Positions 1 to 27,769 of a stretch of 27,769 nucleotides of DNA are shown here, piece after piece. The notes under the pieces are model-generated. The model saw only the letters and a program-made list of their open reading frames with translations, did no database searches and was not told where the DNA came from. Each line of letters opens with the position of its first letter. Positions within the stretch are counted from its first letter, which is position 1. Location of the stretch: positions 3,169 to 30,937 of the forward strand of contig JAYENX010000046.1 in the NCBI GenBank assembly GCA_034722435.1, given 5' to 3'. This stretch comes from Nanobdellota archaeon (GTDB taxonomy: Archaea > Nanobdellota > Nanobdellia > Woesearchaeales > JAHWHD01). Both the position numbers and the translations under genes were made by a program.

Positions 1-8
1 TAACCAAT

Positions 9-81
9 GCCTCTGTAGCATAGTAGCTAATGCGTCAGCCTTGTAAGCTGAAGATCGCGAGTGCAAGTCTCGCCAGAGGCT
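9..81 (+). tRNA. tRNA-Thr(UGU), intronless, CCA not encoded
   Basis: Full cloverleaf read by eye: acceptor GCCTCTG(9-15)/CAGAGGC(74-80), D stem GCAT/ATGC, anticodon stem TCAGC/GCTGA with loop CT-TGT-AA, T stem GCGAG/CTCGC, discriminator U73, C2-G71. D loop (AGTAGCTA) and T loop (TGCAAGT) are atypical. Confidence 0.93.
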
Positions 82-100
82 TTATATTTTAGGTGTATAA

Positions 101-724
101 ATGAAAATCATATTTTTAGGAAAACCTGCAGCAGGAAAAGGTACGCAAGCAAGAAGGTTAGCTGAAGAGTTAGATATACCTTATATTTCTACGGGAGAAT
201 TTTTTAGAGCTGAGCTTAAGCAAGGAACAGAGCTTGGCAAAATGGCTTATGAACAATACTGGAAAGAGGGTAAATTAGTTCCTGATGATATTACCAATAA
301 AATTGTTGAGAGTCAGATTAAAAATTATAGTAATTTTATTTTAGACGGATATCCACGAACTCTTGGACAAGCAAAATTCTTAGATAATATAACAAATATC
401 GACCTTGTCATAAATATAGATATATCCGATAAAGATCTTATGCATAGAATTGAAGGAAGGAGATATTGTCCGCAATGTAATGCAAATTATAATGTTAATA
501 CTGCACCGAAACCAAAAAATGATAATTTGTGTGATAAATGTAATATATCTCTCGAAATAAGGCCTGACGAGAAACCAAAAGCTTTAGCGGAAAGGTTAAG
601 AGAGTATAATGAAAAAACAGAACCATTGATTGAATTCTATAAGAATAAAAATATTCTAAATAATATTGAAGGTAATAGGAGCATTGAAAACATTTATCAA
701 GAAATTCTTAGTCTAGCTAAGTGA
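101..724 (+). CDS. adk: Adenylate kinase with zinc-binding LID
   Basis: P-loop GKPAAGKGTQA, ISTGEFFR, GKLVPDD, LDGYPRT, LID with CPQC...CDKC, RPDE...RLREY. Confidence 0.95.
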   Translation: MKIIFLGKPAAGKGTQARRLAEELDIPYISTGEFFRAELKQGTELGKMAYEQYWKEGKLVPDDITNKIVESQIKNYSNFILDGYPRTLGQAKFLDNITNIDLVINIDISDKDLMHRIEGRRYCPQCNANYNVNTAPKPKNDNLCDKCNISLEIRPDEKPKALAERLREYNEKTEPLIEFYKNKNILNNIEGNRSIENIYQEILSLAK

Positions 725-728
725 AGTA

Positions 729-1643
729 TCAAGAATATAATTCCTTTACAACAGTTGTTGCGTAGCTCCCTTTAGGGAGTTGAAATTCTAAAATTTGTTT
801 TGTATTATTATAATTAGAAACAGTAATAGATGTATCTATAAACATGTTTCTTAAGTCGCCTTCAGCAGATATTGCCGGAATTTGTTTAATGATAAAATCT
901 CTAAATGTAAGCTCTTCGTTATCCATTATAGTTTTCATAATTTCGTTAATATCGGACTCCTCAGTACCGAAACCAATAATTGCAATTTTTTCTTGTTCAA
1001 TACCTTTTTCAATCATCCTTTCGACAGTTAAGTTCCATAATAAAGATTGATAACTGTGAACGTACAACAAAAGAATTCGTCTAGGGATTTGTCTTAAAGC
1101 GCCAATGTAATCTCCAGGATGTTCTTCTAAATGACGTGTCAACCTTGGCTCTCCTTGAATTAACAAAGCTGCTTGCTTAAACTGTTTTTTTACAATGTAC
1201 TTACCTATTTTAGGGTTATTTGTTGAAAAACGTTGTTCACCAAAATAATTAGGAATCTTGATATGTTCAACATTAACAGGATTATCAGTATCAACAACAA
1301 TCCTGAACTTGTTCCCAATTAAATTTCCTAAAGAAATAGGGGTATCTCCGTAACCGTGGAATTTAAGTTCAATATCTTTAATATCTAATGACTCAACCCT
1401 TTCCTTTTTTATGTTCTTCAGAGAAATCAATTGTAAAGTTATAGCTTTTTTATCTTTAGCACCTGCGTAACCTACCTGTCTAAGTTTTAATTTTAACTTT
1501 CGGGCAATAATTTCGACGGCTTTTGAAGTTGTATACTCTTTCTTTTTCATCCAATAGTAAGAATAGGGACCTGAATCTTTAGGTTCAATATTAGTTACTT
1601 CTTCTACAACGAAATCTTCAGGTGATTGTTTTATTTTATACAT
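729..1643 (-). CDS. truD: tRNA pseudouridine(13) synthase TruD/Pus7, short form
   Basis: IKQSPEDFVVEE, catalytic GYAGAKDKKAIT, GNKFRI, PNYFGEQRF, LYVHSYQSLLWN, FQLPKGSYATTVVKE. Start placed at the second Met (1643, MYKIKQ), where the family motif begins. Confidence 0.92.
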   Translation of the reverse strand: MYKIKQSPEDFVVEEVTNIEPKDSGPYSYYWMKKKEYTTSKAVEIIARKLKLKLRQVGYAGAKDKKAITLQLISLKNIKKERVESLDIKDIELKFHGYGDTPISLGNLIGNKFRIVVDTDNPVNVEHIKIPNYFGEQRFSTNNPKIGKYIVKKQFKQAALLIQGEPRLTRHLEEHPGDYIGALRQIPRRILLLYVHSYQSLLWNLTVERMIEKGIEQEKIAIIGFGTEESDINEIMKTIMDNEELTFRDFIIKQIPAISAEGDLRNMFIDTSITVSNYNNTKQILEFQLPKGSYATTVVKELYS

Positions 1644-2973
1644 TTTGGTGGTGCGGCATTCGCTCAATATGAAGAGGGACTAGTTTTTTGTCAAGATCTA
1701 AGTCTGATAACGCGAGGAGATCTGCAATGTAAAAATTGGTGAAAGTTTTTATCTGGTTAGCAAATAAAGTGGAGTCAGTACCGCATAAAAACGGGGAGCC
1801 CCAGAATTGGTTTGACATTTTAAACCGTTTCTCTTTAAGCTTTTTTATTTCAATTTTTCTTGCTTCAATCGCTTCAGTGAAAATGCGGGCCATATCAGAA
1901 CCTGAAGATTGGCTTAGTTCAAGCTTAAGAGCGTCAATACGATTGCCAAGTTCAAAGATTCGGGAATTAATGTTTACACGTTCTTTTTCTGTTTTAATAT
2001 CGTCAAAAATTTCAGGAACAATAGCCGCAGGAAGAATGCCTCGCTTCCTATTACCGGATAAGACGTCGCCTTTGAAATGGTCTCCAATGTAAATGAAACT
2101 GTTAGGGAGTATCCCCGGATAAAGTTTAAGAAGTTCCAAAAAGCTACCTCCTTTTTTAACGAATGAACTTGTACCTTCTGAAAAAGAATCTTCAGATGAA
2201 AAAAAACGAGGTTTCATAGAATCTACAACAATTTCATCAAAAAAGTCTTTGTAATTTTCTCCAAAAAGAAATTTTAGTACATGGATAGTGTATTGCTCTC
2301 CTGAGTTAGTTATTAAAAATACTTTTTTACCAGACTTACGAATCTTTTGCAATAAAGATTTTATCTTTGTACAATAACCGTCCCCGTTACCACTTGCTTC
2401 GATGTAATCTTCAAAGTTTTTCATAAGTTCATTAAGAAAAAGTCTTGTTTCAGGGTTGTGAATAGATTCGACAGCTTTATAGAGTTCATTAAAAAGGTAA
2501 AAGTTTCTATCATGTTCATGCAGAGAGTAAAAATCCTTGTACTGTTCGATAATTGAAGCATAAATATACGCGTCAACTATATAATTAAATGAGTCAAGGA
2601 CCTTGTAACGTGCCTGGCCGTTATAACTTTCCCTTAAAGAAATAGGAGAAGGATAAATTGAATCCCTTTTTTCAAGAGATAATTTAGTTTTTCCGTGCAT
2701 AGCAATATCAACCTGTTTTCGAAGGTTGAGTTTTAAAATTGTACCCTGTTTTTTGTCAATAACAAGACCTCGTATCATGAAAGAGGGATTGTAACCGGCT
2801 TCAAGCAAAAAATTAAATCTTGGGTCGCGTTCAGCGAGTATTTTTGAAACAAGATCGAACCTTAACTTAAAAGCCTTAGGTTTATAGATAACAATAGTAT
2901 CGTCAAGGTCAAAACCGAAAGCTGTTATGTTCTTTAACGCAGTCCTATAATTCACAAATACTCTATCTGTCAT
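1636..2973 (-). CDS. HAD-superfamily subfamily IG 5'-nucleotidase (cN-II/NT5C2-like)
   Basis: N-terminal VFVNY..LKNITAFGFDLDDTIVIY (family pattern VFVNR.L....FGFDMDYTL..Y), RGLVID...G.ILKL, motif II LITNS, KPRFF, motif IV YIGDHFKGDV, coiled coil, FWGSPF..G...TLFANQI and terminal MPHH. Confidence 0.85.
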   Translation of the reverse strand: MTDRVFVNYRTALKNITAFGFDLDDTIVIYKPKAFKLRFDLVSKILAERDPRFNFLLEAGYNPSFMIRGLVIDKKQGTILKLNLRKQVDIAMHGKTKLSLEKRDSIYPSPISLRESYNGQARYKVLDSFNYIVDAYIYASIIEQYKDFYSLHEHDRNFYLFNELYKAVESIHNPETRLFLNELMKNFEDYIEASGNGDGYCTKIKSLLQKIRKSGKKVFLITNSGEQYTIHVLKFLFGENYKDFFDEIVVDSMKPRFFSSEDSFSEGTSSFVKKGGSFLELLKLYPGILPNSFIYIGDHFKGDVLSGNRKRGILPAAIVPEIFDDIKTEKERVNINSRIFELGNRIDALKLELSQSSGSDMARIFTEAIEARKIEIKKLKEKRFKMSNQFWGSPFLCGTDSTLFANQIKTFTNFYIADLLALSDLDLDKKLVPLHIERMPHHQNV

Positions 2974-3010
2974 GGTTAGCTTGAAACAGAGATTATATAT
3001 AAAATCAACT

Positions 3011-3025
3011 AAAGGTTTTTAAATA
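3011..3025 (+). promoter_or_regulatory. BRE/TATA-like promoter of the tRNA-Arg gene
   Basis: AAAGG followed by TTTAAATA (3018-3025), about 24 nt upstream of the tRNA 5' end at 3049. Confidence 0.55.
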
Positions 3026-3048
3026 AATTTAGTTTTTCAACTTATAAT

Positions 3049-3277
3049 GCGCCTGTAGCCTAGTCTGGCGACTGGTTACGCTCAGTCGATTAACTTCGCA
3101 AAGCGAAGTTGAATTCGAATTACGAATTCAGCAAAGTGCGACAAATGAGTGTACCAACGGATAAATAAGGCACCAGCCTCCTAATAATTTAAGAGTAAGC
3201 TGGGGACCGGGGGTTCGAATAGCTAACGATTTCGGCAACACCTGAGATGCGGAGCTTCGAAAGTCCCCTCAGGCGCG
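3049..3277 (+). tRNA. tRNA-Arg(CCU) with three introns (exons 3049-3068, 3165-3183, 3198-3219, 3264-3277)
   Basis: Joined exons give a 75-nt cloverleaf: GCGCCTG TA GCCT AGTCTGGATA AGGC A CCAGC CTCCTAA GCTGG GGACC GGGGG TTCGAAT CCCCT CAGGCGC G, with perfect acceptor, D and anticodon stems, A20 and G73. Each junction falls in a BHB-like motif. Confidence 0.9.
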
Positions 3278-3286
3278 TTCTTTTTT
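3278..3286 (+). terminator. Oligo-T tract after tRNA-Arg
   Basis: TTCTTTTTT directly after the discriminator base, typical of archaeal intrinsic termination. Confidence 0.4.
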
Positions 3287-3293
3287 AATTAAA

Positions 3294-4361
3294 ATGGAAG
3301 CGTTAAGAATATTTAAACGGGCATTATTCTTTAAAAGGTATAAACAGTATAATGGAAATGCTGTTGAAATCTGTAAACAAATCGTGAAAAATTGTTGGAA
3401 TGGTAAATTTTTTCAGGCAAGCAGAGGACATTTTAACCAATTTTATACGAGAGATTTCGCATTATGTGTTGAAGGGTTACTGAAATCAGGTTATAAAAAA
3501 GAAGTTAAAAAAACTCTCGAATATGCCCTTCAAATATTTGAAAAAAATAGAAAGGTAACAACAACAATCACTCCAAAAGGTAAGGCAATAGATATTTTTT
3601 CATACACCCCAGAATCAATAGCGATGATAATTAGAAGTTTAAGAATAGTAAATGATAAAAAATTAATTCATAAATACAAGAGACTAATCAATAATGAAGT
3701 TAATAAGGCATTTAAAATTAGTTTTAATAAAAAAACAGGGCTTTTAAGAATAGATAAATATTTTAGTTCTATGAAGGATAATTCTCTTAGAAAAGGTTCG
3801 TGTTATAATAATTGCATGATTGCTATGCTGAGTAATGATTTAAAAAGGTTAAAGTTAAACAATCCTTTCAAAAAGTATAACATAAAAGAAAATATTAGAA
3901 AAAAGTTTTGGAATGGGAAATATTTTTATGACGACATTAGAAAAGGGAAATATGTGGCAGGAGATGCAAACATATTTCCGTTCTGGACAAAGGTGTTTGA
4001 TGATAAAAAAATGTTTCAATCTTGCCTTAATGAAATAAAAAAAGCAGGATTAGATAAACCGTGGCCTTTAAAGTATACAAACTTCAGGACAAACCAAAGG
4101 TTTCCTAACAATATAGTTGTACCTAATTATGAAGGTAATTCTGTCTGGACACAGTTAGGTCTATGTTTTATGAAAACGGTTAAAATGTACAATTACAAAG
4201 ATTTTAAAAAATATTATCAACAGTATAGCGAATTAATAGAAAACAATAAAAATCTAATAGAATTATTCAATCCTGATGGAAGCGTCTATAAAACAACATT
4301 TTACATAGCTGATGAAAGCTTAATTTGGGCAGCGATATTTCTTGAAATAAGTTTGAATTGA
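3294..4361 (+). CDS. (alpha/alpha)6 six-hairpin glycoside hydrolase-like protein (GDE_C/GH63/GH100-like)
   Basis: FYTRDF (W/Y-x-R-D motif), DANIFP, NYEGNSVW (Y..G.vW), terminal IELFNPDG. Substrate cannot be assigned. Confidence 0.65.
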   Translation: MEALRIFKRALFFKRYKQYNGNAVEICKQIVKNCWNGKFFQASRGHFNQFYTRDFALCVEGLLKSGYKKEVKKTLEYALQIFEKNRKVTTTITPKGKAIDIFSYTPESIAMIIRSLRIVNDKKLIHKYKRLINNEVNKAFKISFNKKTGLLRIDKYFSSMKDNSLRKGSCYNNCMIAMLSNDLKRLKLNNPFKKYNIKENIRKKFWNGKYFYDDIRKGKYVAGDANIFPFWTKVFDDKKMFQSCLNEIKKAGLDKPWPLKYTNFRTNQRFPNNIVVPNYEGNSVWTQLGLCFMKTVKMYNYKDFKKYYQQYSELIENNKNLIELFNPDGSVYKTTFYIADESLIWAAIFLEISLN

Positions 4362-4379
4362 ATCGAAGTTATAGCTACA

Positions 4380-4399
4380 TTTATAAATATGAATTCATA
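4380..4399 (+). promoter_or_regulatory. TATA box plus adjoining 12-bp perfect palindrome (candidate operator)
   Basis: TTTATAAA (4380-4387) followed directly by TATGAATTCATA (4388-4399), 10 nt before the ATG of an HTH regulator. Confidence 0.5.
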
Positions 4400-4409
4400 A
4401 ATAAGTTAT

Positions 4410-5473
<1,064 letters not shown>

Positions 5474-5486
5474 ATTAAAGCTATTT

Positions 5487-7316
5487 TTATTTAATCATAG
5501 TTTTTAAAAACTCTGCAATTTTTTTACCTTCTGCTTTACCCCTTAACTGACCCATAGCTTTGCCAATAACTACGTTGAATTTTTTGCCTTTATTTTTTGT
5601 TACAATATCTTTCAAGACAGTTTTTAACTCTAAGTCTGATAACAATTTATAATCATTAAACTCGACATGCTCCGCATTTGCAAATTTAAGAAGTATTTCG
5701 TCAACAGATTCTTTAGATATACGACTTTTGCTAAGGTGAAGCAATATCGCTTCAAATTCTTCCTCAGAAATACTTATATGTTCAATATTATGTTTTCTCT
5801 GCAACTCTTTAATTTTAGGAATCATGAGTTCGGCAATGAACGCAGGTTTAATAGTTTTGAATTTTTTAACAAAATCTTCAAAAACGTTAACTTTAGGTGA
5901 CTTTGCGATAAGATCTGCAAGGTCTTTTCCAAGACCTAATTTACGTTCGAATCTTAGAGATTTATCAGTAATTAACTCAGGAATGTAAATGTTAGAAGTG
6001 TCAGGTTTAATAGTTTTTATATCTGTCTCAGGGTACATACGCGCTGCACCAGGAATAGGACGCATGTATGAAGAGGTTGAATCTGAATTTGGTTTTCTTA
6101 CCTCCATAGGAATTCCTTGAAGAGTTTCCTCAGCTCGTTCAATAACTGCTCTTAATGCGAGATCTACTTTCCAAGGTTTATCTGCGACAATCACAAAGGC
6201 ATCTTCTTTATTACAATTAAGTTCTTTCCTTATGACATCAACATCTTTTTCAGTTATACCGTATTTAGGAAGTTCATCAGAATGAAATATACCTCCAACA
6301 CCAGATTTTATTTTTGCACGATCGCTAAACTCGGTGCCAAGCCTTCTTCCAGGCTGAAGCTCGCGACCCACAAATCCTGCAAACTTAGGAAGTCTGATTG
6401 CTCTCACGACACCGTTATCTGAAAGAGCGTTTTGAATAACTGTCGACTCTGAATCTTTGAATACAGGAGTAACATCGTGCAGAGTCTTAAGAAATTTGAT
6501 ACCTTTTGGAAGTTCTTTTTTGATATTCAAAAGATTAATTTGTCTGAATACTTCATACTCAACAAGTTTAGGGAGGGCTTTCAAGTCCTGAAAACCTTTT
6601 ACTTCAACTCTTGGACCGTCATGTATAGAAATATTTACGTCTTGTCTAATAGTTCCAAGGCCCCTTTTAGCTCCGCCAGTGCTTCGCAAAAGTAAACCAA
6701 GAGCTTCAGCTGCTTCTTTACATTGTTCAGGAGTTTTAATATCTGGTTCAGTGGAAAGTTCTATCAAAGGAATGCCAAGTCTATCAAGACGATAAACTAC
6801 TGTTGATTCGTTTCTGGATATATCTTTTGCAGAATCTTCCTCTACTAAAAGAGTTTTTATACGTACATCGCCTTGAGTAGTTTCAATTTTTCCACCCATA
6901 GAAACAAGAGCGGTTCTTTGAAAACCTGAAACGCATGAACCGTTAATTATAGTTTTACGCATTACCTGAATATCGTCAACAATCTTTGAACCCAGCATTA
7001 TTGAAACTTGTAATGCAGTGTTCAATGCGCACATGTTCATAGGTTTAGGTGGTTCCTCATCAAGTTCAACTAAACAAGTAGTATCAGAATAAGCTTCATA
7101 AATAAAAGTTTGTTGACGCTTTTTTTCATGAAGAGCTGCTATATCTATCTCTCCTAATTCGCCAGCTGATGCATGAAGGCGTCTTTTTATTGTGAAATCA
7201 GGTTTATCATCTCTTAGAATAGAAGGACAGTTACAGAAAAGTTTGCCTGTGTCGAGCTGTTGGTGTATCTCGATTCCGCATTTCAAACCAACCTCTTCAT
7301 AATTTATCTTTTCCAA
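5487..7316 (-). CDS. gatE: Glu-tRNA(Gln) amidotransferase subunit E
   Basis: GIEIHQQL, CLVELDEEPP, SGFQRT, EEDSA, YRLDRLGIPLIE, GLGTIRQDVNISI, GGIFHSDELP.YGI, YMRPIPGAARMYPETD. TTG start with AGGTGA RBS upstream (7324-7329). Confidence 0.97.
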   Translation of the reverse strand: MEKINYEEVGLKCGIEIHQQLDTGKLFCNCPSILRDDKPDFTIKRRLHASAGELGEIDIAALHEKKRQQTFIYEAYSDTTCLVELDEEPPKPMNMCALNTALQVSIMLGSKIVDDIQVMRKTIINGSCVSGFQRTALVSMGGKIETTQGDVRIKTLLVEEDSAKDISRNESTVVYRLDRLGIPLIELSTEPDIKTPEQCKEAAEALGLLLRSTGGAKRGLGTIRQDVNISIHDGPRVEVKGFQDLKALPKLVEYEVFRQINLLNIKKELPKGIKFLKTLHDVTPVFKDSESTVIQNALSDNGVVRAIRLPKFAGFVGRELQPGRRLGTEFSDRAKIKSGVGGIFHSDELPKYGITEKDVDVIRKELNCNKEDAFVIVADKPWKVDLALRAVIERAEETLQGIPMEVRKPNSDSTSSYMRPIPGAARMYPETDIKTIKPDTSNIYIPELITDKSLRFERKLGLGKDLADLIAKSPKVNVFEDFVKKFKTIKPAFIAELMIPKIKELQRKHNIEHISISEEEFEAILLHLSKSRISKESVDEILLKFANAEHVEFNDYKLLSDLELKTVLKDIVTKNKGKKFNVVIGKAMGQLRGKAEGKKIAEFLKTMIK

Positions 7317-7406
7317 ATAATCTCACCTGAATTTATTATTAAATAATTGTTATAAAAGATATACTCATATGAGCATACTTGTTATTCTAATTACAGTTGT
7401 TACAGT

Positions 7407-8696
7407 TTAAACTAAAAATGTGTTATCTTCAATTCGTTCAGAAAGTTCTCCTCTTATACTTTCGCTCATAAGCTCAGGAATCTCTCTTTTACTGTAATTG
7501 CTCAAAAGCCAGGCTAGCTTTATAAAGGTTGTCTCTGTAGTCATATCTGATAAATGTCCTAGAACGCCCATCTTTTGTAAATCTCGTCCAGGAGAGTAAA
7601 CGTTCATGTTAAGTCTCCCATAAATAGGTTGAGGCGAACCAACCAAAACAGTTTTTTTACCAATATCTTCAATCGCCTTCCTTATCTTTAAATGTTCACG
7701 CGTAAAATCGTCAAAGTGTTCAGTAGGTGCATGACCTAAACCAGTCAATTCTAAAACAAGGCCATCAAAATTTTTGAAAGCTAAGAATTCTGTAGCATAC
7801 ATATTAGTATGCATCTTTAACACTCCCACCTTAACTTTTTCATTGAATGGCATAATCTTCGGCTTGTCCTTTGACCGGGTTCTGTAAGTTTTTCTTAGAT
7901 AAGTAATTGTTCCTGACCTTTCAATCCTTGCCCAAGGTCGAGTATTGATTGCCTTAAAAGCGTCTCTTCTCGAAGTATGAAACTTTCTAGTCTTTAAACC
8001 TGGAAGAAGTATACAAGAATCATCGCTCATACTTTCATGCATACATACTGCGACCTCTGCAAAATCTGTATTGGTTATGAAGTGTGCTGCACAAATTAAA
8101 TTAAGCTCTGCATCTGTAGAACCGCGATCAGAACTTCTCTGTGCTCCGACAAGAACTACAGGAACTGGAAGGTCTTGAATTAAAAAGCTTAGAGCAGCAG
8201 CAGTATAATGTATAGTGTCCGTACCGTGAGACACAATAATTCCTTGGCTACCTTTCTTAATCTCTTTAACAATTTCTTTTGCTAAAATGTTATAATGTGA
8301 AAATCTCATGTTTTCAGATAACATGTTACGAATAAGTCTTGAATTAATATTTGCAATCTCTCCGAGTTCAGGGAACATACGAAGAAGGTCTTCTGGACTG
8401 AATTTTGCTTCTACACCACCTGTCTGGTAATCTACCTTTGAAGCTATTGTTCCACCAGTATGAAGTATTGAAATTGTAGGGAGACCTTTCTTAGGTTTAA
8501 ATTTCTCAGATTTTATTTTTTTCTCAGTATAAGTCTCAAGAACTTCGGTTTTTGCAATTTTTCCTTTAAATATTCCTATATTATATCCGTTCTCAAGTTT
8601 AAGAACTACAATATCTTTTTCATAAGACGGAACCAAAACACCTTCGAACATCTCTTCAGGTGTATGTATCCTTACTTTATCTCCAGGGTTAGCCAT
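7407..8696 (-). CDS. gatD: Glu-tRNA(Gln) amidotransferase subunit D (asparaginase-like glutaminase)
   Basis: N-terminal KLENGYNIG domain, HTGGTIAS, HGTDT, GAQRSSDRGS, KFHTSRRDAF, GLGH, NVYSPGR; GAGGT RBS upstream. Confidence 0.97.
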   Translation of the reverse strand: MANPGDKVRIHTPEEMFEGVLVPSYEKDIVVLKLENGYNIGIFKGKIAKTEVLETYTEKKIKSEKFKPKKGLPTISILHTGGTIASKVDYQTGGVEAKFSPEDLLRMFPELGEIANINSRLIRNMLSENMRFSHYNILAKEIVKEIKKGSQGIIVSHGTDTIHYTAAALSFLIQDLPVPVVLVGAQRSSDRGSTDAELNLICAAHFITNTDFAEVAVCMHESMSDDSCILLPGLKTRKFHTSRRDAFKAINTRPWARIERSGTITYLRKTYRTRSKDKPKIMPFNEKVKVGVLKMHTNMYATEFLAFKNFDGLVLELTGLGHAPTEHFDDFTREHLKIRKAIEDIGKKTVLVGSPQPIYGRLNMNVYSPGRDLQKMGVLGHLSDMTTETTFIKLAWLLSNYSKREIPELMSESIRGELSERIEDNTFLV

Positions 8697-8729
8697 GAAT
8701 ATCTACCTCTTTTACCGTATTTTACAGTA

Positions 8730-9470
8730 TTATAATTTATTAGGTACATCTATAAACTCGGTTTCTATATTGAACTTCTCTTTTAACAGCCCGGCTATCG
8801 CAATCACGCCTAGCTTTTCTGAGTTATAATGTCCTGCGAAAATAATGTTAGTTTTTGATTCTTTTGCGAGTTCGTACATATGTTCCATTGAATCTCCTGT
8901 GATGTATAAATCGACTCCTTTGAAAACTGCATCAAGGAAATTTGAACCTCCACCACCAGAGATTATAGCTGCTGTTTTAATTTTGTCTTTTCCTAGTTTA
9001 AGTAGTGTACAATTAGTACCTAGTTCTTTATTAAGAATTGTAACAACATCATTAACATCTTTTTCATCAGCATATTTTGCAATGAATCCGACATCGAAAA
9101 CTTCTTGCAATTCCATGCCCAGTTTTTTCATAATTTGGGCATTATTACCTGAATCATAATGTGCATCTAAAGGAAGATGGTAAGCGACAAGGTTTATATC
9201 ATTATCAAAAAGTATTTTCAAACGTTGTTTTTTCAATTTATAAATATGTTTACTATCAAAATCGCTTATGAGTCCGTGATGAAGAATTATCATGTCAGCA
9301 TTTGCAGAAACTGACTTGTTAAAAAGTTCTATTGAAGGCGAAACTCCGAAAACTATCTTTTTTACTTCGTTTTTACCTTCAACCTCTAAACCATTAAGAA
9401 CTTTATCATTAAATTTATCTATCTCTAGAAATTCGTTTAAAAACTGAACAATATTGTCACGTGAGGCCAT
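8730..9470 (-). CDS. Nif3-like dinuclear metal-centre protein (YbgI/DUF34 family)
   Basis: NGLEVEG, HHGL, AYHLPLDAH..GNN, ISGGG, YITGD, AGHYNSE. Confidence 0.92.
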   Translation of the reverse strand: MASRDNIVQFLNEFLEIDKFNDKVLNGLEVEGKNEVKKIVFGVSPSIELFNKSVSANADMIILHHGLISDFDSKHIYKLKKQRLKILFDNDINLVAYHLPLDAHYDSGNNAQIMKKLGMELQEVFDVGFIAKYADEKDVNDVVTILNKELGTNCTLLKLGKDKIKTAAIISGGGGSNFLDAVFKGVDLYITGDSMEHMYELAKESKTNIIFAGHYNSEKLGVIAIAGLLKEKFNIETEFIDVPNKL

Positions 9471-9606
9471 TTTTTAATATTATAGAACAGAAACCATTGC
9501 AATATATAATCTTTTCTGTGTTTTTGTTGTTACTAAGAGGAGATTATTCGAAGATTATGAGAGAATTAATTAAAAAATATTAACATTATTTAAAAATTAT
9601 TAAGAA

Positions 9607-11760
9607 TTATTTAGATACTAACTTAGATTCATTTATTAAATAAAGGCCAGTATTTTCGTTTTCGACAATCGTTTCAGCATCAACAATTTCAATCTTTTTT
9701 TCAAAAAGAGGACAGTCTAAAACTAAGGATTCGAATTCTCCCCCCTCTCCCGCAATATTTATACCCACTTTTTCATTAAGCTTTACCATTTTATCAATAA
9801 AATCTTTGTCAATCTCTTTACCAAGATCATCTTTATTCAGACCGTAAGCTGCTACAGATGAAATTATTACTTTGAAACCTTGCCTAACAAGTTCGCGCAT
9901 TTCAGTTTCCTGGTTAATGTGCCATAAAGGAGAAAATATCTTTAAACCAAGAGAGTCTGCAAGTTTTTCTATTCTATCACGCTGATAAGTAGAGTATAAA
10001 GCGCCAGTAATGATGCCGTCAATATTGTATTCAGCTTTAGCTTGTTTCATTGCTTTTTTAAGATCATCTAATTCTTTTTCCTTTTCACCTTTTGTTTCAA
10101 CAGCCACTAAAGGTATTTGCATTGCTTCAGCTTGTAATTTTACAAGTTTGATGTTAGGCGTATGAAACATGTAAGAAGCAGTATTTTCTGAGTACACGGA
10201 GATTGCGCAAGTAAGTTCGTAATTTTGTTGTTTCATGACATGTGCTGCGAATAAAGAATCTTTACCAGTGGATATTAAAGCGCCAAGTTTTAAATTCTTT
10301 TGTGGATAAAACTTTTTAAGATATTCTGATTTGTATTTATGCGGAGATTGTTTAGTAAGTTTTTGTATAGCTCGCAGAATTTTGCTACCGTATTGTGCTG
10401 CAACTTTTTTTCTATTAGCAAATTCAGGGTCAAGGCCAAGGTTTTTTGCAATATCTCTCAGAATAACTTTAGTTTGGTCATCTTTGATTTTATACTTTGC
10501 AGGAATCTTAAGAGAATAATCTACTAAAGATTTATCAAGGAAAGGTAAACGTATTTCAACGGAGTTAAACATAGAGATAGTGTCGTCCCTATAAGTATCG
10601 CGTTCGTATAATTTAAGAAGGCCTGAAATGCATTCTTTATTTATATCGTAGCTTTTCTTGTGACGGTCGTAACCTGCAAAGATTTCTTCAGAACCTAATC
10701 CTGAAAATATAACTTTGATTTTATCTTTTTTAGCAGACTCCAATGCAAGAAATAAAGTTAAAGCTACAGAAACTTTCGTGACTTTAGTGTCTTCGATCAA
10801 AGGAATGATTGTTTTAAGATATTTTTCAACATCTTTAACAGTGACAGTTTTAATTTTAAGATCTAATCCAAGAGCTTTTGCAATCTTTTTTGAATATTTT
10901 AAATCAGAAGCTTCTTCCATACCGGGTTCAGATAAAGCTGCAGTGTAAAGAGTGGGCTTTAAACCTAGTTGTTTACAAACAAAGGCCAGAAAAGTTGAAT
11001 CTATACCGCCAGAGAAAAGTATTCCAAAAGGTTTATCAGGAATACGTTTTGAGATGGAATTAGTAATAAGTCCGATAAGTTCTTTTTCAATATCTTTTTT
11101 TGATTTTGTGTTTAAAGGAGTTGCACTGAAAAAGTCTCGTTCAATAAAGTTTAATTTATCAGTTACAACATTATAAAGTGCAATCTTCCTAGGAGTTAGT
11201 TCATGAATGTCTAAGATATTGACAGATTCAAGAGCCTTTTTTTCTGACGCGAACGAAAAACCCGAAGTATGAGAGTACCAAATAGGTTTGACACCTATAA
11301 TGTCTCGAACAAGATAAACTTCGTCACCTTTTTTGTAACAAAAAGCGTATACGCCATCTAGCTCGTTTAACAAAGTTTTAAGATTTTTTAACTTATCTTT
11401 ATCGTATGCTTGTTCGAGAAGATAAAAAAGAAGCTCTGCATCGTTCTGTGCGTTTAATTTATATTTCTGGTTAAGTTGTTTCCAATTATAAATCTCGCAA
11501 TTAGCTGAAAAATAAGTATCTCTACCAATAAATGGTTGGAGGATTTTGCTAACAACTGAGTGTAAGCAATGACCGACAGTATGTTTAGCCCTAATATCTT
11601 TTGAACGCTCTCTTAGAGCAACAAGAGTGTCATCAACAATAAGGTCTTCATCAGTAACAATACCGTAACCATCTTTACCTCTATTCTTTAGCACTTCTAA
11701 ACATTTCAAAGTACTATTGATAGAATCCTTGTTCCTGAAAAAACCAACTATACCACACAT
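9607..11760 (-). CDS. Fusion of an AsnB-type glutamine-hydrolysing amidotransferase (N-terminal, about 10297-11760) and diphthine-ammonia ligase Dph6 (C-terminal, about 9607-10296)
   Basis: Ntn Cys2 (MCGIVG), NRGKDGYG, NCEIYN, RDIIGVKP, PP-loop FSGGIDS, SGLGSEEIFAGY, RLPFLD. Then the Dph6 motifs ISTGKDS, SYMFHT, GALYSTYQ, PLW, GEGGEFESLVLDCPLF in one uninterrupted frame. Confidence 0.92.
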   Translation of the reverse strand: MCGIVGFFRNKDSINSTLKCLEVLKNRGKDGYGIVTDEDLIVDDTLVALRERSKDIRAKHTVGHCLHSVVSKILQPFIGRDTYFSANCEIYNWKQLNQKYKLNAQNDAELLFYLLEQAYDKDKLKNLKTLLNELDGVYAFCYKKGDEVYLVRDIIGVKPIWYSHTSGFSFASEKKALESVNILDIHELTPRKIALYNVVTDKLNFIERDFFSATPLNTKSKKDIEKELIGLITNSISKRIPDKPFGILFSGGIDSTFLAFVCKQLGLKPTLYTAALSEPGMEEASDLKYSKKIAKALGLDLKIKTVTVKDVEKYLKTIIPLIEDTKVTKVSVALTLFLALESAKKDKIKVIFSGLGSEEIFAGYDRHKKSYDINKECISGLLKLYERDTYRDDTISMFNSVEIRLPFLDKSLVDYSLKIPAKYKIKDDQTKVILRDIAKNLGLDPEFANRKKVAAQYGSKILRAIQKLTKQSPHKYKSEYLKKFYPQKNLKLGALISTGKDSLFAAHVMKQQNYELTCAISVYSENTASYMFHTPNIKLVKLQAEAMQIPLVAVETKGEKEKELDDLKKAMKQAKAEYNIDGIITGALYSTYQRDRIEKLADSLGLKIFSPLWHINQETEMRELVRQGFKVIISSVAAYGLNKDDLGKEIDKDFIDKMVKLNEKVGINIAGEGGEFESLVLDCPLFEKKIEIVDAETIVENENTGLYLINESKLVSK

Positions 11761-11792
11761 AAGAATGAAAAAAATAAGGGAGTTTATAAAGA

Positions 11793-14090
11793 TTAACCAA
11801 TAAAATTCCTATCCATCTGTTCCTTGATCTCTTTTGCTTTTGCCCTCTTGAATGTATCCCTGAGAGAGTTATATGCTTCGCGAATCTCTTTAGTAACAGA
11901 ATTTTTCACCTTTTCAAGAGCTTGATCAAAATGTACGAGTTTAATTTCTTTAGCTTTCATATCTTCTCTCAGAGCGGCGATTGCAGCTTCTCTACAGACC
12001 CCTTCAATATCTGCCCCGACATATCCTTCGGTTTTATCGGCAAGCTTTTTTATATTGACATTTGCAGCAAGAGGCATTTTCTTAGTGTGTACTTCAAATA
12101 TTTTCTCTCGAGTTTTTTCATCAGGTACGCCTGCATGAATAATCCTATCAAATCTGCCTGGACGAAGTAAACCCGTATCGACCATATCGGGACGGTTAGA
12201 AGCAGCAATAACAACAACATCGTGAAGTTCTTCAAGACCGTCCATCTCTGTTAGAAGTTGATTAACAACCCGTTCAGTAACATTAGAATCATGGCTCATA
12301 CCCCGTTTAGGAGCAATGGAATCAATCTCGTCAAAAAATATTATTGTTGGAGAAGTCTGTCGTGCTTTCTTAAAAACTTCTCTTATTGCTTTCTCAGATT
12401 CGCCAACCCATTTACTGAGCATCTCAGGACCTTTCACGAGTATAAAGTTTGCATCAGATTCATTTGCCACGGCTTTTGCAAGTAATGTCTTGCCTGTACC
12501 AGGAGCTCCGTAAAGAAGAATACCGCGCGGAGGTCTGATTCCAAGTTTAGTAAAAGAATCGGGATGGTTAAGAGGCCATTCTACGGCCTCTTTAAGTTCT
12601 TGTTTAACAGTGTCAAGACCTCCAATATCATCCCATTTTATATTAGGAATTTCAACAAAAACCTCTCTCATTGCCGAAGGTCTAACAATCTTTAAAGCAT
12701 TTGTAAAATCTTTCTGCGTAAGGATAAGTTTTTCAAGAACCTCGTTAGGGATTGAAGTTTCTTCAGAAAACTTTAAGTCAGGAAGAATTCTTCTAAGAAC
12801 GATCATAGCAGCTTCCTTACATAATGCAGACAAGTCAGCACCTACAAACCCGTAAGTGATATTTGCAAGTTCTTTTAAATTTACATTTTTAGCAAGCGGC
12901 ATGTTTCGAGTGTGAATTTTTAATATATTGAGTCTACCCACTTTATCAGGAACGCCGATCTCAATCTCTCTATCAAATCTACCAGGTCTCCTTAAAGCAG
13001 GGTCAAGGGAGTTAGGAATATTGGTCGCCGCAATAACTACGACTTTACCTCGAGATTTAAGACCGTCCATGATAGCGAGAAGTTGTGCGACAACTCTTCT
13101 TTCGACTTCACCTTTCATCTCTTCACGTTTAGGAGCGATAGCATCTATTTCGTCAATAAAAATAATTGAAGGAGCATTTTGTTCAGCCTCTTCAAATTTT
13201 TTCCGAAGATTTTCTTCTGATTGACCATAGTATTTAGACATAATCTCCGGACCATTAATTACAAGAAAGTGCGAATTTGTTTCATTAGCAACTGCTTTTG
13301 CAAGTAAAGTTTTACCAGTACCGGGAGGACCGTGTAATAAAACGCCTTTAGGTGGTTCAATACCTAACCTTTCAAAAAGTTCAGGATGTTTTAAAGGAAG
13401 TTCAACCATCTCACGAATTTTTTTAATCTCCTCATTAAGACCGCCAACATCTTCGTAAGTAACATCAGGCACTACCTCATCTTTAAGTTCAACAGTTTTG
13501 GAACTTACAATAATTTCAGTTAAATCGGTTATGATTACAGGTTGTTTAGGGTTTGTGTCTGCGACAATAAATTTTAGGTCAGAAAAACCTGCAAAACCCG
13601 AGGAAGATAATTCGTTAACAAATTGGTTAAACATGTCATCAAATGGTGAACCGGATAAAGATGTTTTCCTTGTTCGAGCGCCACCTAAACTTACTATATC
13701 ACCCTTTACGATTGCTCGCCCTAGAAGTCCACGTTTAAAAGTTTCAGGAGAACCCCTAACAATAACACCTTTAGTTGCAGGTGCAATAGTTATTTTTTTT
13801 GCTTCTTTGACTTCAACCTTTTTTGCTTTGACAATTTCACCAATTCCAGTCAAAGCATTTCGTCTAATAATACCATCCATACGAATTATATTAAGACCAA
13901 GATCTCCAGGATATGCGCGATCAGCAATTGCTACAGTTTTTCTGTCGCCTTCAAGTTCAACAATATCACCCGGCTTTATACTCATCTTACGCATATAATC
14001 AACGTCAATTCTAACAATACCTTTATTCACATCATCTTGTACTGCTTCTGCAACTTTTAAACTGATATCTTTAGTTGTTTTATTTTCCAT
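11793..14090 (-). CDS. cdc48: Cdc48/VCP/VAT AAA+ ATPase
   Basis: N domain ([10 protein letters not shown]), D1 [25 protein letters not shown]2 [22 protein letters not shown]. Confidence 0.97.
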
Positions 14091-14200
14091 TTTTATTCCA
14101 TTTTAATGATTATTATATGATAAATTGTGTGGTAAGAACTGATATATAAATGGCAAGGATTATTTATAAATGACGTGTAGAAAAAAGTAAGCAACTATTT

Positions 14201-14256
14201 CATATTAGTTTATATTAGTTTATATTAATTGTTAGAAAATATTAGTTGTTAGAAAA
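14201..14256. repeat. Short tandem repeats: 3 x 10-mer (TATATTAGTT-like) and 2 x 17-mer (TATTA(A/G)TTGTTAGAAAA)
   Basis: CATATTAGTT, TATATTAGTT, TATATTAATT at 14201-14230; 17-mers at 14223-14239 and 14240-14256 with one mismatch. Confidence 0.8.
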
Positions 14257-14257
14257 G

Positions 14258-14830
14258 TTATCTTTCCCTTACCTTAACTTTGTCTCCTTCAAGATGTATA
14301 ATATTTGAAGGGGTACCTTTCTTTTCTCCTTCAAAAAGACAGAATGTCATACCTTTCTGAAGATTTACATCTAGATTATCCAGGTCAGTCATAAATTCTT
14401 GACCAGTAATATTTGCAGAAGTTGTAATGATGGGGTTTCCATAAACTGATACAAACTCAGTTATCCAATGTTTAGGCATCCTTACACCAATAGCATCTAA
14501 ACCAGGAATAACGTTCTTTGCAACAGCATTTTTATTCTTCAATTTCAAAATAAGCGTTACAGGACCTGGAAGTTCTTCAATATATTTTATAGCTTCATCA
14601 GTAACTTCACAATTCTCAATAATCCATTTTTTTGAAGGTACGATGATAGAAAGTGGCATTTTAGGACGATTTTTTAGCTTTCGAACATGGTCAACAGCAT
14701 CTTGTTTTGTAGCGTCACAACCAATACCATAGATAGTGTCAGTAGGATAAATGAATAAAGCACCTTCATCAATAATCTTCATTAGATGCGGTGCTCGCAT
14801 CTGTGCTTCATCAACATTAATGACTTCCAT
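14258..14830 (-). CDS. tsaC: Threonylcarbamoyl-AMP synthase, single-domain YrdC/TsaC type
   Basis: IYPTDTIYGIGC, KNRP..PLS, PGPVTLIL, IGVRMP, PIITTSANITG; no SUA5 C-terminal domain. Confidence 0.9.
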   Translation of the reverse strand: MEVINVDEAQMRAPHLMKIIDEGALFIYPTDTIYGIGCDATKQDAVDHVRKLKNRPKMPLSIIVPSKKWIIENCEVTDEAIKYIEELPGPVTLILKLKNKNAVAKNVIPGLDAIGVRMPKHWITEFVSVYGNPIITTSANITGQEFMTDLDNLDVNLQKGMTFCLFEGEKKGTPSNIIHLEGDKVKVRER

Positions 14831-14903
14831 ATTTTCGGATTAAAAATTTTGAATTTATAAAGGTTATGGTCGTGAGATATATTATGTATATACTTGAACA
14901 CAT

Positions 14904-14918
14904 AAAAGAATTTAAAAT
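14904..14918 (+). promoter_or_regulatory. BRE/TATA-like promoter of the acyltransferase gene (probably leaderless)
   Basis: AAAAGAA followed by TTTAAAAT (14911-14918), 24-31 nt upstream of ATG 14942, with no RBS. Confidence 0.45.
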
Positions 14919-14941
14919 AAAGTGCCAATGTAGATAGATAT

Positions 14942-16150
14942 ATGGTACATATTGATGAAACAAACTTGCTTGCACGATTGAATGATGATTTTAAAGAGGC
15001 AGTTATTGAAAAAGCTCTTAAAAAGTGGGGAAGACGAGCGGGAGACCCCGAAGAAGTAAAAAGAATTATTGAAGGATTTCATATATCTTATGATGCACAA
15101 GTACATACTATGATGTCTGCTACATGGGATAAAGCGTTCCCATTTGTTCTTGGAAAAACAGTAGATGTAACAACTTCTGAGGCAGATGATAAACTTAAAA
15201 AGTTAAGAGGAAAAAAGCCAGTTATTTTTGTTCCAGATCATAGATCTAACTTCGATGCTCCAGTTGTGAATTATTTTCTTAATAAAAAAAATTTATTACC
15301 AGTCAATATTGCAGGCGCCAATTTAAGAGGAGATAAAGCAGACGTATTAGGAAAAGTAAATGTTTTCTTTTATGAAAGACGATTAGAGGGATTACCTAGA
15401 ATATATCCAGTCCTTATGAACATGTATTTAGAAGCTGTTCTTGACAGTAAAAATAATATGTTAATGTTTATAGAAGGGGGAAGGTCTTATACAGGAGTTT
15501 TAAATCAAAAACTTGTTGAAGCTGACGTTAACAGTAGAAAAGGTGTAGGATCTTTAGTAAAACATTTACATTCTGACGATGTACACATCGCACCTTTATC
15601 AATAAACTACGTATGGGTCGGAGAAGATCAAGAGCTAATGAAGTTTTTTAAAGAAGGGGAAGCAATGCCGAAAGTAGATCTTATAGAAAATTGTCTTCAA
15701 CTCCAAAAAAGGTTAGCAGTATATGAAGATTTTAAAGTTTACATGAGAATAGGGACACCTCAACCGTTATCAGAGTACATCCAAAGATCTGAAAAAGCAG
15801 ATGTTAATCGAGGAACTGATGCGTTACAACTTGAACTTGTTAAATCAATTGCAAAAGAGCGAGTTCATTTCTCGCACCAAATTTTATCTAAGGCCGTATT
15901 AGAATCAGGGAGAGTAGGATTGGATGAAACAGTATATGCTGTTGCAACAGATCTCCAAGAAAGAGAGTTTATACTTCGAAACGACGAGTTTTATGACAGT
16001 GAAGGAAATATCGAAGTAGGAAAAGTTTTAAAAGTTGGGAAAAAAAGACTTACCTCCAGAGGAATAATTACTGACGATTTTGATATCCGAGATAGAAGTT
16101 TAATACAGTTCTATGCTAATCAATGCATGTATAATGAAAATAATTCTTAA
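14942..16150 (+). CDS. PlsB/GPAT-DHAPAT family glycerolipid acyltransferase
   Basis: Motif I FVPDHRSNFD (H100-x4-D105), NIAGANL, motif II VFFYERR, motif III FIEGGRSYTG, motif IV APLSINY. The AG.NL and FIEGGRS.TG signatures fit the GPAT/DHAPAT branch better than short PlsC. Confidence 0.85.
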   Translation: MVHIDETNLLARLNDDFKEAVIEKALKKWGRRAGDPEEVKRIIEGFHISYDAQVHTMMSATWDKAFPFVLGKTVDVTTSEADDKLKKLRGKKPVIFVPDHRSNFDAPVVNYFLNKKNLLPVNIAGANLRGDKADVLGKVNVFFYERRLEGLPRIYPVLMNMYLEAVLDSKNNMLMFIEGGRSYTGVLNQKLVEADVNSRKGVGSLVKHLHSDDVHIAPLSINYVWVGEDQELMKFFKEGEAMPKVDLIENCLQLQKRLAVYEDFKVYMRIGTPQPLSEYIQRSEKADVNRGTDALQLELVKSIAKERVHFSHQILSKAVLESGRVGLDETVYAVATDLQEREFILRNDEFYDSEGNIEVGKVLKVGKKRLTSRGIITDDFDIRDRSLIQFYANQCMYNENNS

Positions 16151-16161
16151 GAATTAAAAAA

Positions 16162-17091
16162 TTATATTGTTTGTTTAATTTCTTTAATATCTTTACCTTC
16201 GTAAAGTATTTGGTAAAGAAGTGTGAAGATAGGAGCTTCCATTTGTTCTTTTATCAAGTTATAAATAATCTTTATTTGTTCAGAACCTTCAGGTTTTTGT
16301 GGTTTAAATAGTTCATAGATTTCGTCTAAAGAGTTACCTTCCGCAAGCATCAAACCAACTTTCTGATTTCGTCCGGATAAACAAGTAGTCATTAAATCAC
16401 CTATACCAGCCACGCTTTGAAAGGTTGTCTCTTGAGCATTAAATAAAATACCTACCTCTTGCATCTCTCTTAAAGCATTCGTAATAAACGCAGATTTAGG
16501 ATTTGAAGTATTAGGATAAAGACCGTCTAATATTCCTACGCCAATTGCCACCGGATTTTTTAAAATACCGCACCATTGAACTCCGTACATGTCAGTAGAA
16601 AGATGGACTGTAAAATTATCTGAAGACATAACATTTTTAACCTCGTCATTCAATTCTGATTCAGAAGCTACAACTGCCGCGCTAGGTTTCTGGTTATAAA
16701 TTTCTTTAGCAATGTTTGGACCTGAAAGAACTGCAATATTGTCTTTTGATATGTTGTATTTCTTTTCTAAAATTTCAAAAGAAAGATGGTAAGAATCTTC
16801 AAAATGAACCAACCCTTTTGTTAAAATTACAAACTTCTTATCTTTTAATTCTTCAAAATTTAACTGGTCAAGAGTTGCAATGAAAAATTGAGAATTTAAA
16901 ACAATAAAAATGTATTCAGAATCTTTGACTGATTCAACAATGTCATCAGTAACTTTAATCCCTTCAATAGGAACTATATCTTTATCAAGAATATTTTGGT
17001 AAGCCCAAAGTTTTACATCGTGATTGTTTCTCTTTAAAAGAGATGCAACTGCTGTTCCCCAGGGGCCTGCCCCTATTACTGATGTTTTCAT
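16162..17091 (-). CDS. gpsA: NAD(P)H-dependent sn-glycerol-3-phosphate dehydrogenase
   Basis: Rossmann VIGAGPWGTAVA, LTKG, LSGPNIAKE, GILKNPVAIGVG (catalytic Lys), GIGDLMTTC, GRN..VG. Confidence 0.92.
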   Translation of the reverse strand: MKTSVIGAGPWGTAVASLLKRNNHDVKLWAYQNILDKDIVPIEGIKVTDDIVESVKDSEYIFIVLNSQFFIATLDQLNFEELKDKKFVILTKGLVHFEDSYHLSFEILEKKYNISKDNIAVLSGPNIAKEIYNQKPSAAVVASESELNDEVKNVMSSDNFTVHLSTDMYGVQWCGILKNPVAIGVGILDGLYPNTSNPKSAFITNALREMQEVGILFNAQETTFQSVAGIGDLMTTCLSGRNQKVGLMLAEGNSLDEIYELFKPQKPEGSEQIKIIYNLIKEQMEAPIFTLLYQILYEGKDIKEIKQTI

Positions 17092-18608
17092 GGTTCGTAT
17101 TTTTTGATAACTAAGCTACAATTCTGACCGCCAAAACCTGCTGCATTAACTTGAACAACGCGAGCATCAATAGAGTTATCGCCGTCATAAGTACAAATAT
17201 TAAGGTCATTAATATTCTTATCTATTTCGTCTTTTGTACTTGGAACTAGACAAACAGTACCGTCGTTGATAGCTTTAAGTGCTGTAACGATACCTGCCGG
17301 ACCTGATGCGCCAATCATGTGACCATAATCGCCTTTATTTGATGTGACGCGGACATCTGTGCCGTAAAGGTTTCTGATAGCTACTGCTTCAGCAGGGTCT
17401 CCCAAGGGTGTTGATGTGCCGTGTGCAACCACTAAATCAACATCAGGGATGAGAATTTTAGAACGATATAAAGAATCTCTCATAGCAAGATATAATCCAT
17501 TACCATCAGGGTGAGGTGCTGTTGGATGCGGATAACAATCTTGGGATGCTGCACCACCAGCAACTTCTGCGAGTATAGGTAATTCTTTTTCCTTTGCATA
17601 TTTTAAAGTTGTAAAAAGCATAGTTATAGAACCTTCTGCAAGAACAAAACCGTCTCGTTCTGCAGCAAAAGGTATTGAAGCTTTATCTGGTTTTCTAGTT
17701 GATAATGCAGGCATTTTTGCAAAACCTGCAAGAGAGTTCATTGTCAAAGCAGTTTCTATGCCGCCAGAAAGTGCCCAATCAAGTTCTTCGTAACCTGAAC
17801 GGAGATTAAGAAAAGTTTCATATGAGGCATGTAAACCTGATGCACAGGCAGTAGATAACACATAAGTTTTTCCTCTGATACCTGTAAGACAATTTATTGC
17901 CATTACTGCGCCAACGATTGAGTTTGGAATAAAAGTAGGCTTAGGAGGCATTGCTCTTGAAATTCGGAAAGTATTTTCTTGATATGTTTGTACACCGCCA
18001 ATTCCTGATCCAAGTATAATTGCTGCATTACTACCTTCAGAATTAACTGTAAGATCAAAGCCCGAATCAGTTAGTCCTTTAACAAGTTGAGCAGCTGAAA
18101 GATATCCCATTTTTTGATACCTTTCAAGTTTTCTTAATAACTGAGAAATTGGCCTAGTTGCATCGTTTAACCATTTGCCATCTGTAGTTTGGTGTTTGAA
18201 AGGTATCTCTTTACCAGCAAGTTCATTTACCATCGTTGTTAAATCTTTATCAGATAAAGGTACAAGATTACCTCTTTCACCTTGCTGTACCTGACCACAA
18301 GCTTTAACATTAGGAATTTGTCTGAGAAATTTTTCTCGTCTTTCTCTAATAACACCGTCATATCTTTTCATAATGATGTCCTTAATATTATCAGAAATGT
18401 CAAGTTCGGCCAAAATCTTTTTATCTAACTTTTTTTCGAGAGGGATTTGGTCAAAAAAACCGTCAGGAAGTGCACGTATCCCGCAAGCATTAAAGTCAAG
18501 ATTAGATTCAATCTGTTTTCTTCCAACACCTAAAGGGGTTGCTCCATCCCAAGCCACTATAACAACACGATTTGCGCCGTTCTCTGTAAGAAATTCATTA
18601 TTTGACAT
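17088..18608 (-). CDS. fabF: Beta-ketoacyl synthase (FabF/KAS II-like) with N-terminal insertions
   Basis: RVVI..ATPLG, GSGIGG, STACASGLH (Cys255), PF..ERDGFVLAEG, AHGTSTPLGD (His396), SNK..GHMIGASG (Lys425, His430), GFGGQN. GGGTGG RBS upstream; ATGA overlap with gpsA. Confidence 0.88.
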   Translation of the reverse strand: MSNNEFLTENGANRVVIVAWDGATPLGVGRKQIESNLDFNACGIRALPDGFFDQIPLEKKLDKKILAELDISDNIKDIIMKRYDGVIRERREKFLRQIPNVKACGQVQQGERGNLVPLSDKDLTTMVNELAGKEIPFKHQTTDGKWLNDATRPISQLLRKLERYQKMGYLSAAQLVKGLTDSGFDLTVNSEGSNAAIILGSGIGGVQTYQENTFRISRAMPPKPTFIPNSIVGAVMAINCLTGIRGKTYVLSTACASGLHASYETFLNLRSGYEELDWALSGGIETALTMNSLAGFAKMPALSTRKPDKASIPFAAERDGFVLAEGSITMLFTTLKYAKEKELPILAEVAGGAASQDCYPHPTAPHPDGNGLYLAMRDSLYRSKILIPDVDLVVAHGTSTPLGDPAEAVAIRNLYGTDVRVTSNKGDYGHMIGASGPAGIVTALKAINDGTVCLVPSTKDEIDKNINDLNICTYDGDNSIDARVVQVNAAGFGGQNCSLVIKKYEP

Positions 18609-18679
18609 AAATAACCACCCTTGTTAATTTATAAATATTTAAGTGTTTAAACAAGGACATTATTTATATTGATTTCTAT

Positions 18680-19693
18680 TCACCCAAATATAGTATAGAA
18701 TTTGTTTAGAAATAAATCAGCAACATCTTTGTCATGAATAATGACGAGATTTTCATCGTTACGTTTATTGCCTGAAGCAGTAGGATTATAAGAACCAGTA
18801 ATAACAATTTCTTTGTCAATAATAAATACTTTATGATGTAATTTACCGCGATCATTAGAAATGTCCCAAGTTACATTCATTTCTTTTTCTTGCATTTTAT
18901 GAATTTCGTTGTACTTACTATTTTGCTGTTTTTCAAAAAGTCCAGCAACTTCAATTCCTTCTTGATGTTTTTCAATGATTGTATCGCCAATCGGGTCTGA
19001 TGTAAAAGAGAATGTCATAAAATAAATGGATTCCTCTGCAGCGTTTAAGACGTCAATAACGTGCTCTTCACATTGGTCGTCAGGGCAAAAATAATTTTCT
19101 ATTAGGTTTCCGTTAAAATAGATTTCGGGATAAATCACAGGAGAACCTTTGCCATAAATTCCGTCCCAAAGCTCGTTAAATTCGTCAAGATAATTTTTTG
19201 CAAGATATTCTGAATAAAATATAACAAAATTATTATTGTTTTTAGTATCGCCGTTGATAGTAGGATTAAAAGAACCAGTTGTTATAATCTCTCCATCTAT
19301 TACGCAAAACTTGTTATGAGAGAGAAGAGATTTATCGTCATAGATTATGAAATCATAATCACCTTCAAGTTTGTTATTATTATCAATAACAATCTTGACA
19401 TCTATTCTTTTATTTAAATCTTTAAAAAAATCTATTAACTCGGGAATGTCTAAATCGAATAAAGCGCAATATACATAATCATTAGCCTCACCAAGAGTTT
19501 GTATAAGATGGGAACTACAATTATCTTCGGGACAAAAATATACTTTAGGAGGTATATTTGTTTCTTCAATAATAACAGGTTCATCGGGAATAATTGCGTA
19601 GCCTGTAAATTCTTGTGTGCAAGCAGTTAATGTGATGAGAATAGTTATAGAAAATAAGACGAGTAATAAGGTAAACACAGTCCCCTCCTTCAT
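18680..19693 (-). CDS. Lipoprotein of the phospholipase D superfamily with two HKD motifs
   Basis: Signal peptide ending LTAC (lipobox); HNKFCVID..TGSFN and HHKVFIID..TGSYN; each half starts with FCPxDxC. Confidence 0.85.
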   Translation of the reverse strand: MKEGTVFTLLLVLFSITILITLTACTQEFTGYAIIPDEPVIIEETNIPPKVYFCPEDNCSSHLIQTLGEANDYVYCALFDLDIPELIDFFKDLNKRIDVKIVIDNNNKLEGDYDFIIYDDKSLLSHNKFCVIDGEIITTGSFNPTINGDTKNNNNFVIFYSEYLAKNYLDEFNELWDGIYGKGSPVIYPEIYFNGNLIENYFCPDDQCEEHVIDVLNAAEESIYFMTFSFTSDPIGDTIIEKHQEGIEVAGLFEKQQNSKYNEIHKMQEKEMNVTWDISNDRGKLHHKVFIIDKEIVITGSYNPTASGNKRNDENLVIIHDKDVADLFLNKFYTIFG

Positions 19694-20208
19694 CTAAACA
19701 CCTTTTCAAGTTCTTTGATTGACCTTGAGATACTGAAAAATAATTCAGGGTATTTTTTTTCGAGACTTTTCAATAATTTGTAAGAATCAGGTTTTTTATT
19801 AGGTATGAACTTTAATTTTTTAAATTTAGCATAAAGTTGAGCTTCTTTATCAGTTATAGGTCTTAAAGGAGATAGACCTTTTCGAATTTTCATTTTAAAA
19901 TTCTTTGAAAAAAACCTGTCAATGAAAAAAGCGACCTCGTCATCAAGTGTCCAAAGTGATACTTCTTTAGAAATTTTTGTTTTTCTTTTTACAATCTTAA
20001 AAGGCATGCCCTTAACTATTTTTTTGATTATGAATTCTAATAGAGGTTCTTTAATGAAAAGGATATCGTCTTTTTTAATAGGAGAATTTGTTCGTAGATA
20101 TTTACCAATTCGTCTTTCAATGAGTTTACAATAACAACTTCTACAATAATTTCTCTTTTCATGCTGAAAATTTGACTTCTTCTTACACGATGTACATTTC
20201 ATAATCAT
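19690..20208 (-). CDS. Degenerate TtuA/Ncs6/TtcA-like protein lacking the PP-loop
   Basis: N-terminal CxxC..CxxC zinc ribbon, KYLRTNSPIKKDD, LDDE..FF, PLRPITDKE..LYA, L..LEKKYP...FS match the TtuA outline; no SGGKDS and no central Cys motifs. Confidence 0.6.
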   Translation of the reverse strand: MIMKCTSCKKKSNFQHEKRNYCRSCYCKLIERRIGKYLRTNSPIKKDDILFIKEPLLEFIIKKIVKGMPFKIVKRKTKISKEVSLWTLDDEVAFFIDRFFSKNFKMKIRKGLSPLRPITDKEAQLYAKFKKLKFIPNKKPDSYKLLKSLEKKYPELFFSISRSIKELEKVFR

Positions 20209-20363
20209 AAAAATATCAAAATTATTTATAAAGCTTTACTACCGACAATGACAAAATAACATTTTTAAAGCTTTCTAAATGGCACTACTGCAGAGTAGAA
20301 ATCTTTAAATAGCATAAAGCTACACTGTAAAATTGTGATAAGTTAATCTATCACCTCTTTTTT

Positions 20364-20399
20364 CCCCAAGGAAGATCTCGCAAGAGGTCTTCTAAGGGG
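20364..20399 (+). other. GC-rich hairpin with a GCAA tetraloop in an AT-rich intergenic region
   Basis: CCCC/GGGG, a 2x2 A.A loop, then GGAAGATCTC-GCAA-GAGGTCTTCT (10 bp including two G.U pairs). Confidence 0.6.
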
Positions 20400-20406
20400 T
20401 TTATAA

Positions 20407-22185
20407 TCATTTTTTAGAACGTCTTTTTAATCTACGTTTATGTTTAATATGTTTCAAATAAAATACTCCTGCTGCAAATCCTACAAGCAGTCCAGCTATA
20501 AAAAGTAAAATTAACCTTGTATTAGTACCTAAATGAACTTCAATCTTTACAGGTTTGACTTCTTGAAAATAAAGGTCTAAATTGCTCATCTCTAAAGCGT
20601 ATTCTGAAAATAATAAAGAAGAATATTTTTGAGATTCCTTCAAATCTTTTGAATATTCATAATAACTATATCCCAGTATTGGAAAAATGTCATCAGTTAT
20701 TTGTTTTGCAATGTTTCGTCCAGCAATGTTTAGTTTATTGTCCAAAAGTAGATCCTGGTCTTCACTATCCACGCCTAAAGAGTTAATAAACACATCTGTT
20801 TCAGCTTTTGCTTTACCAGCACGGAATAAACAAAGCACATAATTTTCTGTGTCACGATCTAAATGCGCTTTTTGTAATTCTTTTTTTACAGATGAATGGA
20901 CAAAAGGAATGATAGTATTAATATATTGGAAACGTTCCTCTGCCTCAGAGATTTTATTATCACAAGCTTCTCTAAGAGAATCGCGATTAAATACGAACTT
21001 TTTTCCAGGTTTATTAAAAAAGTCCGACCATGTTCTAGCACTATACAAACGTTCTATTGCGACAGCAAAGTCTTGAGAATATTCTGAATCGTTATCATTC
21101 AATCTTTCATTTGTCATATTAAGAAAATATTTTGACTCAGAGAGACGTTCCTTTACAACCATATAAGCTTGCAAATCAGTGATAGTTTCAATTGGTTTAT
21201 TATCTATTTCAGATTCAAATTCCGCAAGTTCTTCTCGAATTTTTTCAATATCTTGTTTATCAGTATCATTAACAAATTCTATTAAGAGTTCACGATATAT
21301 TACATTAGCCGCATAACAGTAAGATGCTGCAGAATAGTAAAGGTCTTCTACTATGGCAGTTTTTGCTTTGTTAGTAAAATTAAAAGCTTCAATCTCTCTT
21401 TCAATGTAGTCATCTGCCAAAGCTTTTGTAACGCCTTGACTTAAAAGTTCATCCCTAAGAGTGCTTGATTTTTCACAAAGTCGATTCGCTAAACCTTTCA
21501 TAGTTAAGATATAAATTTCAGGAAGTTCAATCTCATAGTTTTCTGGCCAATACATTTTGCCGGCAATCTCGAACATCGCAGAATTAAGATCAGACACTTC
21601 TACAACATCAATACCAAGTTCTGCACCGTATTCAATAAGATTGGTGGTTGTATTATTTTCTTTAAATTTTGAATCGCCCAAAGGAACAAAAACACGTTCA
21701 ATACCTTGATCTGCAGCAGTTTCAATCTTTGATTTAATGCCTCCAACAGATCCTATAAAACCACCTGAATTAATTGTACCAGTTATTGCAATATTTGGAA
21801 CTTTTTTGTTATCAAGAACAGCAATTGTTAAAACTGAAATTGCAGAACCTGCACTAGGGCCTCCAACAATTGCGGATTTAGCTTTAATAGTGTAAAAAAA
21901 ATCATAATCAGAACAATCTTTATCAAGAAAGTCGCAAGCAATAGAATTTGCAAATCTTGTAGATATTAAAGTGTCCAGTTTTGTTAAAGGTTGAGTATCA
22001 ATGAATACTCTGCCTGTACCTTCAGTTATTTTAAGATTAAGATTAGCTGTACTTCCCGTACCCGCCTCAGTAACTGCTAAAAGTTTGATATTACCTTCTC
22101 TAACATAGTTTGAAGCAATTGCTAAAGATGACGTTAAAATAAGTATAGATGTTAATAAAAACATGAATAAGAGGAGTTTTTTCAT
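20407..22185 (-). CDS. Membrane-anchored secreted Lon-like (S16) Ser-Lys protease, archaeal type
   Basis: Signal peptide, G.GRVFI, GGPSAG (catalytic Ser), ITGTINSGGFIGSVGGIKSK (catalytic Lys), long helical domain, C-terminal TM helix and basic tail. Confidence 0.85.
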   Translation of the reverse strand: MKKLLLFMFLLTSILILTSSLAIASNYVREGNIKLLAVTEAGTGSTANLNLKITEGTGRVFIDTQPLTKLDTLISTRFANSIACDFLDKDCSDYDFFYTIKAKSAIVGGPSAGSAISVLTIAVLDNKKVPNIAITGTINSGGFIGSVGGIKSKIETAADQGIERVFVPLGDSKFKENNTTTNLIEYGAELGIDVVEVSDLNSAMFEIAGKMYWPENYEIELPEIYILTMKGLANRLCEKSSTLRDELLSQGVTKALADDYIEREIEAFNFTNKAKTAIVEDLYYSAASYCYAANVIYRELLIEFVNDTDKQDIEKIREELAEFESEIDNKPIETITDLQAYMVVKERLSESKYFLNMTNERLNDNDSEYSQDFAVAIERLYSARTWSDFFNKPGKKFVFNRDSLREACDNKISEAEERFQYINTIIPFVHSSVKKELQKAHLDRDTENYVLCLFRAGKAKAETDVFINSLGVDSEDQDLLLDNKLNIAGRNIAKQITDDIFPILGYSYYEYSKDLKESQKYSSLLFSEYALEMSNLDLYFQEVKPVKIEVHLGTNTRLILLFIAGLLVGFAAGVFYLKHIKHKRRLKRRSKK

Positions 22186-22308
22186 TTTAGAAAACTGAGA
22201 TGGTTATGGTTTATATGTTTTTATGTACTCGCTCGCAATGATAGGAATCATTAGTAACTATTGAACACATCCTAAATATGAATTCTAAGAGTATGTACCA
22301 AATATATT

Positions 22309-23313
22309 CTAAACTAAATAAACATAATCATCAATAATTGCCACTTTAACTTTTTCGCCGGGTTGTACATCTCTTTTATTTTTGATATTGACTGATTGAT
22401 AAGTTTCAGGATGAATTATTTCTATATGGGGGTATTTTGTTGAAACTGTTGTCTTTTGAATATCTTTTTTATAACATGCAATCTCATAATCGTGTTGGTG
22501 ATAATCTGCAGATGTTAATCTGCCCGTCATGACATCCACACCATATAAATTATGTCCCCTGATATCTTTAACTAATATTAATTGTTTCTTTATACTTACT
22601 ATATCCCCCACTTTGAAATCCGTAAGTCTTAAAAGAACATTTGCACGGTATACGTTTTTTCCAGTCTGTTTGTTTCTGGTAAATAATTTTGTACTAACTT
22701 TAAACTCCCCACCAAATCTATGAAAAAGTTTTTTTGAAAATATTTGCAAAAATTTATTAGAGGATAAATAAAAATCAACACCAGTTTTGAGTTCAACAGT
22801 CTTTGAAATGTGAATGTCTTGACGTTTTGAGATTGCTTTTGAGATGAAATCGATAATCTTATCATTAGGGTTTCGTATTTGTAAAACGCCTTCAAAATAT
22901 GTAGTTCCTTTCTTGCTACAAATTGGGCAAGTAGTGAATTCAACAGTTAAAGGAAGTTCATGATTCTCTTCAAGTAAACCCTGATCAATTTCTAATATGA
23001 GTTGTATTAATGCCGAACCCTTAGTTTTAACTCCTGGTTTATACTGGTAAGCAGGTAGTTTGAGTTCAACTGATGCTTTTACAGCATGTTTAAGTTTAAG
23101 TCTTGATAATATTACTTTTTTTATGCCCGCGTTAATATCTTTGTAAAAGTGCCAAGTTCCTTTATTAAGAATCTTGCGACAGTCTATACATACAAGAATT
23201 ATTAAATCTTTATTTGATAAGAAAAGCGGATTTCTCTTAAGATAACATTCTTTACAAAAGCTTTCCACAGCAACAGGTTTACCGCATTTAACACATTCCA
23301 TAATGAATACCAT
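22309..23313 (-). CDS. nmd3: NMD3-family ribosome biogenesis protein
   Basis: CxxC..CxxC, CxxC, CPICSK..TYFEGVLQIR, GVDFYLSS, KLFTRNKQTGKNVYR..VLLR. Confidence 0.9.
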   Translation of the reverse strand: MVFIMECVKCGKPVAVESFCKECYLKRNPLFLSNKDLIILVCIDCRKILNKGTWHFYKDINAGIKKVILSRLKLKHAVKASVELKLPAYQYKPGVKTKGSALIQLILEIDQGLLEENHELPLTVEFTTCPICSKKGTTYFEGVLQIRNPNDKIIDFISKAISKRQDIHISKTVELKTGVDFYLSSNKFLQIFSKKLFHRFGGEFKVSTKLFTRNKQTGKNVYRANVLLRLTDFKVGDIVSIKKQLILVKDIRGHNLYGVDVMTGRLTSADYHQHDYEIACYKKDIQKTTVSTKYPHIEIIHPETYQSVNIKNKRDVQPGEKVKVAIIDDYVYLV

Positions 23314-23358
23314 ATTTCGAAACCTTTATATTAGTTTTGCTATAAATAATGGTTAATC

Positions 23359-24027
23359 ATGTTTAAAAATAAAACAAGAAGAAAAAGCAATAAAAAACAG
23401 AATGAAAAACCTGAGACTTTGCCGGGTAAAATTTGGTATTTTATATGGGAAGATGATAGTGTATGGAGCTGGTTAGTGAATATTTTACTAGCTTTTGTTA
23501 TTATTAAGTTCTTAGTTTATCCCGGTTTAGGACTGGCACTTAGTACGGACCATCCGATAGTTGCAGTTATAAGTCCTAGCATGGAACATGATGGAAACTT
23601 CGATCAGTGGTGGAGTTCGAGCGCGTACTGCAATAACAATTACTGTTCACAAGAACAATGGTATTCAATGTATAATATCAGTAAAGAGGATTTTCGCGAG
23701 TTTCAATTTCGGAACGGGTTCAATATTGGAGATATCATAGTGCTTAAAGGTAAGAAACCAAAAGATATAAAAAAAGGCGATGTGATGGTGTTCGATATCG
23801 GCAGACAAATACCAATAATCCATAGAACAGTGGATACATGGGAAGAGTCAGGCACATACTATTTCACGACAAAGGGGGATCATAACCCTAAAATATTCGA
23901 AGAGATAGGAGAAAGGAAAATAAGCCAAGACCAATTTATAGGTAAAGCGTGGTTTAGAATTCCTTGGCTTGGGTATGTTAAAATTTGGTTTGTCGAAATA
24001 TTAAAATTTGTTGGATTGGTGAGATAA
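23359..24027 (+). CDS. Signal peptidase I, archaeal/ER (Sec11) type
   Basis: TM anchor, VAVISPSMEH (Ser), GDIIV, IIHR (His), TKGDHN, IGKAWFRIPWLGYVK. Confidence 0.9.
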   Translation: MFKNKTRRKSNKKQNEKPETLPGKIWYFIWEDDSVWSWLVNILLAFVIIKFLVYPGLGLALSTDHPIVAVISPSMEHDGNFDQWWSSSAYCNNNYCSQEQWYSMYNISKEDFREFQFRNGFNIGDIIVLKGKKPKDIKKGDVMVFDIGRQIPIIHRTVDTWEESGTYYFTTKGDHNPKIFEEIGERKISQDQFIGKAWFRIPWLGYVKIWFVEILKFVGLVR

Positions 24028-24342
24028 ATGTTATTTTGTCCTAAATGTGGTTCATTGTTGATACCTAAGAAAGAAAAAAATAAAACAATCATGAGTTGTT
24101 CATGTGGTTATAAAAGTAAAGATGTTGAAGACACTAGAATTTCTGAAAAAGTTGAAAAAAAGAAACCGTTAGAAGTAATTGAGAAAGAGGTTGAGGTTCT
24201 ACCTTTAGTTGATGAAGATTGTCCTAAATGTGGAAATAAGAAAGCAAGATTTTGGACATTGCAGACTAGAGCAGGAGATGAAGCCGAGACTAAATTCTTT
24301 AAATGCGAGAACTGTAAACACGTATGGCGAGAGTATAGATAG
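24028..24342 (+). CDS. tfs: Transcription factor S (TFS/RpoM family)
   Basis: FCPKCGSLL..CSCG and CPKCG..QTRAGDEAET.FFKC..C..WREY with the acidic DE hairpin. Confidence 0.93.
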   Translation: MLFCPKCGSLLIPKKEKNKTIMSCSCGYKSKDVEDTRISEKVEKKKPLEVIEKEVEVLPLVDEDCPKCGNKKARFWTLQTRAGDEAETKFFKCENCKHVWREYR

Positions 24343-24387
24343 TAGAGATTAATAATTTTTATATAAGTTCTTTAAGTTTCAAGAGGG

Positions 24388-25437
24388 ATGAGTATAGGAA
24401 TCTTGCCGAAAACAGTATTAGAAACTGCCGAAACAGAAAATATATTTGTAGTTAAAAATAGACTTAAGATGAGTGCTACTTCTATTGATATTAGAGTTGC
24501 AAGATTGTTCAAAAGGAATGATAAACCCGTCAAATTTACAATTGATGATGTTCATTATAATCCTGAAGAAATATTTGAAGAGGTTGAACCGGAAGATGGA
24601 ATGTGGATACTTAAACCGCATGAAGTTTATGAAGCAGAAACAGTTGAAGATATACATAAAATTAAAGGATTAAGAGCGGAGATTAATTCTAGAAGTAGTT
24701 GGGCAAGGTATGGCGTATTTTGTAGTGCTGATTGGGTTGAAGGGCTCAGACCGCATCATGAATTTCATGGAAAGATAAGGTTTTCTCTAAGGACATTTGA
24801 AACAACAGTTGCCATGAAAGTGGGTGAAGCACCTGCGCAAATACGGTGCATGTATTTGGATGCGTTTGCTTTGGATCACAATATACTCAATCAATTAAAA
24901 AAAGAAAATCAAATTGCTGAAGGTGCGTCACTCGATAGACAAGGATTTACATTAACAATGGATGATAAAGTACACGTGTATAAGAGTGGAGTGTTAGGAA
25001 CTAAACAAAGTATTGAAGATTGTTTTGAGACAATAGATATAAAAAAAGGTTTGATACTTGAACCAAGAACATTCTATATTGCTTCCAGTAGAGAGATAGT
25101 TAAAATTCCTTGCGAATTTATAGGGTATGTTAATTCTACAGATTCGTATATACCCCAGTTACCTCATCAAACAGGACCTGTAGGGATTTGCGGTAGTCAA
25201 TGGTTACACGCTAGCGCTCCATGGGTTGATCCTTATCCTGTTTTTCATGGAAAACTTACTTTTGAGAATTGGACACAAAGACGAATGAGAATTGAGCCAG
25301 GAATGAGATTGACAGAATTGCAACTTAAGCCTTTACTAGTTCCTTACGAGCATGAAGCGCAACTTACTTCAAGGTACAAAGGTCAGAACCAAGCACAGAT
25401 AAGTAAAGGACATTTAGATAAAGATAGATATAAATAG
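24388..25437 (+). CDS. dcd: Tandem-domain dCTP deaminase
   Basis: Two dUTPase-fold repeats: SIDIRV..NSRSSWARYG..PAQIR in the first, and LEPRTFYI..HASAPWVDP..LTFE..PGMRLTEL..SRYKGQ in the second. Confidence 0.8.
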   Translation: MSIGILPKTVLETAETENIFVVKNRLKMSATSIDIRVARLFKRNDKPVKFTIDDVHYNPEEIFEEVEPEDGMWILKPHEVYEAETVEDIHKIKGLRAEINSRSSWARYGVFCSADWVEGLRPHHEFHGKIRFSLRTFETTVAMKVGEAPAQIRCMYLDAFALDHNILNQLKKENQIAEGASLDRQGFTLTMDDKVHVYKSGVLGTKQSIEDCFETIDIKKGLILEPRTFYIASSREIVKIPCEFIGYVNSTDSYIPQLPHQTGPVGICGSQWLHASAPWVDPYPVFHGKLTFENWTQRRMRIEPGMRLTELQLKPLLVPYEHEAQLTSRYKGQNQAQISKGHLDKDRYK

Positions 25438-25459
25438 GCAGGATTTAATATAAGTACAT

Positions 25460-25705
25460 ATGGACATAAGTAACTACATAAAAAATAACAAGCTCAAAAT
25501 CATAGTTAAAACTAATTCTCCAAAGACTGAGATTGCGGGTTATAATGAAACTAGAAAGGCGTTAAAAGTTAATGTTAATGCAGTTCCTGAAAATAATAAA
25601 GCAAATATTGAAATTTTAAAATTTTTTAAGAAAATGTTAAAGAAGCAAGTGAAAATGTTTTCAGGTTTCAAAAATAGAGAAAAGGTTATTGAGATATTTG
25701 ATTAA
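25460..25705 (+). CDS. DUF167/UPF0235 (YggU-like) protein
   Basis: VKTNSPKTEI, LKVNVNAVPENNKAN.EI.KFF, SG.KNREK. Confidence 0.88.
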   Translation: MDISNYIKNNKLKIIVKTNSPKTEIAGYNETRKALKVNVNAVPENNKANIEILKFFKKMLKKQVKMFSGFKNREKVIEIFD

Positions 25706-26237
25706 TAATTTCTTTGATTTTTGTTTTAAGTTCTTCTAAGGTTCCAGAATTTTCAATATTGAAATTTGCTAATTTCATGCACGCAGAGATGTTTTGTTTA
25801 GTTTCATCATCAGAATGCATCTCTCTTTCTTCATCTTTTACGAATCGTTCAAAGGATACAAAGTCACTTGATTGTTTTCGTTCAGTAATTCGCGTGTATC
25901 TGAGTTCTTGATTTGCATCAAGAGCTAAAAGATAGAATTGTTCCTGAGCTTTTAACCATTTAACCTCCCCAGGAGTTCTAAGGCTCTCAATAACACAGTT
26001 AGCGGTTTCTGCCTTTGCTCTGACGTATAATTGTTGAGCAATATATGAAGGACCATGTTTTGCCCTTAAATCGTTACCTACAAGTACCATCGAATCTCTG
26101 TTATCGGGAAGATCACGCCTCGACATCTCTTCCTGTAGAAATGCTCTTGCAGAATAATGTTTGAAACCTAGTTCTTTAAGATATTGTACTGTTTCTGTTT
26201 TTCCTGCACCGTGGGTGCCAGTGATTCCAATTATCAT
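25686..26237 (-). CDS. P-loop nucleoside monophosphate kinase-like protein (CoaE-like/dNMP kinase-like)
   Basis: IIGITGTHGAGKT, VIESLRTPGE, LDANQELRYTR..R, NFNIENSGTLEEL; ATGA overlap with the dCMP deaminase gene. Confidence 0.75.
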   Translation of the reverse strand: MIIGITGTHGAGKTETVQYLKELGFKHYSARAFLQEEMSRRDLPDNRDSMVLVGNDLRAKHGPSYIAQQLYVRAKAETANCVIESLRTPGEVKWLKAQEQFYLLALDANQELRYTRITERKQSSDFVSFERFVKDEEREMHSDDETKQNISACMKLANFNIENSGTLEELKTKIKEIINQISQ

Positions 26238-26743
26238 TCATCAAACTTCCTTTCGTTTCCCCTATAATCCATGGCGTCTATTTTGGAACTAGGTCGAGGA
26301 ATGTAAACCATTTCAATCCCTGCCTCGTTAAAGAATTGTTCAAAATCATTTTCTTTTCTAGCTGAACAAGTCACATATTTTTTTATCTTGGCATTAACAA
26401 GCATCCTGGCGCACATTATACAAGGGGTATGTGTAGCGTAAATTATTGCATCTTTTATGTTAATTCCGTTAACGGCTGCGTGAATTATTATGTTCTGTTC
26501 AGAATGGACAGCTCTGCACATATGTTTATCTTTACCAGAAGGAATGTTTAGTTCATCTCTTAAACAGGAATCGAGTTCCAGACAATCTTTTGCACCGGAT
26601 ACTGCGCCATTGTAAGCAGTAACTAAAATTCTTTTATTTTTCACAGCAATCGCGCCAACTTTCCTTCTTAAACAAGTTGAACGTTCAGATACAAGTAAAG
26701 CAATCTTTAAAAAGTATTCATTCCATGAAGTTCTTTGAATCAT
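26234..26743 (-). CDS. dCMP deaminase (ComEB/DCTD family)
   Basis: RSTCLRRKVGA, AYNG, C..C.R, HSEQN, THTPCIMC zinc-deaminase motifs. Confidence 0.92.
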   Translation of the reverse strand: MIQRTSWNEYFLKIALLVSERSTCLRRKVGAIAVKNKRILVTAYNGAVSGAKDCLELDSCLRDELNIPSGKDKHMCRAVHSEQNIIIHAAVNGINIKDAIIYATHTPCIMCARMLVNAKIKKYVTCSARKENDFEQFFNEAGIEMVYIPRPSSKIDAMDYRGNERKFDE

Positions 26744-26766
26744 ACAAAAATGAAGGAAGTAATAGT

Positions 26767-27480
26767 TTAAGAATTTTTTGATTTGGGCAGGTCATAAGGA
26801 TTTCCTTTAACACCTAAAAGTTCTTGGATATAGGGCCAAACAGTTCTTAAAACCTCTTCAGGTTTTTTGGTCGCATCAACATATACAATATTCTCATGAG
26901 GTAATAAAGATTTTAGAGCTTTATATCCCTCTCGAACTTTCTTATGAAACTCAAAACCTGCAGCCTCAATTCTATCAAGTTGAAGACCTCCCCCTCCAGC
27001 TCTTTTTAAACCAGTTTCAGGAGGCACATCTAAAATAAAAACTAAATCAGGAGTTATTCCGTAAAGTGATATCTCATTAAGTGCGATCACTTTTTCCATA
27101 CCTAATCCGCGAGCAAATCCTTGATAAACAATTGAAGAATGGTAATCTCTATCTGTAATTATTATTTCTCCCGCTTCAAGTGCAGGTTTAACGATGTTAA
27201 GATTCTTATGAGCTCTTGCAGCAAGCATGAGATAAAGTTCCGCTTCATCTCCCAAATCATCAATATGAGGGTCAAGAAGAATTTGTCTTACCATATCTGC
27301 AACCGCTGTTCCTCCAGGTTCCCTAGTGCATACTATGGGATAATTGATTAATCCTAAATAATCCTTAATTAAATTAATAATAGTGCTCTTGCCGCCACCT
27401 TCAGGACCTTCAAAGGTAATCAATTTTCCAGTTTTAGAACAAATGTTATTTTCTAATGTCTCTTCTAATGTTTCAGTCAT
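26767..27480 (-). CDS. tmk: Thymidylate kinase
   Basis: LITFEGPEGGGKST, TREPGGT, LMLAARA, TDRDYHSSIVYQG, PDLVFILD, DRIE..FH.KVREGY. Confidence 0.95.
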   Translation of the reverse strand: MTETLEETLENNICSKTGKLITFEGPEGGGKSTIINLIKDYLGLINYPIVCTREPGGTAVADMVRQILLDPHIDDLGDEAELYLMLAARAHKNLNIVKPALEAGEIIITDRDYHSSIVYQGFARGLGMEKVIALNEISLYGITPDLVFILDVPPETGLKRAGGGGLQLDRIEAAGFEFHKKVREGYKALKSLLPHENIVYVDATKKPEEVLRTVWPYIQELLGVKGNPYDLPKSKNS

Positions 27481-27594
27481 AGAAATAAAGAATATTTTTC
27501 GTATTTATATTCTTTTTTGTGATGTGTAATGTATATATAACAACATAAATAATAGTTACCATTAATTTATAAGTAAGATTTTAAAAGAACTTAT

Positions 27595-27614
27595 TGAAAA
27601 AATGAATTTTTTCA
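27595..27614 (-). terminator. A/U-rich hairpin downstream of the small ORF
   Basis: TGAAAAAA-4nt-TTTTTTCA, 13 nt after the stop at 27628, in a T-rich context on the minus strand. Confidence 0.35.
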
Positions 27615-27627
27615 GAAATTAAAAAAT

Positions 27628-27714
27628 TTAATCCCCTTCACTAAAAAATTCTCCGAGTTTTCTACACTTTTTCTGGTCATTGTAGCTGACATTTTTCACT
27701 TTTTCCTCTTTCAT
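27628..27714 (-). CDS. Putative 28-aa small protein MKEEKVKNVSYNDQKKCRKLGEFFSEGD (absent from the ORF track)
   Basis: GAGGTGA RBS (27721-27727) 6 nt before the ATG, open frame to TAA, downstream hairpin and T tract. Confidence 0.5.
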   Translation of the reverse strand: MKEEKVKNVSYNDQKKCRKLGEFFSEGD

Positions 27715-27769
27715 AATAAATCACCTCTTTTCTAAATTTTAGAAGATTTTTAATCTTAATAAACATTTT

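Follow-up and report, generated by a model that had tools for sequence, protein, structure and literature searches.

The tRNA-Arg(CCU) gene and its parts

The window (the whole stretch of DNA that was analysed, 27,769 nt on contig C46) comes from a Woesearchaeota (DPANN) archaeon. Positions 3049-3277 of its forward strand contain a tRNA-Arg(CCU) gene interrupted by three introns, which make up 154 of its 229 nt. The host assembly comprises 1.30 Mb in 60 contigs, has a GC content of 33%, and is estimated to be 94.5% complete. The gene and its surroundings are organized as follows:

3011-3015, + strand: BRE-like, purine-rich AAAGG read from the sequence; putative promoter element
3016-3025, + strand: TATA-like box TTTTTAAATA, 24-33 nt upstream of tRNA position 1; putative promoter element
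3049-3068, + strand: exon 1, with the acceptor 5′ strand, U8, the D-stem 5′ strand and the D-loop up to G19
3069-3164, + strand: intron 1 (96 nt), in the D-loop at 19/20, placed from orthologues, folding and BHB scoring
3069-3088, + strand: hairpin A at the 5′ end of intron 1, stem CGACTG/CAGTCG, loop GTTACGCT
3095-3099/3103-3107 and 3108-3117/3123-3132, + strand: two internal hairpins of intron 1, from the MFE fold
3165-3183, + strand: exon 2, from A20 to position 37, with the end of the D-loop, the D-stem 3′ strand, the anticodon stem 5′ strand and the anticodon
3184-3197, + strand: intron 2 (14 nt), at the canonical 37/38 position, with a relaxed motif; placed by folding and ARAGORN intron mode
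3198-3219, + strand: exon 3, with position 38, the anticodon stem 3′ strand, the variable loop, the T-stem 5′ strand and TTCGAA of the T-loop
3220-3263, + strand: intron 3 (44 nt), in the T-loop at 59/60, with a near-canonical hBHBh′ motif; placed by BHB scoring
3264-3277, + strand: exon 4, with T60, the T-stem 3′ strand, the acceptor 3′ strand and the discriminator G73
3278-3286, + strand: oligo-T run TTCTTTTTT read from the sequence, a likely archaeal terminator

Joining the four exons (20, 19, 22 and 14 nt) generated a 75-nt tRNA-Arg with the anticodon CCT. The spliced sequence formed a canonical cloverleaf with a 7-bp acceptor stem, a 4-bp D-stem, a 5-bp anticodon stem closing the loop CTCCTAA, a 5-nt variable loop, the T-arm GGGGG-TTCGAAT-CCCCT and a discriminator G, and all 21 stem pairs were intact. 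The CCA end was not encoded in exon 4. The exons were collinear within the 229 nt, so the gene does not belong to the split or permuted tRNAs. In bacterial and yeast ArgRS systems, arginine identity depends on A20, C35 and a purine at position 73. The corresponding residues were present here, as the anticodon C3180 C3181 T3182 (which includes C35), A3165 (A20, the first base 3′ of intron 1) and G3277 (G73), and were also kept in the orthologues described below. A box of the TTTAAATA/TTTATAAA type was found at the same upstream distance at many of the 31 tRNA genes of the genome, the one preceding tRNA-Leu(UAA) being almost identical to that of tRNA-Arg(CCU). T-runs likewise followed many of the other tRNA genes. 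An initial annotation, made from the sequence alone, had proposed the coordinates, the three introns, the 75-nt tRNA-Arg(CCU), A20 and G73; re-reading of the sequence and ARAGORN analysis of the spliced product led to the same result.

That annotation had also anticipated that standard tRNA finders would miss the gene, which proved true for ARAGORN and for the Rfam tRNA model. The unspliced locus gave no ARAGORN call with or without intron mode, and no match to Rfam RF00005 even at E ≤ 10. At this same threshold, searches of the unspliced locus or intron 1 against the other Rfam families returned noise only (PssrA, RsaJ), while Rfam searches of eight homologous loci detected nothing besides tRNAs. 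When the introns were removed in all eight combinations, ARAGORN called a tRNA-Arg(cct) in two of them, namely with all three introns out or with introns 1 and 3 out; in the latter case its intron mode located the 14-nt anticodon intron unaided. In a genome-wide stem scan (see below), the locus scored 33.5; the 31 true tRNAs reached at least 31.5, and the remaining candidates at most 29.5. The locus is not a chance assembly of stems, since its score stands among those of the true tRNAs and intronless orthologues have the same junction sequences.

The blank result of the standard finders would also fit a decaying pseudogene, broken by three insertions and producing no tRNA, a reading that we consider highly improbable. 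Against it stand the 21 intact stem pairs, the presence of A20, C35 and G73, and the preserved putative promoter and terminator. Further, the three insertions lie exactly at 3-nt bulges that flank 4-bp helices. The locus is thus very likely to be a functional tRNA-Arg(CCU) gene, its transcript being predicted to undergo splicing.

The three introns and their splice motifs

Introns were considered to have a BHB-type motif if two 3-nt bulges surrounded a 4-bp helix (hBHBh′), or if they had a recognized relaxed form (HBh′, BHL); all three introns fell within these forms, and the helices and bulges originally described for them all held on inspection. Intron 3 had the most regular motif. Its central helix, TTCG (3214-3217)/CGAA (3258-3261), contained four Watson-Crick pairs and was flanked by the bulges AAT (3218-3220) and AGT (3262-3264). 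The T-stem (5 bp, 3209-3213/3265-3269) provided the outer helix, and the inner helix was 4 bp long (3221-3224/3253-3256), with an extra unpaired T3257. Since T3220 and T3264 are the same base, positions 59/60 and 60/61 are indistinguishable for this intron by sequence alone.

Intron 2 had a central helix CTCC/AGAG (3178-3181/3192-3195) with one mismatch, C3181·A3192, and two TAA bulges, the 3′ one at 3196-3198. Its 5′ site adjoined a 7-nt end loop, the inner helix being nearly absent. In intron 1, the central helix GTCT (3063-3066)/GGAT (3159-3162) was formed by the pairs G·U, U-A, C-G and U·G, with the bulges GGC (3067-3069) on the 5′ side and AAA (3163-3165) on the 3′ side. The outer helix had 2 bp (3062-3166 and 3061-3167), and in the end-to-end fold the inner helix was reduced to a single pair, G3070-C3158, followed by an internal loop; this fold included the helix 3073-3076/3153-3156. 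Forcing hairpin A to form cost 1.7 kcal/mol relative to the end-to-end fold.

A simple BHB score was computed for the 27,645 possible placements in the locus. Intron 3 ranked first, intron 2 ranked 106 and intron 1 ranked 219. Since only intron 3 stands out by this score, the mature tRNA and the orthologues are the main grounds for the boundaries of introns 1 and 2; they support positions 19/20, 37/38 and 59/60 as initially assigned. A fold with both the cloverleaf stems and the BHB helices of the three introns had an energy of −86.3 compared with −88.6 for the MFE fold, a cost of 2.3 kcal/mol.

The second-best score in the locus (16.0) corresponded to positions 3091-3144, a nested placement within intron 1. 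Here a 7-bp helix (3078-3084/3146-3152) is followed by a 3′ bulge (3143-3145) and a 4-bp helix (3085-3088/3139-3142), and the MFE fold contained exactly this helix-bulge-helix. Intron 1 might therefore be removed in two steps, the nested 54-nt intron first, leaving a 42-nt remainder to form the final BHB. Such an order could be imposed by hairpin A, which is in competition with the inner helix. Several plainly spurious placements, however, also scored 15-16, so that the score is not significant, and the 5′ site would fall in a multiloop. Moreover, the GTCG/CGAC helix was not kept in the homologous introns of two orthologues (L139 and L119), and the mature tRNA does not require a nested step. 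We therefore regard removal in two steps as unlikely, and the text below considers intron 1 as a single intron. A nested BHB intron at the edges of the 75-nt extra segment of intron 1 (3078-3152) was also sought and rejected, as there was no 4-bp helix in register. A C/D-box sRNA within intron 1 was likewise discarded, no C box (RUGAUGA) or D box (CUGA) being apparent by eye.

Conservation of the gene and its introns in other genomes

A search with an exon 1 pattern in one genome per GTDB species retrieved 18 tRNA-Arg(CCU) genes from Woesearchaeota/Pacearchaeota, with zero to three introns. Two intronless orthologues, those of DRTY-6 (L151) and CG07_land_44_23 (L163), were identical to the spliced sequence at 66 and 64 of the 75 positions, respectively, and read AGTCTGGATA, CTCCTAAG and TTC(G/A)AATC straight over the three predicted junctions. 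The sequence of exon 1 recurred without change in exon 1 of Woesearchaeota FT1_799 (L107) and at positions 1-20 of L163, while L151 differed from it at one position. By eye, the corresponding loci of two unpublished genomes (G001, G002) matched those of L107 and L139.

Introns were present at the same three sites in FT1_799 (21, 13 and 44 nt) and in SRP141376_co2_190 (L119; 91, 22 and 37 nt). Woesearchaeota FT2_348 (L139) contained only D-loop (129 nt) and anticodon (67 nt) introns; the latter includes a TGATGA sequence, without a clear D box. The interiors of the orthologous introns diverged, but their boundary helices were kept. For the D-loop intron, the 5′ partner GTCT faced GGAT, GGGT, GGAC or GGGC in the orthologues and AGAC in the paralogous tRNA-Arg(UCU), pairing always being maintained, and the intron ended in AA in all orthologues and paralogues. 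The 13-nt intron of FT1_799 at the site of intron 2 had a perfect CTCC/GGAG helix. In L119, a change of the T-loop residue G57 to A was matched by a change of CGAA to TGAA in the intron. The 129-nt D-loop intron of FT2_348 retained both internal hairpins of intron 1, their stems having changed in both strands. Of the 252 stem cells of 12 distinct spliced orthologues, 250 paired, and double-sided (compensatory) changes were seen at 11 of the 21 stem pairs. This recurrence of the same split architecture in other species, accompanied by compensatory stem changes, argues further against a decaying gene.

The tRNA set of the host genome

Since a search for GC islands was too noisy to reveal hidden tRNAs, the genome was inspected with a stem-block scan of our own that allows long gaps in four loops; it misses introns located inside stems, so the number of genes found is a minimum. 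The scan identified 31 tRNA genes, of which 28 bore introns, 48 in total. All 31 in silico spliced tRNAs were accepted by ARAGORN, and they had 31 different anticodons. The introns were located in the anticodon loop (19), the T-loop (17), the D-loop (10) and the variable loop (2); only tRNA-Gly(GCC), the initiator tRNA-Met and tRNA-Thr(UGU) were uninterrupted. Five genes had three introns, namely those for Arg(CCU), Arg(UCU), Arg(UCG), Lys(UUU) and Ile(GAU), and the three other Arg isoacceptors had introns at the same sites as Arg(CCU). The tRNA-Arg(CCU) gene is therefore typical of its genome, apart from containing the longest of the 48 introns (intron 1). As 28 of the 31 tRNA genes are built in this way, they cannot all be dead, which again disfavours the pseudogene reading.

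All 17 T-loop introns had four of four central pairs, and the exon residue R57 covaried with the intron pyrimidine (11 G-C and 6 A-T). The eight central-helix mismatches detected genome-wide were all in anticodon-loop introns, and several anticodon introns of 12-14 nt lacked an inner helix. Standard finders recovered a small part of this set: ARAGORN found four tRNAs without intron mode, and Rfam found ten above threshold. In intron mode, ARAGORN made 13 calls, at least two of which, Leu(taa) and Pro(ggg), conflicted with the stem scan at the same loci.

Neither blastn-short with the spliced sequence nor the stem scan found a second tRNA-Arg(CCU) gene in the 94.5%-complete assembly. The blastn-short search gave 11-nt matches at C36:22082 and C46:21117. 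The tRNA-Arg(CCU) gene is apparently the only one for an AGG-reading Arg tRNA in the genome, in which AGG accounts for 18% of the Arg codons of long ORFs. A dead gene could be tolerated if tRNA-Arg(UCU) decoded AGG by wobble; still, the lack of another CCU gene among those found speaks against the locus being dispensable.

Several introns were related to introns of other tRNAs. Intron 3 and the T-loop intron of tRNA-Leu(UAA) shared about 82% identity (by eye), and the T-loop introns of tRNA-Arg(UCU) and tRNA-Arg(UCG) of the same genome were clearly related to intron 3 as well. In Thermoproteales, the sharing of introns by different tRNAs has been termed intron transposition (PMC4033280). Intron 1 had the start ACTGGTT in common with the D-loop introns of tRNA-Arg(UCG) (24 nt) and tRNA-Ile(GAU), and both of its ends in common with the former (TGACTGGTT...GGATAA). 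Intron 1 therefore looks like the short intron of tRNA-Arg(UCG) to which some 75 nt of hairpins were added. The most plausible view is that it corresponds to the D-loop introns of 21-24 nt found in paralogues and orthologues, enlarged by additional hairpin modules.

The splicing endonuclease and a proposed processing pathway

The EndA gene of the host (on contig C58 of genome G000; L001:1474-2007, minus strand) encodes a 177-residue protein with PF02778 and PF01974 domains and a Tyr-His-Lys triad. Residues 9-177 aligned with M. jannaschii EndA (1A79) with a single one-residue gap. The best solved relative was the catalytic subunit of N. equitans. The Tyr-His spacing was nine residues, as in M. 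jannaschii, compared with 15 in N. equitans NEQ205, and there was a 6-residue gap opposite the NEQ205 loop PKKGKRSERE. In the alignment with the M. jannaschii enzyme, none of the L1/CSL, L2/ASL or L3/NEQ specificity loops (a Lys/Arg insertion near the active site) was present. No EndA paralogue was detected in the 94.5%-complete assembly by phmmer --max (ORFs of at least 50 aa) or by Pfam at E ≤ 10; the next-best phmmer match had an E value of 0.068 and by eye resembled a PUA-type protein, and a 17-position fragment was also obtained. In the order as a whole, 77 of the 80 genomes that are at least 90% complete had exactly one EndA match, and in most of the listed genomes the 85 profile positions of the catalytic domain corresponded to 261 nt. 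The relatives of the host EndA were nearly all labelled Woesearchaeota or Nanoarchaeota, some being plainly mislabelled as ‘Methanosarcinales’. These gene features fit the alpha4 type, and the enzyme is presumably a homotetramer. The part missing from the assembly, which is 94.5% complete, could encode a second EndA subunit or contain another CCU gene.

Enzymes of the alpha4 type cut only strict BHB motifs (PMC3488258, PMC4033280). The initial annotation had called for an endonuclease of relaxed specificity and for a classification of the host EndA; what this classification (alignments, Pfam and phmmer) revealed is a single short alpha-type gene lacking the known specificity loops, so the broad-specificity type expected is not to be seen among the known ones. 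Since introns 1 and 2 are relaxed, and there are many 12-14-nt anticodon introns that lack an inner helix, the specificity of this EndA is probably not strict.

The other enzymes expected for tRNA maturation were also encoded in the genome. RtcB was found at G000:C25:36993-38276 (E value 2e-170), an RNase Z-like gene adjoined the EndA gene in divergent orientation, and a gene for a class-I CCA-adding enzyme was present elsewhere. In the pathway we propose, the tRNA-Arg(CCU) gene would be transcribed from its own TATA-box promoter to give a pre-tRNA of about 230 nt, in which three BHB-type motifs would form, in the D-loop (19/20), the anticodon loop (37/38) and the T-loop (59/60). EndA would then cut each bulge after its second nucleotide, and RtcB would ligate the four exons. 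Trimming of the ends by RNase P and RNase Z, and addition of CCA by the CCA enzyme, would yield the 75-nt AGG-reading tRNA. Hairpin A, located directly 3′ of the 5′ bulge, may serve as the inner helix of the intron 1 motif. That the three introns are spliced, the order in which they would be cut, and the handling of both relaxed motifs by a single alpha-type EndA all form part of this proposal, which builds on the exons, on junctions that are conserved, on three motifs that can fold, and on enzymes that are present. Two observations run against the pathway: taken alone, introns 1 and 2 have weak BHB motifs, and the only EndA found is a loop-less alpha-type enzyme.

Hairpin A and a dispersed family of elements

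A 15-mer of hairpin A, CTGGTTACGCTCRGT, was present in 55 of the 401 genomes scanned within the order, which represent 46 of 258 genera; single genomes had as many as 16 copies, and these frequently lay at the ends of contigs. The 401 genomes include four unpublished ones, among them G002; no other statement made here depends on unpublished genomes. The reversed pattern, used as a control, matched once in the same 401 genomes. When the species genomes of GTDB were all scanned, random matches in bacteria dominated the result, and this order-restricted scan with its reversed control was used instead. The outer two stem pairs of the hairpin covaried (CG/TA/CA with CG/TA/TG). In the host genome hairpin A was single-copy.

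In several different tRNAs (L119, L309, L290, L295, L301, L241), the 15-mer was found at offsets of +2 to +4 into introns located in the D-loop, the T-loop or the anticodon loop. The element was also found outside introns, lying between a 13-26-nt copy of a gene end and the complete gene; the genes affected were tRNAs and two protein-coding genes (L302 and L303). In L302 it was located at the start of the gene, with a direct repeat matching at 25 of 26 positions; the N-terminus encoded by this gene resembles that of a triose-phosphate isomerase. In L242 the element adjoined a tRNA in the reverse orientation. Hairpin A matched no Rfam family, and a literature search with the hairpin sequence returned only unrelated primer matches. 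Two identities were considered and rejected. An integron attC core has the motif GTTRRRY, which hairpin A does not fit, and an IS200/IS605 end is at odds with the long direct repeats, which are not a feature of IS605. Hairpin A belongs to a dispersed, probably mobile element family of Woesearchaeales.

Copies of this element leave dead gene stubs elsewhere, and its occurrence in intron 1 could be taken to favour a pseudogene. The reading of the locus as a functional gene is nevertheless compatible with an origin of intron 1 by insertion into the D-loop of a mobile element with a terminal hairpin A. The gene would have survived because the insertion folds into a splice-competent motif, and the 21-24-nt introns of relatives would be deletion derivatives. 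The dispersal of the 15-mer, its position close to the start of introns in three different loops, the copies flanked by direct repeats of the adjoining gene end, the reversed copy in L242, and the ends shared with the 24-nt intron of tRNA-Arg(UCG) all agree with such an insertion. No transposase, integrase or mechanism was identified, however, only some 20-27 nt are conserved, and the hairpin has no second copy in the host genome; in addition, the change could have been either an insertion into a mini-intron or a deletion from a long intron. We consider this origin a serious possibility that falls somewhat short of an even chance.

A wider proposal, put forward more tentatively, is that tRNA introns of Woesearchaeales were seeded by a non-coding element and that their relaxed motifs are processed by a loop-less EndA with a different structural basis. 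According to its first part, the 5′ hairpin (NRACTG-GTTACGCT-CRGTYN) would land 3′ of the future 5′ bulge and supply the inner helix; intron 1 would be a captured copy, and the stubs with duplicated gene ends seen in relatives would represent the same element outside a spliceable context. According to the second, at least 48 introns, many of them relaxed, would be handled by the loop-less alpha-type EndA on a basis that differs from the three known loops.

Comparison with known systems

Multi-intron tRNAs with BHB motifs are of a known kind, already flagged for DPANN lineages in 2018 (PMC5829648). The initial annotation had placed them mainly in Thermoproteales and ARMAN-type archaea; the kind is indeed known from there, but the host belongs to neither, being a Woesearchaeales member of the DPANN. 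Multiple-intron tRNA genes of Thermoproteales were described by Sugahara et al. (2007, 2008) and reviewed by Fujishima and Kanai (2014; PMC4033280). As in these archaea, single tRNA genes of the host are interrupted by as many as three BHB-type introns, which occupy canonical as well as non-canonical sites, and similar introns are found in different tRNAs. It differs in its lineage and in its mesophile-type genome with 33% GC. Further, EndA of Thermoproteales is an (alpha-beta)2 enzyme with a Crenarchaea-specific loop, while the single alpha-type gene found in the host lacks that loop.

Disrupted tRNAs and an epsilon2 EndA are known from ARMAN-2/Micrarchaeota (Fujishima 2011, PMC3239211; Hirata 2012, PMC3488258). 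ARMAN-2 is also a DPANN archaeon, and it has non-canonical introns that include a T-loop intron, in pre-tRNA-Cys. Its EndA, however, is a 395-residue protein of three units in which the ASL loop (K161) gives broad specificity, compared with the 177 residues of the host enzyme. Kaneta et al. (2018; PMC5829648) linked alpha4 EndAs of DPANN that contain an L3 loop to increased tRNA disruption, in a survey to which Woesearchaeota contributed one genome, and took incomplete tRNA sets to point to disrupted genes that had escaped detection. Their prediction of undetected disrupted tRNAs in new DPANN lineages agrees with what was seen in the host, although the host EndA lacks an L3/NEQ-type insertion.

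On annotation, the genome would seem to lack most tRNAs, though it contains at least 31 tRNA genes, and the numbers of tRNAs counted in DPANN MAGs are too low unless genes with multiple introns are searched for. The locus unites a three-intron tRNA, the simplest type of EndA, not expected to cut relaxed motifs under current rules, and an intron with the terminal hairpin of a dispersed element. It thereby makes two questions testable, that of the source of broad specificity in EndA and that of the origin and spread of archaeal tRNA introns.

The related T-loop introns of tRNA-Arg(CCU), tRNA-Arg(UCU), tRNA-Arg(UCG) and tRNA-Leu(UAA) resemble the intron transposition described in 2010 (as summarized in PMC4033280). 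Disruption of a tRNA gene by a mobile element was reported in Caldiarchaeum subterraneum (Sugahara 2012, PMC3293823), where, as in the relatives of the host, 5′ tRNA fragments were left beside the inserted element. The Caldiarchaeum element is 1.8 kb long and bears a recombinase; unlike it, the family described here is about 70-130 nt long, is non-coding, has a conserved 20-nt hairpin, and is also found at the start of protein genes (L302, L303).

Introns in the tRNA genes of the genome

The whole genome containing the window (G000) has at least 31 tRNA genes, 28 of them interrupted, with 48 introns in total. ARAGORN without an intron mode detected only four tRNAs. The introns are concentrated at the canonical 37/38 position (19), at T-loop position 59/60 (17) and in the D-loop (10).

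Intron 3 of tRNA-Arg(CCU) was homologous to the T-loop introns of three other tRNA genes in this genome:
G000:C25:7057-7218, minus strand, tRNA-Leu(UAA)
G000:C16:4538-4712, minus strand, tRNA-Arg(UCU)
G000:C36:29305-29473, minus strand, tRNA-Arg(UCG)
The homologous introns are 43–46 nt long, starting with TAGYTRA and ending with CTTCGAAAG. Since the T-stem of tRNA-Leu(UAA) is identical to that of tRNA-Arg(CCU), including a G.T pair, the sequences suggest that the T-arm was copied between these two genes together with its intron.

A dispersed hairpin element

Intron 1 starts with a copy of a hairpin element (window 3069-3088) that occurs in 55 of the 401 Woesearchaeales genomes scanned. The stem is NRACTG/CRGTYN and the loop GTTACGCT, and ACACGCAA often follows. 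The tRNA introns that start with this element occupy three different positions. Among the relatives, it lies within introns at loci L119 and L139 (both orthologous tRNA-Arg(CCU) genes), L241, L290, L295, L301 and L309, and outside introns at L222, L242, L292, L297, L302, L303, L308, L311 and L312. Outside introns, it can be sandwiched between the complete gene and a 13–26-nt repeat of that gene's end. One such case is L302, where the element adjoins the beginning of a gene with an N-terminus that resembles triose-phosphate isomerase.

Further inside intron 1, a 7-bp helix, an AAA bulge and a GTCG/CGAC helix give the placement 3091-3144 the second-best BHB (bulge-helix-bulge) score in the locus. 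This arrangement, which might indicate a nested intron, is not kept in homologous introns, and therefore probably does not represent one.

In L139 (Woesearchaeota FT2_348, JAHWHG010000004.1), the 67-nt anticodon intron holds a C-box-like TGATGA. The region upstream of this tRNA-Arg(CCU) gene, read in the matching locus of genome G002, contains a decoy exon 1, which ends in GCCATGG where the exon has GTCTGG, and repeats the hairpin-bearing module a second time.

Neighbouring genes and EndA

The window also contains:
9-81, intronless tRNA-Thr(UGU), following an N run (scaffold gap)
101-2973, adenylate kinase, TruD-type tRNA pseudouridine synthase and 5′-nucleotidase genes, following tRNA-Thr(UGU)
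5487-7316, minus strand, GatB/GatE-family gene with a GAD domain

The EndA locus of the genome (L001, G000:C58:48804-52064) includes:
1474-2007, minus strand, EndA, a single gene
1979-2947, plus strand, metallo-β-lactamase/tRNase Z-like ORF
These two genes are divergently oriented, with overlapping 5′ ends, and could constitute a small pair of genes for tRNA processing.

Follow-up and report, generated by a model that had tools for sequence, protein, structure and literature searches.

How archaeal tRNA introns arrive and grow is an unsolved problem, and a 2026 census of Asgard tRNA introns gives no general arrival route (bioRxiv 10.64898/2026.10.13.758758). The locus described here offers a snapshot of intron turnover. 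It is a tRNA-Arg(CCU) gene in a 27,769-nt stretch of a Nanobdellota archaeon genome (the window; contig JAYENX010000046.1 of assembly GCA_034722435.1), and its 96-nt D-loop intron contains a second structure that resembles a splice motif. An earlier note, made from the sequence alone, had read this inner structure as the boundary of a fourth intron nested within the D-loop intron, and had suggested that a competing hairpin at the intron's 5′ end might order the splicing. The question is whether the inner segment is an intron in its own right and, if it is not, where it came from and what the competing hairpin serves.

A tRNA-Arg(CCU) gene with three introns

The unspliced gene was missed both by ARAGORN and by Rfam gathering-threshold scans of the window. 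When 3049-3068, 3165-3183, 3198-3219 and 3264-3277 are joined, the 75-nt product is called tRNA-Arg(cct) by ARAGORN, with its stems intact. The features of the gene are collected in Table 1. Homologues of the T-loop intron were found in other tRNAs of the source genome (G000) and of G007.

The outer motif around the 96-nt intron contains two bulges (GGC 3067-69 and AAA 3163-65), a 4-bp helix H (GUCU 3063-66 with GGAU 3159-62) and flanking helices, the composition of a bulge-helix-bulge (BHB) motif, and its register is identical to that of the introns of G001, G002 and L097. It is nevertheless relaxed: H includes two G-U pairs, h is 2, and h′ amounts to a single base pair, beyond which come an internal loop and only then a long helix. 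Efficient one-step cleavage of the 96-nt intron is therefore not guaranteed.

Table 1. Features of the tRNA-Arg(CCU) gene and of its D-loop intron, in window coordinates.
Feature	Position	Strand	Evidence or remark
tRNA-Arg(CCU) gene	3049-3277	+	interrupted by three introns
Exon 1, tRNA positions 1-19	3049..3068	+	ARAGORN on spliced product; identical 20-mer opens intron-less orthologues
D-loop intron, 96 nt, after G19, relaxed BHB	3069..3164	+	junction set by intron-less orthologues
Core hairpin of element family, RACUGGUUACGCUCRGUY (the alternative hairpin of the earlier note)	3070..3087	+	73 distinct copies, covariation; 100% paired in alignment A2
Long closing helix, 5′ strand; equivalent to family P1 = h′	3073..3084	+	pair probabilities 0.49-1.0; partner 3146-3156
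GUCG, basal stem of hp1/hp2 three-way junction, inner H	3085..3088	+	pair probabilities 0.77-0.98; partner 3139-3142
hp1 (3092-3110) and hp2 (3111-3129), two-hairpin module at element hot-spot	3092..3129	+	absent in L097 intron; recurs elsewhere
AGCAAAGUGCGAC: CACGCAA-box remnant and GCGAC stem box without usual 3′ partner	3130..3142	+	comparison with family
AAA bulge (3143-45) and long-helix 3′ strand UGAGUGUACCA	3143..3156	+	AAAUGAGUG common to L097 intron
Exon 2, positions 20-37; anticodon CCU at 3180-82	3165..3183	+	ARAGORN on spliced product
Canonical 37/38 anticodon-loop intron, 14 nt, boundary ambiguous by 1 nt	3184..3197	+	sequence, ARAGORN on spliced product
Exon 3	3198..3219	+	ARAGORN on spliced product
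T-loop (59/60) intron, 44 nt, strict BHB: H UUCG/CGAA, h = 5, h′ = 2	3220..3263	+	BHB scan
Exon 4 including discriminator G3277	3264..3277	+	ARAGORN on spliced product

The D-loop site in related genomes

Orthologous tRNA-Arg genes were retrieved with the exon-1 20-mer and BLAST. Several of the comparisons come from unpublished genomes (G001, G002, G206, which carries L031, and G208, which carries L023); L097 is the public record CAZFSZ010000008.1, and the metagenome comparisons are likewise public. G002 belongs to the same family as the source genome.

The D-loop intron is absent from the orthologues L215, L218, L220 and L221 and from the tRNA-Arg(UCU) gene L216. Inspection of L218, L215 and L220, in which exon 1 is identical, reveals that TCTGG runs straight into ATA(A/G)GGC, and the splice junction of the window gene is therefore 3068|3165. 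At exactly this site other relatives carry introns of different content, measuring 21 nt in G001, 43 nt in L217 and L219, 91 nt in L097 and 129 nt in G002. The 21-nt intron of G001, which is of the same genus, has a good BHB motif (h = 4, h′ = 5).

The introns of L097, G002 and the window have in common a 5′ segment, (U/C)(A/G)ACUGGUUACGCUC(A/G)GU, and their 3′ ends are related, being (A)AAUGAGUG in the window and L097 and GAGAGGUG in G002, each then followed by GG(A/G)(U/C)AA. Among the orthologues the two hairpins are found in the window and G002 only; L097 has the core, followed by the plain box ACAUGCAA instead.

Fold of the intron and the case for a nested intron

Partition-function folding of 3049-3277, the check that the earlier note had named, was carried out, and its minimum-free-energy fold (z = -5.9) reproduced the described structure exactly, as did that of 3060-3170 (z = -4.4). 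The long helix is present with 11 bp, T3077, which had been omitted from the description, forming a 1-nt bulge. The pairing of GUCG with CGAC is likewise part of the minimum-free-energy fold, and the two hairpins are perfect, as had been read. Pair probabilities over the long helix and GUCG/CGAC mostly exceed 0.95, with exceptions at 3073-3156 (0.80), 3076-3153 (0.49) and 3088-3139 (0.77). Of the two bulges that had been assigned to the inner motif, one is genuine, AAA (3143-45), whose 3 nt separate two helices. The other, AUU (3089-91), has no inner helix h′ behind it and belongs to a multiloop instead.

If the inner segment were a nested intron, EndA would cut this bulge-helix-loop (BHL) motif at 3090/3091 and 3144/3145 and free 54 nt, after which the 42-nt remainder would be removed. 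Our custom BHB scanner does return the motif (intron 3091-3144, h = 8, h′ = 0), with an H of 4 bp that contains no G-U pair, a 3-nt 3′ bulge and an outer helix of 8 bp. A half-motif with a flank of at least 5 bp arises in 13% of dinucleotide shuffles, and one as strong as this, with an 8-bp flank, in 0.3%. Moreover, the stretch missing from G001 relative to the window ends no more than 1 nt from the inner 3′ cut, although we did not count this as evidence for the site, since the end is 1 nt off and the rest of the G001 intron has diverged.

Against these points, the 5′ site lies in the multiloop with h′ = 0, which makes the motif a relaxed BHL. GUCG/CGAC and the 3-nt bulge are not conserved in the orthologous introns of G002 or L097; in G002 the CGAC is taken up by a GACUCC/GGAGUC hairpin, and the multiloop is closed by the long helix itself. 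Of 12 introns of the family described below, 5 contain a comparable half-motif, in varying places, and the inner motif is therefore beyond chance when set against shuffles but not when set against real relatives. A nested intron also leads one to look for relatives that lack exactly 3091-3144, and there were none, the orthologous introns measuring 0, 21, 43, 91 or 129 nt and never 42 nt.

The splicing enzymes bear on the same issue. The source genome (1.30 Mb, 60 contigs, 94.5% complete) encodes an RtcB ligase (566 bits) and an EndA (contig C58, 50280-50903) in which PF01974 (101.9 bits) and PF02778 (57.6 bits) are matched within one ORF. This EndA most resembles N. equitans alpha (E = 1.2e-35) and M. 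jannaschii alpha4, and is missing the six extra residues that N. equitans alpha carries in the loop before the catalytic His. No beta EndA paralogue was found in the genome, the one alpha-type protein being the only EndA. Cleavage of relaxed motifs has been tied to (alpha-beta)2, epsilon2 or loop-bearing enzymes (PMC5829648). Judged by its type, a single alpha-type EndA would thus count weakly against cutting where h′ is missing; little weight can be placed on this, because the same enzyme must process the relaxed outer D-loop motif. We consider a separately spliced inner intron unlikely, and the comparative evidence on the boundaries of the inner unit, given below, counts against it too.

A mobile element family at the 5′ end of the intron

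When the 96 nt were compared by BLAST with 401 genomes of the order, the first 21 nt were matched at 95-100% in at least 36 genomes, a lower bound because at most two candidates per genome were scored. Matches to the core came from many families of the order, and a single genome often contained several. Public genomes were also scanned with a pattern, which yielded at least 120 loci; among the matches listed, 57 continue with the box GACACGCAA. All of these 57 extended-core loci, among the matches listed, are archaeal, the titled records among them carrying DPANN labels (Woesearchaeota, Nanobdellota/Nanoarchaeota, Nanohaloarchaea, Asbonarchaeaceae, an ainarchaeum) or, for several TPA MAGs, the label 'Methanosarcinales'. 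The remaining 63 of the 120 listed public loci are chance matches, and so are all 32 viral pattern matches, none of which (0/32) contains the extended core.

The window matches the core, preceded by C, at 19 of 19 positions (3069-3087). Of the GACACGCAA box it retains GA at 3088-89; the CACGCAA box has been shifted by the hp1/hp2 insert and is represented by AGCAA at 3130-34. The terminal helix of the family, P1, is found in the window as UGGU(U)AC paired with GUACCA, with the outer 2 bp lost, and the intron thus has the P1 of the ACUGGUUACGCUC family.

The hairpin CGACUG/CAGUCG (3069-74/3083-88) that had been noticed at the 5′ end of the intron is borne out as a conserved and covarying structure, mutually exclusive with the splice-competent helix. 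Over 73 distinct copies from DPANN archaea, core positions 1 and 18 are A-U in 55, G-C in 15 and G-U in 3, with no mismatch, and because these positions are never mismatched we regard the core hairpin as a conserved, covarying stem. The invariance of the core is partly made by the search, since the search pattern itself fixes positions 2-17.

Copies of the element were found in three contexts. The first is that of BHB introns in tRNAs, 75-95 nt in length and with clean motifs, whose positions are in D-, anticodon- and T-loops. An alignment of nine such introns gives a four-part fold in which P1 provides the h′ helix of the splice motif and has bases in common with the core hairpin. P1 (ACUGGUU with AACCAGU-like sequences) is 96.6% paired over the nine introns, with one-sided changes only. 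Compensatory changes are present in 6 of 6 pairs of the variable hairpin and in 2 of 5 pairs of the 3′ stem-loop, GC-UC-NNN/NNN-UC-GC. The core hairpin, hairpin B and stem-loop C are all backed by covariation, and the observed level was reached by none of 500 shuffles. The source genome itself contains D-loop tRNA introns that consist of the P1 hairpin only, one on contig C36 (UGACUGGU-UUU-ACCAGUAGGAUAA) and a 30-nt version on contig C31, and these have the same ends as the 96-nt intron, GACUGG at the 5′ side and GGAUAA at the 3′ side.

In the second context, which accounts for about 27 of 75 copies, the elements are insertions of 50-130 nt flanked by a direct target duplication of 15-45 bp. 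The targets are the starts of protein genes and either end, 5′ or 3′, of tRNA genes, both orientations being represented, and because the target (a gene start or end) is duplicated, one intact gene copy remains each time. A second copy in the source genome is of this kind; it is flanked by the duplication and lies upstream of a tRNA on contig C31 (L210), and the site is empty in G001. A consistent BHB motif was searched for in the duplication-flanked copies and was not found. The third context is a MITE of roughly 300 bp with terminal inverted repeats and 9-10-bp duplications, present in at least 7 copies in one Woesearchaeota MAG.

E-value Rfam scans of 22 element-bearing loci returned host tRNAs only; none of the element, the MITE RNA and the hp1/hp2 repeat was assigned to a family. 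Searches by core sequence (full text) and by topic found no published description of the element family. Several candidate identities were tried and rejected. The 7-bp P1, followed by UA and a D-arm-like GCUCAGUUGA, raised the idea that the element (roughly 75 nt) derives from a tRNA, and the tRNA covariance model gave no match at E values up to 10. Matching boxes were also missing for a C/D or H/ACA guide RNA, a CRISPR-repeat-like unit, and an omega-RNA or guide, as they were for an IS200/605 end or HUH origin hairpin. In the source genome neither TnpB nor a reverse transcriptase was found, the sole relevant hit being a 78-aa fragment of a Y1 transposase (IS200/IS605 TnpA-type).

A two-hairpin module at a recurrent insertion point

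Other members of the family suggest a probable origin of the inner segment. L074 has two paralogues in its own genome, L072 and L110, and differs from both by a two-hairpin insert of 45 nt, placed precisely between GUUGA and CACGCAA. Unrelated two-hairpin inserts are found at the same GUUGA/CACGCAA point in L031 and L156, and the inserts of the window and of G002 lie there too. Moreover, the hp1/hp2 module exists on its own. It is identical over 24 of 24 nt in G026, and G317 contains seven hp1/hp2 copies at the tip of a repeated structured RNA of roughly 150 nt, in which a GGGG/CCCC stem replaces GUCG/CGAC. A BLAST search of the source genome found no further copies of the inner 54 nt.

The two-hairpin block that the earlier note had singled out is thus indeed a separable unit, found elsewhere too, and the intron is composite. 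However, since the module is also found on its own, the separable inner unit is bounded at about 3090-3130 and not at 3091-3144, and the BHB scan found no splice motif flanking it. The proposed fourth intron therefore lacks a comparative counterpart: the bounded unit is a different one, the motif is not conserved and no relative is without 3091-3144.

The half splice motif can be traced as well. The segment AGCAAAGUGCGAC of the window corresponds to CGCAA(U)GUGCGAC in the family, for which the comparison sequences are CGCAAUGUGCGAC in L071 and CAAGUGCGAC...GUCGCAU in L025 and L026. In L025, L026, L069, L071 and G002 the GCGAC stem pairs with GUCGC or GUCCC downstream, after a hairpin. This partner is missing from the window, and the CGAC therefore pairs with the GUCG of the core.

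It might be argued that these events have harmed the gene, in that the insertion and the loss of the GCGAC partner would have weakened the outer motif to a degree where little or no tRNA-Arg(CCU) is spliced, AGG being read by another tRNA-Arg. A UCU tRNA could read AGG by wobble, and the outer BHB of the window is the weakest among the orthologues (h = 2, two G-U pairs in H, h′ = 1). Such decay is very improbable in our view, as the four exons still give a tRNA that ARAGORN accepts with its stems intact, the exons are identical or near-identical to those of the orthologues, the promoter-like and terminator-like flanks of the gene are intact, and the other two introns have good motifs.

We conclude that 3069-3164 is probably a single BHB intron of composite origin that is removed in one step. 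With the fold, the intron-less and variant alleles, the family with its covariation and the hot-spot in hand, we infer both the one-step excision and the order of the evolutionary events. EndA would cut at 3068/3069 and 3164/3165 in one step, and RtcB would join the exons. The 5′ end of the intron (3070-3087 plus GA) would be the near-invariant core of an intron-like mobile element, small and without genes, that is found in DPANN archaea of the Woesearchaeota type and others. In tRNA genes this element appears to close on itself through the terminal helix P1, which then acts as h′ of the splice motif. The two perfect hairpins (3092-3129) would represent a separate module, placed at the recurrent hot-spot just behind the core hairpin. 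Finally, the lineage may have lost the 3′ partner of the GCGAC box, and GUCG/CGAC with the AAA bulge would then be a lineage-specific by-product resembling half a splice motif.

Competition between the core hairpin and P1

It had also been suggested that the 5′ hairpin might constitute a two-state switch controlling maturation of the AGG-decoding tRNA. In such a scheme the hairpin would form first during transcription and block both splice motifs until displaced by the 3′ strand, thereby timing or regulating either tRNA maturation or excision of the element. Several observations are compatible with it. The hairpin is conserved and covarying in the proportions given above, with position 1 tracking position 18 and not its P1 partner; it has bases in common with P1, the long helix; transcription reaches it about 60 nt before its competitor; and in the isolated intron the hairpin conformer is only 1.7 kcal/mol worse (-33.2 against -34.9).

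A closer inspection of the family and of the full transcript tells against a regulatory role in this gene. In the full pre-tRNA the equilibrium probability of the hairpin (3069-74/3083-88) is 0.004. The hairpin is equally conserved in non-tRNA copies lacking a splice motif. A ligand, protein or condition that might act as a trigger did not come to light, and the existence of intron-less orthologues indicates that the tRNA needs no such control. We regard a switch of this kind as unlikely, and nothing points to one, the competition of hairpin and helix being generic to the family, non-tRNA copies included.

Both conformers, the 5′ hairpin and P1, are nonetheless conserved in the family, and since the hairpin is equally conserved outside tRNAs its conservation more likely serves the element, be it in mobility, recognition or another function. 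The competition between hairpin and P1 is real and family-wide, and we think that it serves the element (its mobility or recognition) rather than the regulation of tRNA-Arg. A bolder version would have both the competition and the internal half-motifs functional. The family would then be a new class of archaeal mobile intron in which alternative folds choose between excision, including a stepwise nested excision of 3091-3144, and a mobility-competent state, and which spreads by long target duplications without an element-encoded protein. We consider this unlikely, and the composite intron removed in one step remains our preferred reading of the locus.

Comparison with known systems

One D-loop site in close relatives is either empty or filled with 21, 43, 91, 96 or 129 nt, and the long versions of the intron are a widespread element with an add-on module. 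The filled and empty alleles, the defined core and the internal hot-spot make this turnover testable experimentally. A nested, separately spliced intron, if true, would be the first for tRNA BHB introns, but the evidence presented here argues against it.

Intron-within-intron arrangements and the concept of sequential removal are familiar from the twintrons of Euglena plastids (group II/III), which are mentioned in PMC8393795. Those introns are self-splicing or spliceosome-like and their sequential splicing was shown experimentally, whereas the nesting described here is evolutionary, through insertion of a module. The inner motif likewise resembles the relaxed BHL motifs (PMC5829648) in being an hBH-L with one proper bulge and the other site in a loop. 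Unlike the BHL substrates of that work, which lie at exon-intron borders and are conserved, it is internal and lineage-specific, and it occurs beside a single alpha-type EndA.

The closest published parallels are the transposition of introns proposed for Thermoproteales by Fujishima et al. (2010), as summarised in PMC4090602, and the integrating-element model of Sugahara et al. (2012, PMC3293823). As in the Thermoproteales, the introns described here are protein-spliced and occupy D-, anticodon- and T-loop positions, very similar sequences recur in different tRNAs and positions, the BHB is formed partly from the local exon, and the spread presumably takes place at the level of DNA. The present family differs in its DPANN hosts and in a near-invariant 5′ core of roughly 27 nt that has a covarying hairpin of its own. 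It differs, moreover, in occurring outside tRNAs as well, at the starts and ends of protein and tRNA genes with target duplications of 15-45 bp, and in possessing an internal insertion hot-spot.

The second parallel concerns the arrangement of a 5′ tRNA fragment, an element and a full tRNA gene, which was described in Caldiarchaeum subterraneum (PMC3293823) and which we found in G002 (L002), on contig C31 of the source genome (L210) and in L040, L069 and L082. The Caldiarchaeum element is 1.8 kb long and codes for a recombinase, whereas the elements described here are of 50-130 nt and non-coding.

Intron turnover between congeners

Comparison of the source genome (G000) with the unpublished genome G001 of the same genus indicates that intron turnover is rapid between the two congeners, since a T-loop intron in tRNA-Asn is present in G001 and absent from G000, and since their D-loop introns differ in contents whilst sites and 3′ ends are kept. 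At the tRNA-Arg locus, 77 nt of the 96-nt D-loop intron of the window are absent from G001, and the remainder of the short G001 intron has diverged. This gap opens at the outer 5′ splice site and closes 1 nt beyond the 3′ cut (3144/3145) of the inner intron proposed in the earlier note, a near-coincidence.

The core element occurs a second time in G000, at a site where G001 has no more than a spacer of 9 nt. Minimal D-loop introns of 24 and 30 nt were found in two other G000 tRNAs; these consist of the P1 hairpin, the terminal helix of the core element, and nothing more, sharing their ends with the 96-nt intron (5′ GACUGG, 3′ GGAUAA/AGGCA). ARAGORN with intron search recovered only 13 tRNA genes in G000, which is 94.5% complete, and therefore most of its tRNA genes are probably interrupted at non-canonical positions and missed by standard finders.

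Positions of features at the loci compared
Feature	Locus	Position	Strand
Sequence absent from G001	window	3069-3145	
Corresponding short intron	G001, L004	1486-1506	
tRNA-Asn T-loop intron, present	G001, L211	about 1440-1560	minus
tRNA-Asn T-loop intron, absent	G000, L210	150-245	
Second core element (21-nt copy of tRNA 5′ end, core element, complete tRNA gene)	G000, L210 (G000:C31:35400-36100)	about 278-385	
Minimal D-loop intron	L013 (G000:C36)	about 1490-1515	minus
Minimal D-loop intron	G000, L210	about 405-435	
Tandem duplication of exon 1 and 5′ part of intron, with complete tRNA-Arg gene behind it	G002, L002	1364-1775	
Tandem partial cores and complete element	L215	about 12740-12890	
MITE of ~300 bp	L072	3295-3594	
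44-nt T-loop intron	window	3220-3263	

Element parts in other arrangements

In the unpublished genome G002, of the same family, the tandem duplication precedes a complete tRNA-Arg gene, whose long anticodon-loop intron carries a C-box-like UGAUGAUGA. Immediately 3′ of an intron-less tRNA-Arg(CCU) (L215) lie three tandem partial cores, each TGGTTACGCTC, followed by one complete element, and this composite recurs in other genomes (L016, L059, L083).

The core of the 96-nt intron is also found inside a ~300-bp MITE encoding a highly structured RNA, for which Rfam gave no match. At least seven copies are present in one Woesearchaeota MAG (further copies at L110, L074, L067, L107, L122 and L149), with terminal repeats ATGTAATAAG and target duplications of 9-10 bp. 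A structured repeat of ~150 nt occurs in seven copies in genome G317 (L198-L204 and L200/L017); its closing helix is CAACAAUGACG.../...CGUCAUUAUUGUUG, and its tip is the two-hairpin hp1/hp2 module (window 3092-3129).

Taxonomic labels and a putative second intron family

The DPANN element was also observed in a number of contigs from TPA MAGs that bear the label 'uncultured Methanosarcinales', including L097 (CAZFSZ010000008.1), L047, L049, L082, L084 and L087; these labels are probably wrong. On visual comparison of the gene that lies downstream, the tRNA-Arg locus of L097 looks syntenic with the window.

Near kin of the window's 44-nt T-loop intron reside in the T-loops of other G000 tRNAs (contigs C25, C16 and C36) and of tRNAs in another genome, G007. 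The T-loop introns at position 59/60 look like a second intron family, distinct from the core element.

What the first reader, a model, noticed from the sequence alone, without database searches (positions are those of the whole stretch)
14942..19693. Bacterial/eukaryotic-type G3P fatty-acyl lipid module (GPAT + GpsA + FabF, plus PLD) in an archaeal chromosome
Seen in sequence: four neighbouring lipid-chemistry genes. A PlsB/GPAT-family acyltransferase converges (11-bp gap) on a fabF-gpsA pair coupled by an ATGA overlap, with a two-HKD PLD lipoprotein directly upstream of fabF. Flanking genes (cdc48, tsaC, S16 protease, nmd3) are ordinary archaeal genes. Established: archaeal membranes use sn-glycerol-1-phosphate with isoprenoid ethers. 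GpsA makes sn-G3P, PlsB/GPAT esterifies it with acyl-CoA or acyl-ACP to lysophosphatidic acid, and FabF is the type II fatty-acid elongation ketosynthase. Characterised DPANN archaea mostly lack lipid synthesis and take lipids from hosts. Inference: this is a minimal module to elongate or recycle acyl chains and load them on G3P, allowing ester or hybrid lipids or remodelling of lipids scavenged from a bacterial partner. GpsA and acyltransferases are known sporadically in archaea, but physical linkage with a true Cys-His-His ketosynthase is the unusual part. No ACP, FabD, FabG/Z/I or PlsC gene is present in this window.
Basis: partly seen in the sequence, partly recalled or inferred. Interest (0 to 1): 0.92.

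Follow-up and report, generated by a model that had tools for sequence, protein, structure and literature searches.

The report
Bacterial-type lipid genes in a Woesearchaeon
A small symbiotic-type archaeon (Woesearchaeota) carries, inside ordinary archaeal genes, a conserved cluster for making bacterial-style glycerol-3-phosphate ester lipids while lacking the detectable archaeal ether-lipid pathway, so it is a concrete test case for archaea that cross the 'lipid divide'.

Summary
All four genes are at the stated coordinates with intact catalytic motifs: a PlsB/GPAT1-type acyltransferase, GpsA, a Cys-His-His ketosynthase (KAS) and a two-HKD PLD-like lipoprotein. The 11-bp convergent gap and the ATGA overlap are also there.

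The block is not a chimera. The GPAT><GpsA<KAS order recurs on an independent public contig. The wider synteny NMD3-LonC-u172-PLD-[KAS]-GpsA-[acyl enzyme]-TsaC-Cdc48 recurs in four more assemblies of this Woesearchaeota clade.

The slot between tsaC and gpsA holds a mini-GPAT, or PlsX (sister species, unpublished genome), or nothing. In other Woesearchaeota, GpsA is paired with a PlsC-like acyltransferase. This supports the reading that G3P is made in order to be acylated.

The PLD does not belong to the module. It belongs to a LonC-u172-PLD unit conserved across the phylum, with or without GpsA.

Elsewhere the genome has a PlsC-like enzyme, an ACP-like carrier, a FabG-like SDR and a MaoC-SDR fusion. 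ACC, FabD, AcpS, acyl-CoA synthetase, PlsY, CdsA, GGGPS, UbiA/DGGGPS, CarS and polyprenyl synthase were not found. De novo fatty-acid synthesis is therefore unlikely. The probable role is assembly and tailoring of ester lipids from host acyl chains.

Novelty: new variant of a known kind. The scan's other notes on this locus come from this same window; none come from other DNA.

The parts
14942..16150 (+). Mini PlsB/GPAT1-type glycerol-3-phosphate acyltransferase (402 aa, catalytic core only)
   Evidence: Pfam PF01553. The best NCBIfam hits are PlsB models, but far below their cut-offs. H100x4D105, R146, FIEGGRS and P218 are present. The nearest solved sequences are PlsB 9vuq and GPAT1 8e4y. 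An AF2 model (pLDDT 65) matches human GPAT1 best: TM 0.62, E 5e-10. Only one close relative exists among 5.8 billion proteins, at 58% identity and in the same gene order.
16162..17091 (-). GpsA, NAD(P)H-dependent sn-glycerol-3-phosphate dehydrogenase (309 aa)
   Evidence: Both Pfam GpsA domains match at full length. NCBIfam NF000942 scores 214 bits, below its 257 cut-off. About six orthologues at 59-68% identity form a small Woesearchaeota clade; the next hits are 37% identical bacterial GpsA.
17088..18608 (-). Divergent KAS-II (FabF-like) ketosynthase, 506 aa, with an insertion of about 90 aa near the N-terminus; translationally coupled to gpsA by an ATGA overlap
   Evidence: Pfam N and C domains match. 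TIGR03150 fabF scores 241 bits against a 494 cut-off. C255, H396, K425, H430, HGTSTP and GFGG are retained. The best database hits are only 38% identical bacterial FabF. It is sister to the G001 KAS on a very long branch.
18680..19693 (-). Two-HKD PLD-superfamily lipoprotein; an adjacent gene that belongs to the LonC-u172-PLD unit, not to the lipid module
   Evidence: PLDc_2 matches twice. The nearest solved structures are Zucchini/MitoPLD 4ggj and Nuc 1byr. It is conserved at 42-73% identity across 58 Woesearchaeota-type loci, usually beside LonC and u172 and without GpsA.
19690..20208 (-). 172-aa protein of unknown family, coupled to the PLD gene by a 4-nt overlap
   Evidence: No Pfam or NCBIfam hit. 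Homologues lie between LonC and PLD in many Woesearchaeota loci.
20407..22185 (-). Lon_C (S16) domain protease, 592 aa; a conserved partner of u172 and PLD
   Evidence: Pfam Lon_C; synteny survey.
14258..14830 (-). TsaC/Sua5 family gene; left border of the variable acyl-enzyme slot
   Evidence: Pfam PF01300. It holds the same position in G001, G002 and L107.
14909..14917 (+). TTTAAAATA, a TATA-box-like element about 25-33 nt upstream of the GPAT start codon (inference only)
   Evidence: Read directly from the sequence. The region is AT-rich, so chance is not excluded.

Best explanation
This is a chromosomal, vertically inherited gene cluster of one Woesearchaeota family. It builds the backbone of bacterial-type ester glycerolipids.

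Proposed steps:
1. GpsA reduces DHAP to sn-G3P. Shown by homology only.
2. The convergent mini PlsB/GPAT1-type acyltransferase esterifies sn-1 of G3P from an acyl-thioester. Inferred from motifs, fold and linkage.
3. A PlsC-like acyltransferase elsewhere in the genome (contig C28) completes phosphatidic acid.
4. The KAS is translationally coupled to gpsA and keeps its full decarboxylative condensation machinery. It probably works with the genus-specific ACP-like carrier, a FabG-like SDR and a MaoC-SDR fusion to extend or tailor acyl chains taken from a (probably bacterial) host. It is unlikely to make them de novo, because no ACC, FabD, PPTase or acyl-CoA/ACP synthetase is detectable.

The neighbouring PLD-like lipoprotein is not part of this module. 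It belongs to a separate surface unit (LonC-u172-PLD) conserved across the phylum.
For: - Domain and motif integrity of all three enzymes.
- Conserved linkage. The same GPAT><GpsA<KAS order is on Logan contig SRR7614767. GPAT-like><GpsA<PLD<u172<LonC is on Logan SRR28000233.
- Slot replacement. The sister species G001 has PlsX co-directional with GpsA-KAS exactly where G000 has GPAT. G002 and JGI contig L107 have the slot empty.
- In 6 of 11 GpsA loci from other same-order genomes, a PF01553 acyltransferase of about 220 aa abuts or overlaps gpsA; Pfam confirmed three of them.
- Genome-wide (G000 is 94.5% complete): a PlsC-like enzyme and an ACP-like protein with a DSL motif were found. The ACP-like protein occurs only in G000 and G001 among 61 same-order genomes, the same two that carry this KAS.
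- A FabG-like SDR and a MaoC-SDR fusion are present.
- GGGPS, UbiA, CarS, CdsA and polyprenyl synthase were not found.
- E. coli PlsB is strictly G3P-specific (PMC13400652), which fits the pairing with GpsA.
- Flanks are archaeal, GC is uniform, and there is an archaeal TATA-like element.
Against:
- No route to activated acyl chains was found: AMP-binding synthetase, DegV/Fak, AcpS/Sfp, FabD and the ACC carboxyltransferase were all not found.
- No head-group pathway was found. CdsA and CDP-alcohol phosphatidyltransferase were not found. The Tam41-like hit is borderline and looks like a generic nucleotidyltransferase.
- G001 has PlsX but no PlsY.
- All three enzymes score below the NCBIfam equivalog cut-offs.
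- The KAS evolves 4-5 times faster than bacterial FabF. Its two orthologues are only 38% identical, against 66-88% for their neighbours, so its function may have shifted.
- G000 also has a G1PDH-like gene, so G1P chemistry is not excluded.
- Coleman et al. 2019 argued that such archaeal homologues probably do not act in membrane synthesis.
Confidence: 0.5

Rival explanations
1. Complete membrane conversion. This Woesearchaeota lineage has no archaeal ether lipids at all, and its membrane is made of bacterial-type G3P ester lipids. The lipids are assembled by this cluster plus PlsC-like and still unrecognised head-group enzymes. This is an extension of the best explanation, not a contradiction of it.
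For: GGGPS, UbiA-type prenyltransferase, CarS, CdsA and polyprenyl synthase were not found in G000 (94.5% complete) or G001. A full G3P-to-PA route is present. PlsC-GpsA pairs, and in one genome a fatty-acid desaturase, occur in other Woesearchaeota.
Against: Many DPANN lack lipid genes and simply take up host lipids. No head-group or acyl-activation genes were found. A G1PDH-like gene is present. There are no lipid data.
Confidence: 0.2
2. The product is not a membrane lipid. KAS, the (tandem) ACP-like carrier, the MaoC-SDR fusion and the SDR form a small polyketide- or specialised-lipid pathway, and the HX4D acyltransferase loads its product on a different acceptor. GpsA then serves glycerol or redox metabolism and is linked only by genomic history.
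For: The KAS is strongly accelerated and carries an unusual insertion of about 90 aa. The ACP-like protein is duplicated in tandem in G001, as in PKS or PUFA systems. FabD, ACC and PPTase are missing. All proteins score below the equivalog cut-offs.
Against: GpsA is found beside three different glycerolipid acyl-transfer enzymes in different genomes. PlsX has no known role outside phospholipid synthesis. The GPAT fold matches GPAT1 best. KAS is coupled to gpsA by ATGA. The GPAT-GpsA pair also exists without KAS.
Confidence: 0.15
3. Decaying or functionless remnants of an old bacterial transfer, kept only by chance linkage.
For: Distribution is patchy: KAS in 4 of 41 same-order genomes, and GPAT in only about 3 known contigs. 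Branches are long. The slots are empty in G002 and L107.
Against: The frames are open and full length, and every catalytic residue is retained despite only 25-60% identity between orthologues. That pattern indicates purifying selection on the active sites. There is also translational coupling, and GPAT is replaced by PlsX rather than simply lost.
Confidence: 0.1
4. Assembly or binning artefact: a bacterial fragment joined to an archaeal contig.
For: The enzymes are of bacterial type. Earlier notes on this genome report other bacterial-looking genes such as sigma-70 (untested here).
Against: The block lies between Cdc48/TsaC and LonC/NMD3 on one contig. The same order occurs in five independent assemblies. 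GC is uniform. No protein is more than 38% identical to any bacterial sequence.
Confidence: 0.03

Closest known systems
Bacterial PlsB / eukaryotic mitochondrial GPAT1 (GPAT/DHAPAT family)
   Same: It has acyltransferase motifs I-IV (HX4D, the Arg of motif II, FxEGGRS, the Pro of motif IV). The best sequence matches in the PDB are PlsB 9vuq and GPAT1 8e4y. The best fold match is GPAT1 (TM 0.62). It is paired with a G3P-producing GpsA, which fits the strict G3P specificity of PlsB.
   Different: It has 402 aa against about 800 (PlsB) or about 830 (GPAT1): the catalytic core only, without the long N-terminal region and C-terminal domain. It is at most 30% identical to any known GPAT outside its own tiny clade. 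It scores 46-48 bits against NCBIfam PlsB cut-offs of 610-721. It is encoded in an archaeon, and a 2019 survey found no PlsB or PlsX homologue in Archaea (PMC6431249).
Bacterial FabF (KAS II) of type II fatty-acid synthesis
   Same: It has the thiolase-fold N and C domains, the Cys-His-His triad, the Lys, the Thr-x-Thr of HGTSTP and the GFGG gating loop. The best PDB and database hits are all FabF.
   Different: It has an insertion of about 90 aa after the first strand-helix unit, with a shorter version in the sister species. Identity to any FabF is only 34-38%, on a branch 4-5 times longer than normal. The partners FabD, ACC and AcpS were not found (FabH was not searched). It is coupled to gpsA, not to acpP or fabG.
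PlsC/PlsY/GpsA homologues reported in uncultured archaea (Villanueva et al. 2017, cited from memory; Coleman et al. 2019, PMC6431249; Castelle et al. 2021, PMC8204110)
   Same: The general phenomenon is the same: bacterial-type G3P-lipid genes occur patchily in DPANN, MG-II and Asgard bins. Castelle 2021 already notes bacterial G3PDH and 'bacterial fatty acid synthesis' genes in Woesearchaeota.
   Different: Here the first-step enzymes are a PlsB-type GPAT, or PlsX, rather than PlsY. They are physically linked to GpsA and a KAS in a conserved slot, and they come with a genus-specific ACP-like carrier. I found no paper describing this arrangement.
Nuc endonuclease / Zucchini-MitoPLD subgroup of the PLD superfamily (for the neighbouring PLD gene)
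   Same: It has the HKD catalytic motif and PLDc_2 domain. The closest solved sequences are 4ggj, 9lkx and 1byr.
   Different: Two HKD domains are fused in one chain, whereas Nuc and Zucchini are homodimers of one domain. It has a signal peptide and lipobox and two conserved FCPxDxC motifs. It sits in a conserved operon with a Lon_C protease and a 172-aa unknown protein.

Membership tests
GPAT/PlsB (glycerol-3-phosphate 1-O-acyltransferase) | Acyltransferase motif I, HX4D | tested here: met
   H100-R-S-N-F-D105, invariant in 5 aligned relatives.
GPAT/PlsB (glycerol-3-phosphate 1-O-acyltransferase) | Motifs II-IV (Arg of GxxFxxR, F-x-E-G-G-R-S, Pro of motif IV) | tested here: met
   VFFYERR with R146; FIEGGRS at 176-182; IAPLSINY with P218. 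These align to PlsB 9vuq.
GPAT/PlsB (glycerol-3-phosphate 1-O-acyltransferase) | Full-length equivalog score and PlsB architecture (about 800 aa) | tested here: not met
   NCBIfam PlsB models score 46-48 bits against cut-offs of 610-721. Only residues 72-284 align. The protein is 402 aa.
GPAT/PlsB (glycerol-3-phosphate 1-O-acyltransferase) | GPAT fold | tested here: met
   The AF2 model (pLDDT 65, pTM 0.70) hits human GPAT1 8e4y best: E 5e-10, TMq 0.62. Next come plastid GPATs and PlsC. Model confidence is moderate.
GPAT/PlsB (glycerol-3-phosphate 1-O-acyltransferase) | Acylates sn-G3P (not DHAP, G1P or LPA) | not testable with these tools
   Only the context bears on this: convergent adjacency to GpsA in three contigs.
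GpsA (NAD(P)H-dependent G3P dehydrogenase) | N-terminal NAD-binding and C-terminal substrate domains | tested here: met
   PF01210 scores 103 bits and PF07479 136 bits, both near full length. The GAGPWG Rossmann motif is present.
GpsA (NAD(P)H-dependent G3P dehydrogenase) | NCBIfam curated cut-off | tested here: not met
   The best model, NF000942, scores 214 bits against a cut-off of 257.
FabF / KAS II | Cys-His-His triad plus Lys, Thr-x-Thr and the GFGG loop (decarboxylative condensation) | tested here: met
   C255, H396, H430, K425, HGTSTP 396-401 and GFGG 491-494, aligned to solved FabF 4r8e and to bacterial FabFs.
FabF / KAS II | Equivalog score | tested here: not met
   TIGR03150 scores 241 bits against a cut-off of 493.75. 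Only residues 158-502 align.
FabF / KAS II | Works within a type II FAS (ACP, AcpS, FabD, malonyl supply, FabG/Z/I) | tested here: inconclusive
   Found: an ACP-like protein, a FabG-like SDR and a MaoC-SDR fusion. Not found: AcpS, FabD and the ACC carboxyltransferase.
PLD superfamily | HKD motif(s) and PLDc_2 domain | tested here: met
   Two HxK(x)4D motifs; PLDc_2 scores 127 bits over two stretches.
PLD superfamily | Phospholipid (rather than nucleic-acid) substrate | not testable with these tools
   The nearest solved relatives are Zucchini/MitoPLD and Nuc. NCBIfam gives NucT, DrmC and DpdK first, and cardiolipin synthase only at E 1e-4.
PlsX (in sister genome G001, unpublished) | FA_synthesis domain | tested here: met
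   PF02504 scores 184 bits against a cut-off of 29. TIGR00182 scores 185 against a cut-off of 243.
Acyl carrier protein (G000 contig C3) | PP-binding domain with the DSL serine | tested here: met
   PF00550 scores 25.6 bits against a cut-off of 20.8, and the motif LGLDSLEFVEM is present. NCBIfam ACP models score below their cut-offs, 29.9 against 71.

The most novel reading that the evidence does not exclude
A lineage of Woesearchaeota has abandoned archaeal G1P-isoprenoid ether lipids. It builds its membrane from sn-G3P fatty-acyl esters, using a previously unrecognised archaeal mini-PlsB (or PlsX in a sister species), a PlsC-like enzyme, and a private KAS/ACP-like system fed by host acyl chains. 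That would make it a natural archaeon on the bacterial side of the lipid divide.
Probability: 0.2. Interest if true: 0.9.

Novelty: new variant of a known kind. Interest (0 to 1): 0.62.

Why it matters
The 'lipid divide' is a central unsolved problem in early cell evolution and eukaryogenesis. It separates G1P isoprenoid ethers in Archaea from G3P acyl esters in Bacteria and Eukarya.

Surveys have found only scattered GpsA, PlsC and PlsY homologues in archaeal bins. One survey explicitly found no PlsB or PlsX, and doubted that such genes work in membrane synthesis (PMC6431249).

This locus gives a defined, conserved gene set that is open to experiment:
- a G3P dehydrogenase physically and translationally tied to a ketosynthase;
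- a first-step acyltransferase next to it, with non-orthologous replacement (GPAT or PlsX) at the same slot;
- all of this in a genome where the archaeal ether-lipid enzymes are not detectable.

The 402-aa GPAT would also be the smallest PlsB/GPAT1-type enzyme known to me. That makes it attractive for structural and stereospecificity work.

Tried and rejected
- A scan of genome contigs with the GPAT alignment found nothing. The first attempt failed for lack of conserved columns; the second returned no relative. The GPAT clade appears to be absent from the species-representative genomes other than this one.
- Tam41-type CDP-DAG synthase: the Pfam hit is borderline (25 bits against a cut-off of 24). 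The ESM Atlas places the protein among generic NTP_transf_2 nucleotidyltransferases. It is not accepted as a head-group pathway.
- The neighbouring 193-aa 'Dgk1/SEC59-like' gene gave only a weak TIGR00297 hit, E 0.004.
- MaoC Pfam model PF01575 found nothing in G000, and the 493-aa protein has no Pfam hit. Its MaoC+SDR assignment rests only on ESM Atlas feature and structure neighbours, and it was not found in G001.
Left open.
The Phe two residues earlier (NSF to NAA) is the one changed.
- PLD as a lipid-module member: rejected on synteny.
- Complex prediction was not used, because an enzyme-carrier pair is a poor use of that test.

Full report
**1. The observation**

- GPAT-like: 14942-16150(+).
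- GpsA: 16162-17091(-).
- KAS: 17088-18608(-).
- PLD-like: 18680-19693(-).
- GPAT and GpsA converge with 11 bp between their stop codons. KAS and GpsA overlap by ATGA. PLD ends 71 bp upstream of KAS and overlaps the next gene, a 172-aa unknown, by 4 nt.

Pfam and NCBIfam confirm the families. All four proteins score below the NCBIfam equivalog cut-offs, so they are divergent members.

The catalytic motifs are intact.
- GPAT has H100x4D105, R146, FIEGGRS and P218.
- KAS has C255, H396, K425, H430, HGTSTP and GFGG.
- PLD has two HKD motifs behind a lipobox-type signal.

The rest of the window is archaeal housekeeping: Cdc48, TsaC, NMD3, GatE, TruD and a TFE-like protein. GC content is even.

**2. 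Organism and integrity**

Related loci carry record titles 'Candidatus Woesearchaeota archaeon'. The genome, G000, is 1.30 Mb and 94.5% complete.

The block is not a chimera, because the gene order recurs in independent assemblies.

| Assembly | Gene order |
|---|---|
| Logan contig, run SRR7614767 | GPAT (58% id) > < GpsA (68% id) < KAS (461 aa) |
| G001 (same genus, flagged UNPUBLISHED) | NMD3-LonC-u172-PLD-KAS-GpsA-PlsX-TsaC-Cdc48 |
| G002 (same family, flagged UNPUBLISHED) | same order, without KAS or any acyl enzyme |
| JGI contig, sample 3300005077 (L107) | same order, without KAS or any acyl enzyme |
| Logan contig, run SRR28000233 (L030) | distant GPAT-like (25-27% id) > < GpsA < PLD < u172 < LonC, no KAS |

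Read mapping could not be done.

**3. Anatomy: a core with two variable slots**

The core order is LonC-u172-PLD-GpsA-TsaC.
- Slot 1, between tsaC and gpsA, holds a mini-GPAT on the opposite strand (G000 and two Logan contigs), or PlsX on the same strand (G001), or nothing (G002, L107).
- Slot 2, between gpsA and PLD, holds the KAS or nothing.

GPAT and PlsX are unrelated in sequence, but both are first-step enzymes of bacterial G3P acylation. Their alternation at one slot is the strongest contextual evidence that this GpsA makes G3P for acylation.

A third pairing points the same way. Six of 11 GpsA loci from other same-order genomes have a PF01553 acyltransferase of about 220 aa abutting or overlapping gpsA. 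One of these also has a fatty-acid desaturase alongside. GpsA itself is present in 23 of 61 genomes searched in the order.

**4. The PLD is a neighbour, not a member**

I scanned species-representative genomes with an alignment of the PLD and its orthologues. This returned 62 loci, of which 58 are archaeal (Woesearchaeota/Nanoarchaeota-type titles). In these the PLD is 42-73% identical and usually sits directly after LonC and u172. GpsA is adjacent only in the narrow clade described above.

Its nearest solved relatives are Zucchini/MitoPLD and the Nuc endonuclease. NCBIfam puts NucT, DrmC and DpdK ahead of cardiolipin synthase. Its substrate, nucleic acid or phospholipid, is therefore open. 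Its linkage to the lipid genes is best explained by shared ancestry of gene order.

**5. How divergent the enzymes are**

- *GPAT.* Among 5.8 billion clustered proteins it has only one relative. An exhaustive phmmer search of 1.84 billion representatives gives the next hit at E 1e-17 and 30% identity, to 640-900-aa proteins named G3P acyltransferase. One of these sits in an ordinary bacterial context. The protein is a 402-aa catalytic core. An AF2 model (pLDDT 65) hits human GPAT1 best.
- *KAS.* The best hits are 34-38% identical bacterial FabF. In a quick ML tree the G000 and G001 proteins are sisters (SH-aLRT 100). Their stem is 0.98 and their tips about 1.0-1.25, against a median of 0.25 for bacterial FabF. 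They are only 38% identical to each other, whereas their neighbours are 66% (GpsA), 73% (PLD) and 88% (Cdc48) identical. Every catalytic residue is nevertheless kept. This argues for one old acquisition followed by fast evolution under continued selection on the active site. It does not look like a recent transfer or decay.
- *GpsA.* It forms a clade of about six sequences at 59-68% identity; the next hits are 37% identical bacterial GpsA.

**6. The rest of the genome**

Found in G000:

| Gene | Location |
|---|---|
| PlsC-like HX4D acyltransferase, 269 aa | C28 |
| ACP-like protein, 118 aa, with LGLDSLEFVEM, between flavodoxin and UppP | C3 |
| FabG-like SDR | C15 |
| Protein of 493 aa placed by the ESM Atlas among MaoC+SDR fusions | C45 |
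| G1PDH-like protein, 196 bits against a cut-off of 413 | C20 |

The ACP-like protein has an orthologue only in G001 among 61 same-order genomes. There it is a tandem-ACP protein of 355 aa at the same locus.

Not found in G000 (nor in G001) with Pfam models that ring in the control genomes:

| Family |
|---|
| PlsY |
| GGGPS |
| UbiA/DGGGPS |
| CdsA |
| CarS |
| AcpS/Sfp |
| FabD |
| AMP-binding synthetases |
| CDP-alcohol phosphatidyltransferase |
| ACC carboxyltransferase |
| Polyprenyl synthase |
| DegV |

PlsX was not found in G000 but is present in G001. 'Not found' means not found with these models in draft genomes that are 94.5% and 89% complete.

**7. Mechanism**

*Shown:* gene presence, motif integrity, conserved linkage, slot replacement, and the co-occurrence pattern.

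*Inferred:*
- GpsA converts DHAP to sn-G3P.
- The mini-GPAT forms 1-acyl-G3P. The G3P choice fits the strict stereospecificity of PlsB (PMC13400652).
- The PlsC-like enzyme then gives phosphatidic acid.
- The KAS keeps all residues for malonyl decarboxylation and Claisen condensation, so a condensing role is more likely than a purely structural one.
- There is no detectable malonyl supply, malonyl transferase or PPTase. De novo synthesis is therefore unlikely, and I favour extension or tailoring of host-derived acyl chains on the private ACP-like carrier.

*Unexplained:*
- how acyl chains are activated;
- how PA receives a head group;
- what PlsX does in G001 without PlsY.

**8. Comparison with the literature**

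- Coleman et al. 2019 found GpsA, PlsC and PlsY patchily in archaeal bins, including DPANN. They found no archaeal PlsB or PlsX, and doubted a membrane role.
- Castelle et al. 2021 noted bacterial G3PDH and 'bacterial fatty acid synthesis' genes in Woesearchaeota.
- Ding et al. 2025 discuss possible bacterial-like lipid modification by Woesearchaeia.
- Full-text searches for DPANN with PlsX or FabF, and for Woesearchaeota with PlsC, found no description of this cluster.

The kind is therefore known. What appears new:
- the PlsB-type mini-GPAT;
- the GPAT/PlsX alternation;
- the KAS-gpsA coupling;
- the genus-specific ACP-like carrier.

**9. Claims that rest on genomes flagged unpublished**

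- *G001:* PlsX in slot 1; the second KAS orthologue and its tree position; the tandem ACP-like orthologue; absence calls for G001.
- *G002:* the empty-slot synteny. This is independently shown by the public JGI contig L107.
- *Public data only:* the conserved GPAT-GpsA-KAS order and the GPAT-GpsA pair without KAS rest on Logan contigs.

**10. Verdict**

The PLD should be removed from the module, and 'minimal module' replaced by a distributed pathway with gaps. Novelty: new variant of a known kind. Interest 0.62. Confidence in the favoured mechanism 0.5.

Noticed in passing
window 18680-22185 and loci L044-L100: LonC (S16 domain protease), a protein of about 172 aa with no known family, and a two-HKD PLD lipoprotein form a gene trio conserved across Woesearchaeota/Nanoarchaeota MAGs. 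LonC is adjacent in about 35 of 62 loci. The PLD has two conserved FCPxDxC motifs and, in some members, a C-terminal lamin-tail domain. The function is unknown; it may be a surface nuclease or phospholipase unit.
   Followed up: partly
G000 contig C45:5241-6722(-) = L041:5241-6722: A 493-aa protein has no Pfam or NCBIfam hit, but its ESM Atlas neighbours (score 0.94-0.95) are bacterial MaoC-dehydratase + SDR fusions. It was not found in any of 60 relatives. It may supply the dehydratase/reductase partner of the KAS.
   Followed up: partly
G000 contig C20 = L106:991-2337(+): A 448-aa protein has NAD(P)-dependent glycerol-1-phosphate dehydrogenase as its best NCBIfam hit (196 bits, cut-off 413), with an unmatched N-terminal region of about 170 aa. 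G001 and G002 show no match. G000 may therefore make both glycerol-phosphate enantiomers although it lacks GGGPS and DGGGPS.
   Followed up: partly
G001 L110:799-1866(+) versus G000 L007:1429-1785(-): The ACP-like gene between flavodoxin and UppP has a single domain (118 aa) in G000. In the sister species it is a 355-aa protein with at least two DSL-motif carrier domains.
   Followed up: partly
G000 contig C36 = L037:1480-3146(-): Two coupled DUF2229/HGD-D-like genes belong to the 2-hydroxyacyl-CoA dehydratase / PlsA-PlsR-like family. HGD-D is below its cut-off and no activase ATPase was seen. Homologues exist in G001. A plasmalogen-type ester-to-vinyl-ether conversion is conceivable but untested.
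   Followed up: partly
G001 L006:5098-6087(+): A choline/ethanolamine-kinase-like (APH family) gene is inserted next to cdc48 in the sister species but is absent from this window. It could relate to head-group metabolism.
   Followed up: no
L021:169-1362(+) (genome G017): A fatty-acid desaturase gene lies next to a PlsC-like-GpsA pair in another Woesearchaeales genome.
   Followed up: no
G058 L033:3881-5041(-): There is a second PlsX in the order, in a different family. Its context is unrelated (PRPP-synthase-like, Memo-like, glycine-rich protein), and no GpsA or KAS was found in that genome.
   Followed up: partly
window 17088-18608: The C-terminal NSFGFGG of FabF reads NAAGFGG here. The GFGG gating loop is kept; the Phe two residues upstream is the one replaced. 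The sister KAS reads NACAFGG.
   Followed up: yes
window 3294-4361(+) and 23359-24027(+): Two ORFs of 355 and 222 aa have no Pfam match.
   Followed up: no
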